Virus record (IMG/VR): IMGVR_UViG_3300009128_000006
Span: 26,157 to 90,156 of that record
Length of the DNA: 64,000 nucleotides
Reading direction: 5' to 3' (one strand)
Origin: a virus
Lineage: Duplodnaviria > Caudoviricetes
Position 1 is the first letter of the stretch. Each line of letters begins with the position of its first letter. The position numbers and the translations under genes are program-made. Positions 1 through 64,000 of this stretch are shown piece by piece. The notes under the pieces were generated by a model. It made no database searches and was not told the origin of the DNA. It worked only from the letters and a program-made list of their open reading frames with translations.

Positions 1-43
1 ACGAGGTGCTGACGCAGCGAAGCGGGACGCGGACAGCTTCCTC

Positions 44-922
44 GTGCCGGGAGTTCGCGAGCAGCTGGTCAAGAGCGCAGAGTACGTCTACGAGCTCTAT
101 GAGAAGGTAGGAGCCCCCACACCTGAGAAGGCCCGACTTCTGAAGGAACGGCGAGAGGCGGCAGCGGCGAAGGCCCACAGGCAGGTGCAGAAGTACGAGG
201 CGAAGTCTACGGCCCGACGCGCGGGCGGCGTAGATGCTGCCACCGCAGAGAAGATGGATCGTGCACAAGCGCGATTGCGCGGCCGTGCGGAGTTTGTGAG
301 TGGAGTGGGCAAAGAGCAACAAGCCCCGGCCAATATCCCCGAGCAATACCGTGAACAGGCCAAGAAGGACATCGCCAAGCAAACAAGACAGGGGTACAGG
401 GGTCTGCTCGGGCGTGGCAAGGATTCCCCTCTGGTACGTCGCCATATCCCCGAAAACCCGGCCGCAGTCAAAGCTCGGAAGGCTGAGGAGCTTCGCGGGA
501 AGCTAAAGACTCACTTCGCAGATCAGCATGCTGCTGAAGCGAAGGCCCAGCAGGACTTCGTCGACAAGGCCAAAGCCCGTCAGGTTGGTGGTACCCAATC
601 CGCAGCTTCTGCGTCGAAGCCTCCTACGGTATCGGCCCCTACGCCGAAGCCTGAGACTCCCACGCCGAAGCCCGACGCTTCCACCACTTCTGGAGGGGGT
701 AGCTCTACTTCGACTCCAGATGCTGCCAAGCCCAAGCCTCCTCCGAAGACCCCGTCGAAGGGCCTGCTCGGAGGTATGAAGCCCGGGACGAAGCGCGGTC
801 TTCTGATTGGAGGCGGCGTGGCGACAGGTCTGGCAGGTCTGGCGGCCATCCGTTCTGCCACAGCACCAAAGACTCCGCCGCCTCCGAAGATGGCAGGTTT
901 GGCGGCACTGATCTGGAAGTAG
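44..922 (+). CDS. Putative head-internal virion protein (basic, Pro-rich linker, C-terminal Gly/Ala hydrophobic helix); may be 5'-partial
   Basis: ORF with PTPKP-rich linker, GLLIGGGVATGLAGLAAI segment and terminal KMA motif; abuts next gene. Confidence 0.55.
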   Translation: MPGVREQLVKSAEYVYELYEKVGAPTPEKARLLKERREAAAAKAHRQVQKYEAKSTARRAGGVDAATAEKMDRAQARLRGRAEFVSGVGKEQQAPANIPEQYREQAKKDIAKQTRQGYRGLLGRGKDSPLVRRHIPENPAAVKARKAEELRGKLKTHFADQHAAEAKAQQDFVDKAKARQVGGTQSAASASKPPTVSAPTPKPETPTPKPDASTTSGGGSSTSTPDAAKPKPPPKTPSKGLLGGMKPGTKRGLLIGGGVATGLAGLAAIRSATAPKTPPPPKMAGLAALIWK

Positions 923-925
923 GCC

Positions 926-2209
926 ATGCGTCGTCGGTTCCCGCCTCATCGTGGTCGAGGACGAGGCGGCTACGCGGACGTCCGCATCCTTGCTGCGCGC
1001 ATCCTCGCAGTGAACCCGATGCTCTGGACGTGCCACCTCCGTACAGAGATCGGCGAACGGGACTTCCCTGACGTTCCTCTGGGCTCTCCCTACCTCCATC
1101 CTGCAGATGGGGAAGGCTTCCTCATCATGCCGGAGCCCGGAGCTGCGGTGTGGATGGCAGAGCCCTCGGAAGGCAACACCAGGCCATTCATCGTGGCCTT
1201 CCGTTCCTACTTCAGCAAAGAGCCTGGTTCCGAGTCGAACCCGACACAGCTCAATGCCCGGATGAACCGTCCCAGGTTCAATCTTGGTGACATGGGCATC
1301 ATTGGAAGGAACCGTAACGGCATCAAGGTTCGACGCGGCGGCGTCACGGAGGTTCTGGCCTCTCCTCTCTCTCGAAGGATCTACTCAGCCCGTGGCCACA
1401 TCATCCACGACATCTGTCAGAACTGGAAGCTGGACACTCTCGGCGGCTCCATACGATGGCTCGTGGCCCGAGAGGAGAAGGATCCTGAAGGGAAGCAGGG
1501 CACCCTCTTTGACCTGAAGGCCAAGGAGTACGCGAACCATAAGGGCCATGTCGTCCGTGCACGTCTTGGCGGACAGATCGTTGTCGGCTCCGAAGGTGAT
1601 GCTGACGGAGGTGCCGGAGAGGCGGGTCCGGCTCCGGCTTCTTCAGAGCTCGTAGACACCCCTGTTCTCTACCTCCAGTTCTACGAGGACGGTGACAAGG
1701 CTGAGGATGATCTCTCACCGTCTGGTGCAGTGCTGGCAGACAAGGACGGGAACATTGAGCTGGCCTTCAAGGGGAAAGTCCGCATCGAGGTTCGCGGTGC
1801 GACAAATGCCACGCTTGAGCTCTCTCCCGGAGCTGTGAAGGTCGAGGCAGATGCGCAGGTCGACGTTGAGGCCCCGACCATCAACTCGACTGCGACCGTC
1901 AAGGCGACAACGACTGCACCGGTCATTGAGGCCACAGCAGCTACGTCTGCCACTATCGCTGCTCCCACGGTTTCTCTTGTTGCTGGATCCTCTGCTATGA
2001 CAGTGACAGAGGCCGGAGTGGCTGTCGGAGAGGGAAACGGCGGAGGGGCTCTGGTGGACAATGGCTATAGCCAGATGCTCTCCGCAGCTCTGGGAGAGAT
2101 CGTCTTGATCGGCACGGCTGCAGGGCAGTCCACTACCGCCATCCAGGCTCTGATCTCTGCTGTGAATGCGGGGACGTTCACGAGCTCGAAGTTCAAGACA
2201 GATATGTGA
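926..2209 (+). CDS. Baseplate spike/assembly protein (gpV/Gp5 OB-fold-like)
   Basis: N-terminal OB-fold-like pattern (GFLIMPEPGAAVW), Ala/Thr/Val beta-repeat region, short C-terminal tip. Confidence 0.6.
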   Translation: MRRRFPPHRGRGRGGYADVRILAARILAVNPMLWTCHLRTEIGERDFPDVPLGSPYLHPADGEGFLIMPEPGAAVWMAEPSEGNTRPFIVAFRSYFSKEPGSESNPTQLNARMNRPRFNLGDMGIIGRNRNGIKVRRGGVTEVLASPLSRRIYSARGHIIHDICQNWKLDTLGGSIRWLVAREEKDPEGKQGTLFDLKAKEYANHKGHVVRARLGGQIVVGSEGDADGGAGEAGPAPASSELVDTPVLYLQFYEDGDKAEDDLSPSGAVLADKDGNIELAFKGKVRIEVRGATNATLELSPGAVKVEADAQVDVEAPTINSTATVKATTTAPVIEATAATSATIAAPTVSLVAGSSAMTVTEAGVAVGEGNGGGALVDNGYSQMLSAALGEIVLIGTAAGQSTTAIQALISAVNAGTFTSSKFKTDM

Positions 2210-2277
2210 CCATGGCCCGCGGGAGCGGGCAGCAACGGGTGTTATTCTTAGCGATGCACCCAACAGGAGCAGCCGGG

Positions 2278-2898
2278 ATGTCCATCGCCACGCATGAGCC
2301 TCTCTTCCTCCGCGAGTACACCGTCCATGACCTGTTCGAAGGGGAGAAGCGGGCCTCACTCGTCAAGATGCCCGACGACGAGAAGAAGTGGCCGCCGTTC
2401 ATCCTCTCCTCCCTTCAGCGGGAGTTCCCCTTCCTCGCTGAGTACGACCTCGAGATCGTCCTCGACCGTGTGGAGCCAGAGGCAGGGGCTGCTCTCGGCT
2501 ACGTCCAGGTTCGGAACCGCACCCGTGCGCGGCCGCAGGACGTGGGAGCTTTCGGCAACATCATCCGTATCCCCATCATCATCCAGGACCGGCGGCTTCA
2601 GAAGTTTCTGGTCTTCGAGACGGGAGGCCAGACCTACCCCATGACTGAGGAGCGGGTGAAGCAGGCAATGATCGATCCAGGCATCTTCGACACCACCGTC
2701 GGCAAGACCCCAGGCTCCCCAAGCATCGTCGACCAGCTCTTCCCGCCGTACCAGCAGCGGCAGGGCTTCGGCCGGGTGGTGGAGCCTGCAGCAGGAGGGA
2801 TCTCGAAGGTCTCCGCGGCGCCTCTGGAGGACGGCGGCCACACGACGAAGACGGCCTCCTCCTCGATTCGTGCGCGTTTGCGGCTGGTCGCTCGTTGA
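2278..2898 (+). CDS. Head-associated protein (KxA motifs)
   Basis: AGGAG RBS before ATG 2278; KRAS, KVSA, KTAS motifs. Confidence 0.55.
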   Translation: MSIATHEPLFLREYTVHDLFEGEKRASLVKMPDDEKKWPPFILSSLQREFPFLAEYDLEIVLDRVEPEAGAALGYVQVRNRTRARPQDVGAFGNIIRIPIIIQDRRLQKFLVFETGGQTYPMTEERVKQAMIDPGIFDTTVGKTPGSPSIVDQLFPPYQQRQGFGRVVEPAAGGISKVSAAPLEDGGHTTKTASSSIRARLRLVAR

Positions 2899-3785
2899 TG
2901 GACCTTCTTGTCCTACAGGCATTCACCAAGGCGGCTGCAGAGAGCGAGCGAAGACGTCGCATAGCTCGTAGTACAGCCATAGGAGCCGCAACAGGTGCAA
3001 GCGTCGGAATGGCGTGGCCCTTTGCGGCTATGTACTTGTCGCGAGGGCTTGGTGTACCGAGCTTCCGTCAAGTTCCTGCAACGACGCTTGCGGGTGCTGG
3101 CATTGGCCGTCTGGCGGCGACTCTAAGGAAAGAAGCGAAGCGTGACTTCCATCCCGTAAAGGTGGAGGCTCCGAAGAAGAAGAGGAAGAAGTTCCCCTTC
3201 CAAGGCTTCGTTGACTTCCAAGGTTTGAAGATCGACATCGAGAACAAGAAGGGCTCTTACAGAGAAGGCAAGTCACCCGAAGGGAAGAAGTGGCGAACCT
3301 ACATGCACTGTGCGTACGGAGAGATTCGAGGCACAGAGGGCTCGGATGGCGACAAGCTCGATGTCTATGTGGGTGATAACCACGACTCTCCGCTCGTAGT
3401 CGTCATCCACCAGCAGGATCCGAAGACCAAGAAGTACGATGAAGACAAGGTCATGATCGGCTTTGACACTGTCGCTACGGCTATCAAAGCCTACAAGCGT
3501 CAGTACGATCGTCCAGGGTTCTACCAGTCACACACTACGATGCAGATGGGCCGCTTCTGGCGATGGGTCCATGACCGTTCGAAGCACGGTAAGAAGGTGG
3601 CGAGTCGTGAGCGTAGGGGACGGATGAGTCGCGAGCTGCGCGATCCCCGTCTGTATTCAAACCTTCGAGGGGCGATGGCTCTGGAGTCTGCCAAGAAGAG
3701 GGTTGCTGCGCACAAGGGACTGGCCAAAGGTGATGGAACTATTCGCTCAGCAGTCAGGAAGGGTCTTCTACGAGAACGACGCTAA
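2898..3785 (+). CDS. Putative virion cargo protein with inorganic pyrophosphatase-like (InPase) domain
   Basis: FQGLKIDIENKKGSYREG...YGEIRGTEGSDGDKLDVYVG...YDEDKVMIGF resembles the phage polyvalent-protein InPase domain; N-terminal Gly-zipper. Confidence 0.75.
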   Translation: MDLLVLQAFTKAAAESERRRRIARSTAIGAATGASVGMAWPFAAMYLSRGLGVPSFRQVPATTLAGAGIGRLAATLRKEAKRDFHPVKVEAPKKKRKKFPFQGFVDFQGLKIDIENKKGSYREGKSPEGKKWRTYMHCAYGEIRGTEGSDGDKLDVYVGDNHDSPLVVVIHQQDPKTKKYDEDKVMIGFDTVATAIKAYKRQYDRPGFYQSHTTMQMGRFWRWVHDRSKHGKKVASRERRGRMSRELRDPRLYSNLRGAMALESAKKRVAAHKGLAKGDGTIRSAVRKGLLRERR

Positions 3786-3927
3786 GGAATAGCAAGAAAA
3801 GCTATGGTTCTTGCTCTGGCCACTGGCTCTGAAGCGTGTAGATGAGGTACGCTTAGGGCAGTGGAGTCGTCTATGGTACGCGGTGTGTAGCTGAGAAGCG
3901 TTATACTCGGGCCAGGAGAACCTTCAA

Positions 3928-5682
3928 ATGCCTTCCCTTCATCAGTCTGGTCCCTCGAAAGAGGCTCGTTGGCGGAACACGCCCATGTCGCTTCAGGAGC
4001 GGGATGCCTGGGAGAGGCAGCTCAAGGCGGCCCAGGAGAAGAAGCACGAGGCGAAGAAGCTCAAAGGCACTCGCCTCGCCCACGGAATGAGGGCCATGCA
4101 GAACAGCTTTCAATCGCAGACCCCGAAGGCCCGGCTGACTCGTCGGCTTGGCCTGGGTGTGGTGAAGAAGGGCTCTCTCTGTGAGGCCATCGCCGGGACC
4201 ATCAATCGCTCGGACTTCGCCCGCATCGACGTGGTCTACGAGGAGAGTCCTGCAGTTCAGCAGCTCCTGCCGAAGTCGGCGGGGGTGATGACTGCGTTGC
4301 GGGGCCTGACCTCGCAGCCTGTGACGACTGGCGAAGAGGTGCTCGAGCGGTCGCTGAAGCTCGCCTCCCGTCCGCAGTTCGATGTCATCCAGCTTCGCGT
4401 GGACGGCTACGGCTACATCCTGAAGCACTCGGCAGCTCCGAAGGGTGTGAAGCCTCAGGAGCGGAAGGTGTCCAAGGAGGCGGCGCAGAAGGCCCTCCCC
4501 CAGGAGATGGTCAACACTGCAGATCAGCAGGGTGTGGCAACCGTCACGGAGGTTCAGGCTGCTCCCGACCCGATGCAGGAGCAGCCCCAGGCTGTGACGC
4601 AGTTCGGCATGTACAAGGTGACGGAGGCCACAGGCGGGCAGCTCGTCGGCTTCGTCATCCCGCAGCTCTTCGATCCGGTGCAAGGTGTTCCGGTACAGCA
4701 AGGCCTCTTCTTCACGGGCGGCCAGTACGCTCTCGCTCCGCAGTTCCAGGGCGTCCTCACGGGCGTGAGCCACAATCTTCCGGAGAGCGGAGAGCCTCGA
4801 GGTCTCGGCATCTTCTACCACACCGACGGCAAGGGTCTCCTGGCCACGGTGCCCTACACCATCATCTCCAAGGTGACGGCAGAGGGTGTGCCGTACTACG
4901 CGGCGCAGACGCAGACGGGTGATGAGGTTCAGGTCAAGATCTCTCAGGAGATCGTGCGGCCGCTTGCGGCGACTCCGGGTGAGATCATCATCCCGGCCAA
5001 CTTCAAGTGGCTCGCCCTCGACAACGAGGTGCAGCTCATCGGGCCGGAGGCGGACCCGATGGCGGCACAGAAGGCGGCGTCGGTCGGCACCCTGTGTGAG
5101 ATCCGTGCCTGGAGGCACGAGCTGGGGGCGGGTGGCGGTGTGGACCTGCAGGGACCGGTGTTCTCGAAGCTCGGTTCCGGGACGCACACCTGGGCGGATG
5201 GCCTGTTCTACCTGGCTGCAGCCGGGATGCCACAGAACCTGGCCCTGGCCTGCATCGACAAGGCGGCTTCGTCGGGACAGGTCGTGAAGATGTACGGCCT
5301 GGCCCCACTGACAGATCACGACGACATGCTGAAGGATGCGGCCGCAGAAGCAGTGGCAGACTTCAAGCGTCTCGATCTGCCAGAGCGGCCACTTCTGCTG
5401 AAGGAGGCCCTCGCCATCGAGAGCACCAAGGAGGCTCGTGCTCTGGTCGGTACCAATGCTGTAGACCATCTCCTGGCCCTGAACTTCATCAACCCGGAGA
5501 ACGTGGAGACCTTCGTCGAGTACCTGCCTGAGCTTGAGGACACTGCGTCCAAGCTGGCCCAGCTCACTTTCGCCGTGCAGCTCGGTCTCCAGAGTGTACC
5601 GAAGACGGCAGCCATCCATGCCATGCGGTCGCTCGATGCTGTCATCGCTTCGCTGAAGGCTCTGCGTCAGTACAAGGTGTGA
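3928..5682 (+). CDS. Head-associated protein, 584 aa (KxA motifs)
   Basis: Long ORF with strong GC3 bias, AGGAG RBS, upstream TATACT, multiple KxA(S/A). Confidence 0.6.
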   Translation: MPSLHQSGPSKEARWRNTPMSLQERDAWERQLKAAQEKKHEAKKLKGTRLAHGMRAMQNSFQSQTPKARLTRRLGLGVVKKGSLCEAIAGTINRSDFARIDVVYEESPAVQQLLPKSAGVMTALRGLTSQPVTTGEEVLERSLKLASRPQFDVIQLRVDGYGYILKHSAAPKGVKPQERKVSKEAAQKALPQEMVNTADQQGVATVTEVQAAPDPMQEQPQAVTQFGMYKVTEATGGQLVGFVIPQLFDPVQGVPVQQGLFFTGGQYALAPQFQGVLTGVSHNLPESGEPRGLGIFYHTDGKGLLATVPYTIISKVTAEGVPYYAAQTQTGDEVQVKISQEIVRPLAATPGEIIIPANFKWLALDNEVQLIGPEADPMAAQKAASVGTLCEIRAWRHELGAGGGVDLQGPVFSKLGSGTHTWADGLFYLAAAGMPQNLALACIDKAASSGQVVKMYGLAPLTDHDDMLKDAAAEAVADFKRLDLPERPLLLKEALAIESTKEARALVGTNAVDHLLALNFINPENVETFVEYLPELEDTASKLAQLTFAVQLGLQSVPKTAAIHAMRSLDAVIASLKALRQYKV

Positions 5683-6542
5683 TGCGGCACCCCGCGCAGT
5701 TCTTCGTTCACTTCCTCTGGCTCTCCCTCGTAGAGCCTTCTTTGAAGGAAGTGAACAAGGTCCTTGACCGGTTCGGCCTTGCGGGTCTGACAGAGGGCCA
5801 GTACGGCCACATCCTCGAAGACCTGCCGACTACTCCTGACGACTTTCAGCCTGTGAACTCACGGCACCGGCCCACGATGGCATGGCTAAAGAAGGTCGGC
5901 ATCCGTTCGTTGGTTCGAGCAGACAAGGTCGCGCAAGAGATGAAGGTGGCTATCCTCGGCCATCCTCCTACGCGGGAGAAGGTCGAGCAGCTCCTCATCG
6001 GCAATGTCTCTCCTCGGGAGGTCTCGTACCGTCTGCAACGGATCGGGACGCACGTCTCAGATGCCGCTGTAGCGGAGTTCCGTCACTACTTCTGGGACAC
6101 GCGAGAGATGGGCATCGCCGATTGGGCCGCGTACTTTGCTGAGGACCGGCAAGGGCGTACCCACATCTTGATGAGCCCCTACATGGCAGCACTTCGGGGA
6201 GGGCCTGACCTGGCCCTGTATCGGGCAGGAATCAAGACCAAGCTCGACACGAAGAAGATCATGGAGGGGGTCATGCGAGAGCTATGGCACACCTTCCAGG
6301 AGACCTGTACGCTTCCGCTCTCGCAGCGGAAGGTCGAGATGCTGGGAACCCTCTCTCGGAACATTGCTCGTGCGGACGAGCGGTTGAAGGCCAGTGATAC
6401 GGCACTGCAGGAGATCCTGCAGCAGTTCGAGAAGTTCAAGGTCATCGCGGACGATGAAGAGATCGTCACTCTTGCCGAGCTTGCTCCTACAGGTACGGTG
6501 AGTGATAAGAGTAGGGAACAGATCGTCTCGCGTCAGGGGTGA
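5682..6542 (+). CDS. Hypothetical protein (helical, possible HTH; terminase small subunit candidate)
   Basis: Start overlaps upstream stop; helical C-terminus; function inferred from context only. Confidence 0.4.
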   Translation: MRHPAQFFVHFLWLSLVEPSLKEVNKVLDRFGLAGLTEGQYGHILEDLPTTPDDFQPVNSRHRPTMAWLKKVGIRSLVRADKVAQEMKVAILGHPPTREKVEQLLIGNVSPREVSYRLQRIGTHVSDAAVAEFRHYFWDTREMGIADWAAYFAEDRQGRTHILMSPYMAALRGGPDLALYRAGIKTKLDTKKIMEGVMRELWHTFQETCTLPLSQRKVEMLGTLSRNIARADERLKASDTALQEILQQFEKFKVIADDEEIVTLAELAPTGTVSDKSREQIVSRQG

Positions 6543-6545
6543 GGA

Positions 6546-6998
6546 ATGGTACCGCAGGGCATGATTCGTACGAGCGACGGAGTGCTCACCCAGGCTCCGG
6601 CATGGGCGATGGAGTTTCACCGCAAGGACTACCTGCGGGAGGCCTACGATGCGCAGTCGCAGCTCGCCACAGAGCCGCCGCCGCAGCGTCTGGAGTTCCG
6701 TGGCGACAACATCCAGGCCGATGTCGTGCTCAAGGGCGAGCACGATGTCATCTTCCAGATCTACATCGGCACCAAGGATGCGCCTGCGCCTCTCCTTCCC
6801 GATGTCGAGGTGGTGATGTTCCGCGTGATCCTGGATCACTTCGGTACTACGGATCGCTTCGAGGGTGATGAGGTGTCGGAGCTTCGAAGCTACGCCGTGA
6901 AGGCGAAGGGCCTGCGAGGTATTCCCACCTACAGGGAGGAGTTCCACGTCGCCGGATTCCTCCACCTCCTCGATGCCACCATCGGCGAGTTGGAGTAG
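6546..6998 (+). CDS. Hypothetical protein
   Basis: GAGG RBS, tight packing, codon bias. Confidence 0.6.
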   Translation: MVPQGMIRTSDGVLTQAPAWAMEFHRKDYLREAYDAQSQLATEPPPQRLEFRGDNIQADVVLKGEHDVIFQIYIGTKDAPAPLLPDVEVVMFRVILDHFGTTDRFEGDEVSELRSYAVKAKGLRGIPTYREEFHVAGFLHLLDATIGELE

Positions 6999-7001
6999 AC
7001 C

Positions 7002-7397
7002 ATGGCTATGATCGTCAAGTCCTTTGCCACGGTGAAGGAGGTCAAGGACTTTATGGCCGAGAACAATCTCGGCAAGGAAGACATCCTCTCCTTCGACACC
7101 AACGCCTCAGGGTTCATCGACATCCTTTTCGATGATGGGTCCATCTCGGACTACGCCTCTGGCACCAACGAGACGCATACCGTCGGCGACGGGTACCGTG
7201 TTCGCCATCTCCAGTTGTGGGCGAGTGGTGGTGCAGGCTCTGCCACCATCTTTGGCGGAGACACCATCACCATCCCTGACGGCGCGCGGATTCCGCTCGA
7301 CTTCCACGGAGCACTGATCGGTGATGGAACGGCCGCGTCGAACATTGTGGTAGGCGCGAACACCTACTACTACATCGACTGGTACGATCGCTCATAG
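7002..7397 (+). CDS. Hypothetical small beta-rich protein, possibly virion
   Basis: GGAG RBS, Gly/Thr-rich composition. Confidence 0.55.
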   Translation: MAMIVKSFATVKEVKDFMAENNLGKEDILSFDTNASGFIDILFDDGSISDYASGTNETHTVGDGYRVRHLQLWASGGAGSATIFGGDTITIPDGARIPLDFHGALIGDGTAASNIVVGANTYYYIDWYDRS

Positions 7398-8048
7398 TCA
7401 CCGCCTGAAGGCCCTACGCCCTCGACCTCCGGTCTTCGCGTCGTCTCTGCGAAGGACAGTCCGGCAAGCCTTCTGCCGGTGGAACTCGCAAGCACCGTAC
7501 TCGGCAATGGCTGCACGATGCTCCTTCGTGCCGTAGCCCATGTTTCGGTCCCAGCCGTATTGGCCCCACCGCTTGTGAGCACGGAGCATGACTTCGTCCC
7601 TTCGTAGCTTTGCGAGGATGCTGGCGGCCGCTACAAGCCAGTACTTGCTGTCTGCTCTGGGGATTGCCACTTCTGGACCCAGTCCTCCGACCTTGGTCTT
7701 CCCATCTGTGATCAGGAGCATGTCTGGTTGTAGGGACTCTACAGCCGCAAGGACTGCCCTTTTTTGTGCTTCGTGTAGCGCTCTTCCATGTCCCAGCTCA
7801 TTGATGTCACGAACGGAGGCAAGGCCAAATCCGACCTCTCCTTCATTCTCCACCAAATAGGAGATCAGAGATGGTTCCAGTCGCTCTCTCTCCGGCCGAG
7901 TGGTCTTCTTTGAGTCCCTCACTTCCGCAATAGGCCAGAAGGTTGTCAACTGGTTGAACGGAATCTCCAGAGTCATCGCGACGGCCGTGACGCAGAATGG
8001 CCCTGCGAGGGCCCCGGTGCCGACCTCGTCCAGCCCAACGTAAATCAC
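7398..8048 (-). CDS. rnhB: Ribonuclease HII
   Basis: GLDEVGTGALAGP, DSKK, TDG, VAAASILAK, GYGT...H motifs. Confidence 0.93.
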   Translation of the reverse strand: MIYVGLDEVGTGALAGPFCVTAVAMTLEIPFNQLTTFWPIAEVRDSKKTTRPERERLEPSLISYLVENEGEVGFGLASVRDINELGHGRALHEAQKRAVLAAVESLQPDMLLITDGKTKVGGLGPEVAIPRADSKYWLVAAASILAKLRRDEVMLRAHKRWGQYGWDRNMGYGTKEHRAAIAEYGACEFHRQKACRTVLRRDDAKTGGRGRRAFRR

Positions 8049-8394
8049 CTGTCACCTCATAAGGATTGATGTCTTTTCTGGGTCCCAAACCCTTCAAGAG
8101 GATGAGAGCCTTAAAAGAAGTGCCCTTCCATTCACTTCTCTGGTACTTGCAGTCGTTGATGCTCGCCCACTCCTTGAGCTGAGCCCTCAACGATCGCACT
8201 TCCTCCTTTAGCCAGGGGCGGAGGAGCGTGATTGTGAAGACCCACTGTAGCGGGTCATCACGCTCCCCCAGCCTGTAGCTGTAGATGTCGTGGTCGAGTG
8301 CCCAGTTCACGGTCTGAATGAACTGAGCGACCCAGACCAGGCTCTCAGGTTCGGGCTTCTCGCTGTGTCCGTCCACTCTGCTCGACCGGGTCAA
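7843..8394 (-). CDS. Hypothetical protein (3' end overlaps rnhB by about 200 nt)
   Basis: Protein-like N-terminal ~110 aa fills the gap between neighbours. Confidence 0.45.
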   Translation of the reverse strand: MTRSSRVDGHSEKPEPESLVWVAQFIQTVNWALDHDIYSYRLGERDDPLQWVFTITLLRPWLKEEVRSLRAQLKEWASINDCKYQRSEWKGTSFKALILLKGLGPRKDINPYEVTGDLRWAGRGRHRGPRRAILRHGRRDDSGDSVQPVDNLLAYCGSEGLKEDHSAGERATGTISDLLFGGE

Positions 8395-9112
8395 GGAGGG
8401 CGAAGGGTCGCCGCTTCTTCTTTTGTAGGGTGTAGCCCGCAGAGCTTCCCAGGGGGAATGCAGAGAAGAGGTCAGCGACGGTGTTCACCATCTTGGGGAG
8501 AGCGATGGAGAACTCCCGCTTCCGGATCAGGATGTCATCGTGCCTCGGCGGGTAGACGAATGCCTTGACCGCCTCGTATGCTATCTTGCCGCCCTTCTTG
8601 ACAGGCAACCGGATGATGATGTGTGGCATCATCCACACGTCACCCTCTCGGCCGAAGTCGAGACCGACGCCCCATCCCACTACGCGACACCGGGCCTTGT
8701 CCACGGTGATGGGCGGACGCCGCGGGGCCGGAACGAGCGGGGAGCTCCACACTCCGTCATAGGGCAGGACCTGGCCCCGCTCCATGACCTGCGGCTTCGC
8801 CGGGTCCGGATCGTAGATGTTGAGCTCGGACCCGTTGATCGGGACGCGCTCGAGGATTTCCTGGATGCGAGCGAGATCATCTTCATCGGACCCGGGAGCC
8901 CACGACTCGCCCACGATGGACGAGTAGAAGTTGATGTCGTTGCCCAGGAAGTCCATCCGGAGGAGGCGGTGTTCTGGGATGGTGACCTCTTCGCCTCCTT
9001 TGGTGGTGGTGAGTTCTTCGGGCTGGTAGAGGACTTCCAGCCCGATGCCTGCGACGAGCGAAAGTCGTCGGCGGGGAGTTTGCATGTTGGGTGTCTCCAG
9101 ACCCGGCACCAT
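8345..9112 (-). CDS. Hypothetical protein
   Basis: Long ORF with codon bias; CATAAG promoter motif upstream at 9140-9145. Confidence 0.6.
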   Translation of the reverse strand: MVPGLETPNMQTPRRRLSLVAGIGLEVLYQPEELTTTKGGEEVTIPEHRLLRMDFLGNDINFYSSIVGESWAPGSDEDDLARIQEILERVPINGSELNIYDPDPAKPQVMERGQVLPYDGVWSSPLVPAPRRPPITVDKARCRVVGWGVGLDFGREGDVWMMPHIIIRLPVKKGGKIAYEAVKAFVYPPRHDDILIRKREFSIALPKMVNTVADLFSAFPLGSSAGYTLQKKKRRPFALLDPVEQSGRTQREART

Positions 9113-9156
9113 GGATTAGGTGTTTACCGGGCTATTCTCCTTATGGCAGGGAAAGG

Positions 9157-12100
9157 ATGGGCATTTACGACGAGGATCCTGACGTTCTGGAGTACTCCAT
9201 TGAAGGGTGGAACTCCCTTGAGTACCGGGAGCCGTGGGATCACGAACCACCGATTCCTGCCGTAGAGGATTGGGAGGTAGAGCGACACTTGCGGGAGCAG
9301 AGGCTCCGCTACGCCCTCACCCCGTCGCAGTTCACGGAAGAGACTGTGCTCATGCCCAACGCGAAGACGCGGGCATTGGAGGCGTTTTCCTTCGCAGATC
9401 GTCCTTACCTGAGGAAGGTCTACAATACGCAGTCCAATCGTGTCCTTCTCATGGCCGGACGGCAGGTGGAGAAGTGTGTTCATGAAGATGAAGTAGTAGT
9501 CGACTCTTTCGGCAAGCCGACCCCTATCAAAGACCTGTTGGTCGGCGATATACTTGTGTGCTTGGCTACCGAGGAAACGTCCCCGAATGTTGAGCGAGGG
9601 TCGGGATCTCGGATGACCACGTCAAAGATTACGTGGAAGTCTCGCAAGCGTAAGAAGCCTTGCCGCGAGATCCGGACGAGACAGGGCCATCGCTCTCGTA
9701 TGGCTACGACACATCCTGTTCGGGTGTGGAACGGGTGGAAGGCTGCTGGAGATCTCGAAATAGGAGATCGAATCGCAGTGGTTCGTAGGGCAGGGGTGTT
9801 CAGCAGCTGCGATTACGACGTGTCTTCCTCTCGGGTACGGCTCACCGCCTACATGATTGGAGATGGCGGGTGCAACCCCAAAGACGTGACCTTCACGAAC
9901 GAGACCTTTGAGGTCCTTGACGATTTCGACGATGCTCTTGTTGATGAAGGGATGTCGTACACCTTCTCACCCAAGAAGGATTCAAACACGACCTGCTTCC
10001 GTCTCCCTCGCTATCGAGCAGAGAAGCTCCGTGGATGGCTGGAAGAGGATGGTCTTTTGGGGACGGACTCCTACTCGAAGTTCCTTCCTGATTGGGTATT
10101 TCGTCTTTCGCGAGAGCAGACGTCTCTGTTCCTGAACAGGCTTTGGTCTACAGACGGGCACGTCAAGTGCAACACCGACACGAAGTGGTCCATCGAGTAC
10201 TGCTCTATGTCGGAGAGGCTGGTCAGGCAGGTTCAGGCATTGCTGTGGAAGCTTGGCATCCCTTCCAGGATCAGAGAGAACTGGCCTTCGATCTATAAGA
10301 AGCGCGGTGAGAAGGTTCTTGCTTATATCCTCCGTATCGAGACTCAAGAAGGTGTACGTTCGTTCGTTCGTGACATCGGTGCGCTTGGAAAGATCGAGCG
10401 GCAAGAGCTTGACCCCTGGGAGACCAACAACAATCGAGACACGTTGCCGTTGGAGGTGAACGAGTTCATACGGGAGATCTACGATGAGGTCTCACCGAAG
10501 AAGGGAGACCGAACCCTTCAGTCCGCAGGACTTCGCCGTAGCCCTAAGTACTGCCTGACCCGGAAGAAGCTGCTCGCGTATGTCGAGTTTTTCGAAGGAG
10601 ACCCTCGATACTCACCCTCGAAAGTTCGGCTCCTGAAGGAGCACGTGAGTTCTGACATTTACTGGGACGAGGTGGAGTCTATCAACGAGATGGGGGAGCA
10701 GTGGTGCTACGACCTGACGGTTGATCGTCATCACAACTTCGTCGCAGGCGGGATTGTCACGCACAACAGCACCTCTCTCGGTAATCGGATGCTGGCTCTA
10801 TGCTGCCTCATCCCGCATTTCCGTGCACTGTACGTCTCCCCGTCTTCAACACAGACCAAGGAGTTCTCGAACCGGCGGTTGCGTGAAGTCTTGATGACCT
10901 CGCCGCGACTGAGGACGTGGTTCCCGCAGCATCTCACGGACAATGTCTTTGAGAAGCGAGCCATCAACCGGAGTGGAATCACACTCCGGTATGCGTTCCT
11001 CAACGCAGATCGCTGCCGGGGACTCTCTGCAGATAGTGTCATCCTCGACGAGTTCCAGGATCTCCTTCTCGACACTATTCCGGTCATCGAGGAGGCTGCG
11101 TCCCACTCCGCCTTCAAGTACTTCATCTACGCAGGAACTCCGAAGTCGCTCGACAACCCGATCGAGCACTACTGGTCCACCTTCTCGACTCGCAACGAAT
11201 GGGCAGTCCCCTGTGAGCGGCACGGCACTCCTAAGGTTCCGGGCTCCTGGCACTGGAACATCCTGGGTGAGAGGAACATCTCCAAGGCCGGACCGGTCTG
11301 TGACCGCTGCGGCGGTCCCATCTTCCCCAACCATCCGAAAGCACAATGGGTCCGTACCGGTAACCCCGACCCCAACCTCACGGTCTTTGAGGGTTTCCGC
11401 ATCCCGCAGCTCATGGTCCCCTGGATCAGCTGGAAGGAGCTGTGGACCAAGTACACGGACTACCCACGTGCACAGTTCTTTAACGAGTGCCTGGGCCAGT
11501 CCTTCGATTCAGGACAGCGCCCTCTCACTCAGGACGACATCAGGCAAAACTGTGATTCCTCAATCACCCTCACTCCCGAAGGGGTGGCCGACATCCGTCG
11601 ACGGATGGCGGGGGTTCAGCTCTATGGCGGCATCGACTGGGGCCAGGGCTCGACGAACTCGTACACGGTGTTCTTCGTAGGCGGGTACCTCAACAACAAG
11701 TTCACCATCTTCTTCTGCCATCGCTTCGTTGGAGCGGAATCCGAACCGCGCACCCAGCTCAAGAAGATCTGCAGGATCATCGAGACCTTCAACCTTGCCC
11801 GCGTCTGTGTTGACCATGGTGGAGGCTTCTGGCCAAACGGTGAGCTTCTTCGTCGCTATGGCTCCAATCGCATCGTACGGGTGCAGTACCTCACGCCGAA
11901 TGTCTTCATGCGTTGGGATGAGGCTCTTGGGCGGTACATCATCCACCGCTCCGAAGTCATGTCGGCGATGTTCAATGCCATCAAGCGTGGCACCGTAGTC
12001 CGCTTCCCCGCATGGAAGTACTTCAAGACTCCATTCGCCAAAGACTTCCTGTCCATCTTCTCTGAGTACAGCGAGAAGATGCACATGACGCAGTACAAGA

Positions 12101-12240
12101 AGTCGGCCAACAACACCGACGACTCCTTCCATGCGTTCCTCTACTGCTTCCTCTCCTCGATGATTGACATTCCACGTCCTGATGTCTTCATCCCCTCGCA
12201 GGCTGTAGACCGTATGCTTGAGGCTCGTGAAGAATACTGA
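9157..12240 (+). CDS. terL: Terminase large subunit (lambda gpA-like) with intein
   Basis: Walker A GRQVEK|ST split by intein, Walker B VILDEFQD, coupling motif AGTPK, nuclease GIDWG and DDSFHA. Confidence 0.9.
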   Translation: MGIYDEDPDVLEYSIEGWNSLEYREPWDHEPPIPAVEDWEVERHLREQRLRYALTPSQFTEETVLMPNAKTRALEAFSFADRPYLRKVYNTQSNRVLLMAGRQVEKCVHEDEVVVDSFGKPTPIKDLLVGDILVCLATEETSPNVERGSGSRMTTSKITWKSRKRKKPCREIRTRQGHRSRMATTHPVRVWNGWKAAGDLEIGDRIAVVRRAGVFSSCDYDVSSSRVRLTAYMIGDGGCNPKDVTFTNETFEVLDDFDDALVDEGMSYTFSPKKDSNTTCFRLPRYRAEKLRGWLEEDGLLGTDSYSKFLPDWVFRLSREQTSLFLNRLWSTDGHVKCNTDTKWSIEYCSMSERLVRQVQALLWKLGIPSRIRENWPSIYKKRGEKVLAYILRIETQEGVRSFVRDIGALGKIERQELDPWETNNNRDTLPLEVNEFIREIYDEVSPKKGDRTLQSAGLRRSPKYCLTRKKLLAYVEFFEGDPRYSPSKVRLLKEHVSSDIYWDEVESINEMGEQWCYDLTVDRHHNFVAGGIVTHNSTSLGNRMLALCCLIPHFRALYVSPSSTQTKEFSNRRLREVLMTSPRLRTWFPQHLTDNVFEKRAINRSGITLRYAFLNADRCRGLSADSVILDEFQDLLLDTIPVIEEAASHSAFKYFIYAGTPKSLDNPIEHYWSTFSTRNEWAVPCERHGTPKVPGSWHWNILGERNISKAGPVCDRCGGPIFPNHPKAQWVRTGNPDPNLTVFEGFRIPQLMVPWISWKELWTKYTDYPRAQFFNECLGQSFDSGQRPLTQDDIRQNCDSSITLTPEGVADIRRRMAGVQLYGGIDWGQGSTNSYTVFFVGGYLNNKFTIFFCHRFVGAESEPRTQLKKICRIIETFNLARVCVDHGGGFWPNGELLRRYGSNRIVRVQYLTPNVFMRWDEALGRYIIHRSEVMSAMFNAIKRGTVVRFPAWKYFKTPFAKDFLSIFSEYSEKMHMTQYKKSANNTDDSFHAFLYCFLSSMIDIPRPDVFIPSQAVDRMLEAREEY
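9475..10767 (+). mobile_element. Intein with LAGLIDADG homing endonuclease (431 aa) in TerL Walker A
   Basis: Starts CVHEDE, block B TTHP, LAGLIDADG-like AYMIGDG and LWSTDG, ends YDLTV...HNFVAGGIVTHN followed by Ser. Confidence 0.95.
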
Positions 12241-12287
12241 GGGCTAAGAAGGATCGTAGGTAAAGAGGCTAAAACTTTGAACCAGAG

Positions 12288-12319
12288 AAGCGCGGGACCC
12301 CCTGAGAGGTCCCGCGCTT
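12288..12319. terminator. Hairpin terminator between convergent genes
   Basis: AAGCGCGGGACC-ccctgaga-GGTCCCGCGCTT 12-bp inverted repeat. Confidence 0.75.
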
Positions 12320-12341
12320 GTTGAGGGGAAGAGGCGAGCAG

Positions 12342-12821
12342 CTACGCCGCCAGAATCTTCCGCATGGCCTCGGCCATCTCGGGGTCCTCGGCGGCGGTCA
12401 GGAGCAGCTCCTTCATGCGCTCTTTCTTCTTGGCTTCCGCCTTGGCCTTCGCCTTCGCCTCCGCCTCCTGCGCCCGCGTCTCGGCCTTCGCCGCCTTCCG
12501 GTTCTCCCTCACCAAGTCCTTGGCGAAGTCCCTGCCGAGGACGACGGGCTGCTGACGGATGGCCTCGTGGGTCACGAGCTGCTCGACCGTTTCCTTGTCG
12601 GAGAGGGCCACGCAGCCGCCAAGGGCGGCGAGCCCGCCAGCACCACCAGCGAGGGCGGCGATGGGCCGGCTGATGCCGGCGTCGAAGGCGAGGGTGGCGA
12701 TCTCGTTGATGCCAAGGCCAAGGCCCATGCCCAGGGTCGTGGCCTCGAGGGTGGTCTGAATGGGGCTTTCGTGGAGCCGCGCGGTGACGCGGTCGGGGAG
12801 AGTGGCACGACCCATGGTCAT
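12342..12821 (-). CDS. Hypothetical membrane-associated coiled-coil protein
   Basis: GGAGG RBS; hydrophobic Gly/Ala segments then AKAKA coiled coil. Confidence 0.65.
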   Translation of the reverse strand: MTMGRATLPDRVTARLHESPIQTTLEATTLGMGLGLGINEIATLAFDAGISRPIAALAGGAGGLAALGGCVALSDKETVEQLVTHEAIRQQPVVLGRDFAKDLVRENRKAAKAETRAQEAEAKAKAKAEAKKKERMKELLLTAAEDPEMAEAMRKILAA

Positions 12822-12892
12822 ACCTCCGATTGATGGTTGGGTTGTTGGGGGGCGCTCAGGGCCAAACAGCTGGCATTCCTGGACGCAAAAGT

Positions 12893-12922
12893 CTTATGCC
12901 CGAAAGGACCGGCTCTTTTAGC
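12893..12922 (-). promoter_or_regulatory. Recurrent phage promoter motif (TAAA-like upstream box, then CATAAG)
   Basis: Minus strand GCTAAAAG...GGCATAAG; similar boxes at 9140, 13455, 47646, 53030, 56504, 59058. Confidence 0.55.
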
Positions 12923-12953
12923 CTCAGTCCTTCCCTTCCATGGGCAGACCCAC

Positions 12954-13412
12954 TCAGTCCGTCCCGGACTCGTCCGTTTCGAAGACGAAGGCTCCGAAGG
13001 CTTCTGCCAAGGCCCTCAGAGCTGGGGCGGCCGTGGCCATCGCGACCTCGAGCGCCTCCAGCCTCTCGTCCTGCGCCTCCATCCGATCCACTTGAAGGCC
13101 GATGACCTCCGCCATCTCGGCCTTCAGAGCCTCCACAGCCTTCGCCATCTCAGCCCGAGAAGGTGACGTCTCCGGTCCCCGCGCCACGAGGGTTTCGAGG
13201 TTGGTGAGCCGCGCTTCGATGCGGCTATAGACTGTACCCTGCGCCTTTGCAGGCCTCTCGGACCTCTGCGGAGCGCGTGTTGCCTCTCGGGCAGAGGGCT
13301 GCGTCCGAGAGGCGGGGGCGGGGGCGGAAGCGGGAGGCTTCGCCGGCCGCCGCAGGGACAGCTGGTGAAGGCGCGAAGTGAGCGCCTCCGCAACTGAGGT
13401 CTGGTGATTCAT
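12954..13412 (-). CDS. Hypothetical protein
   Basis: AGGAG RBS, upstream TCATAAG motif. Confidence 0.6.
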   Translation of the reverse strand: MNHQTSVAEALTSRLHQLSLRRPAKPPASAPAPASRTQPSAREATRAPQRSERPAKAQGTVYSRIEARLTNLETLVARGPETSPSRAEMAKAVEALKAEMAEVIGLQVDRMEAQDERLEALEVAMATAAPALRALAEAFGAFVFETDESGTD

Positions 13413-13478
13413 AGTGCTCCTTTGGACAGCAACATCGGTTTGCCGACCAAAGCACTTATGACTGGAATCCCTACGATT

Positions 13479-14192
13479 TCATGCAGTCCTCTGGAACCTT
13501 CCCATCATCCCCGTCAGCTCGTCATGAATGGAACGAGGCGTGTTTGTGGGAGGTTGCAGGTGAGGGTCCCGAATCACACCGTACATCTCGGTGTAGCAGA
13601 GGGCTGACACTCGGAGTCGGCGTCGTCCTTCCACAAGAGTGCGGTGAACCTTCTGCACTCGAAGCGAGGTTTCGTAGTCCTCTCTTGTTGCCACATGCGC
13701 CACTTGAGCGATGCACAACTTCATGAGGAGTACCCAGGCCCGTCCATCTTCCACGGCCTCGGCCATGATGTGGAAGCTCTCTTCCGTCAGGCTCATGAAG
13801 ATCTCAGCCCATGCTTCAAGCTCTTCAAGGCTGAAGCTCGTCCTACCAAGAGTCTGAGCAGCACTCTCATGTAGCTGTCGTGCGGTCGTAGCTGTGAGGT
13901 TCAGCGGTGTGACTCGGGCGTCCAGGATGCGAAGCACCACCTCCATCTCTGCCTGGAGCTTCCGTACCTGAGCTCGGAGTTCCAGGATCTCCTTCCGGCT
14001 CCCCCGTGTACGAGGCGTGTGAGATGTCCTGTCGCGTCGAAGCTCCTCCACCTCCAGCGGGCGGTACATGATCCGTCGCCCGTACTTCACCTTCGTCAAT
14101 AGGCCGTCGCTGGCATAGCGGGCGACGGTGCGAGCGCAGCACTGTAGGTGTCGTGCGGCCTCTTGGGCAGTCATGAGGTTGTCTACGCTCAA
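13479..14192 (-). CDS. Excisionase/MerR-like HTH DNA-binding protein
   Basis: LMTAQEAARHLQCCARTVARY...GRRIMYRPLEVEEL winged-HTH pattern followed by coiled coil. Confidence 0.75.
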   Translation of the reverse strand: MSVDNLMTAQEAARHLQCCARTVARYASDGLLTKVKYGRRIMYRPLEVEELRRDRTSHTPRTRGSRKEILELRAQVRKLQAEMEVVLRILDARVTPLNLTATTARQLHESAAQTLGRTSFSLEELEAWAEIFMSLTEESFHIMAEAVEDGRAWVLLMKLCIAQVAHVATREDYETSLRVQKVHRTLVEGRRRLRVSALCYTEMYGVIRDPHLQPPTNTPRSIHDELTGMMGRFQRTA

Positions 14193-14237
14193 TGTGCCTC
14201 CTGGCTGTTAGAGGTATAGTCCTATGGAGAGGACACC

Positions 14238-15122
14238 ATGGTCTCCGATAGCGATCTCCGAAGCCTGGCTCGTGGAGCGACTACCCGATTCCTTGACGGA
14301 GGCGGGGACTTCACGACGTGTGTGGCGAAGGTCGCATCGGCCTCTTCTCACACTCTAACCGCGGAGCATATCCGTCGGGTGTGTGAGATGGCGTACCATG
14401 ATGCCTTCGAGCGGGAGTGGCAGAAGCAGGCAGGCGGGAGCCGGCTGGTGTCCTTCGACCCGCCCTGTGCGAAGGAAGCTGCCCGGCTGTGCAATGCAGA
14501 GAAGGTTGCGGCCGCGCGAGTCCGGGCCACGACCGTGACTGGGCATCCGACCATGGACAAGATCGCGATGGCAGAGATCCCGCACGTCCCTCTTCCGCCG
14601 CCCATCACGAACGCCTTCACCTCTGCCATGCGCTCCTCGCCTGTAGATCGGGAGCTCGGAGTCCGGGAGGCTCTTCACACCCTGAAGACTGCGGCCCAGG
14701 ATCTCAATGAGGCGATCTCGCAGGTCGAGATCGAGATCGGCTCCGCCAAGTCGGCGGAGCTCTACGCCCACACTGCTCTGGGTCGTCAGGCTCGTCAGGC
14801 ATGCCTGGACGGAGCGACTCCAGGCCAGGCCCTCGCGGTATGTGAGCACTTCCTGAAGGAGGCGGAAGGTGTTCCCGCTGACATCGCTGTGGATGTGCTG
14901 GCACACCTGGCAAGGGACATGATGACGGGCAACGTCTTCCCGGAGCCTGTGAAGCTCGCGGCCCCTCCGAACCCTCGTCACCCTCTGAACCGTCTGGTCG
15001 TGAAGGCGGCCCACATCCGTTTCGGACGACTGCAGCGGGAGATCGCTCTTGGTGATCTCCGTGCGGATCGTCAACGGCTGGAGAAGGAGCTGGGCAGTGA
15101 GCTCTACCAGCTCGGAGCGTGA
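14238..15122 (+). CDS. Head-associated protein (KxA motifs)
   Basis: TATAGT and GGAG upstream; KVAS, KQAG, KVAA, KIAM, KTAA, KLAA. Confidence 0.6.
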   Translation: MVSDSDLRSLARGATTRFLDGGGDFTTCVAKVASASSHTLTAEHIRRVCEMAYHDAFEREWQKQAGGSRLVSFDPPCAKEAARLCNAEKVAAARVRATTVTGHPTMDKIAMAEIPHVPLPPPITNAFTSAMRSSPVDRELGVREALHTLKTAAQDLNEAISQVEIEIGSAKSAELYAHTALGRQARQACLDGATPGQALAVCEHFLKEAEGVPADIAVDVLAHLARDMMTGNVFPEPVKLAAPPNPRHPLNRLVVKAAHIRFGRLQREIALGDLRADRQRLEKELGSELYQLGA

Positions 15123-15126
15123 GCGC

Positions 15127-15399
15127 ATGCAGCGGTTCCGGAAGCTCGCGCTTCTGGGAGCGGCCAAGGCTGTAGCCAAAGGAACGGCCAATGTGGCCGC
15201 GAAGGCTACAGGTGTTGGAGCGCGGACGACTTGGCGCACTGCCCAGAGAGTGTCCTCCGGCGAGAACCTCATGCCCAAATCCCGGGCCATAGGTCTCGTA
15301 GGTCTTGGCGGGGTTACTACCGTAGGCGGTGTGCGGACAGTTCGTGAAAACGCAAGAGCAGCTCGAGCAAGCTCAGAAGCTCCGTGGAAGGCACAATGA
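15127..15399 (+). CDS. Small Gly/Ala-rich virion protein
   Basis: GGAG RBS; MQRFRKLA start; Gly-zipper. Confidence 0.5.
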   Translation: MQRFRKLALLGAAKAVAKGTANVAAKATGVGARTTWRTAQRVSSGENLMPKSRAIGLVGLGGVTTVGGVRTVRENARAARASSEAPWKAQ

Positions 15400-16526
15400 C
15401 CATCTCCATCTACACCGACTCTGACCTCTCTGCCGAGGATGTCCTGGAGCTGGAGGACTTCGACGGAATGCTCCACGAGGGATCGAAGCGTGCGTCCTTC
15501 GGACGAGTCGGAAGGATGGCTCGCAATGCGACGGAGAACACGGCTGCCCAACTCATTGCCGGCACTCTCGGAACTGCTACCGTGGTCGGCGGTAAGGCCA
15601 TGTACGACAAGGCCACATATGGGCGTGACCTGCGGGCCATCACCGATGTCTACCCGCACTTGAAGAAGTACCCCGAGAAGGAGCTTCGCCTCGCTTACAG
15701 CTCGCTGCGGAACCTGAACCCGCAGTTCGCCAAGGATCCTCTGGTAGGAGGTACCCTCCTTGGGCAGCTCCTCCGGCAGCGGGATCCGCTCAACCCCAAG
15801 GCACTCCGTCTCGACCCGGGGATGGCTTCCGACCTGGTCCGCAATCGTCGTGACACCCGGGGTGGAATCGACGAGATGGTCCCTGCGGCCTTCCAAGCAG
15901 GGATGCAGGGTGCGATGGATTACGAGGGCGTCCTCGGTGACCGTGCCTTCAAGCGGGAGATGGCCGCGGCGGATCGGTCCTTCAAGCGTGAGACGCAGAC
16001 CGGCGATCACCGCTTCAAGCGGGAACTGCAGACCGGAGACCAGACCTTCCGTCATGATGAGGCCCTGAAGGATCGCACGCTTCGGACCTCACAGTCTGCG
16101 GCTGATCGAGCTCAGCGTGGGAAGCATCACACCGAGCAGATCGAAGCACGACGTGGTGAAGAGCGGCGGCGGACCTCTCGAGAGCGGTCGAAGGGTGTTC
16201 GTGAGCGGATCGAACGGCTCACGGCCGAAGCCACACGTCGCAAGCACGACAAGGCGCTACAGCAGCAGAAGGACGATGCTGCGATGGGGCGTGAGCAGTA
16301 CAAGGTCCTGAACAATCCGCTGTCACGCAAGAGTCGGAGGGCGCAGCGCAGGCGGGGGCTTCTGGCAGCGTACTCGGCCGAGCCTTCGCAGTCATCTACA
16401 GCGGATTACTCGGTGCGTGGTCTGGCTCGTGGTGTGGGTTCTCGGATTGACTCCTCGACCGGTTCGGGCCCTGATTCGGACCCGAGCACTCGTCGCGGAT
16501 ACCATCACCCAGGATCTCGGAAGTAG
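15396..16526 (+). CDS. Virion protein with hydrophobic helix and 11-aa repeats
   Basis: Acidic leader ending KRAS; repeats DRAFKRE/DRSFKRE/DHRFKRE. Confidence 0.55.
   Translation: MTISIYTDSDLSAEDVLELEDFDGMLHEGSKRASFGRVGRMARNATENTAAQLIAGTLGTATVVGGKAMYDKATYGRDLRAITDVYPHLKKYPEKELRLAYSSLRNLNPQFAKDPLVGGTLLGQLLRQRDPLNPKALRLDPGMASDLVRNRRDTRGGIDEMVPAAFQAGMQGAMDYEGVLGDRAFKREMAAADRSFKRETQTGDHRFKRELQTGDQTFRHDEALKDRTLRTSQSAADRAQRGKHHTEQIEARRGEERRRTSRERSKGVRERIERLTAEATRRKHDKALQQQKDDAAMGREQYKVLNNPLSRKSRRAQRRRGLLAAYSAEPSQSSTADYSVRGLARGVGSRIDSSTGSGPDSDPSTRRGYHHPGSRK
15939..16060 (+). repeat. Degenerate 33-bp (11-aa) coding tandem repeat, about 4 copies
   Basis: TTCAAGCG recurs at 33-nt spacing. Confidence 0.65.
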
Positions 16527-16532
16527 GTCTGT

Positions 16533-19500
16533 ATGGAGAAGCGGTTCGATCTTTCGGGCACAGGACCGGGTGGATTTCCTCTCATCCATTTGGTGGAGCC
16601 GGGATCCGCCTATGGCTTGAACCAGACGTCAGGCCTTACGAAGACTGCTTCTGGCGAACATCTCTCTCCTGTCATCGAACTTCTTGAGGCCATCCAGCCG
16701 CAGCCGGATCGTCTCTACCTGGTGAACTCTGCCCTCGGTGCAGGGGAGTATGTCGGCTTCAATCTCCGAGGTGACTGGTTCACCGAGGCAGGACTGAAGC
16801 ACACGCCTCCGGGATGGGACTCCATCCCTGTGTGGGACATCGATGCGCGTCGTCGCGCGGCCATCGTGCCGGAAGATGTGCCCGGCTACGGCCCAATGTG
16901 CTGGGGCTACCCCACGTTCTACAACGCACATCGGTTCCGGCACCATCGCAACAATGATCCGAACCGGGCCTACGGCTACATCCTCGGAGCGTTCTACGAC
17001 GACCGGATGCACCGGGTTGTACTGGTCTCGGAGCTCATCAAGGACCTTTGCGTCAAGCACGGTGCGCTCAACATCTATGAGCGCATCGCCCGTGGTGACT
17101 TTGTCGATACCAGCATGGGCTGCTTCCCTGCGGGAGCGATGGTCAGTCTCTACTCAGGAGAGCGAAAGGCCATCGAGACCGTGGAGGTGGGTGAGTATGT
17201 CCTGACCCATACAGGGAGCAGAGGGCGAGTCAGGGCTCTTGATAGTCATGTGCATGAGGGGCTGTACACGATCAAGGTTTCTGGTGTTGGTTCCATGGAG
17301 GTGACGGAGGAGCATCCGTTCTTCGTGATTCCGGTCGAGCAGATCAGGTGTGAAGTTCCAAAGACGCACAACTACGGCCGACAGCAGAGGGCGTGTGTCT
17401 CCTCCCTGAAAGACTTGAAGAAGGGCTGCCAGGGTTGTCCGGTGGAGCCAGCGTACGATCCTGTCTGGAAGAAGGCACAGGACCTGGACGTCGGCGATTT
17501 CGCACTCTCTCCGGCTCCTTCAGAGGTTGTGGAGAGGTTGACGGCGAAGCAGGCCAGGATCCTCGGATACTACGCCTCCGAGGGGAACATCTGCTGGTAC
17601 TACCCGAAGAAGGGCGGGAAGCGTCAGCTCGACCGGAAGTACCCGGGTGGAGTGTGCTTCACGATCAACCACGATGAGGTTGATCTTCTGGAAGACATCG
17701 AGGAGCTCTGCTGCGCCTTGGACCTTCCTGAGCCGTCGGTGGCGTGGAGGGAGGGGACGTCCACGTTCAGTATTGCTGTCTACCAACGGAAGTTCGCAGA
17801 GTTTTGCCTCGCGATGTGCGGGAAGTACTCTTTGGCGAAGCGGCTGGCTCCGGAGCTGATGCTCGCTCCGCCTGACGTCCAGAAGGAGTTCTTGGGGGCG
17901 TATCTGAACGGCGATGGCGGTTGTCTTCGAGGGCAGGCATACATCTCGACAGGTAATGAGCAGCTCGCGTACCAGTTGCAGATGATGATGATCCGGTGTG
18001 GTATCGCTACCAGCCTCAATGTCATCAATCACAAAGGAACGACCAGCTCTCTGACAGACAAGGATACCGTCGAGTACCAGATTTGGCTTGGTGTGCTTGG
18101 AGGATACCGGCTTCAAGATTACTCTTCGCATCCTCTGAGGAAGCCGAAGAAGGTTCTTAGCCAGAGGTGGACGTGGGTCGGTCCTGATGGGACGCCCTAT
18201 GTGGCAAGTCCCGTTGTAGAGGCGTCGTACGACCCGGAGTGGGTGGGAGAGGTTTACAACTTCTCTGTGGACGACGACGAGAGCTACTGCATTTCAGGTG
18301 TGGCGGTTCATAACTCGAGAGTCCCCGACGATGAGTGCTCCATCTGTGGCCACCTGGCTCGGACGCCTGCCCAGTACTGCCGTCATGTTCAACGAGGAGC
18401 GGTGGCCCCGTACGGGATGGGGAAGCTCCTTGCAGATGGCCGAAGGTGTGGGGTCTACAACCACCATCCCTTGTTCTTCGATGATTCCTTCGTGTTCATT
18501 GGCGCGGAACGGTCCGCGAAGGTGATGGACAACGTCACCCCACTCCTCCGTGGAACGAGAACGTACACCTCTCAGGTCTACATCCCTCCTCGTCGTATGC
18601 GTCGCCGCCGTGTTGCTTCGGCAGACTCCAAAGCAGCTTCACTACTCGGACAAGAGACGGGAGATGAGCAGCGGGAGAAGGATGTCGAGCTCGGTCAGGC
18701 TCTGGTCCGTGCGGCGAACCCTCCTGCGATGGGAGCGCACACAGGTTCCCTTGGCGACAAGATCTCGAAGCTCCTGTCTGTCATCCCGACCCTGAACGAG
18801 AAGCAGGACATGGCCCTGCAGCATGTGACGGAACGCATGCGTAGACAGGAAGCGATTCGTGAAGGATCCATGGAGAAGTCAGAGCTCCAGTTCTGGGAGC
18901 AGCGACAACTACATCAGCTCCGCCAGAAGGGAGTCTCGAAGGAAGACGTCTCTCAGATGCAGGCTGTGGTTCAGCGACAGATGCGCTTCGCCTTTGGTGG
19001 TCCGCGTCGGGGTGCACTCAAGAAGGCGTCCTTGATGCACGCGAAGTGGGCAGAGCATCTGAAGCGCATCCCTGTGCCTTCCCAGTCCCAGCTCGCACTC
19101 GTGGCTGAGCATGCGGCTCGACTTCCCCAGCTCCCGCCGAGTCTCCTCGACTTCATCTCCGAGGACTTGAAGCCTCGTTGCTCTGTTCTGGCAGAGATGG
19201 GTGTAGTTCTTCAACCTGAAGAGTTCGCATACGCTGCGGCACCTTCAATGCTTGAAGGCTTGACGACAACCCGTCGAGCCGCGTTTCTCAATACGCCGTT
19301 GCCGCCTGCGCCGATCTGCCCATCGTACACTCCGATGCCTCGGCCCGGGATAGCCGGTATTTGCCGCAGAACTCGGCGAAGGATCCTCTCCAAGGATCTT
19401 TTGGGCCTGCGCTCGCTGGCCCCGCGGCATGTAGGGCTCCGTCTCGTGATGGCTCGCCCACGACGACAGATCCGCTCGGATGTGTTGCCTCCTGAGGATG

Positions 19501-19673
19501 TGACCTTGAAGCGGGCATCCTTGCTCTACAATGATTATCGTCTTGGCCTTCTGGCACAGCCTCCGGCATGGAGCTATGGCTTTGATCGTCCGGGGGAGAA
19601 AGTCTCGTCAGTAGAAGAGCTCTCATCCCTACTTCTTCGACTTGCACACTGGCCCTCCTTCCCAATAGGATAG
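16533..19673 (+). CDS. Prohead (capsid maturation) protease with intein
   Basis: FRHH(R)N His motif, TSMG Ser motif, CSICG...YCRH Zn motif; upstream of MCP module. Confidence 0.7.
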   Translation: MEKRFDLSGTGPGGFPLIHLVEPGSAYGLNQTSGLTKTASGEHLSPVIELLEAIQPQPDRLYLVNSALGAGEYVGFNLRGDWFTEAGLKHTPPGWDSIPVWDIDARRRAAIVPEDVPGYGPMCWGYPTFYNAHRFRHHRNNDPNRAYGYILGAFYDDRMHRVVLVSELIKDLCVKHGALNIYERIARGDFVDTSMGCFPAGAMVSLYSGERKAIETVEVGEYVLTHTGSRGRVRALDSHVHEGLYTIKVSGVGSMEVTEEHPFFVIPVEQIRCEVPKTHNYGRQQRACVSSLKDLKKGCQGCPVEPAYDPVWKKAQDLDVGDFALSPAPSEVVERLTAKQARILGYYASEGNICWYYPKKGGKRQLDRKYPGGVCFTINHDEVDLLEDIEELCCALDLPEPSVAWREGTSTFSIAVYQRKFAEFCLAMCGKYSLAKRLAPELMLAPPDVQKEFLGAYLNGDGGCLRGQAYISTGNEQLAYQLQMMMIRCGIATSLNVINHKGTTSSLTDKDTVEYQIWLGVLGGYRLQDYSSHPLRKPKKVLSQRWTWVGPDGTPYVASPVVEASYDPEWVGEVYNFSVDDDESYCISGVAVHNSRVPDDECSICGHLARTPAQYCRHVQRGAVAPYGMGKLLADGRRCGVYNHHPLFFDDSFVFIGAERSAKVMDNVTPLLRGTRTYTSQVYIPPRRMRRRRVASADSKAASLLGQETGDEQREKDVELGQALVRAANPPAMGAHTGSLGDKISKLLSVIPTLNEKQDMALQHVTERMRRQEAIREGSMEKSELQFWEQRQLHQLRQKGVSKEDVSQMQAVVQRQMRFAFGGPRRGALKKASLMHAKWAEHLKRIPVPSQSQLALVAEHAARLPQLPPSLLDFISEDLKPRCSVLAEMGVVLQPEEFAYAAAPSMLEGLTTTRRAAFLNTPLPPAPICPSYTPMPRPGIAGICRRTRRRILSKDLLGLRSLAPRHVGLRLVMARPRRQIRSDVLPPEDVTLKRASLLYNDYRLGLLAQPPAWSYGFDRPGEKVSSVEELSSLLLRLAHWPSFPIG
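17121..18314 (+). mobile_element. Intein with LAGLIDADG endonuclease (398 aa) in protease
   Basis: Starts CFPAGA, block B VTEEHPF, ILGYYASEG and FLGAYLNGDG, ends VYNFSV...VAVHN followed by Ser. Confidence 0.95.
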
Positions 19674-19734
19674 GATCCGTCAGAGCCCCTTGAACTTGGG
19701 CTCCCCACAGAGTCCTGCCGTCTCCGGAGACCTC

Positions 19735-20766
19735 ATGTCCGCTCTGCTCGCCCAGCTCGCCTCCCAGGGCATCACCGCCGAGGACCTCAACAAGGCCGCC
19801 AGCGTTCGCCTCTTCGAGAAGGTGGCTGCGGCCGAGGGCATCGACCTCAACTCCATGACCGAGCAGGCGCAGGACGCCATGTTCGCGCAGTTCGAGAATG
19901 ACATCCTCCCGGAGATGGTCGGCGACAAGACCGCGTCTGCCCCGACCCAGGGCGGTATGCCCAGCATGGATGACATCGACCCTGCGAAGCTCGCGTCCGC
20001 CATCGGCGCGCTGTCCGACGACGACAAGTTCGGCCTCTTCGAGCAGCAGGCTGCCTACGAGGGCCTGGACCTCGAGCAGCTGGACGACACCAAGCTCGCG
20101 AGTGCTTACGGCACCTTCATCGAGGACTACCTCCCGCTGGTCGTGGTCAACGACGGCAACCCCATCGATATGGGCAAGGTCGCGGAGCAGGAGGAGGCGG
20201 CCGCGAAGCTGGCCGAGGCCGACATCTTGGGCCGCCAGATGGCGCGCTCCTTCCACGACGAGAGCCTGAAGCTGGCCGGCGGCAAGAAGAAGCGGGTGAA
20301 GCGGGTGACGCAGGCCGATCGCCCCAACATGGCGATGTCCGACAAGCAGATCGAGCGCGCCCAGGCGCGCGTCTCCTCGGGGTCGGGTGGTGGCCGGACC
20401 CTGCGGCAGGGCTCCGGCGACTCGGTACGCGGGATCAACCTGCCGGCGACCCGGGCGCACGGACGGCAGGGCCGCCGTATGCGGCTCGGCTTGCAGGCGC
20501 GTGGAGCGCTCGGTGCGGCCCAGAACCTGGCGCGGCAGCACGGCAAGAAGGGCCTGGTCGGGGCTGGAGTGTTCACGGCCGGTGTGGCCGGCAAGAAGGG
20601 CTACGACCACGTCAAGACCAACTCCGCCCCAGCCCTCGATGCTCTGGCACTCGAGCGGGCCAACGAGATGCTCAAGGATGCCGGGCTCGGTGAGCCGACC
20701 ATCGACGACGCCGTCGAGGCTCGTGCCGTCGAGATCCTCGAGGAGAACGGCTACATCGTCTCGTAG
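19735..20766 (+). CDS. Scaffold-like/head-internal protein
   Basis: Very high GC3; acidic helical N-terminus with eight KxA motifs, basic segment and Gly-zipper. Confidence 0.55.
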   Translation: MSALLAQLASQGITAEDLNKAASVRLFEKVAAAEGIDLNSMTEQAQDAMFAQFENDILPEMVGDKTASAPTQGGMPSMDDIDPAKLASAIGALSDDDKFGLFEQQAAYEGLDLEQLDDTKLASAYGTFIEDYLPLVVVNDGNPIDMGKVAEQEEAAAKLAEADILGRQMARSFHDESLKLAGGKKKRVKRVTQADRPNMAMSDKQIERAQARVSSGSGGGRTLRQGSGDSVRGINLPATRAHGRQGRRMRLGLQARGALGAAQNLARQHGKKGLVGAGVFTAGVAGKKGYDHVKTNSAPALDALALERANEMLKDAGLGEPTIDDAVEARAVEILEENGYIVS

Positions 20767-20791
20767 GGCTGCTACCTGAGAGAGGTGACGA

Positions 20792-21544
20792 GTGGCACTA
20801 CCGGGAACCTTGATCGGTGCCGGTGTTGGCGCAGGAGTCGGGGCCGTCGGAGGTGCTGCTACTGCTCATCCGGGTAGTCGACTCAAAGGTGGTCTTGCGG
20901 GCGCTGCTGGTGGTGCCGTCATTGGTGGCGGAGTCCATTCCGGGCTCCGCTATCAGCGTATGTCGAAGAACCTTTCCCCGACCGGGAAGTTGAAGACGCA
21001 CGTTGATACTACGCGACAGATGGCCCAGCGGAATCCGGATCTTACACCGGAAGCGAAGGCTGAGAAGGTCAAGCAGATCAATGAGCGCGCCCCCAAGCTC
21101 GAGCGACTGAAGCAGAGTGTCCTTGGCTCGCATAAAGCCGATGATACGGTCGCTGCGCTTCGCAAGGACAACCCGTTTCAAGGGACAACCCCGGACGAGG
21201 CCAAGAAGCTGCACAGGAAAGGCTCTTTGGAGCAACATCCTGACAGGGGTGGAGACCGGAACAAGTTCAAGGCCCTTCAGGATCAGTTCGAGGAGAGAAA
21301 GTCTCTCTTTGGGGACGTCAAGAAGACCAAGCCCGTCCCCTCAAAAGAAGCAGCAGTTTTCTTCGCCTTCTCTTCGCACCTCAAAGAAGCCATGTTTCCT
21401 GCGAAGGCAGGCCTGAAAGCGCTCGCTGGGGTCTCGAAGCCTGTCACTTCGCGCATTGGCGGGCTATCGAAGGGGAAAGGTGCCGCTACGGGTCCGAATC
21501 TTCTACGCGGACAAAGCGGAACTTCTGCTAACCCTACGCCGTAG
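20792..21544 (+). CDS. Gly-zipper protein with J-domain (HPD motif)
   Basis: GAGVGAGVGAVGG zipper; EAKKLHRKGSLEQHPDRGGDRNKFKALQDQFE. Confidence 0.7.
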   Translation: MALPGTLIGAGVGAGVGAVGGAATAHPGSRLKGGLAGAAGGAVIGGGVHSGLRYQRMSKNLSPTGKLKTHVDTTRQMAQRNPDLTPEAKAEKVKQINERAPKLERLKQSVLGSHKADDTVAALRKDNPFQGTTPDEAKKLHRKGSLEQHPDRGGDRNKFKALQDQFEERKSLFGDVKKTKPVPSKEAAVFFAFSSHLKEAMFPAKAGLKALAGVSKPVTSRIGGLSKGKGAATGPNLLRGQSGTSANPTP

Positions 21545-21570
21545 CCGTAGCGTATGATAGGGGAACCATC

Positions 21571-22470
21571 ATGAGCAAGCACACCTCCCTCATCGATCAG
21601 GCTCTGGCGCGGGCACGCGGTCAGGTCCTCCGTAGCGGTATCTCCAAGACAGCCGCAGCCCCTGCCGATGGCACCGTGGCCGGACTCGTCAAGGAGGCAC
21701 ACGACGTCGCCTCTGCGATGGAGTTCGTTGCCCTGGACCAGGCCAACGACGGCACGGCCAAGGCCGCGCACCAGGTGGACATGATCCGCCGGTTCCTCAA
21801 GACCGGGGCGGGTCAGCCGGCCATGCTTCCGACTGAGGGCGGTGGGACGCAGAACGTCGCTCCGGCCTCCGGCAAGACCACGCTTCTGCCCGAAGGCGGC
21901 GGGAACGGTGGGCAGCCCCAGGAGCACGAGGCGGCCGCAGGCGGTCTGTCACGTAGCGCGATGGAGCAGCCGGCTCCGGCGACGGCCCCGACCCACACGG
22001 CTCCGGCCTCGGGCGCGGGTGCTTCGAAGAAGGCCAGTCTCTTCGACATGATGACAGCTCGCTTCGACCAGCCGGTGGGTGGACAGCCCAAGACGGCGGC
22101 CCATGGCGGTCCCATCGATCTTGAGGCCGAGGATGGCAAGCTGCCTCCGAAGCGCAAGAACGAGAACAGCAACATTGGCCTCCTTGAGAGCAACACCGCC
22201 CCGGTGAGTGCGACTCGTCGGCAGGCCAAGGCCCCGACCCGTGCCCGGCTGAAGAAGCTCTTCGCTGGTGCCAGCGACACGACCGGCGACCAGACCGCGA
22301 AGGCCATCTTCCCGCAGGCGTACGGTAAGGGCGGCCTCAAGGTCGCATCGTCCGGTGGCCAGACCAAGGAAGGCTCCGCCCGCGACTGGTCAGGGGTTTT
22401 CCTCGCTGCGAAGGACGGCAGCCTCGGGGAAGAGGCCCAGGCTTTCGCCAACTACATCGAGCAGATGTGA
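21571..22470 (+). CDS. Head-associated low-complexity protein (KxA motifs)
   Basis: TATGAT upstream; KTAA, KEAH, KKAS, KVAS. Confidence 0.6.
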   Translation: MSKHTSLIDQALARARGQVLRSGISKTAAAPADGTVAGLVKEAHDVASAMEFVALDQANDGTAKAAHQVDMIRRFLKTGAGQPAMLPTEGGGTQNVAPASGKTTLLPEGGGNGGQPQEHEAAAGGLSRSAMEQPAPATAPTHTAPASGAGASKKASLFDMMTARFDQPVGGQPKTAAHGGPIDLEAEDGKLPPKRKNENSNIGLLESNTAPVSATRRQAKAPTRARLKKLFAGASDTTGDQTAKAIFPQAYGKGGLKVASSGGQTKEGSARDWSGVFLAAKDGSLGEEAQAFANYIEQM

Positions 22471-22485
22471 TCTGAGGTCTGACTA

Positions 22486-22779
22486 TTGAGCCTTCTTCAC
22501 GCCTTGAACTCGCACCCCGGACGACGCATGTCGTCTCGTGGGCGTGCGCTTCAGAGCTTGAAGAAGGTTGGATCTTCAGGGCTTGAAGTGGCCGAGTCGA
22601 TGGCCTTGGCGATGTTCGAAGGCTATGCTACGTCAAAGAGGGCTGAGGCAGACGACTCTACCCACGAATCCGAAGACGACGCACGTCGCCGGAGGATCGG
22701 GGAGCTTCTGAGACGTCGCGCCCCGTCAGGCCTGTCCACAGGCTCTGCAGAGCCCACACCTCCTCGGAGCAACTCATGA
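22486..22779 (+). CDS. Hypothetical small protein
   Basis: Fills gap; start uncertain. Confidence 0.35.
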   Translation: MSLLHALNSHPGRRMSSRGRALQSLKKVGSSGLEVAESMALAMFEGYATSKRAEADDSTHESEDDARRRRIGELLRRRAPSGLSTGSAEPTPPRSNS

Positions 22780-23147
22780 ACGCACACGCCTCGGCAGTCG
22801 CCGCTCGAAGCGCGGTCACGATGCGGAAGCTCGCCTCTGCCCTCGAGCAGAAGGAGGCGGAGTGCGCCCAGCTCCAGGCGAAGGTCGCCGCCTACGAGCG
22901 GCGTGACCGGATCCACGATCTCGCCCGGCAGATGGATGAACGGGGTGTGAGCCCCGAGATGTCTTTCGACCAGAAGGTCGCGAGCATCAACCACCACTGC
23001 AAGACGGCAGGCGCGTTCGACACCCTCGAGACCGCCATCAAGCTCGCCGGCACAGGCCGTGTCGAGTTGGCCACGGTCGACGACGAGACTCCGGTTCACG
23101 GAGCCAACCCCACCACCGATTTCCACAGCTTCCTCGTGAACGGTTAG
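22776..23147 (+). CDS. Small scaffold-like coiled-coil protein
   Basis: KLAS, KVAA, KVAS, KTAG, KLAG in 123 aa; just upstream of decoration/MCP genes. Confidence 0.55.
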   Translation: MNAHASAVAARSAVTMRKLASALEQKEAECAQLQAKVAAYERRDRIHDLARQMDERGVSPEMSFDQKVASINHHCKTAGAFDTLETAIKLAGTGRVELATVDDETPVHGANPTTDFHSFLVNG

Positions 23148-23233
23148 TACTGCTCTGCAGTCCTTGACCGTCTCCCTCCAGTAGGGCAGGATCACAAGCA
23201 GGCCTTCACTCGTCTCCTCGGCAGAGGTTCCCG

Positions 23234-23773
23234 ATGCCCAAGTCCATGAACGTCTCCAACCCCGCGTACTCGCTGTGCTACGTCGAGGACCGGCCGTACA
23301 CCGACGGAACGGGTGAGAGCTCGCTGAACCCGCTGAACCCGAGCTCCGATCGTCCGCTGGTGATGGGTGAGTGGCTGCAGCCTGCCGACATCTCGAACCG
23401 CCCACGCTGGCAGCGTGGCGGCGGCAACGGCGACGGCACCGGCTCTCCCACCGCGGCGGGGACGCTGGAGAACGAGGGTACGATCCCCGCCTTCCCGTAC
23501 TTCATGGAGAAGGGTCGGTACGACGCGCAGGCCAGTAAGCTGGTCCACTGCATCGTCGGTCCCTCCGGCTACTTCCTCCGCACCCAGCTCATCGACACCT
23601 CCAGCCTGTCCGTCGGCGATCAGCTGTCGGTGTGGGACTGGGACGGCCCGACCGGCAAGAAGTACGGCGTCATCCGGCGCGTGCTGGGCCCCATCTCCTC
23701 GGGCTACTGCGTCGGCCGCGTGCACCGCATCCACGGCGACAACGACGTGACCGTCCAGGTCGGCGTCCAGTAG
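23234..23773 (+). CDS. Probable capsid decoration protein
   Basis: Beta-rich 179 aa immediately upstream of MCP; high GC3. Confidence 0.5.
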   Translation: MPKSMNVSNPAYSLCYVEDRPYTDGTGESSLNPLNPSSDRPLVMGEWLQPADISNRPRWQRGGGNGDGTGSPTAAGTLENEGTIPAFPYFMEKGRYDAQASKLVHCIVGPSGYFLRTQLIDTSSLSVGDQLSVWDWDGPTGKKYGVIRRVLGPISSGYCVGRVHRIHGDNDVTVQVGVQ

Positions 23774-23849
23774 AGCAACCTCTACACCTTTTCCACTTCT
23801 CGAACCGTCTGGTTCCTGCACCATCTGAGTCCCTTCGAACGAGGAACCC

Positions 23850-25019
23850 ATGAACTGGCTCGACACCGACACCTACAGCAGCAGCGAGATCAACAGCGGT
23901 TTCGTCGAGCAGCTGGAGACCCAGGGCACGCACAAGACCGCCGCCGAGGGGCTGAACTTCATCCGTGACCGGATCCGCGAGGCTTCGTTCACGGACCTGG
24001 TCATCCCCAACAAGCGGGTGGTCCGCGGTGACCTGGAGCGCAGCGACAAGCACGACACCCTCGTGAAGATCGTCGACATCGAGCCGGGCAGCCGGGCGAT
24101 GCCGCTGACCTTCCGGGGCCAGCCGAAGTCCGAGTACATCTCGGGCAAGCGCTACGCCATCTCCTTCTACACCATCAGCTCCCTCCGCTTCGAGATCGTC
24201 GAGCAGGAGCTCATGGCGTACGAGATGCCGGTCACGCGGCTCATCGAGCGCAACTCCCTCCGCGACATGGTCGAGGTCAAGGACCGCGAGTTCGTCCTCC
24301 ACATCGAGTCTGCGGTGCAGGCGATGCAGGAAGAGGCCAACGGCGGCGCGGTGGCCTTCACCGCGGCCAACGTCGAGGCCGAGACGGTCCTCGAGGTGAG
24401 CAAGGTCAAGGGCGTCTTGGCCATGCAGGAGGACAGCTCCAACTTCACCGTGAAGGCCATCCAGCGGAAGGACATCGTCAAGATCCGCAAGCTGCTGAAG
24501 CGGATGATCCAGGACAGCAGCGGCAACGTGGTCCGGGCCGGTCGCCTGCGCCCCGCGTGCATGCTCGCCACCGAGAGCGACATCGACGAGCTGGACTCCT
24601 GGACCCACGAGGACATGGGCGACAAGAACCAGTCCGAGACGGCCATCAACGGCTGGGCCTACAACAAGGCCCTCGGCCTGAAGATGATCAAGACGATCAA
24701 GAACGACATCCTCCGCGAAGGCAACATCTACGTCTTCACCACGGCGGACTACCTCGGTCGCAACTACACGCTCAACGACGTCAAGTTCTACATCGACAAG
24801 CAGGCCAACCGCATCTACTGGCAGGCCTGGATGGACATCGGGATGGGCATCGGGAACATCGCGTCCATCGTGAAGCTCGAGCTCTACTCCGGCTCCGTCA
24901 CCGACAGCGCGACGACCTCCGGCTACACCGCGGCCATCCCGGTCGACGTCGAGGACATGGGCCAGCGGAATCATAAGGTCGACGAAGGATTGACCTACCC
25001 CGCTCTTCAGCTCCATTAG
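23850..25019 (+). CDS. Major capsid protein
   Basis: Extreme codon bias, 389 aa, position after protease/scaffold/decoration, KTAA near N-terminus. Confidence 0.75.
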   Translation: MNWLDTDTYSSSEINSGFVEQLETQGTHKTAAEGLNFIRDRIREASFTDLVIPNKRVVRGDLERSDKHDTLVKIVDIEPGSRAMPLTFRGQPKSEYISGKRYAISFYTISSLRFEIVEQELMAYEMPVTRLIERNSLRDMVEVKDREFVLHIESAVQAMQEEANGGAVAFTAANVEAETVLEVSKVKGVLAMQEDSSNFTVKAIQRKDIVKIRKLLKRMIQDSSGNVVRAGRLRPACMLATESDIDELDSWTHEDMGDKNQSETAINGWAYNKALGLKMIKTIKNDILREGNIYVFTTADYLGRNYTLNDVKFYIDKQANRIYWQAWMDIGMGIGNIASIVKLELYSGSVTDSATTSGYTAAIPVDVEDMGQRNHKVDEGLTYPALQLH

Positions 25020-25125
25020 CAGAAGGCAGGTTCTACGCCTATTATGGGGTAGGGCTCGCCGGGTTAGCACCGAGAAGGTTCGCTGCAAAGCGAGCCTTCC
25101 GTGTTTGTGGTGTTATGGATAGGTC

Positions 25126-26064
25126 ATGCCCTACGCAGACCCTGATACCGCACGCAAGAAGGCCCGAGAGTACACGAAGAGGCATCGGGCCAAGAAGAAG
25201 GCCGTCCCTGGCGCGTGCTCTACAGGTTGCGGTAAGCCTGCCGAGTCCGGCTTCAAGCGGTGTTCCGCCTGTCGAGAGTACATGCGGAACTACAAGAAGG
25301 GTGTCCGGAAAGGGCGGCCTACGAAGAGGAACTGTCGCGTTTGTGGGGAGCCTACGGGGAGTACGCGTACGAAGTGCGATTCCTGTCGGGTTCCTCAAGG
25401 GAAGAACCACCCGAACTACGAACAACGTCGTGCTCGAGAGAGGGAGCGGCGTGCTATTGCTTGGACGACCGTTCTTGAGCACTACGGCCCGGAATGTGTC
25501 TGTTGTGGGGAAACAGGGCGAGGCTTCCTCACGCTCGACCACATCGACGGGGAACGGCATGGTGCCGGAAAAGCAAACGGGCATCAGCTCCATGGGTGGC
25601 TCATACGCAACGACTTCCCGCCCGGCTTCCGCATCCTCTGCTACAACTGCAACAGCTCCCTCGGCTTTCGAGGCTACTGCCCTCATGGATCTCTCACGCA
25701 GGTCAAGAGGGTCGGTCGACCCTCGCAGGGGAAGATGTCACCGGAAGCGTTGAAGGCTGTGCGTAGACGCCGTGCCGTACACAAGATGGCAGCCTTCGAA
25801 GCCTACGGCGGTGCCCGGTGTGCCTGCTGCGGGGAGGAGCAGATAGAGTTCCTCACCCTCGATCATACGAATGATGACGGAGCAGCGCAGCGTAAGGCTC
25901 TCACTGGGAAGAACTTAGGAGGTACCGCAGCCTTCTATGCCTGGCTCAAGAAGAACGATTACCCCCAGGACCTGGGCCTTGCCGTAGCTTGTATGAACTG
26001 TAATGCTGGCCGCGATCGGGCAGGAGGCGTCTGCCCTCACCAGCGCCCGACTCCTTCGGCTTGA
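25126..26064 (+). CDS. HNH endonuclease with two tandem HNH domains
   Basis: Two copies of YG..C.CCGE...FLTLDH...G...C.NCN; N-terminal CxxC pairs. Confidence 0.85.
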   Translation: MPYADPDTARKKAREYTKRHRAKKKAVPGACSTGCGKPAESGFKRCSACREYMRNYKKGVRKGRPTKRNCRVCGEPTGSTRTKCDSCRVPQGKNHPNYEQRRARERERRAIAWTTVLEHYGPECVCCGETGRGFLTLDHIDGERHGAGKANGHQLHGWLIRNDFPPGFRILCYNCNSSLGFRGYCPHGSLTQVKRVGRPSQGKMSPEALKAVRRRRAVHKMAAFEAYGGARCACCGEEQIEFLTLDHTNDDGAAQRKALTGKNLGGTAAFYAWLKKNDYPQDLGLAVACMNCNAGRDRAGGVCPHQRPTPSA

Positions 26065-26082
26065 TGGGATATAGTGGACAGC

Positions 26083-26772
26083 ATGGCGTACGTTCTCATC
26101 AATGCCGCTCGCGACCGGACTCTGGAGAAGCGCAGGAAGCGTCATCCGGGTCGGTTGTGTCGGCGGCCCTTGATCGACGGAGAGAAGCTCGTCGGCAATC
26201 GCAGGTACACGAAGCAGGAGATCTCTCCGCGATGTGCGCTGGAGATCGACCGACACGTGCGCTGGGGCAACGTCCGCTTCCGTCAGGCCTTCGGCATGTG
26301 CAACGACGTCGACATCCGCAAGCTCTTCCCGGAGGCGTTTACCGTCCCCGAGCCCGGTCCTTCCCTCGGTGAGGCAGTGCTCAAGACGGTGAAGGAGCAG
26401 TTGGTCTCTGAGCCCGCCCCGGTAGTGTCAGTCACCCGGTGCGATCCCGAGGACAACCTGCCCCTCGACACAGGTGCCCTGGAAGATGGGGTCACAATCC
26501 TTGGGCCTGATGATGAGGATGGCTTGAAAGAGGCTGCATCCTTGTTCGAGCCTGAGATGGAGGAAGAGCCTTCCGATCCTGTGGAGGAAGAGTTCCTCAT
26601 GTCTCTCCGCAACGAGGATCTTCGAGGCGTGTTGTCCATCCTCGGCGGCAAGGGCAAGGGGAAGAGCAAGGCCACCCTCGTCTCTGACATTCGAACGGCC
26701 TATGCTTCGTCTGAGCTCGATCCTGTGCAACGGCGCCGGGCCGAGGAACGCCTGGTCGAACTGGAGAACTGA
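26083..26772 (+). CDS. Hypothetical protein with C-terminal Rho-N/SAP-like helical motif
   Basis: LRNEDLRGVLSILGGKGKGKSKATLVSDI; TATAGT 7 nt before ATG. Confidence 0.5.
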   Translation: MAYVLINAARDRTLEKRRKRHPGRLCRRPLIDGEKLVGNRRYTKQEISPRCALEIDRHVRWGNVRFRQAFGMCNDVDIRKLFPEAFTVPEPGPSLGEAVLKTVKEQLVSEPAPVVSVTRCDPEDNLPLDTGALEDGVTILGPDDEDGLKEAASLFEPEMEEEPSDPVEEEFLMSLRNEDLRGVLSILGGKGKGKSKATLVSDIRTAYASSELDPVQRRRAEERLVELEN

Positions 26773-27251
26773 TGATTCAGGTCCACAACATCTCCGACCG
26801 CTCCAACACGGACTGCCGTCCTGCGGCCATCCTCATCGGCGGTCGGAAGCTCCGGCCTGGCAAGTCGGCACAGGTCGACCGCTCGGCCATCAAGCAGAAG
26901 CATCTGCGGCTTCATGGTACGCAGCTCTGGTTCGGAGCACTGCCGTCGTACTTCAAGGCCACTTCGCAGCGAGCTCTCAAGGCCATCGCTCGCAACACGG
27001 CGCAGCTCGCCGAGCCGGTGGATGTGTCCACCCTCGAAGGCCTCCGCGAGCATCTCAATGGCCTGAAGCTCTCTGAGCTCTCCCAGATGGGTCAGGAGAT
27101 GGGCATCGGCATCGGCCGTCAGCTCTCGAAGCCGGCCCTCATCGCACGAATCTCCCGCCTCGTCATCAAGAAGCAGAAGGAGGCTGCGGCACGTGCTGCT
27201 GCTGAAGCCGCTGCGTCGGAGGCTCCCGAGGCCGCTCCCGCTTCCGAGTAG
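26772..27251 (+). CDS. Virion-associated protein with Rho-N-like motif
   Basis: LKLSELSQMGQEMGIGIGRQLSKPALIARI. Confidence 0.5.
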   Translation: MIQVHNISDRSNTDCRPAAILIGGRKLRPGKSAQVDRSAIKQKHLRLHGTQLWFGALPSYFKATSQRALKAIARNTAQLAEPVDVSTLEGLREHLNGLKLSELSQMGQEMGIGIGRQLSKPALIARISRLVIKKQKEAAARAAAEAAASEAPEAAPASE

Positions 27252-27258
27252 GTGACGT

Positions 27259-27774
27259 ATGTCCATCGCAGACGACAGCATCTGGTCTGCCACTCCGATT
27301 CCTTCGGCCACAGCCAGGATGAACGAGATGGTGGCCTACGTGCGGATGTACCTTCGGGACTTCGTACAGCTGAATCGTCTCATTCAAGGCTATGAGAGTT
27401 CGCCTCGCCAGATCGCATGGGCTCTCATCGATGCCCTTGACGACTGGAACTCTACGCCGCCCTTCCTGGGCACGACCACGATCATGAACTTCCCTTCCCG
27501 ACATCTCCTGTGTCGGGGTGCGACCATTACGTTGTTGGAGGGGATCGCTCTCCTTCAAATGCGGAACCAGCTCTCATTCTCCGACAACGGAGTGACTGTG
27601 TCGGTGTCGGATAAGGCTCCGATGATCATGCAGTGGCTCTCGATGGCGAAGGCGAGCTATGAACAGAAGAAGGCCGCCTTCAAGTCGTCGCAGAACATCG
27701 AGATGGCGATGGACGGAGGCGGAGCGTTCTCGGAGTACTTCACGATCTCCGGCCTGTACCTGACCGAGCTCTGA
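27259..27774 (+). CDS. Head-tail adaptor/neck protein
   Basis: Helical 171 aa downstream of MCP; SFSDNGVTVSVS hairpin. Confidence 0.6.
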   Translation: MSIADDSIWSATPIPSATARMNEMVAYVRMYLRDFVQLNRLIQGYESSPRQIAWALIDALDDWNSTPPFLGTTTIMNFPSRHLLCRGATITLLEGIALLQMRNQLSFSDNGVTVSVSDKAPMIMQWLSMAKASYEQKKAAFKSSQNIEMAMDGGGAFSEYFTISGLYLTEL

Positions 27775-27781
27775 GGTTTCG

Positions 27782-29371
27782 ATGGACTGGCAAGCCCCAA
27801 CCACCTTCGAGCGTCAGGCTGCGGCTGCAGAGCTGTGGATGGAGCTCACAGGCCGTAGCAAGCTCGCCAACACTCTTGTCGCCGATGAGGCGATGGAGAA
27901 GTGGGCCAACGTCATGCGAGTTGGCCAAGAGTTGGCGGAAGGTGGTGTCAAGGCATTGACAGGAAGTGCCAAGAAGGTACCTGCGATCCGTTCGATGCCT
28001 GCTGCGAATCGCTCACCTGTAGGGCCGTCTGGGAAGCCGCGACGACCTCCTGGGCGTCGAGGCCGTGGAGCGAGGGCCACTGTGCCGGCGCATCCAGCGG
28101 TACCACCACAGCCAGGGATCAGGGGTGCTCCGCCGCCGAAGGGTCCTGTCGGACAAACGCCTTTGCAGCAGGCCGCTGGTGGTAGTGCGCGGTCTGCTCC
28201 CACACTTCGGCCTGCCCCAGCGGCTCCTGCTCCTGCTCCGGCCCCAAGAGAGGCACCAGCCCTGACTCCCCACACGATCTCAACCCATCGCAATGTAGAC
28301 CGAGTCGCAGCACGAGTGAGGGCACGAGTCGCGGCGAAGCAGCCGGCTGCCGCTCCCAAGCCGCAACGACGTACGTTGCATGATGTCAAGAAGCAGGGTC
28401 CGTCGCAGAATGCTGTAGCTCGTGCAAAGGCGGAGGGCGCTTCGGCAGAGAGGAGTCGGGCTGCCACGGCTCGGTTGAAGCAGCGTGTACAGGCCGTCCA
28501 GTCTCGTAAGGCCGCTCCGAGTACGGATGCGGTGGTCCCTTCCATGGCGCGGCCAACAACCCCTGCAGGGGCTCCGCCTCCGGCTGCGAAGTCTACGAGG
28601 TCTCCGACGATTCAAGAGACGATCCGACAGAAGCCTGCTACTCCGACGCAACAGTCGGCACAGAAGACTCCTGAGACTACGACTCCGGCCGAAGGTGCTA
28701 CGCCGAAGACCGAAGGTGCTACGCCGAAGACCGAAGGTGCTACGCCGAAGACCGAAGGTGCTACGCCGAAGGGTGAGGCTGAGCCTTCTATGGGAGATCG
28801 TGCCAACCAGGCAGACTCCTGGCTGGGGCGTCGTGTGGATGATCTCGTAGGAGACAACCGCGGCATGGAGGAGCTCCGTGCAAAGCTCCAGACTGCAAAG
28901 ACTCCCAAAGCGAAGGCCGAGATCCAGCAGCAGATCGAGGCGGCGAACCGTGCACGCGGCCTGACTCGTGGCGTAGCCGGCACGGCGGCCGTAGGCGGAG
29001 TCGGCTCCTTCCTTCTCTCGGACAAGCAGGGGTCGGCCAAGCTCAAGGGAGGCCTGACAGGTGCGGCCCTCCTCGGAACCGGCATGGGCCTCTCGTCCTA
29101 CCGCAACTTCCGTCCAGGCCGTACCGGGAGGTCTCGGGCGCAGCTTGAGCGGGAGCATCAGCTCGCACAGATCGATGAGTTCATGAGTGATCCGTCGACC
29201 CAGAGCCTTCCTGCCGTGCATCAGATGCGGGAGAAGTACCATCGGCTCATGGCCGACATGGAACGCGAAGGGGCCAAGTCCCCGGCCTCGATGGCCGCCG
29301 CCCGCTCTGTGCCCGGCCTCCTGACAGGGGCATACCTCGGTGCGAAGTTCGGCCCGAAGCTCTTGAAGTGA
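27782..29371 (+). CDS. Head-internal low-complexity protein with Gly-zippers
   Basis: KLA/KWA leader, Pro/Ala-rich linker, C-terminal hydrophobic Gly segments. Confidence 0.55.
   Translation: MDWQAPTTFERQAAAAELWMELTGRSKLANTLVADEAMEKWANVMRVGQELAEGGVKALTGSAKKVPAIRSMPAANRSPVGPSGKPRRPPGRRGRGARATVPAHPAVPPQPGIRGAPPPKGPVGQTPLQQAAGGSARSAPTLRPAPAAPAPAPAPREAPALTPHTISTHRNVDRVAARVRARVAAKQPAAAPKPQRRTLHDVKKQGPSQNAVARAKAEGASAERSRAATARLKQRVQAVQSRKAAPSTDAVVPSMARPTTPAGAPPPAAKSTRSPTIQETIRQKPATPTQQSAQKTPETTTPAEGATPKTEGATPKTEGATPKTEGATPKGEAEPSMGDRANQADSWLGRRVDDLVGDNRGMEELRAKLQTAKTPKAKAEIQQQIEAANRARGLTRGVAGTAAVGGVGSFLLSDKQGSAKLKGGLTGAALLGTGMGLSSYRNFRPGRTGRSRAQLEREHQLAQIDEFMSDPSTQSLPAVHQMREKYHRLMADMEREGAKSPASMAAARSVPGLLTGAYLGAKFGPKLLK
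28689..28771 (+). repeat. 21-bp tandem repeat x4 (EGATPKT)
   Basis: CCGAAGGTGCTACGCCGAAG(A) repeated head to tail. Confidence 0.95.
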
Positions 29372-29375
29372 CCCC

Positions 29376-30263
29376 ATGATCACCCTTCGCAACGTGAGGG
29401 TGACCGGCTTCAGCAGGTCGTACTACGACGTGTACTGGGAGGTCGCCCCAACGACCTCCGACCTGCAAGAGTACGAGTTCTACGTCGAACGGTCTGAGGC
29501 AGAGGCCGGACCTTTCCAGGAGATTGCCGGACCGCTCATCGACCGGTTCCATCTCCGGGACAACGACGTTCCACTCATCTCCAGCATGCGGACGCTCTTC
29601 TACCGCATCAAGGTCCGGCACCCTATGTCGGGCAAGGTGGAGTACTCCGAGACCGTAGATAGGTGGGGCCAGGCACCGCTCATCGCGCAGGAGATCATCC
29701 GCCTCGAGACTCTCCTCTTCCAGGAGTTCAATGGCCGTACCTGTTGGACATTTCCCAGGCGAACCTTTGGGCAGCGATGCCCTCAGTGCTGGGATCACGT
29801 CATGCAGAAGTGTCGTGATGACCAGTGTCCTACATGCTTCAAGACAGGGTTCTCCGGCGGGTACCACTACCCGGTACAGTTCTTTGGACAGATCGATGAG
29901 GCAGAGCTCCAATCAGAGATCACGCTCCATGATCACCATGCGCAGAAGCACTTCCGTCTTCGGTGTCCAGCTTCTCCGGAACTGAAGCCCGATGACCTTC
30001 TTATCGACTACAAGAACCGACGTATGAAGGCTGTCAAGATCGGAGGCACCTCTCATCTTGGGGTCCGTGTACGGCAGGAAATCACCCTTGTGCTTCTACA
30101 GCCAGGCAGTATCGAGGATGCAGTGCCTTTGAAGGTCGATGCGGAGACGCTACAGACTGTAGGGTGGCGGAACTACATCAATCCCCACAACGTGGAAGCA
30201 ATCACGCAAGGACCGTTCGACGACGGTATGGATTTCCTCCTCGGAAGGTTCGGACACCGATGA
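29376..30263 (+). CDS. Neck/head-closure protein with Ig-like N-terminus and Zn ribbon
   Basis: CPQCWD...CPTCFKTGFSGGY; context. Confidence 0.55.
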   Translation: MITLRNVRVTGFSRSYYDVYWEVAPTTSDLQEYEFYVERSEAEAGPFQEIAGPLIDRFHLRDNDVPLISSMRTLFYRIKVRHPMSGKVEYSETVDRWGQAPLIAQEIIRLETLLFQEFNGRTCWTFPRRTFGQRCPQCWDHVMQKCRDDQCPTCFKTGFSGGYHYPVQFFGQIDEAELQSEITLHDHHAQKHFRLRCPASPELKPDDLLIDYKNRRMKAVKIGGTSHLGVRVRQEITLVLLQPGSIEDAVPLKVDAETLQTVGWRNYINPHNVEAITQGPFDDGMDFLLGRFGHR

Positions 30264-30646
30264 CCCAGCGACAGGAAACCAGAGACCTCAGTACGGTTCC
30301 GTGGAAGACTCTGGCCGGGAACATCCTGGGTGTGACCGGTGCTCACGCTCTTGGGTACGCATCGGCAGGAGCCCTCGCCAATGTCTATGCCCGCTCCCGC
30401 TTCGGCCGTAAGTTCAGGCAGCTCCCGCCTGCCCGTCAGCAGCGAATCATGCAGTCCTTCGTCAGCCTGGCAGGCACCGGAGCGACGATGGCAGGAACCC
30501 TTGCCTCGTATGCGGGGAAGATGCGGACTGCCGAAGAGCAGGCACGTCTTCAAGAGCTGAAGCGTCTTCAAGGCTTGAAGGAGCAGGGAAGCCCGAAGGT
30601 GGCGAGTGTCGCGGAGGCGTACATCTATGCGCTGAAGCGCTTGTAG
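30260..30646 (+). CDS. Small hydrophobic virion protein
   Basis: ATGA overlap; two Gly/Ala helices; KVAS near C-terminus. Confidence 0.5.
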   Translation: MTQRQETRDLSTVPWKTLAGNILGVTGAHALGYASAGALANVYARSRFGRKFRQLPPARQQRIMQSFVSLAGTGATMAGTLASYAGKMRTAEEQARLQELKRLQGLKEQGSPKVASVAEAYIYALKRL

Positions 30647-30655
30647 GAGGCGTCC

Positions 30656-31450
30656 ATGAGTGAGGTGAAGGTACGCCGCCGTCAGATCTCCGTTGAGCGG
30701 GAAGACAACCCGATCATCTATGCCCAGCGGCTCTACGTTCAGTTCCTGCAAGGGCTTTTCAACTTCAACGCTACAGGCTGCCTTCATTGGGAGCCGGATC
30801 TCGACGCTACGGAGATCGTCATCAGGGCTGAAGCTCCTCTTGACATGAAGGTCGTAGGGAAGCGTCCGGCCATCACTGTCGTGATGGGCCCTTACCAGTT
30901 CGCGAACCTGGGCATCGACAACATGATGTACCTGCAGCCGCTCACAGAGCGACAGGTACGGTCAGACCTCATCAATGGTCATCTGGTCGTGTACTGCCTG
31001 GCCGAGAACGATCAGGTCGCGCAGTGGATTGCTCACATGGTGATCCACGGAACACGGGTCAACCAGCGGCTCCTGGAAGGTCGTGGCGGCTTCCACCAGA
31101 TTGCACGCCCCGCGCCTTCGGCAAACTCACCAAGCCCTCCAGGAGCGCTGGTACCCGGTGACCATCATGGACTGGTCATGGTCCAGGTGAACATCCCTTA
31201 CAGCTTCCAATGGACATGGTCCACCGAGCCGAAATCTCCCTCCTCGGCTATGGACTTGGAGATGGTCACCAAGGAACGTCGTGCATCGGACTATGAGTAT
31301 CCTTCTCCGCAGACCTTGAAGAGGGTACACTTGTCCATGTCGACTACCGACGTTCTGGTGCGCCGAGTGGGCACTACGGTGACTTCTACAGTCGCTGAGG
31401 GTGTGGAGGGGCTTCAAGCCGTGATAGCTTCAAAGAGCACGAGCGAATAG
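30656..31450 (+). CDS. Tail terminator/completion protein
   Basis: KRPAITVVMGP pattern; immediately before sheath. Confidence 0.5.
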   Translation: MSEVKVRRRQISVEREDNPIIYAQRLYVQFLQGLFNFNATGCLHWEPDLDATEIVIRAEAPLDMKVVGKRPAITVVMGPYQFANLGIDNMMYLQPLTERQVRSDLINGHLVVYCLAENDQVAQWIAHMVIHGTRVNQRLLEGRGGFHQIARPAPSANSPSPPGALVPGDHHGLVMVQVNIPYSFQWTWSTEPKSPSSAMDLEMVTKERRASDYEYPSPQTLKRVHLSMSTTDVLVRRVGTTVTSTVAEGVEGLQAVIASKSTSE

Positions 31451-31459
31451 GAGTCCAGT

Positions 31460-34400
31460 ATGGCTTCGGAGAACAGGCCAGGCGTCGAGGTCGAGCAGAA
31501 GATCGCGTCGACTTCCACCGTAGTCGCGGCTCCCGATCTGGTGCCGCTGGTGGTTGGCGTTTGCCATCAGATCATCGAGGCCCTGGACAGCGACGGTGCT
31601 CTGAACTCCGACGCGAAGTACTCTGCCGAGCAGTACAACCAGGCGTCTCTCGCGATCCCGCAGGCAGACCTGCCGGACCCACGCGACAACATCGACGAGC
31701 TTGAAGTCGATGAGGGCGAGGTCAACGGGTACCTCTACTTCGGCGGTACTCTGACGAAGCTCGATCGCGGGAGCAACGGCACAACGGGCTCTGCATTCCT
31801 CAAGCTCGCCAATCTCTCGACGCGTGCGGCCATCCGAAGTACGCTCGACATCTCGGCCGGGCTCACCTTCTCCTCTACGGGTGATGCCTTCAACTTCTAC
31901 CTCGACGTGGTGAACACGAGTTCGTCCACCGCAGTGCCTGTCGAGGTGGAGCTCTCAGGCTCGATGACCGCGGACGCGATCGTGGACGCGATCAACACCG
32001 CTGCCGGTGCCGACGTCGCAGAGCTCATCGACGATACCTACCTCCAGATCTCCTCGCAGACCTACGGGGCAGTGTCCTCGGTCACCCTCCAGGCCAACAA
32101 CGCTGGAACTCTCATCCTCTTCCAGACGGCAACCTTCACCAACACGGTGGAGTACCGTGTCGAGGGCTCAGGCTTCGTCGGCCAGGACGACGAGGACGGG
32201 GACACCTACACTCCTTGGATCGAGTTCTTCCGCGGCGGCTACTTCGAGGACGGTGCCGACACGACCTTCCCGGTCACAGGAACTACGACGCCCAGCACCA
32301 CTGATGAGGTGTGGGGTGGTCTCATCGACCAGGATGACACGTTCTCCCCGGCCAAGGCAGCTGCCTTGGTCTACACCGGAACGAGTGCGGATGTGCCGCT
32401 GCAGGCCGCCACGACTTCTGTGCCGGGCGACCAGCTCTGGGCCAGTGGTGTCCAGGTCGGTGATGGAGAGATCATCAAGGTCGAGCAGTCCCGCTTCAAG
32501 ATCGGGAAGCTCTCCACGACCAACTCCACCTTCGATGATGATGGTGTGCCGACGGTGCGTGTCTACGACACCATCGAGGTGGCGACCTTGCTACACGGTA
32601 CTCCGTGGGCTCCGAAGTACGCCTACTTCGTAGCGGATGGTCTGGTCTTCGGAGAGATCACTCCCGAAGGTGAGGCCGCATCGGTCACAGGCTCGGAGAC
32701 GGGTCTGGACGAGCGGAGCGCTTATGTGGTGTCGGGTTCCGACATCTCCTTCCCCCTTTCTGCCGGAGGCCTCACGCTCGAGTTTGCCGTGACGGAGGAT
32801 GGAGAGGCTGGCGATACCGTCACCTACACGTTCACCTCTACGTTCACTGACATCGGGGAGCTGGTTTCAGAGCTGGGCGATGCGGACGAGTTCGACCAGT
32901 TCACGGTGTCGGCTCACGGCGACTTCCGCCTGGTTCTTCAGACCACGAAGACCGGTGCCGATCAGGCCATCTCCATCAAGAGCACAGGTTCTGCCAACGG
33001 TGTCCTGGGCTTCTCGACAACGGCTGCAACGGAAGATGATGGCACGGATGTCGAGTTCGCCACACAGGCGACGGTGACGGGTGCTCGCATCTCCCTTCCG
33101 CTCGAGAGCGAGGGCAGCTCGGCTCTGGACATGGTGGTCACGGACTCGAAGGGGACTCATACCCTGAGCGCGACGGGCGTGGACCTCACCGCAGGTACGC
33201 TCGGAGCCCTCATCGCATCCATCTCGGGTGCCTTGGGCGGAGACGGTACGAGCACCGTTACCGACAACGGCATCCCAGTAGGCACGCTGTCTACTTCCGG
33301 AGATGGCGATGCGTCGGGGACCATCACCTTCACCACCACCGAGGGTGGTGCCAACGTGAGCGTCGAGATTCAGGCCATCGACGGCGATGATGGCTTCCGC
33401 CACTGCGGCTTCTTCGATGATGGCGGTGGCGAGTGGGCCCAGGTGGATGGCTCGGCCCAGGTCTTCCCTCTCGACCTCACAGGGGGCGGGGGCGGGACCG
33501 CTCTGGACTTCGAGTATCACTACGACATCGGAGGTGCGGGAAGCACGTCTCTGGGTGGGACTGTCAACTTCACGGCCGTGGATGTCGACGATCTGGCGGA
33601 GAAGCTCAACGCAGAGGCGGCCATCACCGACTACTCCGGTGAGCGGGTTGTGTGGTTCGTGGCCAACGCGGATGACTCCATCTCGATCCGTACGGTTGAA
33701 GGCGGGACCAACATCCGCATCGAGATCAATACCGGTACTCCGGTTGGTCTCACGAACGGTGCCACGGACGATGGTACGGCGGCTGACAACGCGGACGCGG
33801 ACGGCGCGGACGGCATCAAGGGAACGACTCTCGGGTTCACCCTCGATGACAATCCCTACGTCTACGAGATCATCTTCTCCAGCAACTCGCTGGCCGATGC
33901 CATCGACGACATCAACGAGCTGGTGGACGGCTCCGGCGATGTGGCCTCCGAGACCTCCAGCGCACTCACTCTGACCTCCCTGCTCGAGGGTGCGGCTTCG
34001 GCCATCACCATCGAAGAGGTCGATGGAAGCGACACGCTCGGTCTCGAAGATGCTTCGGACACCGGTGCTGGACGTCCGAACCCGGACTTCTACCAGGACG
34101 ACTCGGGTGTGGCGTACTTCGGCCCGAACATCCTGCGAAGCACGAGTACAGGGATCCCGTACTCCCTGGAGTCTGCTCTCGCCGACATCTACATCGCGTA
34201 CGAGGCTCTCCGTCTGGATGTGACTCCGTCGGCGAGCTCCCCGGCTGCTCTCGAGTTCGACAACACCTCGGACATCGAAGCCGCCATCGGTCCCATCTCG
34301 ATCAAGAACCCCCTCGCACTGGGCATGTTCTTGGCGAAGGCCAACACTCCCTCCAACTCGGTCACTGGTTTCGGTGTCGACGAGGCGACGGCTGCGGCTC

Positions 34401-35587
34401 CGATGGGTACCCTTGATGGTTGGGCACGGGCTCTGGAGTTCGCGGAGAGTCGCGAGGTCTTCTGTCTGGCTTCGCTCACGGATGACTCGTACATCCAGAG
34501 CTTGATCGGTACACACATCGGTTCGATGTCGAAGGCGACGAACCGTGGTGAGCGGATCGCGTTCATCTGGTCGGGGATTCCGACCCGCGACGTGGACACC
34601 GTGGTAGCGTCTGGCACCGATGGCGAGACCAACGGCACTGACGACAGCTTCAACCTGGATGTGAACCCGGCCTCGGATCTCATCGCCAACGGCCTGGACC
34701 CGACGGACCTGTCCTACGACGATCAGGTCTTCCTTCAGATCGTGGTGACCGATGCAGGCGCGTCGGAGCTTCGCCGGTACAGCGTCTCCATCGCCAACGG
34801 CGTGGTCCTGACCCTGCGGACTTCCTTCGATGACGACGAGAACGAGGACGGCTTCTTCACGACGGCCACCCTCGACGAGTCTCTCGAGAACGTGGATTGG
34901 ACTCTCTACATCCGCGGTGAAGAGCTCCTGATCGCCGGGAGCTCGGTGAAGGACCTCAACGCCATCGCCCAGGCCGTCGGAGATGCCGCAGAGCCCTACG
35001 GCTCTCGCCGCATCTACTACATCGCCTGCGATGATGTCGAGACCAGCATCGACGGTACGACCTTCAAGATCCCTGGCTACTACCTGTCCGCCGCGTATGC
35101 GGGCATGGCTGCAGAGCAGCTTCCGCAGCAGCCCTTCACGCACATGCCTCTGGCCGGCATCGGTCGGGTGTATGGCACCGATGACACCTTCTCTGAGGAT
35201 CAGATGGACACCATGGCCGATGGCGGCCGGTGGGTCATGGTGAACCTCGGGGGTGTGGCGGTGTCTCGGCATCAGCGGTCTACGGACAACACCTCCGTAG
35301 AGACGATGGAGTTCTCCATCACCCGTGCCCTCGACTGGCTCTCCAAGGGCCTGCGGAAGACCAACCGGGTGTTCATCGGTCGGTCGGTCATCACTCCTGG
35401 TTTCCTGGACCAGCTCACGATGTCCAACGAGGGCTTCCTCGACTATGCGGAGCAGTTGGGCGCGGTTCAGAAGGCCGATCTCACCGAGCTGCTGCAGTCT
35501 GAGGAGCGGCCGGATACGGTCTTGGCAGAGGTCGAGACCCAGCCTTCGTACCCCTGCAACAAGATCTCGATTACCGTCGTCTCCTGA
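31460..35587 (+). CDS. Contractile tail sheath protein with large insertions (1375 aa)
   Basis: N-terminal RPGVEVEQ, C-terminal EFSITRALD...YPCNKISITVV sheath signatures. Confidence 0.85.
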   Translation: MASENRPGVEVEQKIASTSTVVAAPDLVPLVVGVCHQIIEALDSDGALNSDAKYSAEQYNQASLAIPQADLPDPRDNIDELEVDEGEVNGYLYFGGTLTKLDRGSNGTTGSAFLKLANLSTRAAIRSTLDISAGLTFSSTGDAFNFYLDVVNTSSSTAVPVEVELSGSMTADAIVDAINTAAGADVAELIDDTYLQISSQTYGAVSSVTLQANNAGTLILFQTATFTNTVEYRVEGSGFVGQDDEDGDTYTPWIEFFRGGYFEDGADTTFPVTGTTTPSTTDEVWGGLIDQDDTFSPAKAAALVYTGTSADVPLQAATTSVPGDQLWASGVQVGDGEIIKVEQSRFKIGKLSTTNSTFDDDGVPTVRVYDTIEVATLLHGTPWAPKYAYFVADGLVFGEITPEGEAASVTGSETGLDERSAYVVSGSDISFPLSAGGLTLEFAVTEDGEAGDTVTYTFTSTFTDIGELVSELGDADEFDQFTVSAHGDFRLVLQTTKTGADQAISIKSTGSANGVLGFSTTAATEDDGTDVEFATQATVTGARISLPLESEGSSALDMVVTDSKGTHTLSATGVDLTAGTLGALIASISGALGGDGTSTVTDNGIPVGTLSTSGDGDASGTITFTTTEGGANVSVEIQAIDGDDGFRHCGFFDDGGGEWAQVDGSAQVFPLDLTGGGGGTALDFEYHYDIGGAGSTSLGGTVNFTAVDVDDLAEKLNAEAAITDYSGERVVWFVANADDSISIRTVEGGTNIRIEINTGTPVGLTNGATDDGTAADNADADGADGIKGTTLGFTLDDNPYVYEIIFSSNSLADAIDDINELVDGSGDVASETSSALTLTSLLEGAASAITIEEVDGSDTLGLEDASDTGAGRPNPDFYQDDSGVAYFGPNILRSTSTGIPYSLESALADIYIAYEALRLDVTPSASSPAALEFDNTSDIEAAIGPISIKNPLALGMFLAKANTPSNSVTGFGVDEATAAAPMGTLDGWARALEFAESREVFCLASLTDDSYIQSLIGTHIGSMSKATNRGERIAFIWSGIPTRDVDTVVASGTDGETNGTDDSFNLDVNPASDLIANGLDPTDLSYDDQVFLQIVVTDAGASELRRYSVSIANGVVLTLRTSFDDDENEDGFFTTATLDESLENVDWTLYIRGEELLIAGSSVKDLNAIAQAVGDAAEPYGSRRIYYIACDDVETSIDGTTFKIPGYYLSAAYAGMAAEQLPQQPFTHMPLAGIGRVYGTDDTFSEDQMDTMADGGRWVMVNLGGVAVSRHQRSTDNTSVETMEFSITRALDWLSKGLRKTNRVFIGRSVITPGFLDQLTMSNEGFLDYAEQLGAVQKADLTELLQSEERPDTVLAEVETQPSYPCNKISITVVS

Positions 35588-35605
35588 CGCTCCTGAGGAG
35601 TACTC

Positions 35606-36364
35606 ATGTCCAACTACGCCAAGGCCCTCCAGAACGTCACGGGGTTCGTGCGCCGGTGGAAGAACAACCTCGCCACCCGCATCAACCGACGTCAGGACGA
35701 CCTCATCAACTCGCTGGGTGAGGCCCTGAAGCTACTGGAGGCCCGCTCCGACAGCAACTACCCAGCGGTCACGTCCATCGATCTCAACCTGGACGATCTC
35801 TCGCTGGGTGGGACGGCGACGACGGGTCTCGTCATCACCGGTACCAACTTCGTCGGCGACGCGGACACAGCCTCAGGCTCCACCTCGGACTCTGCCGGTC
35901 AGCTTGACTTCGTGGCGAACTACCCGGGCGAGCAGACCATCACGGTCACCATCGACCTCTCGGACAATGGCGTGAGTGCCGATGTCGATGCCGGCACCGT
36001 CACGATCTCAATCGCAGGGACTGAGGATGCGGATGCGGTCATCGCTGAGATCGCCGCGCATGCCATGGCCAAGTACATGATCACGGCGACGTCTCCGGAC
36101 GGTGCGGCCCTCATCGACACGGCCGAGACGGTCTCGGTGACCAACACCACTGGTGTGGCTGACCCGGGTACGACCCCGGTCATGTACATCGGTTCTCAGA
36201 GCTTCTCCGGCTCCACTGCGGGCTTCGGTGTCACCTCTTGGTCGGACACGCAGATCGTCTTCGACATGGACCAGACGGCTCTGGGCACGGATGCGTGTCA
36301 CCACCTTCGCCTGTGGATCGACGACGTCCTGATCCTCGAGCACCTGGTCCAGTTCTCCGCCTGA
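35606..36364 (+). CDS. Virion protein (Ig/IPT-like)
   Basis: LVITGTNF and VTSWSDTQI motifs; acidic Thr-rich. Confidence 0.55.
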   Translation: MSNYAKALQNVTGFVRRWKNNLATRINRRQDDLINSLGEALKLLEARSDSNYPAVTSIDLNLDDLSLGGTATTGLVITGTNFVGDADTASGSTSDSAGQLDFVANYPGEQTITVTIDLSDNGVSADVDAGTVTISIAGTEDADAVIAEIAAHAMAKYMITATSPDGAALIDTAETVSVTNTTGVADPGTTPVMYIGSQSFSGSTAGFGVTSWSDTQIVFDMDQTALGTDACHHLRLWIDDVLILEHLVQFSA

Positions 36365-36414
36365 TGCAGGAGGCTACTGCTCCCGCCCCATCCCTCTGAC
36401 CTGAGGACCTCCAG

Positions 36415-37116
36415 ATGAGTACTCTGTCTACCTGGAGCCCGTACACCAGCCACGTCCAGGGAGGCATGGTCGACGGCCGCTACATGAACGCGGCCTACAC
36501 CCTGCTCGCTGCTGGTCCTCCGCGTCTGGCGAACGTCGGTGGTCCTTCGTTCCTGGCGGCCGCTCTGGCCGCGGGATCCTCCGCGTCGGACCAGATCGCG
36601 TACCCGTTGGGGGTCTTGCAGAACATCGCTCTCGGCCAGAGCATGAACCTCTCCCGCGTGTGGGAGATCGGTTCAGAGCGGAGCTACTGGATTCCGGGCC
36701 GTGTCATGGGACAGCTCTCGCTGTCTCGCATCATGTACCACGGACCCAGCCTACTCCGTGTCCTGTGGGCGTACTACCAGGACCTGGTCCCACCGACCGT
36801 CGTCGCTTCGGTGTTCCCAAACCTGGGTGCAGCGACCGTCGCGAACCCGCACGATGTCATCATCCCGCCGGGCTACGAGAACGTCTTCCTCAACCTGGCC
36901 TCGGACCTGTTCAAGCAGCCGGTCGGTCTGATGATGATGCTCAAGGACAACAACAAGGACACCCTCGGAGCCAACTACTTCGAGGCGGCCATGGTGCCGA
37001 ACCACAACCTCGCGACGGACGCGATGGGTGCGGTCCTTCAGGAATCCGTCGGTGTCCAGTTCGAGCGGATGATCCCTGTCGCTACCAAGGTCGTGGGCCT
37101 GGTCTCCGGGCTCTGA
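36415..37116 (+). CDS. Tail tube protein
   Basis: Downstream of sheath; WEIGSERSYWIPG and LQESVGVQFER tube-like motifs. Confidence 0.7.
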   Translation: MSTLSTWSPYTSHVQGGMVDGRYMNAAYTLLAAGPPRLANVGGPSFLAAALAAGSSASDQIAYPLGVLQNIALGQSMNLSRVWEIGSERSYWIPGRVMGQLSLSRIMYHGPSLLRVLWAYYQDLVPPTVVASVFPNLGAATVANPHDVIIPPGYENVFLNLASDLFKQPVGLMMMLKDNNKDTLGANYFEAAMVPNHNLATDAMGAVLQESVGVQFERMIPVATKVVGLVSGL

Positions 37117-37152
37117 TCGGTAGGCTGAGTCTTCTCGGGATAGGGAGGAGGT

Positions 37153-37752
37153 ATGACCTCTCTGCCTGAGTTCCAGAGCTTCGCAGAGCACGTGAAGCAG
37201 GGCATCTTCCCGTCCGTTGCTACGCCTATGGCTCCCCAAGCCATCAAGACCCTGCGGAAGGTTCACAACCCTCTGACGCAGGCTCAGGGCCGTGCAACAC
37301 AGGGTCAGGTAGCCACTGGCCTGCGTACTTCTGCAGACCAAGGGTTCGCTCGTAGAAGCATGCAGGGAACTGCACAGGCCAATGTGCGTGGCTCAGTAGC
37401 GAGTCCCACAGGAAGAGGCGGGACTTCCGCATTCGTCGCCCGCCCTTCGGCCAAGCCCATCGCCCCGCAACAGCCGAAGATCCCTGCGCCGAAGACTGCC
37501 TCGGCAGACCCTGAACTTCTCGAGGAGCTATTGAAGGTGGCGAGGATGTCGGAGCGGGACCGTCGGCATCGATACTACATGCAGAACCGTCAGCGGATCC
37601 TGCAGCAGAACCGCCAGTACCGTCAGAAGAACAAGGCATCCATCTCTCGGAAGCAGAAGAGGTACCGCAAACAGGTGACCTCTGGCATGCGGAAGCAGAA
37701 GCGGCGCATCAACACTGGAGGCCACAGCTACCAGTACGGAGGTTGGAAGTGA
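37153..37752 (+). CDS. Basic virion protein (KxA motifs)
   Basis: GGAGG RBS; KTAS, KVAR; very Arg/Lys-rich C-terminus. Confidence 0.55.
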   Translation: MTSLPEFQSFAEHVKQGIFPSVATPMAPQAIKTLRKVHNPLTQAQGRATQGQVATGLRTSADQGFARRSMQGTAQANVRGSVASPTGRGGTSAFVARPSAKPIAPQQPKIPAPKTASADPELLEELLKVARMSERDRRHRYYMQNRQRILQQNRQYRQKNKASISRKQKRYRKQVTSGMRKQKRRINTGGHSYQYGGWK

Positions 37753-38336
37753 TCCCCTTCAACGCCTCCTTTGTGCACGAGCTCTCGAAGCTCGCCTCCT
37801 CGGACCCAGGCAAAGGGTGGGAGTTCTACGGTGATGGTCGTGAGCTCATCGCCTACCAGAAGGGGAAGGCGGTCGAGGACATCGACATGACGGCCGTACG
37901 CGAAAGTGGAGGTCGCGTTCGGGTCATCATCCCGACCTCGGGCGGAGAGACACGTCTGGAGCCTCGGAAGAAACTCTTGGGGATCTTCAAGCGTTCCCCC
38001 AAGCGGGTACACGTCCCCTACGACAACTTCCGCCAGTTCGATGTCACCCCCGGTATGGATCCGGCACTGAAGTCGGAGATGTTCAAGCTCTTGTGGAAGC
38101 GACCACGTGCGGCAGGGGTATGGGCTCCGGAAGGCTCCATGGATGCCTTCGCAGAGCAAGAGCTAAAGAAGAGAGGCACTGCACTGCCTTCTTCCGTGGC
38201 CCCTGGCCTCATGAAGAACGTACGCGGAGTGAAGGTCAAAGGCCTCCCGTCCCTCCGAGGTCCTGGCCTCCCGAAGGTGGCTCCGGCTGAAGGAACCAAT
38301 CCCTTCAAGGCCAACCGACTCAAGATGAGTCAGTAG
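37749..38336 (+). CDS. Virion protein (FVHELSKLAS leader)
   Basis: GTGA overlap with upstream stop; KxA motif. Confidence 0.5.
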   Translation: MIPFNASFVHELSKLASSDPGKGWEFYGDGRELIAYQKGKAVEDIDMTAVRESGGRVRVIIPTSGGETRLEPRKKLLGIFKRSPKRVHVPYDNFRQFDVTPGMDPALKSEMFKLLWKRPRAAGVWAPEGSMDAFAEQELKKRGTALPSSVAPGLMKNVRGVKVKGLPSLRGPGLPKVAPAEGTNPFKANRLKMSQ

Positions 38337-38585
38337 GCTTCTCGCCGAAGGCCTCCTTCAAGTCTTGAAGCCGCAGCTTCGTCGTCCGCTCCGCGCTCTC
38401 TTGCAGTACGACCTCTCTCCTCTCCATACTGAGAGGTTCTCCACTCTCCACGTCGTAGACCGCCTCATCCTTGATGGCCAAGTCTACGAGCATGTGGAGC
38501 ACGTCCTGGTCCGAGATCTTCCTACCTCTGGAGGATAGCCGTCGTGCCGTCCTCCGGAGGTAGCGTGCGTGACGGTCCAGGAGCT

Positions 38586-38945
38586 TCAGTTGATGGGCCC
38601 CTGGGAGACGGCCTGCATCTGCCGCCGCCGCCGCATCGCCTGGTTCACCATCTCGATCTTGGACTGCTCCACCATCTCCTTCAGTGCGGCTGAGGCGGCC
38701 TGGAGGTTGAGGCCAGAGTGCTGCGAGAGGGTAGTGACAAAGGCACTAAGGCCTTGCCCGATCATCTCCACACAGATCCGCGCCCGAGAGAGACCTTTCG
38801 GCTCCTCTGTAGTGACGAGGTTGACGGCGAAGCTCAAGGCATCGCCCTCTTCCATGATGTAGATGAGGGTGTAGGTCTCCAGCCCATACCGCTCGCGGAG
38901 CTCCTGCCATTCCGCGTTGAATGCGGCCTGATCTGTAGGTTTCAT
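38586..38945 (-). CDS. Hypothetical protein
   Basis: ATGA overlap with vWA gene. Confidence 0.55.
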   Translation of the reverse strand: MKPTDQAAFNAEWQELRERYGLETYTLIYIMEEGDALSFAVNLVTTEEPKGLSRARICVEMIGQGLSAFVTTLSQHSGLNLQAASAALKEMVEQSKIEMVNQAMRRRRQMQAVSQGPIN

Positions 38946-40816
38946 GTGCGTCTCTTGTTCAGATGACCCTCGGCCAGGATCCGTACCGCATTGGGTAGTG
39001 CGACTACGAGCTCATCCAGTGTGCCGAGGATTGAGTAGTTGAGTTGATGGAAGGCCCTGTCGAATAGCTCTCGGGCCGTCTCTGGTTCCATGCTTCGCTG
39101 CCGGATGGCCAGTACCGCCAGAGGGATCTTGTCCTTCTGGACCCCGAGGATCTCTTCCTGTAGATCCTGGAGAGCGTCTCCTGTACTGTTCCGAACCCGG
39201 CAAGAGGTCGGCAGACCATCCGTCATCAAGATGATGGCCCTACGGCTGGGAGCCTCCTTGCCCCACGCATGCGCGACCTCCAGGGCCTGTACCATGGACG
39301 TACCGCCATGGGTGAGCCCCGAAGCTCCTACGGGAGAGCCCAGCTCCTCGAAGGCGAAGATGCAGTCCGAGAAGGCCCACATTGTGGCCTTGCTCTTGAT
39401 GGCCCGGACAGCGTAGACCGCATCGGCCAGTGCCTGCTCCACGAGCTGAAGCTCGTAGCCGATCATGCTTCCGCTCACGTCGAAGAGGAACAGAAGCTCG
39501 AACTGCGCCACACGGAGCTCCTCTTCGTAGAATGGTCGACCCAGGTCTCCTGCACCGATCGCATCCAGTAGGGCTCCGGCATCAAGGTCCCCTTCGAAGG
39601 ACATCCTCGATTTCTTCTTCATTCGGAGCTGGGACAGGTGCCTGCGACATGCCTCTCCTGCGGCAGTGGTCTCCGGCAACGGCTTCACAGGCTGGACGAA
39701 GACCGTAGGGATCCCGCTGAGCTGTGCAGAGCCCATGAGCAGGTTCTTCTGCTCTTGTTCTGGCGCATCCTTGTTGAGAAGTGCAGCCTGCTGAGCCTGT
39801 TCGATCCGCTGGGCCATCGCTTTGCGACCTGCCTCGAGGATCTGCTCAAAAGGTGATGGTCCTCCGGCCTCCGGCTTATCCTTGGAAGCCTTCATCACCT
39901 TCTTCACACTCCCCAGGCCGTGCTTCGACTTCGGCCGTTGCCCTTCAGGAAGTGTGACATCCTTCTTCCCGATGGGCGACTGAGGAGCTGAGTCCTTGTG
40001 TGGACCTCTACGAGGGACGGCATCGCACAAGGATTGCATCTTTTTCTTGGCTTCCTCCTCCCGTTTCTTCTTCGCCTGTTGTCGTTTCTGCTTTGCACCT
40101 TGAGGCTTCCTTCCGGAAGAGGGAGGCTTCGGAGGCGGAGGCATGAACTTTATGAGCTCATCAGCGATGTCGTCGATGAGCTGGCCAGTGATTGCCAGGC
40201 CAGCCACAGCATCCACCAGCTCTATGAGTCCAAGAGCCGTCTGCAGGGGCTGTACACATGCCTGGAAGTTGGCCGGAGCTTCAGGGACAGGGACACCGTT
40301 GGCCTCACTGCAAAGGAAGTCGAGGATGTTGGCGACCTTCGCCCTGGGATTCGCCTCGTACTTGCAGATGTCGTGACTCAGCTGCATCAGAAGGTCGGCA
40401 CCTCCAGGGTAGAGCTCACCCCATAGACTGCACACCCTGTGGTCTTCGAGCATGTTCCACAGGTCAAAGCAGATCTTCTTGAGATGCGTCTCGAAGGGGT
40501 TGACTGTACCAGGCTTCACCCCTGCCCGGTTCATGAGGCGACTCACGAACGTGTCGATGAACACGTTCGTCAGATGTACATCCGTCTCGAAGAGCCAGTG
40601 CGAGAGCTCGTGCTCCGTGATGACGTATGACTCTTCCGAGTCCTCGTTGACCCAAATGGCCGTCGTGCAGTCGGTGTAGCCACCCTGCTCTGTGTTCTTC
40701 AGCTCTATGACCTTGCCGAGCATACCCTCGAAGGCCTTTACCAGAGCCTTCATACGGGCCAGGCGGTACTCCTTGGGACCCCCCATGGGTCCCAAATCCA
40801 GCGGCGGCCTGGTCAC
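38942..40816 (-). CDS. vWA-domain protein (CobT/NorD-like) with HExxH motif
   Basis: MIDAS DVSGS, GGT, LMTDG; N-terminal HELSH and LEDHRV; GTGA overlap with AAA gene. Confidence 0.85.
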   Translation of the reverse strand: MTRPPLDLGPMGGPKEYRLARMKALVKAFEGMLGKVIELKNTEQGGYTDCTTAIWVNEDSEESYVITEHELSHWLFETDVHLTNVFIDTFVSRLMNRAGVKPGTVNPFETHLKKICFDLWNMLEDHRVCSLWGELYPGGADLLMQLSHDICKYEANPRAKVANILDFLCSEANGVPVPEAPANFQACVQPLQTALGLIELVDAVAGLAITGQLIDDIADELIKFMPPPPKPPSSGRKPQGAKQKRQQAKKKREEEAKKKMQSLCDAVPRRGPHKDSAPQSPIGKKDVTLPEGQRPKSKHGLGSVKKVMKASKDKPEAGGPSPFEQILEAGRKAMAQRIEQAQQAALLNKDAPEQEQKNLLMGSAQLSGIPTVFVQPVKPLPETTAAGEACRRHLSQLRMKKKSRMSFEGDLDAGALLDAIGAGDLGRPFYEEELRVAQFELLFLFDVSGSMIGYELQLVEQALADAVYAVRAIKSKATMWAFSDCIFAFEELGSPVGASGLTHGGTSMVQALEVAHAWGKEAPSRRAIILMTDGLPTSCRVRNSTGDALQDLQEEILGVQKDKIPLAVLAIRQRSMEPETARELFDRAFHQLNYSILGTLDELVVALPNAVRILAEGHLNKRRT

Positions 40817-41871
40817 AGGAGCTTCACCTTGGTGAGGTCGATGGCCGGGCGGAATCCGCTCCGCACGCGTGCTCGGAAGTCGGCCACGTAGCGGCCATCG
40901 AACTTCCCTTCCAGCAGCTTCAGAGCCTGTGCACGGTCTCCCAGACGACAGAAGGAGTCCGCACACTGGATCAGGTCCCGAGTGCTCAGGGCGTAGCCGT
41001 ACTTCCCGCCCCGTGTCTCCTTCGAGAGGGCCTGCAGACCCCGAACGAACTGCTTCGACTCCGCCGACTGGTCAGGCATGTGATCGAGGAGGATGGCCCG
41101 CTCGTCTGCCTCCGGCATGAAGTCCATCTGCACGAACTGGAACCGGCTCCGGAAGTCCTCGTTCAAGCTGTACGTTCCGCCGTAGTCAGGGTTCATCGTT
41201 CCCACGACCCACAGGCTACATGCGAAGGCGATTACCACACCCTCACGCACAGTGTCTCCCTCCTGCAAACCCTTCGAGAGGTTGCGAGTCGGGACCTCAC
41301 GGACCCACACCTCATTGCCGATGCCGATGGCCACCTCCGTGGTGTACTCGTCCGATGGTTCCAGGCTGACGATCTCACCGTTGCCAGGGCACAGCACCTC
41401 GCCGTTGAGTCGATACACGCGGCCGATGTGGTGGATGTCCACCTCTTGGCGGAAGTCCGCCAGAGAGTTCAGGACCTTCTGTGCCTCCTCATCCAGTGCG
41501 TTGATCTCCTCCAGCACCAGTACACACGCACCCGCCTCGTTCGCCACGTCGATGGCCTGAGAGAGGACTCCCAGCACGAAGTATGACTCCTCGAGGCTCT
41601 TGAACACGAAGCCGCCCGTCAGGTGGCGGTCGGACGTCTTCCCAGTGCAGCTCTTCCGCAGGAACGGCAGACCCCGGCCGAAGGCCCACTGCTCCACGCC
41701 CATTGTCTTCCCCGCTCCTTTGGGCCCTTTCAGGATGAGCGGATGCCCGAACGACAGCTTCTCCAGAAGCTGAATCGTCCCGACGTCCCGGTACTCCGGG
41801 AACTCCCTCGCCTTGAGCTTGGACGTCTCCGTACGCCGGATATCCGTCCCGCCCAGTGTAGTTTTCTTCAT
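40813..41871 (-). CDS. MoxR/CbbQ/NorQ-family AAA+ ATPase
   Basis: Walker A GPKGAGKT, LVLEEIN, GTMNPDYGG...LNEDFRSRF, LSTRDL. Confidence 0.9.
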   Translation of the reverse strand: MKKTTLGGTDIRRTETSKLKAREFPEYRDVGTIQLLEKLSFGHPLILKGPKGAGKTMGVEQWAFGRGLPFLRKSCTGKTSDRHLTGGFVFKSLEESYFVLGVLSQAIDVANEAGACVLVLEEINALDEEAQKVLNSLADFRQEVDIHHIGRVYRLNGEVLCPGNGEIVSLEPSDEYTTEVAIGIGNEVWVREVPTRNLSKGLQEGDTVREGVVIAFACSLWVVGTMNPDYGGTYSLNEDFRSRFQFVQMDFMPEADERAILLDHMPDQSAESKQFVRGLQALSKETRGGKYGYALSTRDLIQCADSFCRLGDRAQALKLLEGKFDGRYVADFRARVRSGFRPAIDLTKVKLL

Positions 41872-41956
41872 GGGTAACTCCATAGCTAACCATGCTTCTT
41901 GTGCCGCATCTGCACAGGGGTTTGCGTTTGTACTCACACCCTGGTATGACTGGATC

Positions 41957-42226
41957 ATGGCAGAAGGATCACAGGAAATACCCCCAATCCTTCCTCCGGC
42001 ACAGATGTCTGCCGAGGAGGCTCATCGGTACATGGGTGAGGTGATGGCGACGTCCCTGAAGAGATCGGGGGCGTTTGTTGTGCTTCGTAGACGGACCGGG
42101 GAGATTACCATCCTGGACCCCAAGATCCTGGATCATATCGACGATGTGGTGATGGCGGAATGCCTTCTGGCTTCTTGGACAGAGGATGAGGTGAAAAGGT
42201 ACCTATCCTTGCGGGGTATGGGATGA
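41957..42226 (+). CDS. Hypothetical protein
   Basis: Divergent from AAA gene; protein-like ORF. Confidence 0.5.
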   Translation: MAEGSQEIPPILPPAQMSAEEAHRYMGEVMATSLKRSGAFVVLRRRTGEITILDPKILDHIDDVVMAECLLASWTEDEVKRYLSLRGMG

Positions 42227-42531
42227 GCGGTCAGGTGATTTCGGTAGCGCATCGATTTGCACCACGTGCTGGTCGTGTGTTTACTGCTTCCTACATCGAC
42301 ATCGACTATCTGCGAGAGCGCTGTCAGCGGGCGCTCGACGAGTACAACGTGGAGTGGAGGTTCCTCATCGCCTTTGACGTACCGGTAGGTACTCGTGTGG
42401 AGGAGGTGTTGAAGAAGCACATCCCGGCTCTCTCGTCGGTAGATGTAGAGCTTCAGGGCAAGAAGCACGTGGTGGCGTTCTCGACTAAGTCGCCCGAAGG
42501 TGTGAAGTACGGCTACTGCTTCACTCTCTGA
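42223..42531 (+). CDS. Hypothetical protein
   Basis: ATGA overlap. Confidence 0.55.
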   Translation: MSGQVISVAHRFAPRAGRVFTASYIDIDYLRERCQRALDEYNVEWRFLIAFDVPVGTRVEEVLKKHIPALSSVDVELQGKKHVVAFSTKSPEGVKYGYCFTL

Positions 42532-42576
42532 GATTTTCCGTCACAAGGCTGATGGACGGGCACCAGGAGTTAGCCC

Positions 42577-43413
42577 ATGCCGATCGTAAAGTGGCCCGGC
42601 GGAAAAGCGCGGGCCTTGAAGTACCTCCTTCCCGTGATCCGCGAAGGCACGGCGGGAGGGTTCGACACCTACCATGAGCCTTTCGTAGGAGGAGGGGCTG
42701 TCTTCTTTGCTCTCCAAGAGCAGGGAGCCATCACACATGCCGTGCTCTCGGATGGCAATGCCAAGCTCATCCGGATGTACCGAGGCGTTCGGGACAACGT
42801 CGATGAGGTCACGAAGGTCCTGACAGGGCTGGCCTCGTCAGACAGTGCCCGGCAGTTCCGGGTCATGCGGGCACGGTTCAACCAGATGCCGATGGCCTGG
42901 TCGGACACCGAGTTCGCTGCAGTGTTCATCTACCTGAACCGTGCAGGGTACAACGGCCTCTACCGAGAGAACTCCCGTGGGGATTTCAACACACCCTTCG
43001 CGGGCCCACCCCATCGAGAGCTGGGGGCGGGAATCATCTATGTGGAGGAGCTACGGAAGTGTGCGGAGGCCCTGCAGTGTGCAGAGCTCCGCCATAGCTC
43101 CTTCGAAGACAGCCTTGTTCTCGTAGAAGACGGGGACTTGGTCTATGCCGATCCTCCGTACTACGGGACTTCGTCTCAGATGTACTCGGCAGGGTCGTTC
43201 GGAGAGGAAGAGCAACGGTTCCTGGCTACTGGCTTGGGAGCAGTTGCTGATGACGAAGCCCTGGTAGTGGCTTCGAACTCCGACACTGAGTTCACGCGTG
43301 AGATCTATGGTGAGCAAGGCTTCGCCATGCGGGAGAGTCGCCGCGTGAACTCCATCAACAGAAACTCAGATGACAGGTCTCCGAAGGCGGACCTCATCTT
43401 CACATCTTTCTGA
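42577..43413 (+). CDS. dam: DNA adenine methyltransferase (Dam/D12 class)
   Basis: KWPGGK, EPFVGGGAVF, YLNRAGYNGLYREN, YADPPY. Confidence 0.93.
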   Translation: MPIVKWPGGKARALKYLLPVIREGTAGGFDTYHEPFVGGGAVFFALQEQGAITHAVLSDGNAKLIRMYRGVRDNVDEVTKVLTGLASSDSARQFRVMRARFNQMPMAWSDTEFAAVFIYLNRAGYNGLYRENSRGDFNTPFAGPPHRELGAGIIYVEELRKCAEALQCAELRHSSFEDSLVLVEDGDLVYADPPYYGTSSQMYSAGSFGEEEQRFLATGLGAVADDEALVVASNSDTEFTREIYGEQGFAMRESRRVNSINRNSDDRSPKADLIFTSF

Positions 43414-43423
43414 GAGGCTCTAC

Positions 43424-44296
43424 ATGAGCGCATACGAGGAAGGGACCGTCCAGGTCCTCCCCATCGACCAGATCAAGGTCGGTGTTAACATCACCAACAT
43501 TCGGACGGTCTACAGCGATGAGGCCATCCGTGAACTTGCCGAGTCCATCTACAACCAGGGACTCCTCGTTCCCGTCATCGTCATGGAGGCCGAAGACGCC
43601 AAGGGCGATGAGATCTGGGAGCTGGTCTGCGGCTCTCGTCGTCTGCGGGCCATCGCCTACATCCAGACGAACATCGACCAGGACTGGAACAACGGCGAGA
43701 TCGATGTCCGAGTGTTCGAGGGCTCCCTCGAGGAGGCAGAGCTCGTCAACGGTGTGGAGAACATCGAGCGGGCTGAGGTCGATGCCGTCGACACCGCGGC
43801 ATGGCTCTACCGGCTCGTAGAGACCGGCTACACCCAGGACGACCTGGCCAAGAAGATCCACAAGTCGCCGGCGTGGGTGTCGGCACGGATCTCCTTCCAC
43901 CGGAAGGCTTCCGATGGCCTCAAGAAGGCCTACCGTGAGGGGCTGATGTCCTTCACCACGGCCTGTGAGCTGGCCAAGAACCTCAATGAAGAGGACCAGC
44001 TCAAGCGCATCCGCAAGGCTCGCCTGAACAACGAGAAGCTCATCAAGTTCGAGGATGCCAAGCATGCTGGCGATCCCGACCGAGTCTCTCGGCCCTCTGC
44101 CAAGGCCAGGGCTGACATGCAGGCGTACGCCGAGTCGCTGGCTGGTGACCCCAAGTACGGCAACGCGCATGGCGTCGCTATGGCCCTTCGCTGGGTCGAT
44201 GGTACACTGTCTCAGGAAGAGATCAAGACGGATGTGATCGAATGGATTCGAACCGAGAAGAAGGACAAGGACAGCTCCGAGGACGAGACGGAGTGA
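43424..44296 (+). CDS. ParB/RepB/Spo0J-family protein
   Basis: ELAESIYNQGLLVPVIV, LVCGSRRLRA, ENIER, HTH YTQDDLAKKIHKSPAWVS. Confidence 0.88.
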   Translation: MSAYEEGTVQVLPIDQIKVGVNITNIRTVYSDEAIRELAESIYNQGLLVPVIVMEAEDAKGDEIWELVCGSRRLRAIAYIQTNIDQDWNNGEIDVRVFEGSLEEAELVNGVENIERAEVDAVDTAAWLYRLVETGYTQDDLAKKIHKSPAWVSARISFHRKASDGLKKAYREGLMSFTTACELAKNLNEEDQLKRIRKARLNNEKLIKFEDAKHAGDPDRVSRPSAKARADMQAYAESLAGDPKYGNAHGVAMALRWVDGTLSQEEIKTDVIEWIRTEKKDKDSSEDETE

Positions 44297-44459
44297 TCCC
44301 GGGGGTCAGGCTTATCGGCTGGGCAAAGGAGCGGGCTGTCCTGCTCCTTGCGACCCTCACCGCATCCGGCCACGTGGAGTACCGCGTAGTCGGGAGCTTC
44401 TCGATGGGGCAGCCCGCCGAGGCGTAGAGATAGAGGCAGCCCACGGCGGGGCTGTTCTC

Positions 44460-44726
44460 TTAGCCCTTGATCTTCCCCTTCACGATGTGAAGCTCGACAG
44501 GACCAATCCCCTTCATCCGCTCTTCGATGTAGGGCACGATGGTGATGAGCTGGGCCTTGCACAGACTCATGTTGTCTGTTCCGAGGGTAAGCAACACAGT
44601 GTCCGTGTTCGAGCTGAACCCAACACTCACGAAGATGATGGATTCATAGGCGAGTAGAACATCTTCGAGCTCCGCTCGTAGAGCGAGCTTCGCATCGTCG
44701 AGGTGCGGAACTGTCTCACGGGGCAT
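44460..44726 (-). CDS. Hypothetical protein
   Basis: Short ORF overlapping upstream gene end. Confidence 0.5.
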   Translation of the reverse strand: MPRETVPHLDDAKLALRAELEDVLLAYESIIFVSVGFSSNTDTVLLTLGTDNMSLCKAQLITIVPYIEERMKGIGPVELHIVKGKIKG

Positions 44727-45024
44727 GCTTCTTTACCTCTGCCATAGCTCCAGCGACCTTCTCTGTGATCTTCGTCACTGAAGACCCGTACTTGTCGAGA
44801 GCCCATACTCCAAGAAGGTAGCCTGTGGCGAGCCAGCCCTCGAGGACGATGAGGGATAGGGCAAGCGGCCGCTGGTCCGCCTCGATGGTCTTATTCAACA
44901 GGTAGGCCAAGACCAGGAAGACCACCATGAAGGACGTCCACTTCTTGGACATCCATGGCGGCTTGTCGTTCTTGTCCAGCTCGTCGATAGGAGCCCGCTG
45001 AGCCGCCTCAGGCGTCCACATCAT
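44716..45024 (-). CDS. Two-TM membrane protein (holin-like)
   Basis: PWMSKKW then two hydrophobic segments; GAGGGG RBS. Confidence 0.45.
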   Translation of the reverse strand: MMWTPEAAQRAPIDELDKNDKPPWMSKKWTSFMVVFLVLAYLLNKTIEADQRPLALSLIVLEGWLATGYLLGVWALDKYGSSVTKITEKVAGAMAEVKKHAP

Positions 45025-45091
45025 CCCCTCGGTACTCTCCAGAGGCTCGCTGCGGAGATCATCGAAGGAAGGGTGAGGTGCGCTCGGAGCG

Positions 45092-46738
45092 CTACTCGGT
45101 GTGGACGATGAGGGCATTCAGGCTGGCCGCGTTGTCGGTGTGCGCGGTACCCCAGTCGGCAGAGACCTTGACGACCATGGCAGCCGTGGTGTCAACCCCT
45201 GCGAGGCTCTTGTACTCCGCACCCATGGTCGCTCCGGGACCTCCCAGATCACCACGGTCTCCCAAGCAGCTGCTCCCAGAGACGATGGCCGTCCGGCTGC
45301 TGTCCGTGCCAGCTCCGTATATGAGACAGCGGAGCTCGAAGATGCCCACTGCCAGGTCGTTGGAGATCGTCTCGGAGCGGGTCGTGAGGAGGTGGCCGTT
45401 CAGATACACCTTCAACTCGAGGGTGTCGCCGCCGTCCTTCACCAGGATGTCGCCTACAGCTGCATGGATCCGAAGTGCGCGTCCCGGCTTCAAGGTGTTC
45501 GCCGGGACAGTGTACTGCTGATCGAAGTCGGTCTCAGCGGCTTCGTCCGTGACTGTGTTCGACTCCGCCACGTTGGAGAACGCACGGCCACCGATCTTCA
45601 GGTCGGTCCCGCCAATGATGCCGTCCTTCGTCGTCGCAGAACCAGTGATCTCCACATCGCCCAGGCACTTGGCCTTCTTGTGGATGTTGACCTCTTCGGC
45701 CCCGTTGGTCGAAGTCGTGCTGACGTACTTGTTCAGACCCTGACGGATGACGAAGAAGTCGACCGTGTTGTCCGGCCCTGTGAAAACGATGGCTCCGGTG
45801 CTGTCCACCGCGATGCCGGCCGTACCCGCATCGATGTCGATGCCGCCATCAGCATGTGAAGCATAGAGCCGTACGGCGGCCGCATCGGCCACTGCAGAGT
45901 CCACGATGAACTGAGAACAGGTGACCGAGAAGTCATCGGTCGGAGCGTTGTAGGCGAACCCACCGCCCACCTGCGAGTATGAGCCTCCATCCGTGACGGA
46001 GAGCACACCGTCGACATCCACTGAGCCGGAGAAGGTTGTCGCACCACTCCCAAGGAAGTTGAAGGCAGGGTTGGTGGTGGTGTTGCCGAAGGAGACGACC
46101 TCGGACGTGTTGACCGTAGAGACCGCGAAGTAGGCGTTGGCACCTTCGGCGACCTTCCAGGCAGCGACCTTGTTGTCGGCGATGGTCCACAGGCCATTGT
46201 CCGAGGACAGCAGACTCAAATCTCCGGTAGAGGTGTCCGCCACCACGGCTGAGGTCGCGACCTTGCCGACTGTGACCGTACGATCTCCACCAGTACCGAT
46301 GCCGATGTCCTGGTCGACGTTGTCATTGCCGAGCAGGATCTCCGCCGAGGAGTTGATCTCGACGTTGCCCACCGCGTCGATGTGGTGCACCCCGGTCGTC
46401 ACCGACCTGGTGCCACCAGTACCGCTGTACAGCTCCAGACGGAGCGCGGTGACGGTGGCGGAGCCCACCTGCATGAGCTCCGAACCGTTCGAGGTCGTGA
46501 AGACCAGGTAGTCGTTCGTCCCCTCACGAACACGCCACGCATCGGCGTCGTCGTCGTCGAGGAGCTTGTCGCTCTGGGGCACGCCTTCCAGCTGGAAGGC
46601 GTACTCCGTTCCAGTCTCGTCGAGGAAGTACGGAAGACGGTCCGTCTTCGTGTACCAGTACGCCTGACCAGCAGGCGGGGTAGCAGGAGCAGAGCCCAGC
46701 CGTTGGGCGAGCTGATCAACGCGGATGACGCCGGGCAT
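45092..46738 (-). CDS. Tail fibre-like structural protein
   Basis: APATPPAGQAYWYTK N-terminal motif; repeated beta-strand units. Confidence 0.6.
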   Translation of the reverse strand: MPGVIRVDQLAQRLGSAPATPPAGQAYWYTKTDRLPYFLDETGTEYAFQLEGVPQSDKLLDDDDADAWRVREGTNDYLVFTTSNGSELMQVGSATVTALRLELYSGTGGTRSVTTGVHHIDAVGNVEINSSAEILLGNDNVDQDIGIGTGGDRTVTVGKVATSAVVADTSTGDLSLLSSDNGLWTIADNKVAAWKVAEGANAYFAVSTVNTSEVVSFGNTTTNPAFNFLGSGATTFSGSVDVDGVLSVTDGGSYSQVGGGFAYNAPTDDFSVTCSQFIVDSAVADAAAVRLYASHADGGIDIDAGTAGIAVDSTGAIVFTGPDNTVDFFVIRQGLNKYVSTTSTNGAEEVNIHKKAKCLGDVEITGSATTKDGIIGGTDLKIGGRAFSNVAESNTVTDEAAETDFDQQYTVPANTLKPGRALRIHAAVGDILVKDGGDTLELKVYLNGHLLTTRSETISNDLAVGIFELRCLIYGAGTDSSRTAIVSGSSCLGDRGDLGGPGATMGAEYKSLAGVDTTAAMVVKVSADWGTAHTDNAASLNALIVHTE

Positions 46739-46871
46739 CGGGACCTCTCAAAGGCAGGGACTCCAGAGCAGTTTAACGCATACCGCCTCCATATCCCCTC
46801 GCCCTTGTGGACGGTCCTCCTTCAAGCTATGAAGCGTGTACTCACAAACTGAACTGCTGCCCCTGGAGTGA

Positions 46872-47207
46872 GTGATGAAGCATCAGCTTCCCTGGACCGC
46901 CGTGAAGGCGAAGGATGGATTCTTCCACGTCGCTGATGCCCATGGCGAACGTGTTGTCACCGTCGGCAACGAGGCCGAGGATGGACAGACGGCTGAGATG
47001 ATCGCCGCCTGTGTGAACATGAGCGGCATCACCTGGATGATCTTCCGGCATGCTGTTCAGGTTCCGCATCTGATGATGCAGTTGCACGGAGAGATGGCGA
47101 AGCACGTCACGAGCCAGGCCGATGATGTCAAGGCCGTGCTCGACGACTGCCTGGAGGATGAGCTGGAGCCCGACGAGGATGTCGACGATGAGCCGTCCGA
47201 CACCTGA
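46872..47207 (+). CDS. Hypothetical protein
   Basis: GGAG RBS; acidic C-terminus. Confidence 0.55.
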   Translation: MMKHQLPWTAVKAKDGFFHVADAHGERVVTVGNEAEDGQTAEMIAACVNMSGITWMIFRHAVQVPHLMMQLHGEMAKHVTSQADDVKAVLDDCLEDELEPDEDVDDEPSDT

Positions 47208-47477
47208 GTCCGGTCTGGTCTCGGTTGGAGACCAGGTTGAGTTCGACTACAAGGGTGCGTCTATCGTAGGGACTTTGGTCTACCTGGGACGGCAACACTC
47301 AGCTACACGCCGTGTAGATGTGAACCGTTTGGTCTACTGGACCTCTGGCGTAGAACGCAATCGCTTTGTGGCTCTGAGGAAGAGCGGAGCCCGCGACAAG
47401 TTCATCAAGTACAGGTCGCCTTCTTCGAAGGGCTTCATCGTCCGGGTGGGAGACTGCTACTACTCCCCGGAAGTGGT

Positions 47478-47834
47478 CTACCTTTCTACTTGAAGATCGC
47501 GTGCATGATGACGGCGAGCTCTTCGGAGGTCCCTGGCGCACCACCTTTTACGGAAGCAGTACTGCCCTCCTTTTGGCACCATGAATCCGAAGGGGATGTG
47601 TGCTTCCATAGGAGAGCCTTGCCCTTCAACACATATTGTCAGGGTCTTATGTCTCTGACCCGATCCGGTTTCGATGTCGATGTAGACGACTGCGGGGTTG
47701 TTCCGCTGGGATCTCAGATGGGCCTGCCCTTGGACAAACAGCGTGCCCTTTGAGCCGTTTGTCTGCCACACATCCCAGCCGAAGCTCTTTTCCTGGTCAT
47801 CCAGCTGTGTACAGACCGACCATTTGTGTGACAT
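47478..47834 (-). CDS. Hypothetical protein
   Basis: ORF after terminator; contains a CATAAG box, boundaries uncertain. Confidence 0.3.
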   Translation of the reverse strand: MSHKWSVCTQLDDQEKSFGWDVWQTNGSKGTLFVQGQAHLRSQRNNPAVVYIDIETGSGQRHKTLTICVEGQGSPMEAHIPFGFMVPKGGQYCFRKRWCARDLRRARRHHARDLQVER

Positions 47835-47853
47835 GGGCTTTCCATAACGAAGA

Positions 47854-47879
47854 AGGGGTGGGCCTCTCGACCCACCCCT
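47854..47879 (-). terminator. Intrinsic terminator after 47904-49712 gene
   Basis: AGGGGTGGG/CCCACCCCT inverted repeat followed by TCTTC on minus strand. Confidence 0.65.
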
Positions 47880-47903
47880 ACCATACCTCGCCGGGTAGTC
47901 GGC

Positions 47904-49712
47904 TTAGTACACCGACCAGATGTCCGAGCCCTTGTGGATGAACGTCGCCGACTCGCGGGCCGCGAGGTCATAGGCGATGTCCTCGCCCAACCCGTCGATG
48001 TTCCCACCGGAGCCCGGCTTCACCTGCACGTCGAAGGCCGCATCGGTGTCGTGCTTCACCGTGAGGATGCGCCCGGTCGCCGGAGCCGCCTCGAACTGGC
48101 AGTCACGGGCCGCCGTCAGGGTGGCCGTGAAGTGGACGTTGCGGTCCGTCGCCAACACGGTGTAGTTCGCATCCGTACCGTGGTTCGTGAAGGTCCGGAC
48201 CTCGGCACCAGTGGCCTTGAAGATGCCATCGAAGTCGACGTCGGTCCCGAAGTAGTTCCAGCGGTTGCCACCCACCGCGCCATGGGCCTCGGTGTCGCTC
48301 GTCGGAACGGTGCTGTGGACGTGGTCCGCACGAGCCAGATGTGCCGAGACACCCGTCACTGCGACTGCGGCATCCGGAGACGGCGCGGTGTCCGCGAGGA
48401 TGTCGTGGCTGTGATCGGAGCGGGCGAACGTGTCCGCCGTACCCTGCCCGTCGGCCGTGGTGGCGCTCAGAGAGGTGTCGGGCGTGCCCCAGGTGATGCC
48501 CAGGACGCCGTTGGTGTTGGTCAGGCCGGCCGCCGGAGTACCGTAGAGGATGTCGCCCAGCGAGGAGGTGATCGCCGCCGCTGTGGAACCCTTGCCGGCC
48601 TGCCAGAAGCCATCCGTGGCCACCTGCATGACTGCCACCTCGACCTTCGTGATCGTGCCAGCCGCGCCAGCCGACGTGGTGAAGGTGTCGCGGCAGAAGA
48701 GGTGGGCCGGAGAGCCTGCGCCCGCTGCCGGGGCAGAGGCGAGGTACACCTTCTCCGGAGTGGAGCCGGTGTCGGTGCTGGCGACCTCACAGAGGCCATC
48801 GTTCGCGCCGTTGGTGCCGTCGAGGGCGACGATGTCACCGACCGAGAAGACCGAGGCGTCGGTCACGGTCACGTAACCGTCGACTTCACCGAGACCGGTG
48901 AAGATACCGTCGGCATGGACGTTCTGCTGCACGGTAGTCGGGTCGAACCGGACTGTGAGGCCACCCGTGACGGCCGCGTCCGAGGTGTAGCCGTTGTTGA
49001 GGTCGATGTAGTTGTCTTCGACCAGGACCGTCTCGGTGTCGATGTTGGTCAGGCCCTGCGCGAAGATCTGACCCACGATGGTGAGGTCGCCGCCGATCCG
49101 TGCGTTGCCGTTCTGGACGTCCAGCTGGGTCGAGCCCGCCACGCCGCCGAGGGCCAGGGTGTCGAAGGTCACCGACGCGGTGGTGTTGATGTCCTGCGGG
49201 GTACTCAGCACCGGGTTCCCGGTCGTGCCGTCACCGTTGGTCACGGAGACCTGGTTCGCGGTACCCGTCAGGGTCCGGCGAGCGAAGGCACCCGCGCCGG
49301 TCTTGACCAGGTAGCCAGCCGTCGCGTCCAGCGCGGCCAGTGCATCCAGGTCTGCGTCCCAGGCCTGGACTCCGTCTGCCCCGGCGTCGCCGCGGTCGGA
49401 AGCCATCAGCACGTTGCTGCCCTCGACGGACACCCGACCCGCGCTGACGCGGGCGATGGTCGTGTCGGTCGCGTGACCGAGCTCGATGCCCGTGAACTGC
49501 GGGCTGTCCTCGGTACCGACGCCGATCTCGGAGGCCGCAGCCGCCGCGTTGGCGAGGTCGAAGAGGGTGTCGCGAGCGTACGCGCTGAGGGAATGGTACC
49601 CTGCCATCCCGCTCGCATCGAGGGCGATCAGCTCGATCGCGCTGTTGCCAGCACCGAGCTTCTTCAGCGCACGAAGGGCCCCTTGGCCCTTGGGAAATGA
49701 ACCGTATGCCAC
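47904..49712 (-). CDS. Fibre/whisker-like structural protein (602 aa)
   Basis: VQAWDADLDALAAL, RTLTGTANQVSVTNGDG, ARSDHSH/ARADHVH fibre-type motifs; high GC3. Confidence 0.7.
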   Translation of the reverse strand: MAYGSFPKGQGALRALKKLGAGNSAIELIALDASGMAGYHSLSAYARDTLFDLANAAAAASEIGVGTEDSPQFTGIELGHATDTTIARVSAGRVSVEGSNVLMASDRGDAGADGVQAWDADLDALAALDATAGYLVKTGAGAFARRTLTGTANQVSVTNGDGTTGNPVLSTPQDINTTASVTFDTLALGGVAGSTQLDVQNGNARIGGDLTIVGQIFAQGLTNIDTETVLVEDNYIDLNNGYTSDAAVTGGLTVRFDPTTVQQNVHADGIFTGLGEVDGYVTVTDASVFSVGDIVALDGTNGANDGLCEVASTDTGSTPEKVYLASAPAAGAGSPAHLFCRDTFTTSAGAAGTITKVEVAVMQVATDGFWQAGKGSTAAAITSSLGDILYGTPAAGLTNTNGVLGITWGTPDTSLSATTADGQGTADTFARSDHSHDILADTAPSPDAAVAVTGVSAHLARADHVHSTVPTSDTEAHGAVGGNRWNYFGTDVDFDGIFKATGAEVRTFTNHGTDANYTVLATDRNVHFTATLTAARDCQFEAAPATGRILTVKHDTDAAFDVQVKPGSGGNIDGLGEDIAYDLAARESATFIHKGSDIWSVY

Positions 49713-49786
49713 AGTGGAACTCCTGCGATTGCGCAGTTGAGGTCACGAGGGCAGCACCGAAAGTATAACCGCGAGAGCGGTGCAAG

Positions 49787-50053
49787 TCATCCGGCAGGCT
49801 CTTTTGCCTCTTCCATGACCGTCTCAGCCGCGAAGATGTGGATCCCTCGGCGGCGGCCAATACCCAGCTCCAGCCGATCTACACGCACCCTGCCGACAGA
49901 GATACTTCCGTCGAGATGGTGCATCATCCTGGAACAGGAGATGGTCACCTTGATGTTCATCCGGTCTAAGGCCTTGTTGCCGATGGCCAGAGCCATCGCC
50001 ACAGCACCCTCGTTCTCGATATCGTCTGCGTTGAAGACGAAGTCCTTTTGCAT
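49787..50053 (-). CDS. Hypothetical protein
   Basis: Short protein-like ORF. Confidence 0.45.
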   Translation of the reverse strand: MQKDFVFNADDIENEGAVAMALAIGNKALDRMNIKVTISCSRMMHHLDGSISVGRVRVDRLELGIGRRRGIHIFAAETVMEEAKEPAG

Positions 50054-50157
50054 GCCACACCCCCCCATAAAGAGGAACGGCCCCCACCCTCGAAAAGGTG
50101 AGAGCCTCGGGGCCTCGCCGTGGTGACGAGGTGCTGCCCCCGTTCATGGGCATTAAC

Positions 50158-50472
50158 CTACGATGCGGCGTAGCTGACGATCCGTTTCGTGAACCGTACG
50201 GACTCGTCGTTCCCGATCTCGTAGTCGGCTTCACCGTCCACGCTCGAACCCGGGAACTCTGCTGTCACCACGTTGCTGCCGGCAGGTCCGCGACCCTTCA
50301 CTTCGTGCTCTGAACCACGCTTCGCTGTGGCCGAGAACCTGATCGTGATGGCCCCGGTAGAGAGGTCACATACGATTTGAGCATCGCGCGCCTTCACGTC
50401 GTAGGGCGACATCGATGCTGTGACCTCCTTTACGAGAGGAGGTCCCTGGCGCTTAAGGAGGTTCAACGCCAT
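50158..50472 (-). CDS. Small beta-rich virion protein
   Basis: Resembles C-terminal domain of the 47904-49712 product. Confidence 0.5.
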   Translation of the reverse strand: MALNLLKRQGPPLVKEVTASMSPYDVKARDAQIVCDLSTGAITIRFSATAKRGSEHEVKGRGPAGSNVVTAEFPGSSVDGEADYEIGNDESVRFTKRIVSYAAS

Positions 50473-51647
50473 ACCAGCTCCTCGTAGTCCAGGTACGCAC
50501 CGTAGACCTTGAAGGTGGTCAGAGCCTGAACATCAGCATCGACCCGGATCCGCATCCCTTCCTTCGAAGACATGACCGGAGGAGAGATGAGCGTGTGCTT
50601 CACAGCGTGACTCTCGATGGCCCCACGCTCTGCCGCCGTGTCGTGCGCAGCTGCGAAGGTCTGCCCTGAGCTCAGGCTCGTAGCCAGTGGGATCGCGGCA
50701 CTGCCTGTCGTGTCACTACCTGTAGGCTTCACGCGCAGGAGAGTGCCAGTCACATCGTTCGCGACAGCATCCTCGACGGCGTACATCACCGTGAAGGAGA
50801 GCGGCCGCACACCGATTGTGGTGTTCCCCGCCTCGAGAGGCAGGTCTACGACACTCAAGCCAACACCGGCTTCACCAGATGCGCGCTCCAAGATGTCCAG
50901 GTTCGCCACATCGTCGTAGAACTCGAACCAGGTGTCACCGTCCACTGCTCGGAACTGTGCAGCCCCTACTAAGACCGTCTTCGGCTCCGCTACGACACCC
51001 GACTCTCCCGTGATGATGAGGTCACCACGGACATCCATGTCGCCTTCAACATCCAGCATGTTGAAGATGATGAGCTGCTCGTTGGGACCAATGGAGGCAT
51101 TCTCACCTTCGTAGATCTTGGTCCGCTGGCTCCATGCCTTCCGCCAGTAGCCCTCAGGCGGGAGTGTCCGTACAGCACCGAGGACGTCGAGCACCCCATC
51201 AACGACGTCCAGCTCCTCGATGATGAGCTCTTCGTCCGAGGCGATGGTCTGCGTTGAGCCGTCGTCGAGCACTCTCTCCTGAGAGAAGCGTGCACGGTAG
51301 CCCAGCGCGGCAGCAGCAGCCTCTGCTGCCGTGAGGTGGTACCTCTCGGAGGCTGTGCCGCCTTGGAGGTTGTTCAGGGCTTGATGATCGCTGACCCCTC
51401 CACCAGCCCCACCTCCTGCGACGACCTTCCAAGCCCCAACACCGCCCGTAGGCAGGACCAGATCCGGAAGGTTCTCGGGATCCGTGGAGGCATGGTCGTA
51501 CCAGTACAAGGACTCTTGGCCCTGTACGAGGATGACGGCCCCATGCTCTGCATCTCCCGCAGGGACAAGCCGAAGCTCGGCGATGTCCGCGACAGGATTC
51601 TGGAGGTATTCCCCAGGATGCCGATGATGGATGAGCCTCTGGGTCAC
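50463..51647 (-). CDS. Virion/fibre-associated protein
   Basis: DHQALNNLQGG...YHLT motif; internal duplication (ASDEELII / GPNEQLII). Confidence 0.55.
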   Translation of the reverse strand: MTQRLIHHRHPGEYLQNPVADIAELRLVPAGDAEHGAVILVQGQESLYWYDHASTDPENLPDLVLPTGGVGAWKVVAGGGAGGGVSDHQALNNLQGGTASERYHLTAAEAAAAALGYRARFSQERVLDDGSTQTIASDEELIIEELDVVDGVLDVLGAVRTLPPEGYWRKAWSQRTKIYEGENASIGPNEQLIIFNMLDVEGDMDVRGDLIITGESGVVAEPKTVLVGAAQFRAVDGDTWFEFYDDVANLDILERASGEAGVGLSVVDLPLEAGNTTIGVRPLSFTVMYAVEDAVANDVTGTLLRVKPTGSDTTGSAAIPLATSLSSGQTFAAAHDTAAERGAIESHAVKHTLISPPVMSSKEGMRIRVDADVQALTTFKVYGAYLDYEELVWR

Positions 51648-52015
51648 ACCGGCCTCACGAGGGCGATCCAGGCATCCAGCTTGGGATTCACGCCCGAAGG
51701 TGTGGCCTCGACCTGCAGGAAGATGCGGTCCATGCCCTGAAGCTCAAGCGTGACCAGGTCACTGGTCTGGACAACGACCTGGCGGCCCTTGTGCCACTTC
51801 CCGCTGATGATGCTGTAGAGCCAGTAGCGAATGCGGAAGACGGGGTTCGTCCCGCTCACGTTGAACAGGAGATGAGCAAGCTCGTTCTGCTCGATCTGGT
51901 AGCCCTGGCCCTTGAGGGTCGGAGAGCTCGTAGTGTCAGAGACGTCAGACAGTACTCGCCGTCCGGCAGGCGTGTTGCCGATCTTCGCGGAGGTGGTTTT
52001 GACCCTGCGTGGCAT
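51644..52015 (-). CDS. Hypothetical protein
   Basis: GGAG RBS; ATGA overlap. Confidence 0.55.
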   Translation of the reverse strand: MPRRVKTTSAKIGNTPAGRRVLSDVSDTTSSPTLKGQGYQIEQNELAHLLFNVSGTNPVFRIRYWLYSIISGKWHKGRQVVVQTSDLVTLELQGMDRIFLQVEATPSGVNPKLDAWIALVRPV

Positions 52016-52081
52016 GTCTGCTCCGTGTTCCTATTCTACCGTCTTCCAGTACTGAGGGCTAAGAGGAAGGCCCCTCCGGGC

Positions 52082-52513
52082 TCACTCCCCCGCCAGCTCC
52101 CGCTCTCGCTGACGTACCATGATGGCCGCCTCGACCAGATCGAGGATCTGTGCCATCGCCAACGGGTCTGCCGTATGTTCGAGTGTGCGGCCACCGATTT
52201 GGTGCAGCAATGCCAGCATGGAGTCGTCCTTCGGCAGCTGCTCGTACTCCATCAAGTTCACAGGCACTGCACGAGCGGTGCCCTTGTTGAACCGCGACAC
52301 GTCACGAGGACCGTGGATCACGACCTCGGTGCTCTCGGGCTCTGGAGAGGGTCGTGCCCAGCACAGCTCCCCCTGGAAGATCACTGCCCTTCCCTGAGGC
52401 GGGAGGTCTGCGAGAAGCGCTTCCTCCTCGCACTCCAACAGGGCCAGGTGGCCCTCGTAGTAGTGAAGCCCTTTTCGCCGTGTACCGGCGTAGTAGTCGG
52501 GCGTTTCTTTCAT
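52082..52513 (-). CDS. Hypothetical protein
   Basis: ATGA overlap, GGAG RBS. Confidence 0.55.
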   Translation of the reverse strand: MKETPDYYAGTRRKGLHYYEGHLALLECEEEALLADLPPQGRAVIFQGELCWARPSPEPESTEVVIHGPRDVSRFNKGTARAVPVNLMEYEQLPKDDSMLALLHQIGGRTLEHTADPLAMAQILDLVEAAIMVRQRERELAGE

Positions 52514-52989
52514 CTCTTGCTCCGTATGTTGTTCAGAAGGGAGAGGATGTCTGGAGCCTCTCCCGAATCAGGTACTGCTTCTACTGGCTCTGCTGATGCC
52601 AGACGATGATTGAATCTTGGTCGGAGATGCGTCCTTACCCGGTACGCCTCCGAAGCACTGCTCTCCGAGAAGTACACCTCGAAGATCAGATCTGTGGGCG
52701 AGATCCCTGCCTTTCGGATTGCCGCTGCCTTGGGCATCCGAATCCCAGCTCCGCCGCTGTAAAGAACAGCGATAAAACACCGAATCCTCTTCTCGGCGTC
52801 TCCTGTCCACCCCACGAGGAGGCACTCCGTGCGTGTGTTCACGGTGTACACCGCAGATCGCTTCCCGAGGAGCGCAAGTTCCCCGTCTCGTACCATCCCG
52901 ATGTGAGACCAGGGGAGAGTAAGATCAGGATTCTTCCCCAGCAGACGCACAACATCGTTAGGAGTAGGAGATACTACTTGCTCGGACAT
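52510..52989 (-). CDS. Hypothetical protein
   Basis: GGAG RBS before ATG 52989; GAATAAG box upstream. Confidence 0.5.
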   Translation of the reverse strand: MSEQVVSPTPNDVVRLLGKNPDLTLPWSHIGMVRDGELALLGKRSAVYTVNTRTECLLVGWTGDAEKRIRCFIAVLYSGGAGIRMPKAAAIRKAGISPTDLIFEVYFSESSASEAYRVRTHLRPRFNHRLASAEPVEAVPDSGEAPDILSLLNNIRSKR

Positions 52990-53139
52990 AGACTCCAACT
53001 CTGCGTCGAAAGTGTGTCGGTTTTGAGAGCTTATTCTCTGTAGCACGATACGCTGTCTTGACACTGCAAAGTCCGCCGACCACGCTTTTCCAGAACCTGA
53101 CCCCCTCCAAACTCTGGCCTATTCTCTGACGAGGTTCCC

Positions 53140-53466
53140 GTGAACTCCTTGACGAAGCAACAGCTCCTTGTCATCGCCGGCCTCATCGCGGTGGCAGTTT
53201 TGGCCATTACAGCCTGGTTCCTCATGAGTGGGGACACGGAATCGGCGGCAGGTGTTGGGGTTGGCGGTGGTGTGGCTGCTGCCGAGGTCGTACGGCGTGC
53301 TTCCCGTCGTCGTCAGGAACGGGATGAGGCTCTGGCAAGGGCCGATGTTGAGGTTCAAGACCAGGAGGATCGGCTCGAGCGGCTTCCGGACTCTGAGGCC
53401 GTCACGGAGGACATCGCAGCTCTCACTCCGGACGAGAAGGCCAACCTCGGTAACGACCTTCTGTAA
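53140..53466 (+). CDS. Membrane protein with coiled coil (lysis accessory/spanin-like)
   Basis: N-terminal TM helix, charged helical tail. Confidence 0.45.
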   Translation: MNSLTKQQLLVIAGLIAVAVLAITAWFLMSGDTESAAGVGVGGGVAAAEVVRRASRRRQERDEALARADVEVQDQEDRLERLPDSEAVTEDIAALTPDEKANLGNDLL

Positions 53467-53469
53467 GGA

Positions 53470-53979
53470 ATGGCCATGATCGCTACGTTCCTTCTTTCTG
53501 CCCTTCTTTCTGTCGGTCATGCCCAAGAACCGGTAGAAAAGCGACCCATCCTTCCGATGCCTGTGGATGCGCGCATCACCATCGCCTCGAAGGGCTACCG
53601 CCTCGAGGGCCAGTACTACCTCCTCCCGGAGGAGAGGTTCGACACTGCCTTGAAGAACGCTCAGCTCTTGAAGCCCTCCCCCGAAGGGGAGGCAGCTGGC
53701 TTCAAGACCTCACTCGATGAGGCCAAGGCTCTGGTGGTTGATGCTCATCGCACCGTGGCTGATCTGAAAGCAAACGCCTCAGAGGATGCTGCGCTGATCG
53801 ATGATCAGGTCGCGGAGCTGCTGACAGCCGGCAACACCATCGAGCGGCTCAGCATCGAGAACAAGTACCTCAGGAAGGACGTGCGGAAGACCACTATGAT
53901 CCTGATAGCGGCGGGTGTTGGGTCCGCTGTAGTCATTGGGGTGGAGTCATACCTTCTGGTCCGGCTCACGCTGCTGTAG
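53470..53979 (+). CDS. Exported coiled-coil protein with C-terminal TM (spanin-like)
   Basis: Signal peptide (GHA|Q), coiled coil, C-terminal hydrophobic helix. Confidence 0.45.
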   Translation: MAMIATFLLSALLSVGHAQEPVEKRPILPMPVDARITIASKGYRLEGQYYLLPEERFDTALKNAQLLKPSPEGEAAGFKTSLDEAKALVVDAHRTVADLKANASEDAALIDDQVAELLTAGNTIERLSIENKYLRKDVRKTTMILIAAGVGSAVVIGVESYLLVRLTLL

Positions 53980-54064
53980 ATCTCCTACGGATCGACACGT
54001 CCGTAGAGTGGGTATTCGTAGGCGTGGCTTTCCTCGTCCTATGGGCTCTGATGGACTTCGAGTT

Positions 54065-55879
54065 TTAGACTATGCCCTCGATGTAGGGCAGCTTCATGTC
54101 CGAGTCCTTCCCCATCAAGTCATGGAACAGGGCTGCCGTGGTGAGTTCCTGCCCTGCAGGGATCTCCACCCGCAGCAGCCTCCGGTCTCGACTCATGGTC
54201 GTCTCGTAGAGGAGCTTCGCGGGCATCTCTCCCAGACCCTTGAAGCGGCTGATCTCTACCTTGCCTGTAGAGGATTCGACGATTGCGTCTCGCTCTGTGT
54301 CATCGAGGGCCCAGAAGTCTTTCTTTCCTGCCCGGATGCGGTACAGCGGCGGCTGGGCCACGTATACCCTTCCTGCGTCGATGAGCGGGAGCATGAACCT
54401 GTAGAAGAACGCGAGCATGAGAGTGGTGATGTGATGCCCATCCACATCCGCGTCCATCAACAAGATGACCTTCCCGTATCTCAGTGTGTTCAGGTTCAGT
54501 CTCTCACCCATTCCACATCCGAGAGCCTCGACCACGGCCTTCAGCTCCTTGTTGGTCCCTGCCTTCTTGGGGTTCACGATGACGTTCAACACCTTCCCCC
54601 GAAGTGGGAGGATGGCCTGAGTTCTGCGGTCACGCCCCTGCTTCGCGGAGCCTCCCGCACTGTCTCCTTCGACGATGAAGAGCTCCGTCTCTCCCAGGTT
54701 CGTAGAGGAGCAGTCTGCGAGCTTCCCGGGCAGAGCTGACTTCCGAACTACAGACTTCCGCCGTACCGTCGCTACAGCCTCTCTCGAAGCCGTCCGAGCC
54801 TTCGCAGCACTCACAGCGCGGTGGACGATAATCTCTGCCTGGGAAGAGTTTGTCCTCAACCAGTTCTGGAACCGCGTCCTTAGTCCCATTACCAAGGTCT
54901 TCCCCTCCTCCGAGTTGAGCCTCCCCTTCGTTTGTCCCTGGAACTGCACCCTCTCGAGAAGGACGTGCACTGCACCCATGACGCCTTCGCGGTAATCGTC
55001 AGGGACGAGCTTGGGCCTTCTCGGCAAGAGCTTGTTCGCCTTCGCGTGCTTCGCCACCTCCGTTGCAATGAGCTGCTTCAAGGCTGTGAAGTGCGTCCCT
55101 CCTTCCCGGGTTGGGATGGTGTTGGCGAAGCTCTTCCCCAGGACATCCATACCTGTAGGCGACGACGTCCATGACACAGCCACTTGCACAGCCTCATCCC
55201 GGATGTACCAGGTCGAGGAAATGGCTTGTTCTGTGTTCACCAGGTCGACCAGACCACCAGGGAACTGCATCTCCTCACCGTTGAAGCGGAATCGTGCACC
55301 TACCAGATGTGCCTTCAGCCATACACGGTTTCGGAGGGTCTCCATGTTGAAGGGACGCTTCCCGAAGATCATCACGTCCGGACGGAACCGGATGGCTGTG
55401 CCTCGTAGCTTCCTTCCACACCGCTTCACATCGGGCTCGGAAGGCTCTCCTCGCACGAAGGATTGGCAGTAATGTGTGCCATCCTTCCACACGTTGACTT
55501 CAAGCTCTGAAGACAGGGCGTTGACTACGGCACTTCCGACTCCATGCAGTCCGCCCGATGTGGTGTAGGCTCCGTCTCCGAACTTCCCTCCGGCATGGAG
55601 TTCCGTGAGGACCACTTCGACTGCGGCACGGCCGTCCTCCATCGCGTCGATGGGGATGCCTCGGCCGTTGTCCTTGATGGTGATCTCCCGGTCGGAGGCC
55701 TCGACATCGATGAGGGTGGCGTAGCCGGCCAGCACCTCATCGACTGCGTTATCGAGTACTTCCCACACCAGGTGGTGTAGCCCTTCTTCCTCGGTGTCCG
55801 GGATGAACATTCCCGGCACCTGTCTCACTGCCTCGAGTCCCTCCAGCTTCCTGATGCTGGAGGCGTCGTACTTGCTCAT
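54065..55879 (-). CDS. Type IIA DNA topoisomerase subunit B (GyrB/ParE-like)
   Basis: EVLDNAVDE, DNGRGIP, GGLHGVG, EGDSA, PLRGK, DADVDG, RFKGLGEM. Confidence 0.95.
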   Translation of the reverse strand: MSKYDASSIRKLEGLEAVRQVPGMFIPDTEEEGLHHLVWEVLDNAVDEVLAGYATLIDVEASDREITIKDNGRGIPIDAMEDGRAAVEVVLTELHAGGKFGDGAYTTSGGLHGVGSAVVNALSSELEVNVWKDGTHYCQSFVRGEPSEPDVKRCGRKLRGTAIRFRPDVMIFGKRPFNMETLRNRVWLKAHLVGARFRFNGEEMQFPGGLVDLVNTEQAISSTWYIRDEAVQVAVSWTSSPTGMDVLGKSFANTIPTREGGTHFTALKQLIATEVAKHAKANKLLPRRPKLVPDDYREGVMGAVHVLLERVQFQGQTKGRLNSEEGKTLVMGLRTRFQNWLRTNSSQAEIIVHRAVSAAKARTASREAVATVRRKSVVRKSALPGKLADCSSTNLGETELFIVEGDSAGGSAKQGRDRRTQAILPLRGKVLNVIVNPKKAGTNKELKAVVEALGCGMGERLNLNTLRYGKVILLMDADVDGHHITTLMLAFFYRFMLPLIDAGRVYVAQPPLYRIRAGKKDFWALDDTERDAIVESSTGKVEISRFKGLGEMPAKLLYETTMSRDRRLLRVEIPAGQELTTAALFHDLMGKDSDMKLPYIEGIV

Positions 55880-56394
55880 CGAGCCTCATGGGTAGTGACG
55901 TTGAGTTCCGTGACTGCCTTGTACTTCTTGAGTGCCTCATCGAGGAGATCTGCGGCCCAGTCGTCGAAGTCTCGGTCTGGGGTAAGAACCCCGCTGGGGT
56001 AGGTGCCGTGCTCTGCGTGGTGATCACGTGCATGGATGACGGTCTCCATCGCAGTCTTCAGTCCGCCTGTCCCCGCCAGGAACTGACGGAGAGTGGGCGG
56101 CTTGAGCTTCGGCTCGTCCACGGCCGGCTTTGCAGGCCGGAGGACTCCGTCGAGGATGAGGGTCTCGATGGCATAAGCGCCCTCTTCCATTGGACCCCTG
56201 CGGAGCTTGTCCCACAGCTTCCCGAAGAAACCCTTGGGACGGGCGACGATGGCGATGTGGGTAGCGAGATCTCCTGCCTGCTCCTCTGTGATCCAGCCCA
56301 ACCTCACAAGAGCCTTCAAGGTGCACTCCTTCCCTTCGTTGTACACCTCTGTGAGCTCACTCAGAGTCAGGGAGACGGTCAGGATCCGGGCCAT
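55876..56394 (-). CDS. Hypothetical protein
   Basis: GGAG RBS; overlaps topoisomerase start. Confidence 0.55.
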   Translation of the reverse strand: MARILTVSLTLSELTEVYNEGKECTLKALVRLGWITEEQAGDLATHIAIVARPKGFFGKLWDKLRRGPMEEGAYAIETLILDGVLRPAKPAVDEPKLKPPTLRQFLAGTGGLKTAMETVIHARDHHAEHGTYPSGVLTPDRDFDDWAADLLDEALKKYKAVTELNVTTHEAR

Positions 56395-56526
56395 CTATTC
56401 TCCCCCTCGCCATACTCCTTGAGGCCGGCAGTGATTCGTTCGAGCTCAGCTTTGAGCTCCTCGTATCGGTTCATTCGGTAACTCCTTGTTGGGTTCCTCA
56501 GCCCTTATGACGAGGAACCTGCGGAG

Positions 56527-57036
56527 TTACCAAAGGCACTGGAAGAAGCCGAGGAGCACAACACGGCGGCCTGTGTGCGGAGTCACAGAGTGTTTTACGG
56601 GCCCATAGCCTTCAGGATTCGAAGGGCTGCTCCCGTACACTACGGCAGAGCGGTAGTGGCGAATCGGAGAGGTATCCAGCCTGGATTCGCCATGTGTCCT
56701 GAAGATTCCGCCCTCGAAGTCATCCGGATGAGAGAGAAGTACACTCACAGACATTCCGCACCACGGCATGTGATGCGTTCCGTCTTCCTTGTACCCATCA
56801 TAGTGTGGCTCGTGCCCTCGAGGTTGGAGCTCAAAGCGCGCGTATGACGGAGCCTCCCACTGCACTTCGCAAGGCCAACCGGATCCTATGAGGATCCGGT
56901 TGAAGACTGTACGGACCAGAGGAGAACAAGCCGCAGGGGGCTGCGAAATCTCCTGTCTGAGATGGTTTCCCTCTTCCGCCTCATGGAGAAGTGCCTGAGC
57001 CTCCTCCGCAGAGACGACGTTTGGGACTACCACCAC
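56527..57036 (-). CDS. 2OG-Fe(II) oxygenase
   Basis: HYD, FEGG, HSVTP...R motifs. Confidence 0.8.
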   Translation of the reverse strand: MVVVPNVVSAEEAQALLHEAEEGNHLRQEISQPPAACSPLVRTVFNRILIGSGWPCEVQWEAPSYARFELQPRGHEPHYDGYKEDGTHHMPWCGMSVSVLLSHPDDFEGGIFRTHGESRLDTSPIRHYRSAVVYGSSPSNPEGYGPVKHSVTPHTGRRVVLLGFFQCLW

Positions 57037-57824
57037 TTGATGTAGCCGAGGAGGCTGCTCGCGTTGCGGTACGAGGCCTTCACGCGGTCACTCTCGTTCC
57101 CGCCGATGCACAGGTGCTTCCCACCTTCGGTGTTCACCACGAGACCCACATGCCGTGCTGTGGAGGCGGAGCTCTTGTCACTGCCGCTCCCTCCACGACC
57201 CATGATGAAGATCGCACCCGGAGGGCACGCCTGACCTGCAGGGATCCAGCGACCGGTCTTCTTCGCCCACAGCTCCATCTGGTAGCCGGAGCCCTGGAAC
57301 TTGCCGTCGAAGGGCAGTGACGAAGCTCCCCACTCCAGTCCCTTGCTTTGCCGGACGGCCTGCGCCGCGAGCATGGCACACCAGGGGTAGTACGCGGCCG
57401 GGACGATGCCCCAGTACTGCGCGTAGCCGTCCACGATGTGTGCGATTTCCGGACCGCAGTTGTTCCCGGACTCCTTCGCGCCGAGCTGCTTCGCAGCCCA
57501 TATGAGCGCGAGCTTCGGCCACTCCTCGCAGATCACCGGGATCTCGTCGAGGAGCCATGAAACCTGCGCGCTCTGCTCTTCGTGCTTCGAAGGCGAGATG
57601 CTCTTCGTGGCGGAGTCCGGCTCTTCGATCGCCTTCCAGGTGTTCGTCCCGACGATGCCGTCAGGAGTGAGGCCTTCGGCCGCCTGAAGGGTGATGACAG
57701 CGTCCTCGGTGCCTGCTCCGAAGATGCCGTCCGCGTCGATGTTGAAGCCGCGCAGGTTGATGAGCTCCTGCAAGAGCGTGACGGAGTTGCCACGGGAACC
57801 ACGACGAAGAAGGGGATGGGACAT
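57027..57824 (-). CDS. Endolysin: peptidoglycan-binding domain plus CHAP domain
   Basis: LRRGSRG...DGIFG...DGIVGTNTW; PWCA, HVGLV, GGNES. Confidence 0.88.
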   Translation of the reverse strand: MSHPLLRRGSRGNSVTLLQELINLRGFNIDADGIFGAGTEDAVITLQAAEGLTPDGIVGTNTWKAIEEPDSATKSISPSKHEEQSAQVSWLLDEIPVICEEWPKLALIWAAKQLGAKESGNNCGPEIAHIVDGYAQYWGIVPAAYYPWCAMLAAQAVRQSKGLEWGASSLPFDGKFQGSGYQMELWAKKTGRWIPAGQACPPGAIFIMGRGGSGSDKSSASTARHVGLVVNTEGGKHLCIGGNESDRVKASYRNASSLLGYIKWW

Positions 57825-57870
57825 AGGGGTGCTCCAGGGAAGGGGCTCATCCTATCCCAGCGGAGCTGCT

Positions 57871-58005
57871 GTGAAGAGTACGAAGGTCTGGAGGTATCGG
57901 AACTGTCCTGCCCCCGTGGAGAGGCTCAACTACGTCGTGAGTGCTCTTTTTGTGGGTATCTTCGTCTTTATGCTTGTCATCTCTACAGCGGCGTGGTTAG
58001 TGTAG
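57871..58005 (+). CDS. Small single-TM protein
   Basis: GGAG RBS, hydrophobic C-terminus. Confidence 0.35.
   Translation: MKSTKVWRYRNCPAPVERLNYVVSALFVGIFVFMLVISTAAWLV
57974..58003 (+). promoter_or_regulatory. Sigma70-like promoter for Ser/Tyr leader
   Basis: TTGTCA-N18-TAGTGT, 6 nt before ATG 58010. Confidence 0.6.
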
Positions 58006-58009
58006 GGAC

Positions 58010-58078
58010 ATGACTCGCAAGTGTGCCATCTCCTCTTCAAGTAGCTCGTATTTTACGGGCCCGGAGGGGTGTGCCTGA
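58010..58078 (+). CDS. Ser/Tyr attenuator leader peptide MTRKCAISSSSSSYFTGPEGCA
   Basis: TCC TCT TCA AGT AGC TCG TAT at 58031-58051. Confidence 0.8.
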   Translation: MTRKCAISSSSSSYFTGPEGCA

Positions 58079-58105
58079 TGCGTTAGAACCATCATCGGTC
58101 CACGA

Positions 58106-58150
58106 AAGAACCCCTCCCCGGCCCATTGTCGCGGAGGGGTTCTTGCATTC
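58106..58150 (+). terminator. Attenuator terminator hairpin before tRNA-Tyr/Ser block
   Basis: AAGAACCCCTCC / GGAGGGGTTCTT; 5' arm also complementary to GGAGGGGT at 58063-58070. Confidence 0.8.
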
Positions 58151-58236
58151 GGGGATCGAGTACAGTAGCTCGGGACTACTGGCGGGCCTGTAAAGTCCGT
58201 GCCTTAGGGATAGTGGTTCGAATCCACCGATCCCCA
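58151..58236 (+). tRNA. tRNA-Tyr(GTA)
   Basis: Acceptor GGGGATC/GATCCCC, anticodon loop CTGTAAA, GGTTCGAATCC. Confidence 0.9.
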
Positions 58237-58257
58237 CCTATTTCTTTGTCTTCTATT

Positions 58258-58340
58258 GGAGAGGTAACTCTGCGAGGCAGGGCTACGCTTGGAAAGCGTA
58301 TGGCGGTTTCGGCCGCGCGGGGCGGTACCGCACTTCTCCT
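58258..58340 (+). tRNA. tRNA-Ser(GGA), non-canonical T loop
   Basis: TACGC-TTGGAAA-GCGTA, long variable arm, acceptor GGAGAGG/CTTCTCC. Confidence 0.75.
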
Positions 58341-58351
58341 CTTCTTCACAT

Positions 58352-58427
58352 GGTCGTGTAGCTCAGTCTGGTAGAGCAGAGGGGTCGCCCCCAGAGACGC
58401 AGGTTCAAATCCTCGCTCGTTCCACCA
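58352..58427 (+). pseudogene. Degenerate tRNA (anticodon unresolvable)
   Basis: TAGCTCAGTCTGGTAGAGC D arm, GGTTCAAATCC T arm, CCA end; damaged anticodon and acceptor stems. Confidence 0.6.
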
Positions 58428-58433
58428 CATCTT

Positions 58434-58516
58434 GGAGAATGAACCGTCTGAGTGGACGGCCTCGTTTCGAAAACGAGCGGTGCGGCAAGCATTCGGGGCG
58501 GGACCGACGTTCTCCT
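58434..58516 (+). tRNA. tRNA-Ser(CGA), non-canonical T loop
   Basis: CTCGT-TTCGAAA-ACGAG, long variable arm, acceptor GGAGAAT/GTTCTCC. Confidence 0.75.
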
Positions 58517-58525
58517 CTACTTCTT

Positions 58526-58616
58526 GGAGAGTGAAATAGGTGCGGTTTCCCTTAGCGCGGTTGCTACCTGCGTCGGGTCATGTGGCCCGCTGGTTCGACT
58601 CCAGCACTCTCCTCCA
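58526..58616 (+). tRNA. tRNA-Ser(GCT)
   Basis: CGCGG-TTGCTAC-CTGCG, long variable arm, GGTTCGACTCC, CCA. Confidence 0.85.
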
Positions 58617-58629
58617 TCTCTACCACTTA

Positions 58630-58716
58630 GGAGAGGCCCGCGCAGAGGGGCGCATCCGGCTTTGAATACCGGCGGCAGGGTCACACCTGAGGTTTCGAGT
58701 ACCTGTCTCTCCTCCA
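58630..58716 (+). tRNA. tRNA-Ser(TGA)
   Basis: Anticodon loop TTTGAAT in CCGG stem, long variable arm, CCA. Confidence 0.75.
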
Positions 58717-58977
58717 CTTGTCCCAGATGCTCGCCGTGAGCTTCGAGGCATGGAACCTGTACCAGCCCTTCTTCCGGCCCTGAACCACAACCAGCAGACG
58801 ATACTTCGTGCTCCTCTTCCGATACCCAGGCTGCCGCATCACTGCGGCAGTAAGGAATCCCCGTTTTAGGGCCCATTCATGAAGGTTTAGCACCACGTAC
58901 CAGCTCTTTTTGCATGGGTACTCAACCCGCCCCTTCCGAGGGAAGTGGGCGATGGCGCGTAGCAGATCGGCTTCCAT
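58681..58977 (-). CDS. Hypothetical basic protein antisense within tRNA array
   Basis: Lower-GC ORF with TCATAAG box at 59058 upstream. Confidence 0.4.
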   Translation of the reverse strand: MEADLLRAIAHFPRKGRVEYPCKKSWYVVLNLHEWALKRGFLTAAVMRQPGYRKRSTKYRLLVVVQGRKKGWYRFHASKLTASIWDKWRRDRYSKPQV

Positions 58978-59062
58978 TCCAGCTGTGAGCATGAGAGCCC
59001 CTATGAAAAGCAACAGCATGAAGTCTTCGTAGCGATCATCACTACGCAGACGATTTTCTTAT

Positions 59063-59135
59063 GACGACAATCACAGGAGTGGACCTGCTGGGTCTGCAAA
59101 ACCCGGGGAGTGGAGTTCAAGTCTCCCTGTCGTCT
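59063..59135 (+). tRNA. tRNA-Cys(GCA)
   Basis: Acceptor GACGACA/TGTCGTC, loop CTGCAAA, U73. Confidence 0.8.
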
Positions 59136-59154
59136 TCTCTGTTACACTGTGAAT

Positions 59155-59364
59155 GTGAGTACTCAGCTGATCATGACGGCGATCCTACTGGTCCTGGCCA
59201 GTTTCGGCTTCGCCGTGTCCGGGTACTCCCTCGATGACAGCGCCTTGTCCCAGAAAGGCTTCGCTGTCATCGCGACTGATCGCCGGCCCGGCGATCAGGT
59301 GACCGCCAACGAGCGGAATGCGACTGCGCCACAGACTCGTCCCCTGCAGGAAGGCTTCCCGTAG
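59155..59364 (+). CDS. Leader-like peptide with N-terminal signal/TM segment
   Basis: TG-T-TACACT extended -10, 6 nt, GTG; ends QEGFP before hairpin. Confidence 0.5.
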   Translation: MSTQLIMTAILLVLASFGFAVSGYSLDDSALSQKGFAVIATDRRPGDQVTANERNATAPQTRPLQEGFP

Positions 59365-59387
59365 GGGACTTCTCAGTTCTGGGAACC

Positions 59388-59428
59388 CGAGAGGCCTCCG
59401 TCACCAAAGCGGGAGGCCTCTCGCGTTT
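59388..59428 (+). terminator. Terminator hairpin of attenuator-like architecture
   Basis: CGAGAGGCCTCC / GGAGGCCTCTCG followed by CGTTT. Confidence 0.75.
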
Positions 59429-59513
59429 GAGCTCTCGTTATGCTTCACACATGGGCGGTATTCGGCGAGACCCAGGACAGGAGCGCCCCGATGGTCCGGC
59501 GTATACTCCTCGT

Positions 59514-59813
59514 ATGGCCCCGAAGCGCCTACTACTGCACGCCGTGTTCATCCTCATCCAGGATGACGACGTTCGGAGGACCACTGCGGCCATCTTCTTC
59601 TTCTACCTGGGCCTGATGGTGATCTTCCTGGCCCTTGTCCCCATACCAGAAGAGAGCGCGAAGACCATTCATCTCATCATCGGCGGCCTGGTCGGCGGAG
59701 GCATCGGCCCTGCGATTAGAGCCCTACTGGACAAGGGAGACGGACAGAAGCCGAGCCTGGAAGCTCACTTCTCTGGCGAAGGGAACGGGAGCACAGCACC
59801 TCGAGGCCCTTGA
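59514..59813 (+). CDS. Two-TM membrane protein (holin-like)
   Basis: TATACT 6 nt before ATG; two hydrophobic helices around PIPEE. Confidence 0.5.
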   Translation: MAPKRLLLHAVFILIQDDDVRRTTAAIFFFYLGLMVIFLALVPIPEESAKTIHLIIGGLVGGGIGPAIRALLDKGDGQKPSLEAHFSGEGNGSTAPRGP

Positions 59814-59968
59814 ACTCCGAGACTCCTTCGAAGCTCTCGCACTTCCTTGTCTGTACGCGGCCAAAACGAGCCGTCCGGCATGAGCTTGTACTTGCGATGG
59901 AAGGCCCTCCACCGAGGCAGTAGGTTGAAGAACGGGAACACGTTCGAGAGTGGGATCACCTTGCTCAT
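59765..59968 (-). CDS. Hypothetical small protein
   Basis: GGAG RBS. Confidence 0.4.
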   Translation of the reverse strand: MSKVIPLSNVFPFFNLLPRWRAFHRKYKLMPDGSFWPRTDKEVRELRRSLGVQGPRGAVLPFPSPEK

Positions 59969-59972
59969 ATGC

Positions 59973-60001
59973 TTGACTCCCTCTCCACAGGGTACTACAC
60001 C
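59973..60001 (+). promoter_or_regulatory. Sigma70-like promoter for Leu leader
   Basis: TTGACT-N17-TACACC, 6 nt before ATG 60008. Confidence 0.65.
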
Positions 60002-60007
60002 TAAGAC

Positions 60008-60073
60008 ATGACCTTCGTGATGCGCGCGCTATCCTCCTTGCTTCTTCTGAAGCCCGGGGAGGGGTGCGTGTAG
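60008..60073 (+). CDS. Leu attenuator leader peptide MTFVMRALSSLLLLKPGEGCV
   Basis: CTA, then TTG CTT CTT CTG at 60038-60049. Confidence 0.8.
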   Translation: MTFVMRALSSLLLLKPGEGCV

Positions 60074-60096
60074 GGTCATCAACCTACGACACCGTC

Positions 60097-60137
60097 GGAA
60101 GCCTCCCCAGCGAAAGCTCGGGAGGTTTCTTGCGTTT
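60097..60137 (+). terminator. Attenuator terminator hairpin before tRNA-Leu block
   Basis: GGAAGCCTCCC..AGC-GAAA-GCT..GGGAGGTTTCT then TGCGTTT; CCTCCCC also pairs with GGGGAGG at 60056-60062. Confidence 0.8.
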
Positions 60138-60139
60138 AT

Positions 60140-60224
60140 GGGGAGGTAGCCGAAATGGATAGGCACCAGGTTCAGGCCCTGGGGGGCTCAGTCTCCGATG
60201 CGGGTTCGAGTCCCGTTCTCCCTA
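60140..60224 (+). tRNA. tRNA-Leu(CAG)
   Basis: CCAGG-TTCAGGC-CCTGG, long variable arm, GGTTCGAGTCC. Confidence 0.88.
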
Positions 60225-60232
60225 CTCTTTTT

Positions 60233-60316
60233 GCGGAAGTGGCGAAACAGGCAGCCGCGCGGGCTTGAGGGGCTCGTGGTCTTCGGACCGTGGGGGTTCA
60301 AATCCCCCCTTCCGTA
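60233..60316 (+). tRNA. tRNA-Leu(GAG)
   Basis: CGGGC-TTGAGGG-GCTCG, variable arm with TTCG loop, A73. Confidence 0.92.
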
Positions 60317-60323
60317 CTACTTT

Positions 60324-60451
60324 GAGGAGATGGGCAAACGGTAAAGCCACCAGTCGGTATGGGCTGGGGACATCCCGAAACCGCCGTCGTCCGTCCGGAA
60401 GGGAGGCGGAGCACGGTGGACGGATTGGAGGTTCGACTCCTCCTCTCCTCA
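60324..60451 (+). ncRNA. tRNA-like RNA with oversized variable region and aberrant anticodon loop
   Basis: Perfect acceptor GAGGAGA/TCTCCTC, D arm, GGAGG-TTCGACT-CCTCC T arm; 128 nt. Confidence 0.6.
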
Positions 60452-60458
60452 TTATTCT

Positions 60459-60533
60459 GCCCCGGTACGCCAGTTGGTAGTAGCGACCGCACTTAAAATG
60501 CGGTGGATGGAGGTTCGAATCCTCTTCGGGGTA
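60459..60533 (+). tRNA. tRNA-Leu(TAA) with short variable loop
   Basis: CCGCA-CTTAAAA-TGCGG, GGTTCGAATCC. Confidence 0.8.
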
Positions 60534-60537
60534 TCGC

Positions 60538-60566
60538 TTGACCTTCACGTGTTGAAGGACTACTAC
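60538..60566 (+). promoter_or_regulatory. Sigma70-like promoter for Gly/Thr leader
   Basis: TTGACC-N17-TACTAC, 6 nt before ATG 60573. Confidence 0.55.
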
Positions 60567-60572
60567 TTCTAC

Positions 60573-60683
60573 ATGCGTTCCTTCCTGGCCATCACCGGTA
60601 CAACCGGTACCACCGTCCTCCCGCCTGCGTTCGGCGGTCGAGGACTCATGCCAGGACGAACGCAGCTCATCAGCACAGTCTGA
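60573..60683 (+). CDS. Gly/Thr-rich leader peptide MRSFLAITGTTGTTVLPPAFGGRGLMPGRTQLISTV
   Basis: Same promoter geometry as other leaders; precedes tRNA-Gly genes. Confidence 0.6.
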   Translation: MRSFLAITGTTGTTVLPPAFGGRGLMPGRTQLISTV

Positions 60684-60719
60684 TCTGTTCGTAGCCCGCT
60701 TGTCCTGGCTCATACCTAA

Positions 60720-60774
60720 GCGGTAGTAGCTCAGGCACTTAGAGCGTCGGCTTGCCAAGTCGAAGGCCCCGGGT
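60720..60774 (+). pseudogene. 5' part of split tRNA-Gly(GCC)
   Basis: GCGGTAG acceptor strand, loop TTGCCAA, stops after T-stem CCGGGT. Confidence 0.85.
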
Positions 60775-60779
60775 GTTTT

Positions 60780-60851
60780 GCGTACATAGCTCAACGGTAG
60801 AGCATTTGTCTGCCAGGCAAAGGGCTGCGGGTTCGAATCCCGCTGTGCGCT
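60780..60851 (+). tRNA. tRNA-Gly(GCC)
   Basis: TTTGT-CTGCCAG-GCAAA, GGGTTCGAATCCC, U73. Confidence 0.88.
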
Positions 60852-60893
60852 TCACCTCTTGTGCGGTAGGGGATACTTGGTTATCTACCGCAT

Positions 60894-61415
60894 ATGGAAG
60901 AACAGAGAATATGCAGGTCGTGCGGAGATACAAAGCCCGTCTCAGAGATGATTCCCATCAAAAGACGAGGAAAGGTTTACTATAGGAGGCAGTGCCGTTC
61001 GTGTGAGAGCAAACGATGCGCTGTACACCACGCGACGCCAAAATCTAAGGCGGCTTACAAGGCCCGTTCCGACATGCTCAAGGTAGAGCGCGCTGCTGGT
61101 CTGAATGTCGAGCGTTGGATTTACGAAGATGCTCGACGTTCAGACCGAAAGCGCGATCTGGAGAACGACCTGACGAAGGCATTTATCCGAGAGCAGATCG
61201 AGAAAGGGTGTAGCTATTGTGGAGAGGAGAGTATCCGTATGACTCTTGACCGGATCGATAACAGCATCGGGCACTTACAATCAAACTGCGTGCCTGCCTG
61301 TATTCGCTGCAACTGTACCAGAAGGCACATGCCTTACGAGGCATGGCTGATTGTGGCCCCGGCCATGCGGGAGGCGCGGTTGGCAGGTCTCTTTGGGGAT
61401 TGGACTGGAAGATAG
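60894..61415 (+). CDS. HNH-family endonuclease
   Basis: CSYCG...TLDRIDNSIGHLQSNCVPACIRCN. Confidence 0.85.
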   Translation: MEEQRICRSCGDTKPVSEMIPIKRRGKVYYRRQCRSCESKRCAVHHATPKSKAAYKARSDMLKVERAAGLNVERWIYEDARRSDRKRDLENDLTKAFIREQIEKGCSYCGEESIRMTLDRIDNSIGHLQSNCVPACIRCNCTRRHMPYEAWLIVAPAMREARLAGLFGDWTGR

Positions 61416-61432
61416 TCCCGGCTACCGCACCA
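61414..61432 (+). pseudogene. 3' part of split tRNA-Gly
   Basis: AGT-CCCGG-CTACCGC-ACCA complements T stem and acceptor of 60720-60774. Confidence 0.85.
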
Positions 61433-61436
61433 TTTT

Positions 61437-61496
61437 GGCGTCATAGCTCAGTCCTGATAAGGCTGAGGTCGTTGGTTCAACTCCAACCGGTATCAC
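61437..61496 (+). pseudogene. Deleted/chimeric tRNA with Ile(GAT) 3' half
   Basis: TAGCTCAGT joined directly to CCTGATAAGG; acceptor strands do not pair. Confidence 0.6.
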
Positions 61497-61503
61497 TCTC
61501 TAC

Positions 61504-61578
61504 ACTGCCGTGGATCAATGGTAGATCGCCAGGCCCTCACCCTGGAGACCGCGGGTTCGAACCCCGTCGGCAGTACCA
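61504..61578 (+). tRNA. tRNA-Glu(CTC)
   Basis: CCAGG-CCCTCAC-CCTGG, acceptor ACTGCCG/CGGCAGT, ACCA. Confidence 0.8.
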
Positions 61579-61583
61579 CCTAC

Positions 61584-61671
61584 AACGCCGAATGCAAAGT
61601 GGATCGCGCGGCTGGGTTTTCATTCCAGTGCCCGTAAGGGGTAGGGGGTTCGAGTCCCCTCGGCGTTACCA
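61584..61671 (+). tRNA. tRNA-Glu(TTC) with long variable arm
   Basis: CTGGG-TTTTCAT-TCCAG, acceptor AACGCCG/CGGCGTT, ACCA. Confidence 0.65.
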
Positions 61672-61680
61672 ATCCTATAT

Positions 61681-61730
61681 GTTGGCCGTAGCTCAGTCCG
61701 GTAAGAGCGCCAGGTTGTGGCCCTGGAGGT
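61681..61730 (+). pseudogene. 5' part of split tRNA-His(GTG)
   Basis: CCAGG-TTGTGGC-CCTGG, no T arm follows. Confidence 0.8.
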
Positions 61731-61763
61731 TTAAGAGAAATCTCGACAAGCACCCGTGAATAT

Positions 61764-61835
61764 GGTACCTTTGGTGTAGCGGTAGCACGCCAGATTGTGG
61801 TTCTGGAGGCTCCGGTTCAAACCCGGGATGGTACC
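61764..61835 (+). tRNA. tRNA-His(GTG)
   Basis: CCAGA-TTGTGGT-TCTGG; G-1:C73. Confidence 0.85.
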
Positions 61836-61841
61836 CTTTTC

Positions 61842-62453
61842 ATGCCCCAGAAGAAGTCTGTTCCTAAGGTCTGTGAGGTGTGCGGAGACGTATTTCTTGT
61901 GCGGCCGGTGGACGCGAGACGGCATCCCTGCCGGTTCTGTAGTCGCTCCTGTAAAGGCAAGGCCCAGCCTCCTATAAGCAGAGGATTGACCGGAGAGGAT
62001 AATCCGAACTGGAAAGGGGGGCTGACCTTCAGCAAGTCTACAGGGTACTGGAGAGTCTTACAGCCCACACATCAGCGAGCAGACCATCTGGGGTACGTCA
62101 AGCGAGCGGACTTGGTACTGGAAGAGAAACTTGGGCGGCCTTTACTTCCCAATGAGATTGCGCACCACGTCAACGAAGATCGGGCAGATGACTCCCCAGA
62201 GAACCTGGAGTGCATGGACTATGGCGAGCACCGGCTGATGCACATCCAGCAGAGGGCAGAGCGTGCTCGGCAGTTAAACCCTCCGAAGCCGAAACAACCA
62301 GATCACCCCAGCAACCGCCGCTATACGTGGCCCTCGGATTCTGAGCTCCTCGAGATGAGGAAGACGATGAGCCTTCGACAGATTGCGGCCATAGTCGGCT
62401 GCGGCCATAAGACCGTAGATAGACGTCTCTCTCGTATTTCCTCCTCGAGATAA
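61842..62453 (+). CDS. HNH endonuclease with N-terminal Zn ribbon and C-terminal HTH
   Basis: CEVCG..FCSRSC, NPNWKGG, HHVNEDRADDSPENL. Confidence 0.88.
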   Translation: MPQKKSVPKVCEVCGDVFLVRPVDARRHPCRFCSRSCKGKAQPPISRGLTGEDNPNWKGGLTFSKSTGYWRVLQPTHQRADHLGYVKRADLVLEEKLGRPLLPNEIAHHVNEDRADDSPENLECMDYGEHRLMHIQQRAERARQLNPPKPKQPDHPSNRRYTWPSDSELLEMRKTMSLRQIAAIVGCGHKTVDRRLSRISSSR

Positions 62454-62477
62454 TCCCGTCGCTCACCTACCTTTCTC

Positions 62478-62515
62478 GGGAGAGTGGTGTAACTGGCAGC
62501 ACGTGAGGCTCTTCA
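62478..62515 (+). pseudogene. 5' half of split tRNA (identity uncertain)
   Basis: GGGAGAG-TG-GTGTAACTGGCAGCAC-G-TGAGG, ends in anticodon loop. Confidence 0.75.
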
Positions 62516-62516
62516 T

Positions 62517-62590
62517 GGACGGGTAGCTCAGCAGGCCAGAGCGTCCGGCTTTGGACCGGAAGGTGTGCGGTTCGAGTCCGCCCCCGTCTT
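62517..62590 (+). tRNA. tRNA-Gln(TTG)
   Basis: TCCGG-CTTTGGA-CCGGA, GGTTCGAGTCC. Confidence 0.85.
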
Positions 62591-62637
62591 CTCAAACCAT
62601 GCAGCCGTGTTATAGCCATACAAAAGGGTATGGTTCG

Positions 62638-63183
62638 ATGTCTGAGTCTCAAAGGAAGAGAGACGTAGTTCGCCGGCTAAGAACGGAAGGCAAGAGCTAC
62701 AAGGAGATTGCCGAAGCAACAGGGCTCACCAAGTCGACTATTGCATACCATGCAAGAAGATTGGGAATACCAGCCCAACCCCAGCGCCGTGATTACCCCT
62801 GGAATGAAATCCAGAAGATGTATGAGAGTGGGGCAACTTATCGGGAGTGCGCGCAGAAGTACGGGTTCTCCCGTACTGCATGGGACACGGCAAAACGTCG
62901 AGGGCTTATACACCCACGGGAGAAGAGGAGGCCTGTTGAACTCTACTTCTCTTGGAGGAAGAAGCTGTCGTCAACGGCAAAGAAGCGCCTGTTCGATGAG
63001 GGTATGTTGAAAAAGGAGTGCTCTATATGCGGACAAGGACCTGTATGGGCTGGGAAGCCTCTCGTTATACAGATTGATCACATCAATGGAAACCCCGCGG
63101 ACAATCGTCGTGAGAATCTACGGCCGGTGTGCCCGAACTGTCATTCTCAGACCCCGACGTTTTGCGGGCGAAACATCACCTAA
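62638..63183 (+). CDS. HTH-HNH endonuclease
   Basis: GKSYKEIAEATGLTKSTIAYH; CSICG...QIDHINGNPADNRRENLRPVCPNCHSQT. Confidence 0.9.
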   Translation: MSESQRKRDVVRRLRTEGKSYKEIAEATGLTKSTIAYHARRLGIPAQPQRRDYPWNEIQKMYESGATYRECAQKYGFSRTAWDTAKRRGLIHPREKRRPVELYFSWRKKLSSTAKKRLFDEGMLKKECSICGQGPVWAGKPLVIQIDHINGNPADNRRENLRPVCPNCHSQTPTFCGRNIT

Positions 63184-63212
63184 GGAGACTGGTTCGAACC
63201 CGGCCTCTCCTT
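63176..63212 (+). pseudogene. 3' half of split tRNA
   Basis: CCTAA..CTGGTTCGAACCCGG..CTCTCCT pairs with GGGAGAG at 62478. Confidence 0.75.
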
Positions 63213-63434
63213 CTACTTGAACGCAGCTGTGAGTTCGAGCACGACGGCACTGATGAACCAGTTGTCGCGCTGAAGACCGATCTTCCCGTCACTGCAGCGG
63301 ACCAGATGCCGCTTCCCCTCTTCGGAGAGGAAGTCCAGCTTCAAGCCGAGCTCCTTCTCTGCCTCTTCGACACTCACCGGCACCATCTTGTCGAAGGGCG
63401 GCTTCCGCTTCACTTCAGGAGCCTGTCCTGCCAT
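63213..63434 (-). CDS. Hypothetical protein
   Basis: Short ORF in minus-strand run. Confidence 0.45.
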   Translation of the reverse strand: MAGQAPEVKRKPPFDKMVPVSVEEAEKELGLKLDFLSEEGKRHLVRCSDGKIGLQRDNWFISAVVLELTAAFK

Positions 63435-63619
63435 CCCGGCTGAATCTCATCCTCGGGGTTCCTCGCCGCACGCTCCCTGAAGCGCTTCAGGTCTGAGTCC
63501 GTGAGATGGAAGGTCTCGAAGAGTCCATCAGGCATGACAACGAGGACAGAGTGGTACCGAGCAGGAGAGCCGAACGTGCGCTCCTTGTTCTCCGTCGTGA
63601 CCAGCTTTCCGAGCTTCAT
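63410..63619 (-). CDS. Hypothetical protein
   Basis: GAGG RBS, ATGA overlap. Confidence 0.5.
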   Translation of the reverse strand: MKLGKLVTTENKERTFGSPARYHSVLVVMPDGLFETFHLTDSDLKRFRERAARNPEDEIQPGWQDRLLK

Positions 63620-63990
63620 CGTTCCTCTGCCATGCCTCCCGTAGTGGTTCCGCCTGTTGATCCCGTGCCGGAGTCTTCTTGCAAGGACTCCAACGGCTCA
63701 GGCAGCTCAGTCACGACCACAGGGGGCTGGCTCCATCGCAAGTAGGCGGCGTAGACGGCAGCCCTGCAGACGTCGTTCTCGACGGCATCAGCGATGCTCT
63801 CGAGCGGCAGGTGTGATGGCCTGGTCGGGTCTGCCTCGTAGACGTCCATGGATGGCTGCTCCCAGTTGGGAGGCGCGTAGCCTTGATCTGCCAGGCGCAT
63901 GTCCCGTAGAACGGCTTTCACGGCCCCGAGGTCGTCCTTTACTTGGAGGACATCCTTGGCCACCTTCTCGGTGCGTACTTGGAACTGCAT
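63616..63990 (-). CDS. Hypothetical protein
   Basis: GAGGAGG RBS. Confidence 0.55.
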   Translation of the reverse strand: MQFQVRTEKVAKDVLQVKDDLGAVKAVLRDMRLADQGYAPPNWEQPSMDVYEADPTRPSHLPLESIADAVENDVCRAAVYAAYLRWSQPPVVVTELPEPLESLQEDSGTGSTGGTTTGGMAEER

Positions 63991-64000
63991 GGCCTCCTCG

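Follow-up and report, generated by a model that had tools for sequence, protein, structure and literature searches.

Three HNH-type genes, each behind an intact tRNA gene, between the fragments of same-isotype tRNA genes in a phage tRNA array

The tRNA array and the split tRNA genes

The window, which is the whole stretch of 64,000 nucleotides analyzed in this study, is part of a 90-kb viral contig. ARAGORN detected 10 tRNAs at 58526-62591, and all 12 RF00005 matches of the contig fall in this array end, identifying it as a tRNA cluster. The array contains three HNH genes with a common architecture: every one of them (3/3) has an intact tRNA gene (B) upstream, and both lie between the two fragments of another tRNA gene (A) with the same amino-acid identity. 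The isotypes of the broken and the carried tRNA are Gly/Gly, His/His and Gln/Gln, and each intact tRNA B ends 5-47 nt upstream of the nuclease start codon. However, same-amino-acid tRNAs are often adjacent in arrays (Leu-Leu and Glu-Glu neighbours occur elsewhere in this one), so the 3/3 isotype match is weaker evidence than a chance of (1/20)^3 would imply. Also in the array are a chimeric tRNA (61438-61500) and a number of degenerate stretches resembling tRNAs. No PHROG match was obtained for six small ORFs near the array.

The 5' piece of tRNA-Gly(GCC) A (60720..60774; plus strand, like all features given below) covers tRNA positions 1-54 with every stem intact and scored 16.1 bits alone (Rfam). 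It is composed, in order, of the acceptor 5' strand GCGGTAG, TA, the D arm GCTC-AGGCACTTA-GAGC, G, the anticodon arm TCGGC-TTGCCAA-GTCGA (anticodon GCC), the variable loop AGGCC, the T-stem 5' strand CCGGG and T54. The 3' piece (61414..61432) consists of a possible T-loop remnant AGT, CCCGG, CTACCGC and ACCA. The last three (61417-61432) pair at 12/12 bp with the T-stem and acceptor 5' strands of the 5' piece, and the two halves (60720-60774 and 61416-61432) together give a perfect 7-bp acceptor stem and a perfect 5-bp T stem. Between them lies an insert of 641 bp: the filler GTTTT (5 nt, 60775..60779), an intact tRNA-Gly(GCC) B (60780..60851; ARAGORN; 69 bits in Rfam), a 42-nt spacer and the ORF of HNH1 (60894..61415), which encodes a nuclease-like protein of 173 aa with an HNH fold (PacI/Gme-like, two zinc motifs). 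Gly A and B are identical at 50 of the 65 compared columns. The HNH1 stop codon TAG (61413-61415) stands directly 5' of T61416 and CCCGG and is overlapped by the possible remnant AGT, which begins at 61414. An earlier note on this DNA had described the break in the T loop with its complementary 3' remnant, an insert of about 640 bp with a divergent intact tRNA-Gly(GCC) and an HNH gene, and the overlap of the stop codon with the T-loop remnant, and our coordinates agree with it on all of these points.

The 12-mer CCCGGCTACCGC had one exact copy in the 64-kb window; with at most one mismatch there were 3 matches, whereas 0.41 were expected and none of 100 shuffles reached 3. When the pieces were joined by coordinates, ARAGORN called tRNA-Gly(gcc) in 28 of 80 junction combinations. 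Furthermore, a blind join-scan of 60000-64000 recovered the Gly A pair in 43 junction variants. As a control, 16 kb of window sequence outside the array was scanned in the same way and gave 0, 5, 0 and 0 pairs; one of these five was a single variant, and four were around one tRNA-like stretch (32430-32506). In the array, 51 of the 55 pairs were discarded because they reused an intact tRNA with a chance 7-mer; among them were 'His' pairs of the 61683/62392 type, whose register is wrong. A hairpin (60861..60893) stands directly before the HNH1 ATG, and the acceptor-stem 7-mers of the split Gly A recur as its arms, GCGGTAG at 60863-69 and CTACCGC at 60885-91. The hairpin folds with -18.2 kcal/mol (z -3.17; 2 of 200 shuffles equally good).

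The His cassette (61681-62467) has His fragments around a tRNA-His and an HNH gene. The 5' fragment of tRNA-His(GTG) A (61681..61727) runs from G-1 to position ~44, and its region gave a partial Rfam match (61688-61747, model 7-64, 25.7 bits). A 37-nt filler separates it from the intact tRNA-His(GTG) B (61765..61836; ARAGORN; Rfam 55.5 bits), which is followed by HNH2 (61842..62453, 203 aa, stop TAA 62451-62453), with an HNH_3-like domain and a C-terminal HTH. The 3' fragment (62452..62467) reads AAT, CCCGT, CGCTCAC and C; compared by eye with the 3' end of the intact tRNA-His on contigs of other runs, it was 14/17 identical. The acceptor strands of the His A fragments pair at only 5/7 bp, and His A and B agree at 43/61 columns.

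In the Gln cassette (62478-63212), fragments of a tRNA-Gln(CTG) flank a tRNA-Gln(TTG) and an HNH gene. The 5' piece of A (62478..62512) comprises positions 1-35, and the filler TCAT (62513-62516) leads to the intact tRNA-Gln(TTG) B (62517..62591; ARAGORN; Rfam 56.8 bits). HNH3 (62638..63183, 181 aa, stop TAA 63181-63183) has an N-terminal HTH and a C-terminal HNH domain; we took the ATG at 62638 as its start, and there is an earlier ATG at 62599. The 3' piece (63179..63212) contains the anticodon-stem 3' strand CCTAA, the variable loop, the T arm and the acceptor 3' strand, and it is this CCTAA that holds the HNH3 stop codon. The Gln pair (62478, 63212) was also found blind by the join-scan, with 167 junction variants, and Gln A and B agree at 44/69 columns. 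There is thus filler at all three 5' junctions (5 nt in Gly, 37 nt in His and 4 nt in Gln).

No group I intron or other ribozyme was matched in 57000-64000 at E<=1 (Rfam Intron_gpI), and the word 'intronless', which the earlier note had used for this element, thus holds. The idea of an integrase-borne tRNA island was rejected, since the insert contains only a tRNA and an HNH ORF, no integrase gene, and the Gly cassette has no direct repeat of the tRNA 3' end at its borders.

The HNH-type proteins, their relatives and the intact alleles

HNH1 matched PHROG 1035 (E 4.9e-22) and, by profile, the Gme HNH structure in the PDB (4h9d, E 4.2e-4). Its AF2 model (pLDDT 93.2) has strands at 116-120 and 132-136 and a helix at 137-143, and Foldseek matched this model to PacI (3ldy, E 1.3e-4) and to Gme HNH. 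The CxxC...CxxC zinc site is present with C106, C109, C136 and C139 invariant, and the metal-binding residue N140 (CxxCN) is invariant too. As modelled, HNH1 therefore has the beta-beta-alpha-metal fold of HNH / His-Me finger nucleases. However, the general-base His at the end of the first strand is replaced by Arg120 (LDRID) in 16/16 aligned members, where Gme HNH and Cas9 have DH. The earlier note had called the protein an HNH nuclease: the fold supports this, and the canonical catalytic His is lacking in HNH1 and its relatives, for which reason its activity should be regarded as unproven. PacI likewise has no catalytic His, and a residue of its omega-loop is described as serving instead (PMC5714182). 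From the alignment, the invariant catalytic candidates of the HNH1 family are Y108 and, in the loop that connects the two strands, H127. The canonical His is kept in HNH2 (AHHVN) and HNH3 (IDHING). HNH2 matched PHROG 20891 (E 2.6e-19) and Pfam HNH_3 with 21.8 bits, under the cut-off of 24.8; HNH3 matched HNH_3 with 25.6 bits (cut-off 24.8), Sigma70_r4_2 and PHROG 10822 (E 6.3e-29). All three ORFs matched HNH families only, and none the GIY-YIG domain of the SegB family.

In a tblastn search of GenBank phages, HNH1 gave 40 records with 31-34% identity, annotated as hypothetical protein or HNH. A blastn search of 57000-64000 against GenBank phages gave only chance-like matches of 70-85 nt, and no relative of the phage appeared in viral contigs when the topoisomerase II large subunit was the query. 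A same-strand tRNA lay within about 450 nt at 17 of 22 loci of HNH1 relatives, and tRNAs were present at 46 of the 62 loci fetched for HNH2 and HNH3 relatives. However, 15 of the 17 array-located relatives are simply flanked by intact tRNAs, and the family thus does not as a rule insert into genes. A near-identical copy of any module in a second context was not found, the best HNH1 relative being 57% identical.

Our wider survey of 145 ORFs in 64 loci revealed a window-like case in an unrelated AT-rich phage contig of 143 kb (L031), with a 5' fragment, an intact tRNA-Arg(TCT), an HNH3-family ORF and, right after its stop codon, a 3' fragment. The junction position (38/39) is the same as in the Gln case of the window, though the identity of the broken tRNA is not readable. 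The nuclease stop codon is at the junction in all four cases, that is, the three in the window and L031. A partial case (L009) has an intact tRNA-Pro(GGG), an HNH1-family ORF and, right after the stop, a fragment from T loop to acceptor that is identical to the tail of the upstream tRNA at 15/17 positions; only one of 14,550 control pairs reached 15. About 20 matches of the kind 'intact tRNA + distant acceptor strand' occurred at the chance rate and were dropped, except L009, which was kept on the strength of its separate test. Two further loci (L020, L021) were inspected and rejected. At the locus of the best HNH3 relative (L026), a class II tRNA lies 160 nt upstream, without any split. At another locus (L007), two tRNA 3' ends with a common GCGGTCCACCA stand around the ORF, and the upstream tRNA-like stretch of 117 nt was not a tRNA by Rfam.

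The earlier note had pointed to relatives with an uninterrupted tRNA as a check, and intact homologues turned up only for the sibling Gln and His genes: uninterrupted Gly(A) was not found in IMG/VR, JGI metagenome contigs, GTDB genomes or four runs. An exact 28-mer and an exact 20-mer of the Gly A 5' piece had 0 matches in IMG/VR viral contigs, and the 20-mer had 0 in GTDB genome contigs, by exact-word searches that miss diverged alleles. The one metagenome match of the 20-mer (L025) was set aside as chance, since it lies in a bacterial-looking repeat region with no tRNA. Among contigs of the 4 runs compared, which drop rare variants, none skipped 60775-61415. The Gln 29-mer gave 0 matches in viral contigs and 0 in genome contigs, and the His 37-mer gave 0 in viral contigs. 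In three of the four runs (X3, X4, X6), however, contigs link 62512 to 63183 through 8 other letters, which makes an intact tRNA with the anticodon loop CTCTGGC, that is, Gln(CTG). The Gln halves of the window are identical to this gene over 29 + 30 nt (63184-63213 on the 3' side), although a side of 29 nt is a size that often stems from other organisms. These contigs have a depth of 8-15, against about 3 for the phage, and cease to resemble the window outside 62484 and 63213. For His, contigs of X3, X5 and X6 agree with the window over 61683-61727 and then continue as the 3' part of an intact tRNA-His. Because of their unlike flanks, the intact Gln and His homologues are genes of other, co-occurring genomes and not strict empty sites.

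Origin of the cassettes

The best reading of these data is that three unrelated, free-standing homing-endonuclease genes of HNH type have colonised a tRNA cluster at the end of a marine phage contig. Probably, modules of a tRNA and a free-standing, SegB-like homing endonuclease were copied into breaks in cognate tRNA genes. The nuclease would cut A-type alleles in a loop, namely the T loop in Gly and His and the anticodon loop in Gln, and the break would be repaired by copying in the module of tRNA B and nuclease, with about 3 nt lost and a few filler bases added. Such loss and filler look like end-joining or microhomology rather than long homology. The carried tRNA B would compensate for the disrupted A, and it is presumably uncut since its loop and stem sequence differs. 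The earlier note had proposed that the insert supplies a replacement tRNA, an idea which gained strength from the matching isotype at 3/3 HNH genes and from the window-like case in L031. We infer the cleavage specificity and the resistance of B, and likewise the route of repair and the repeated movement of the module as a unit.

A less probable explanation, still to be taken seriously, is that the cassettes are scars of single events: at one tRNA position, A and B existed as alleles or side by side, nuclease breaks were imprecisely repaired, by illegitimate recombination or by a SegB-like segmental duplication and deletion, the fragments are dead, and the module neither moves as a unit nor has the halves for arms. 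The filler at all three 5' junctions fits with this, as do the decayed His fragments and the generally scrambled array with its chimeric tRNA and degenerate stretches. SegB is also described as making repeat units of tRNA and endonuclease gene by microhomology (PMC13096335), and a second copy of any module was not found elsewhere. However, scars would hardly repeat such a tight architecture three times with three unrelated nucleases, and again in L031, with the nuclease stop codon at the junction in 4/4 cases. Nor have all the fragments decayed, since the Gly halves keep 12/12 bp and all stems, and the Gln halves match an intact gene of other contigs without a difference over 29 + 30 nt. It could further be argued that TTTTGCGTACATAGCTCA, after the Gly 5' break, resembles TTTTGGCGTCATAGCTCA, after the 3' piece (78% over 18 nt), but most of this likeness comes from TAGCTCA, a universal word in the 5' part of tRNAs, and neither the His nor the Gln cassette has a counterpart of it. 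An origin of the Gly case by tandem A-TTTT-B duplication was given low weight.

It is very improbable that the split tRNAs are still functional, in the manner of archaeal split tRNA genes, with the halves pairing through their 12 bp in one precursor (nicked or trans-assembled) or with the insert being removed from the RNA. The Gly halves, perfectly complementary with undecayed stems and with ACCA encoded by the 3' piece, would suit such a tRNA. However, there is no ribozyme match, about 3 T-loop nucleotides are missing and the remnant makes a non-canonical T loop, the anticodon of the Gln gene is itself interrupted, and the His halves mispair. The intact tRNA of the same identity inside each split gene also makes the halves dispensable. 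No RNA run was listed as containing the region, a blank that does not count as evidence.

An assembly artefact, that is, a chimeric metagenome contig joined at tRNA repeats, is hardly credible: conserved words are common to tRNA arrays, the region is represented by short Logan contigs whose breaks fall close to tRNA borders, and the 5' Gly junction is not independently bridged by at least 31 nt on both sides among the contig matches listed (X5 record 20, 60533-60782, reaches only 8 nt beyond it), but an assembler would find no sequence shared at the junctions to thread through, each ORF ends in frame at its very junction, contigs with 100% identity from runs of two studies cover the 3' Gly junction (X3 record 4, 61249-61491) and wholly cover the end of the His cassette (X5, 61868-62760), and the independent contigs L031 and L009 have the same architecture.

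If modules of tRNA and nuclease were indeed copied into cognate genes, the retained A halves could act as short homology arms, and a filled allele could then home into any A-bearing genome, whatever its flanks. More tentatively, the cassettes may be portable and represent a third kind beside introns and inteins, with a tRNA target common to many phages that are otherwise unrelated, the halves as their only arms and a cut-resistant tRNA of the same isotype that makes good the damage. With the halves of a gene of ~75 bp as sole arms, such a cassette could jump between non-syntenic genomes; were this true, the tRNA repertoires of phages would turn over and diversify through such cassettes. To our knowledge, homing endonuclease genes are thought to persist in useful or essential genes only via introns, inteins or adjacent siting. 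The arrangement in the window is a further one, in which the target gene is broken and a complete substitute stands beside the nuclease, with three cases in one array and one more in another phage. A mobile module would account for the shuffling of tRNA genes and their variants among large phages that are unrelated, and for the many fragments in tRNA arrays, and it would allow a fast exchange of tRNA alleles, relevant to phage escape from tRNA-cutting host defences. Furthermore, the junctions are exact candidate cleavage sites for three putative nucleases, one of them without the canonical histidine.

Comparison with known systems

The closest matches of HNH1 in structure and profile are the zinc-bound PacI and Gme HNH (PDB 3ldy, 4h9d). 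PacI is a restriction enzyme that uses Tyr, whereas the catalytic candidates H127 and Y108 of HNH1 are only predicted. In genomic setting, the modules resemble SegB of T4 and T6, which is likewise a free-standing nuclease gene inside a phage tRNA cluster. SegB is described as recognising a 27-bp site, with the conserved T stem-loop motif in it, and as spreading together with the surrounding tRNA genes (PMC2330249), displacing the tRNA markers of the recipient. It is also described as cutting inside tRNA genes and driving the amplification of a 718-bp unit of tRNA-Tyr and segB, with microhomology of the tRNA 5' end to the segB 3' end at its borders (PMC13096335). The tRNA and nuclease block thus acts as a unit in the T6 amplification (PMC13096335), and a hairpin at the translation start has been described for segB as well (PMC2330249; PMC13096335; PMC2988022). 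However, SegB is a GIY-YIG protein whereas the window ORFs have the HNH fold. A review table places segB in the intergenic spacer between tRNA-Arg and tRNA-Ile, whereas the window module is inside its target with both halves kept, and unlike SegB it carries a tRNA with the identity of the broken one. The earlier note had called a cassette inside a gene with its own replacement unusual. The SegB precedents (PMC2330249, PMC13096335) temper this claim of rarity, but a module within the gene with its own same-identity tRNA does differ from them.

Endonuclease genes that split a gene without an intron are described for mobE in nrdA of Aeromonas phage Aeh1, mobA in T4 gene 39/60 and seg43(25) (PMC2988022). 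In 'fractured genes' with split inteins, an endonuclease insertion has likewise left an important gene in two pieces (PMC2677866). However, the two protein pieces in these cases still cooperate or are joined by split inteins, whereas the tRNA pieces of the window look dispensable and the function would come from the second, complete gene in the insert. Group I introns with endonuclease ORFs are described in the anticodon loop of tRNA-Leu(UAA) and in the T loop of tmRNA (PMC11915505), and insertion into an anticodon or T loop together with a homing endonuclease gene is what they have in common with our cassettes. One locus of our survey (L053), with an HNH3-family ORF, resembles such an intron by a weak Intron_gpI match (29.2 bits, below the gathering score of 50; E 7e-4). 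Group I introns splice, whereas for the window inserts, which have no ribozyme match, the compensation would be replacement.

The split tRNA-Gly gene and its nuclease-like ORF

Our results upheld the structure proposed in the earlier note, a tRNA-Gly gene split by a carried tRNA-Gly(GCC) and an ORF, on the basis of exact stem complementarity, ARAGORN joins and a blind scan. The 5' piece of the broken gene, tRNA-Gly(GCC) A (60720-60774), covers tRNA positions 1-54: the acceptor strand GCGGTAG, D arm, anticodon arm, variable loop, T-stem strand CCGGG and T54. The 3' piece (61417-61432) reads CCCGG CTACCGC ACCA, the exact complement of the T-stem and acceptor strands of the 5' piece followed by discriminator and CCA. 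The 12-mer CCCGG CTACCGC occurs once in the window; with at most one mismatch there were three matches against 0.41 expected. When the pieces were joined by coordinates, ARAGORN called tRNA-Gly(gcc) in 28 of 80 junction combinations, and a join-scan run blind over 60000-64000 also recovered the pair (43 variants). Multi-variant matches in 16 kb of control sequence outside the array appeared only around a tRNA-like stretch at 32430-32506. Given a distant acceptor strand, ARAGORN accepted this stretch as tRNA-Leu(gag); its surroundings look coding, and its tRNA-like fold probably arose by chance. The 641-nt insert consists of GTTTT, the intact tRNA-Gly(GCC) B (60780-60851; ARAGORN; Rfam 69 bits), a 42-nt spacer and the 173-codon ORF HNH#1 (60894-61415), whose TAG stop touches the T-loop remnant. 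Judging from the presumed original loop, about three T-loop nucleotides would be gone from Gly A. The contig rows shown from other runs gave no independent bridging of the 5' Gly junction, the check for uninterrupted relatives found no intact Gly(A) allele, and a strict empty site was found for none of the three cassettes.

The insert ORF had been taken for an HNH nuclease; profile and fold matches agreed with this, but the canonical catalytic His was absent. HNH#1 had no Pfam match at E<=0.1 and matched PHROG 1035 ('endonuclease VII', E 4.9e-22) and several HNH PHROGs. In 16 aligned family members the pattern CxxC...MTLDRIDN...H...N...CxxCN was invariant, and the position of the canonical general-base His was Arg in all 16. 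The alignment profile matched a Cas9 HNH domain and, at E 4.2e-4, the nicking enzyme Gme HNH (4h9d); the best Foldseek match of the AlphaFold model (mean pLDDT 93.2) was PacI, an HNH restriction enzyme (E 1.3e-4). PacI is likewise described as having no canonical His and using a residue of an inter-strand loop instead (PMC5714182), and it is therefore plausible that HNH#1 is active with its catalytic residue at another position, for which the invariant H127 or Y108 are candidates. The spacer preceding the HNH#1 start codon folds as a hairpin (60863-60891; -18.2 kcal/mol, z -3.17); its arms repeat exactly the two 7-mers, GCGGTAG and CTACCGC, that form the acceptor stem in Gly A. Hairpins masking the translation start are known for segB, mobE and I-TevI-III (PMC2988022). 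The HNH#1 hairpin may be the decayed remains of an A-type minihelix, a mimic of a regulatory target, or a coincidence.

The His and Gln cassettes

In the His cassette, a 5' fragment of tRNA-His(GTG) A (61681-61727; Rfam partial match) is followed by a 37-nt filler, the intact tRNA-His B (61765-61836) and HNH#2 (61842-62453; PHROG 20891, E 2.6e-19), with AAT CCCGT CGCTCAC C directly 3' of its TAA stop. In contigs of three other sequencing runs (X3, X5 and X6), the sequence of the 5' fragment leads into the remainder of an intact tRNA-His; compared by eye, the 3' end of this tRNA and the post-stop stretch agree at 14 of 17 positions. Only 5/7 positions of this stretch pair with the acceptor strand of the 5' fragment; this pair has therefore started decaying.

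A second split pair (62478, 63212) came from the join-scan in 167 variants. Between its pieces lie the intact tRNA-Gln(TTG) B (62517-62591) and HNH#3, which ends at 63183 and combines an HTH at the N terminus with an HNH at the C terminus (Pfam HNH_3 25.6 bits; PHROG 10822, E 6.3e-29); its TAA stop falls within the former anticodon-stem 3' strand of Gln A. Contigs of three of the four runs join 62512 to 63183 with eight other letters between. Their depth was 8-15 versus ~3 for the phage and they diverge from the window beyond 62484 and 63213, being an intact tRNA of another genome that is identical to the window's Gln pieces over 29 + 30 nt. Since the anticodon of Gln A is itself interrupted, its identity was taken from these contigs, in which the anticodon loop CTCTGGC gives Gln(CTG).

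The architecture is thus common to all three HNH genes of the array, and in 3/3 cassettes the broken and the carried tRNA share their amino-acid identity. A and B are clearly different genes (identical columns 50/65, 43/61 and 44/69). The match in identity is suggestive and not decisive, because same-identity tRNAs often adjoin in arrays. A second copy of any module was not found. The window inserts contained no integrase and no flanking direct repeat, and the description of the element as 'intronless' was borne out, as no ribozyme was found in them or elsewhere in 57000-64000.

The array and related loci in other phages

The IMG/VR record is 90,156 nt long with a completeness of ~49% (CheckV), and the window is its last 64 kb, with ~60% G+C and genes for a topoisomerase II large subunit and an endolysin. 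It was present in marine/seawater metagenome runs of two studies, and all tRNA matches of the whole record are at this end. At the array start, further degenerate tRNA-like stretches were seen at 58165-58240, 58352-58423 and 58640-58716, one reaching 23.8 bits (Rfam) and none called by ARAGORN. A tRNA-like gene at 60325-60450 has good acceptor and T arms (GAGGAGA ... GGAGG TTCGACT CCTCC TCTCCTC), an 8-nt anticodon loop and ~57 nt in the variable-arm position; untrimmed it was called by neither ARAGORN nor Rfam, and after trimming ARAGORN read a 4-base 'gtat'. The stretch 61438-61500 is a chimeric tRNA: it starts with 12-15 nt from the 5' end of one tRNA (GGCGTCATAGCT) and continues as a tRNA-Ile(GAT), with the anticodon arm, the T arm and an acceptor strand that does not match; an intact Ile tRNA in contigs of other runs matches its 61451-61485.

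HNH#1-related loci numbered 22 in IMG/VR (38-57% identity), several on contigs of 300-536 kb. A same-strand tRNA of varied identity lay within ~450 nt of the relative in 17/22, usually ending ~40 nt 5' of the ORF, and tRNAs were present in 46 of 62 loci retrieved with HNH#2 and HNH#3 as queries. In most related loci the nuclease gene simply stands between intact tRNAs; four exceptions are notable. In L009, an intact tRNA-Pro(GGG) precedes an HNH#1-family ORF, and CAAAT CCTCT CACGCCG A directly after the stop is identical to the tail of the upstream tRNA at 15/17 positions, a value reached by one of 14,550 control pairs; the junction is the T loop, as in the window's Gly case. L031, an AT-rich contig of 143 kb, has a 5' fragment (acceptor to anticodon loop), an intact tRNA-Arg(TCT) and an HNH#3-family ORF, directly followed after the stop by anticodon-stem 3' strand, T arm and acceptor strand; the junction position is that of the window's Gln case, and the identity of the broken tRNA is unreadable. 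In L053 (1067-1849) a tRNA-Leu(TAA) is broken at the anticodon loop by ~700 nt with an HNH#3-family ORF (1246-1692); this looks like the known intron solution, with a weak match (1093-1277) to the group I intron model at 29.2 bits (E 7e-4) against a gathering score of 50. In L007 (2864-3551) an HNH#1-family ORF is flanked by two tRNA 3' ends having GCGGTCCACCA in common. A Ser-type fragment overlaps the end of this ORF, its anticodon arm (CGA) and variable arm supplying the last codons. Beside another HNH#1-family gene, in the phage tRNA array of L011/L012, ARAGORN called a tRNA with anticodon CTA (3600-3675; suppressor, labelled 'Pyl').

Origin of the cassettes and known systems

One insertion per cassette is the simplest and most likely account. 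The nuclease, a free-standing homing endonuclease whose gene is linked to tRNA B, would cut A-type genes in a loop. Repair would then copy the module of B and nuclease into the break, losing a little sequence and adding filler, with tRNA B presumably resisting its own module's nuclease. The A halves could serve as portable homology arms, since the intact Gln gene elsewhere resembles the window only within the tRNA. For SegB, the free-standing homing endonuclease of the T4/T6 tRNA cluster, the site is reported to include a conserved T stem-loop motif, and the gene spreads with adjoining tRNA genes (PMC2330249). [quoted passage not shown] The proposed loop cut and linked tRNA spread would follow this known logic. 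Endonuclease genes splitting protein genes are described for mobE/nrdA, mobA and seg43 (PMC2988022). In the main texts of open-access articles, we found no published tRNA gene split by a tRNA+endonuclease cassette. The window differs from these known systems in that the target gene retains both halves around the module while the module brings a complete substitute gene of the same identity.
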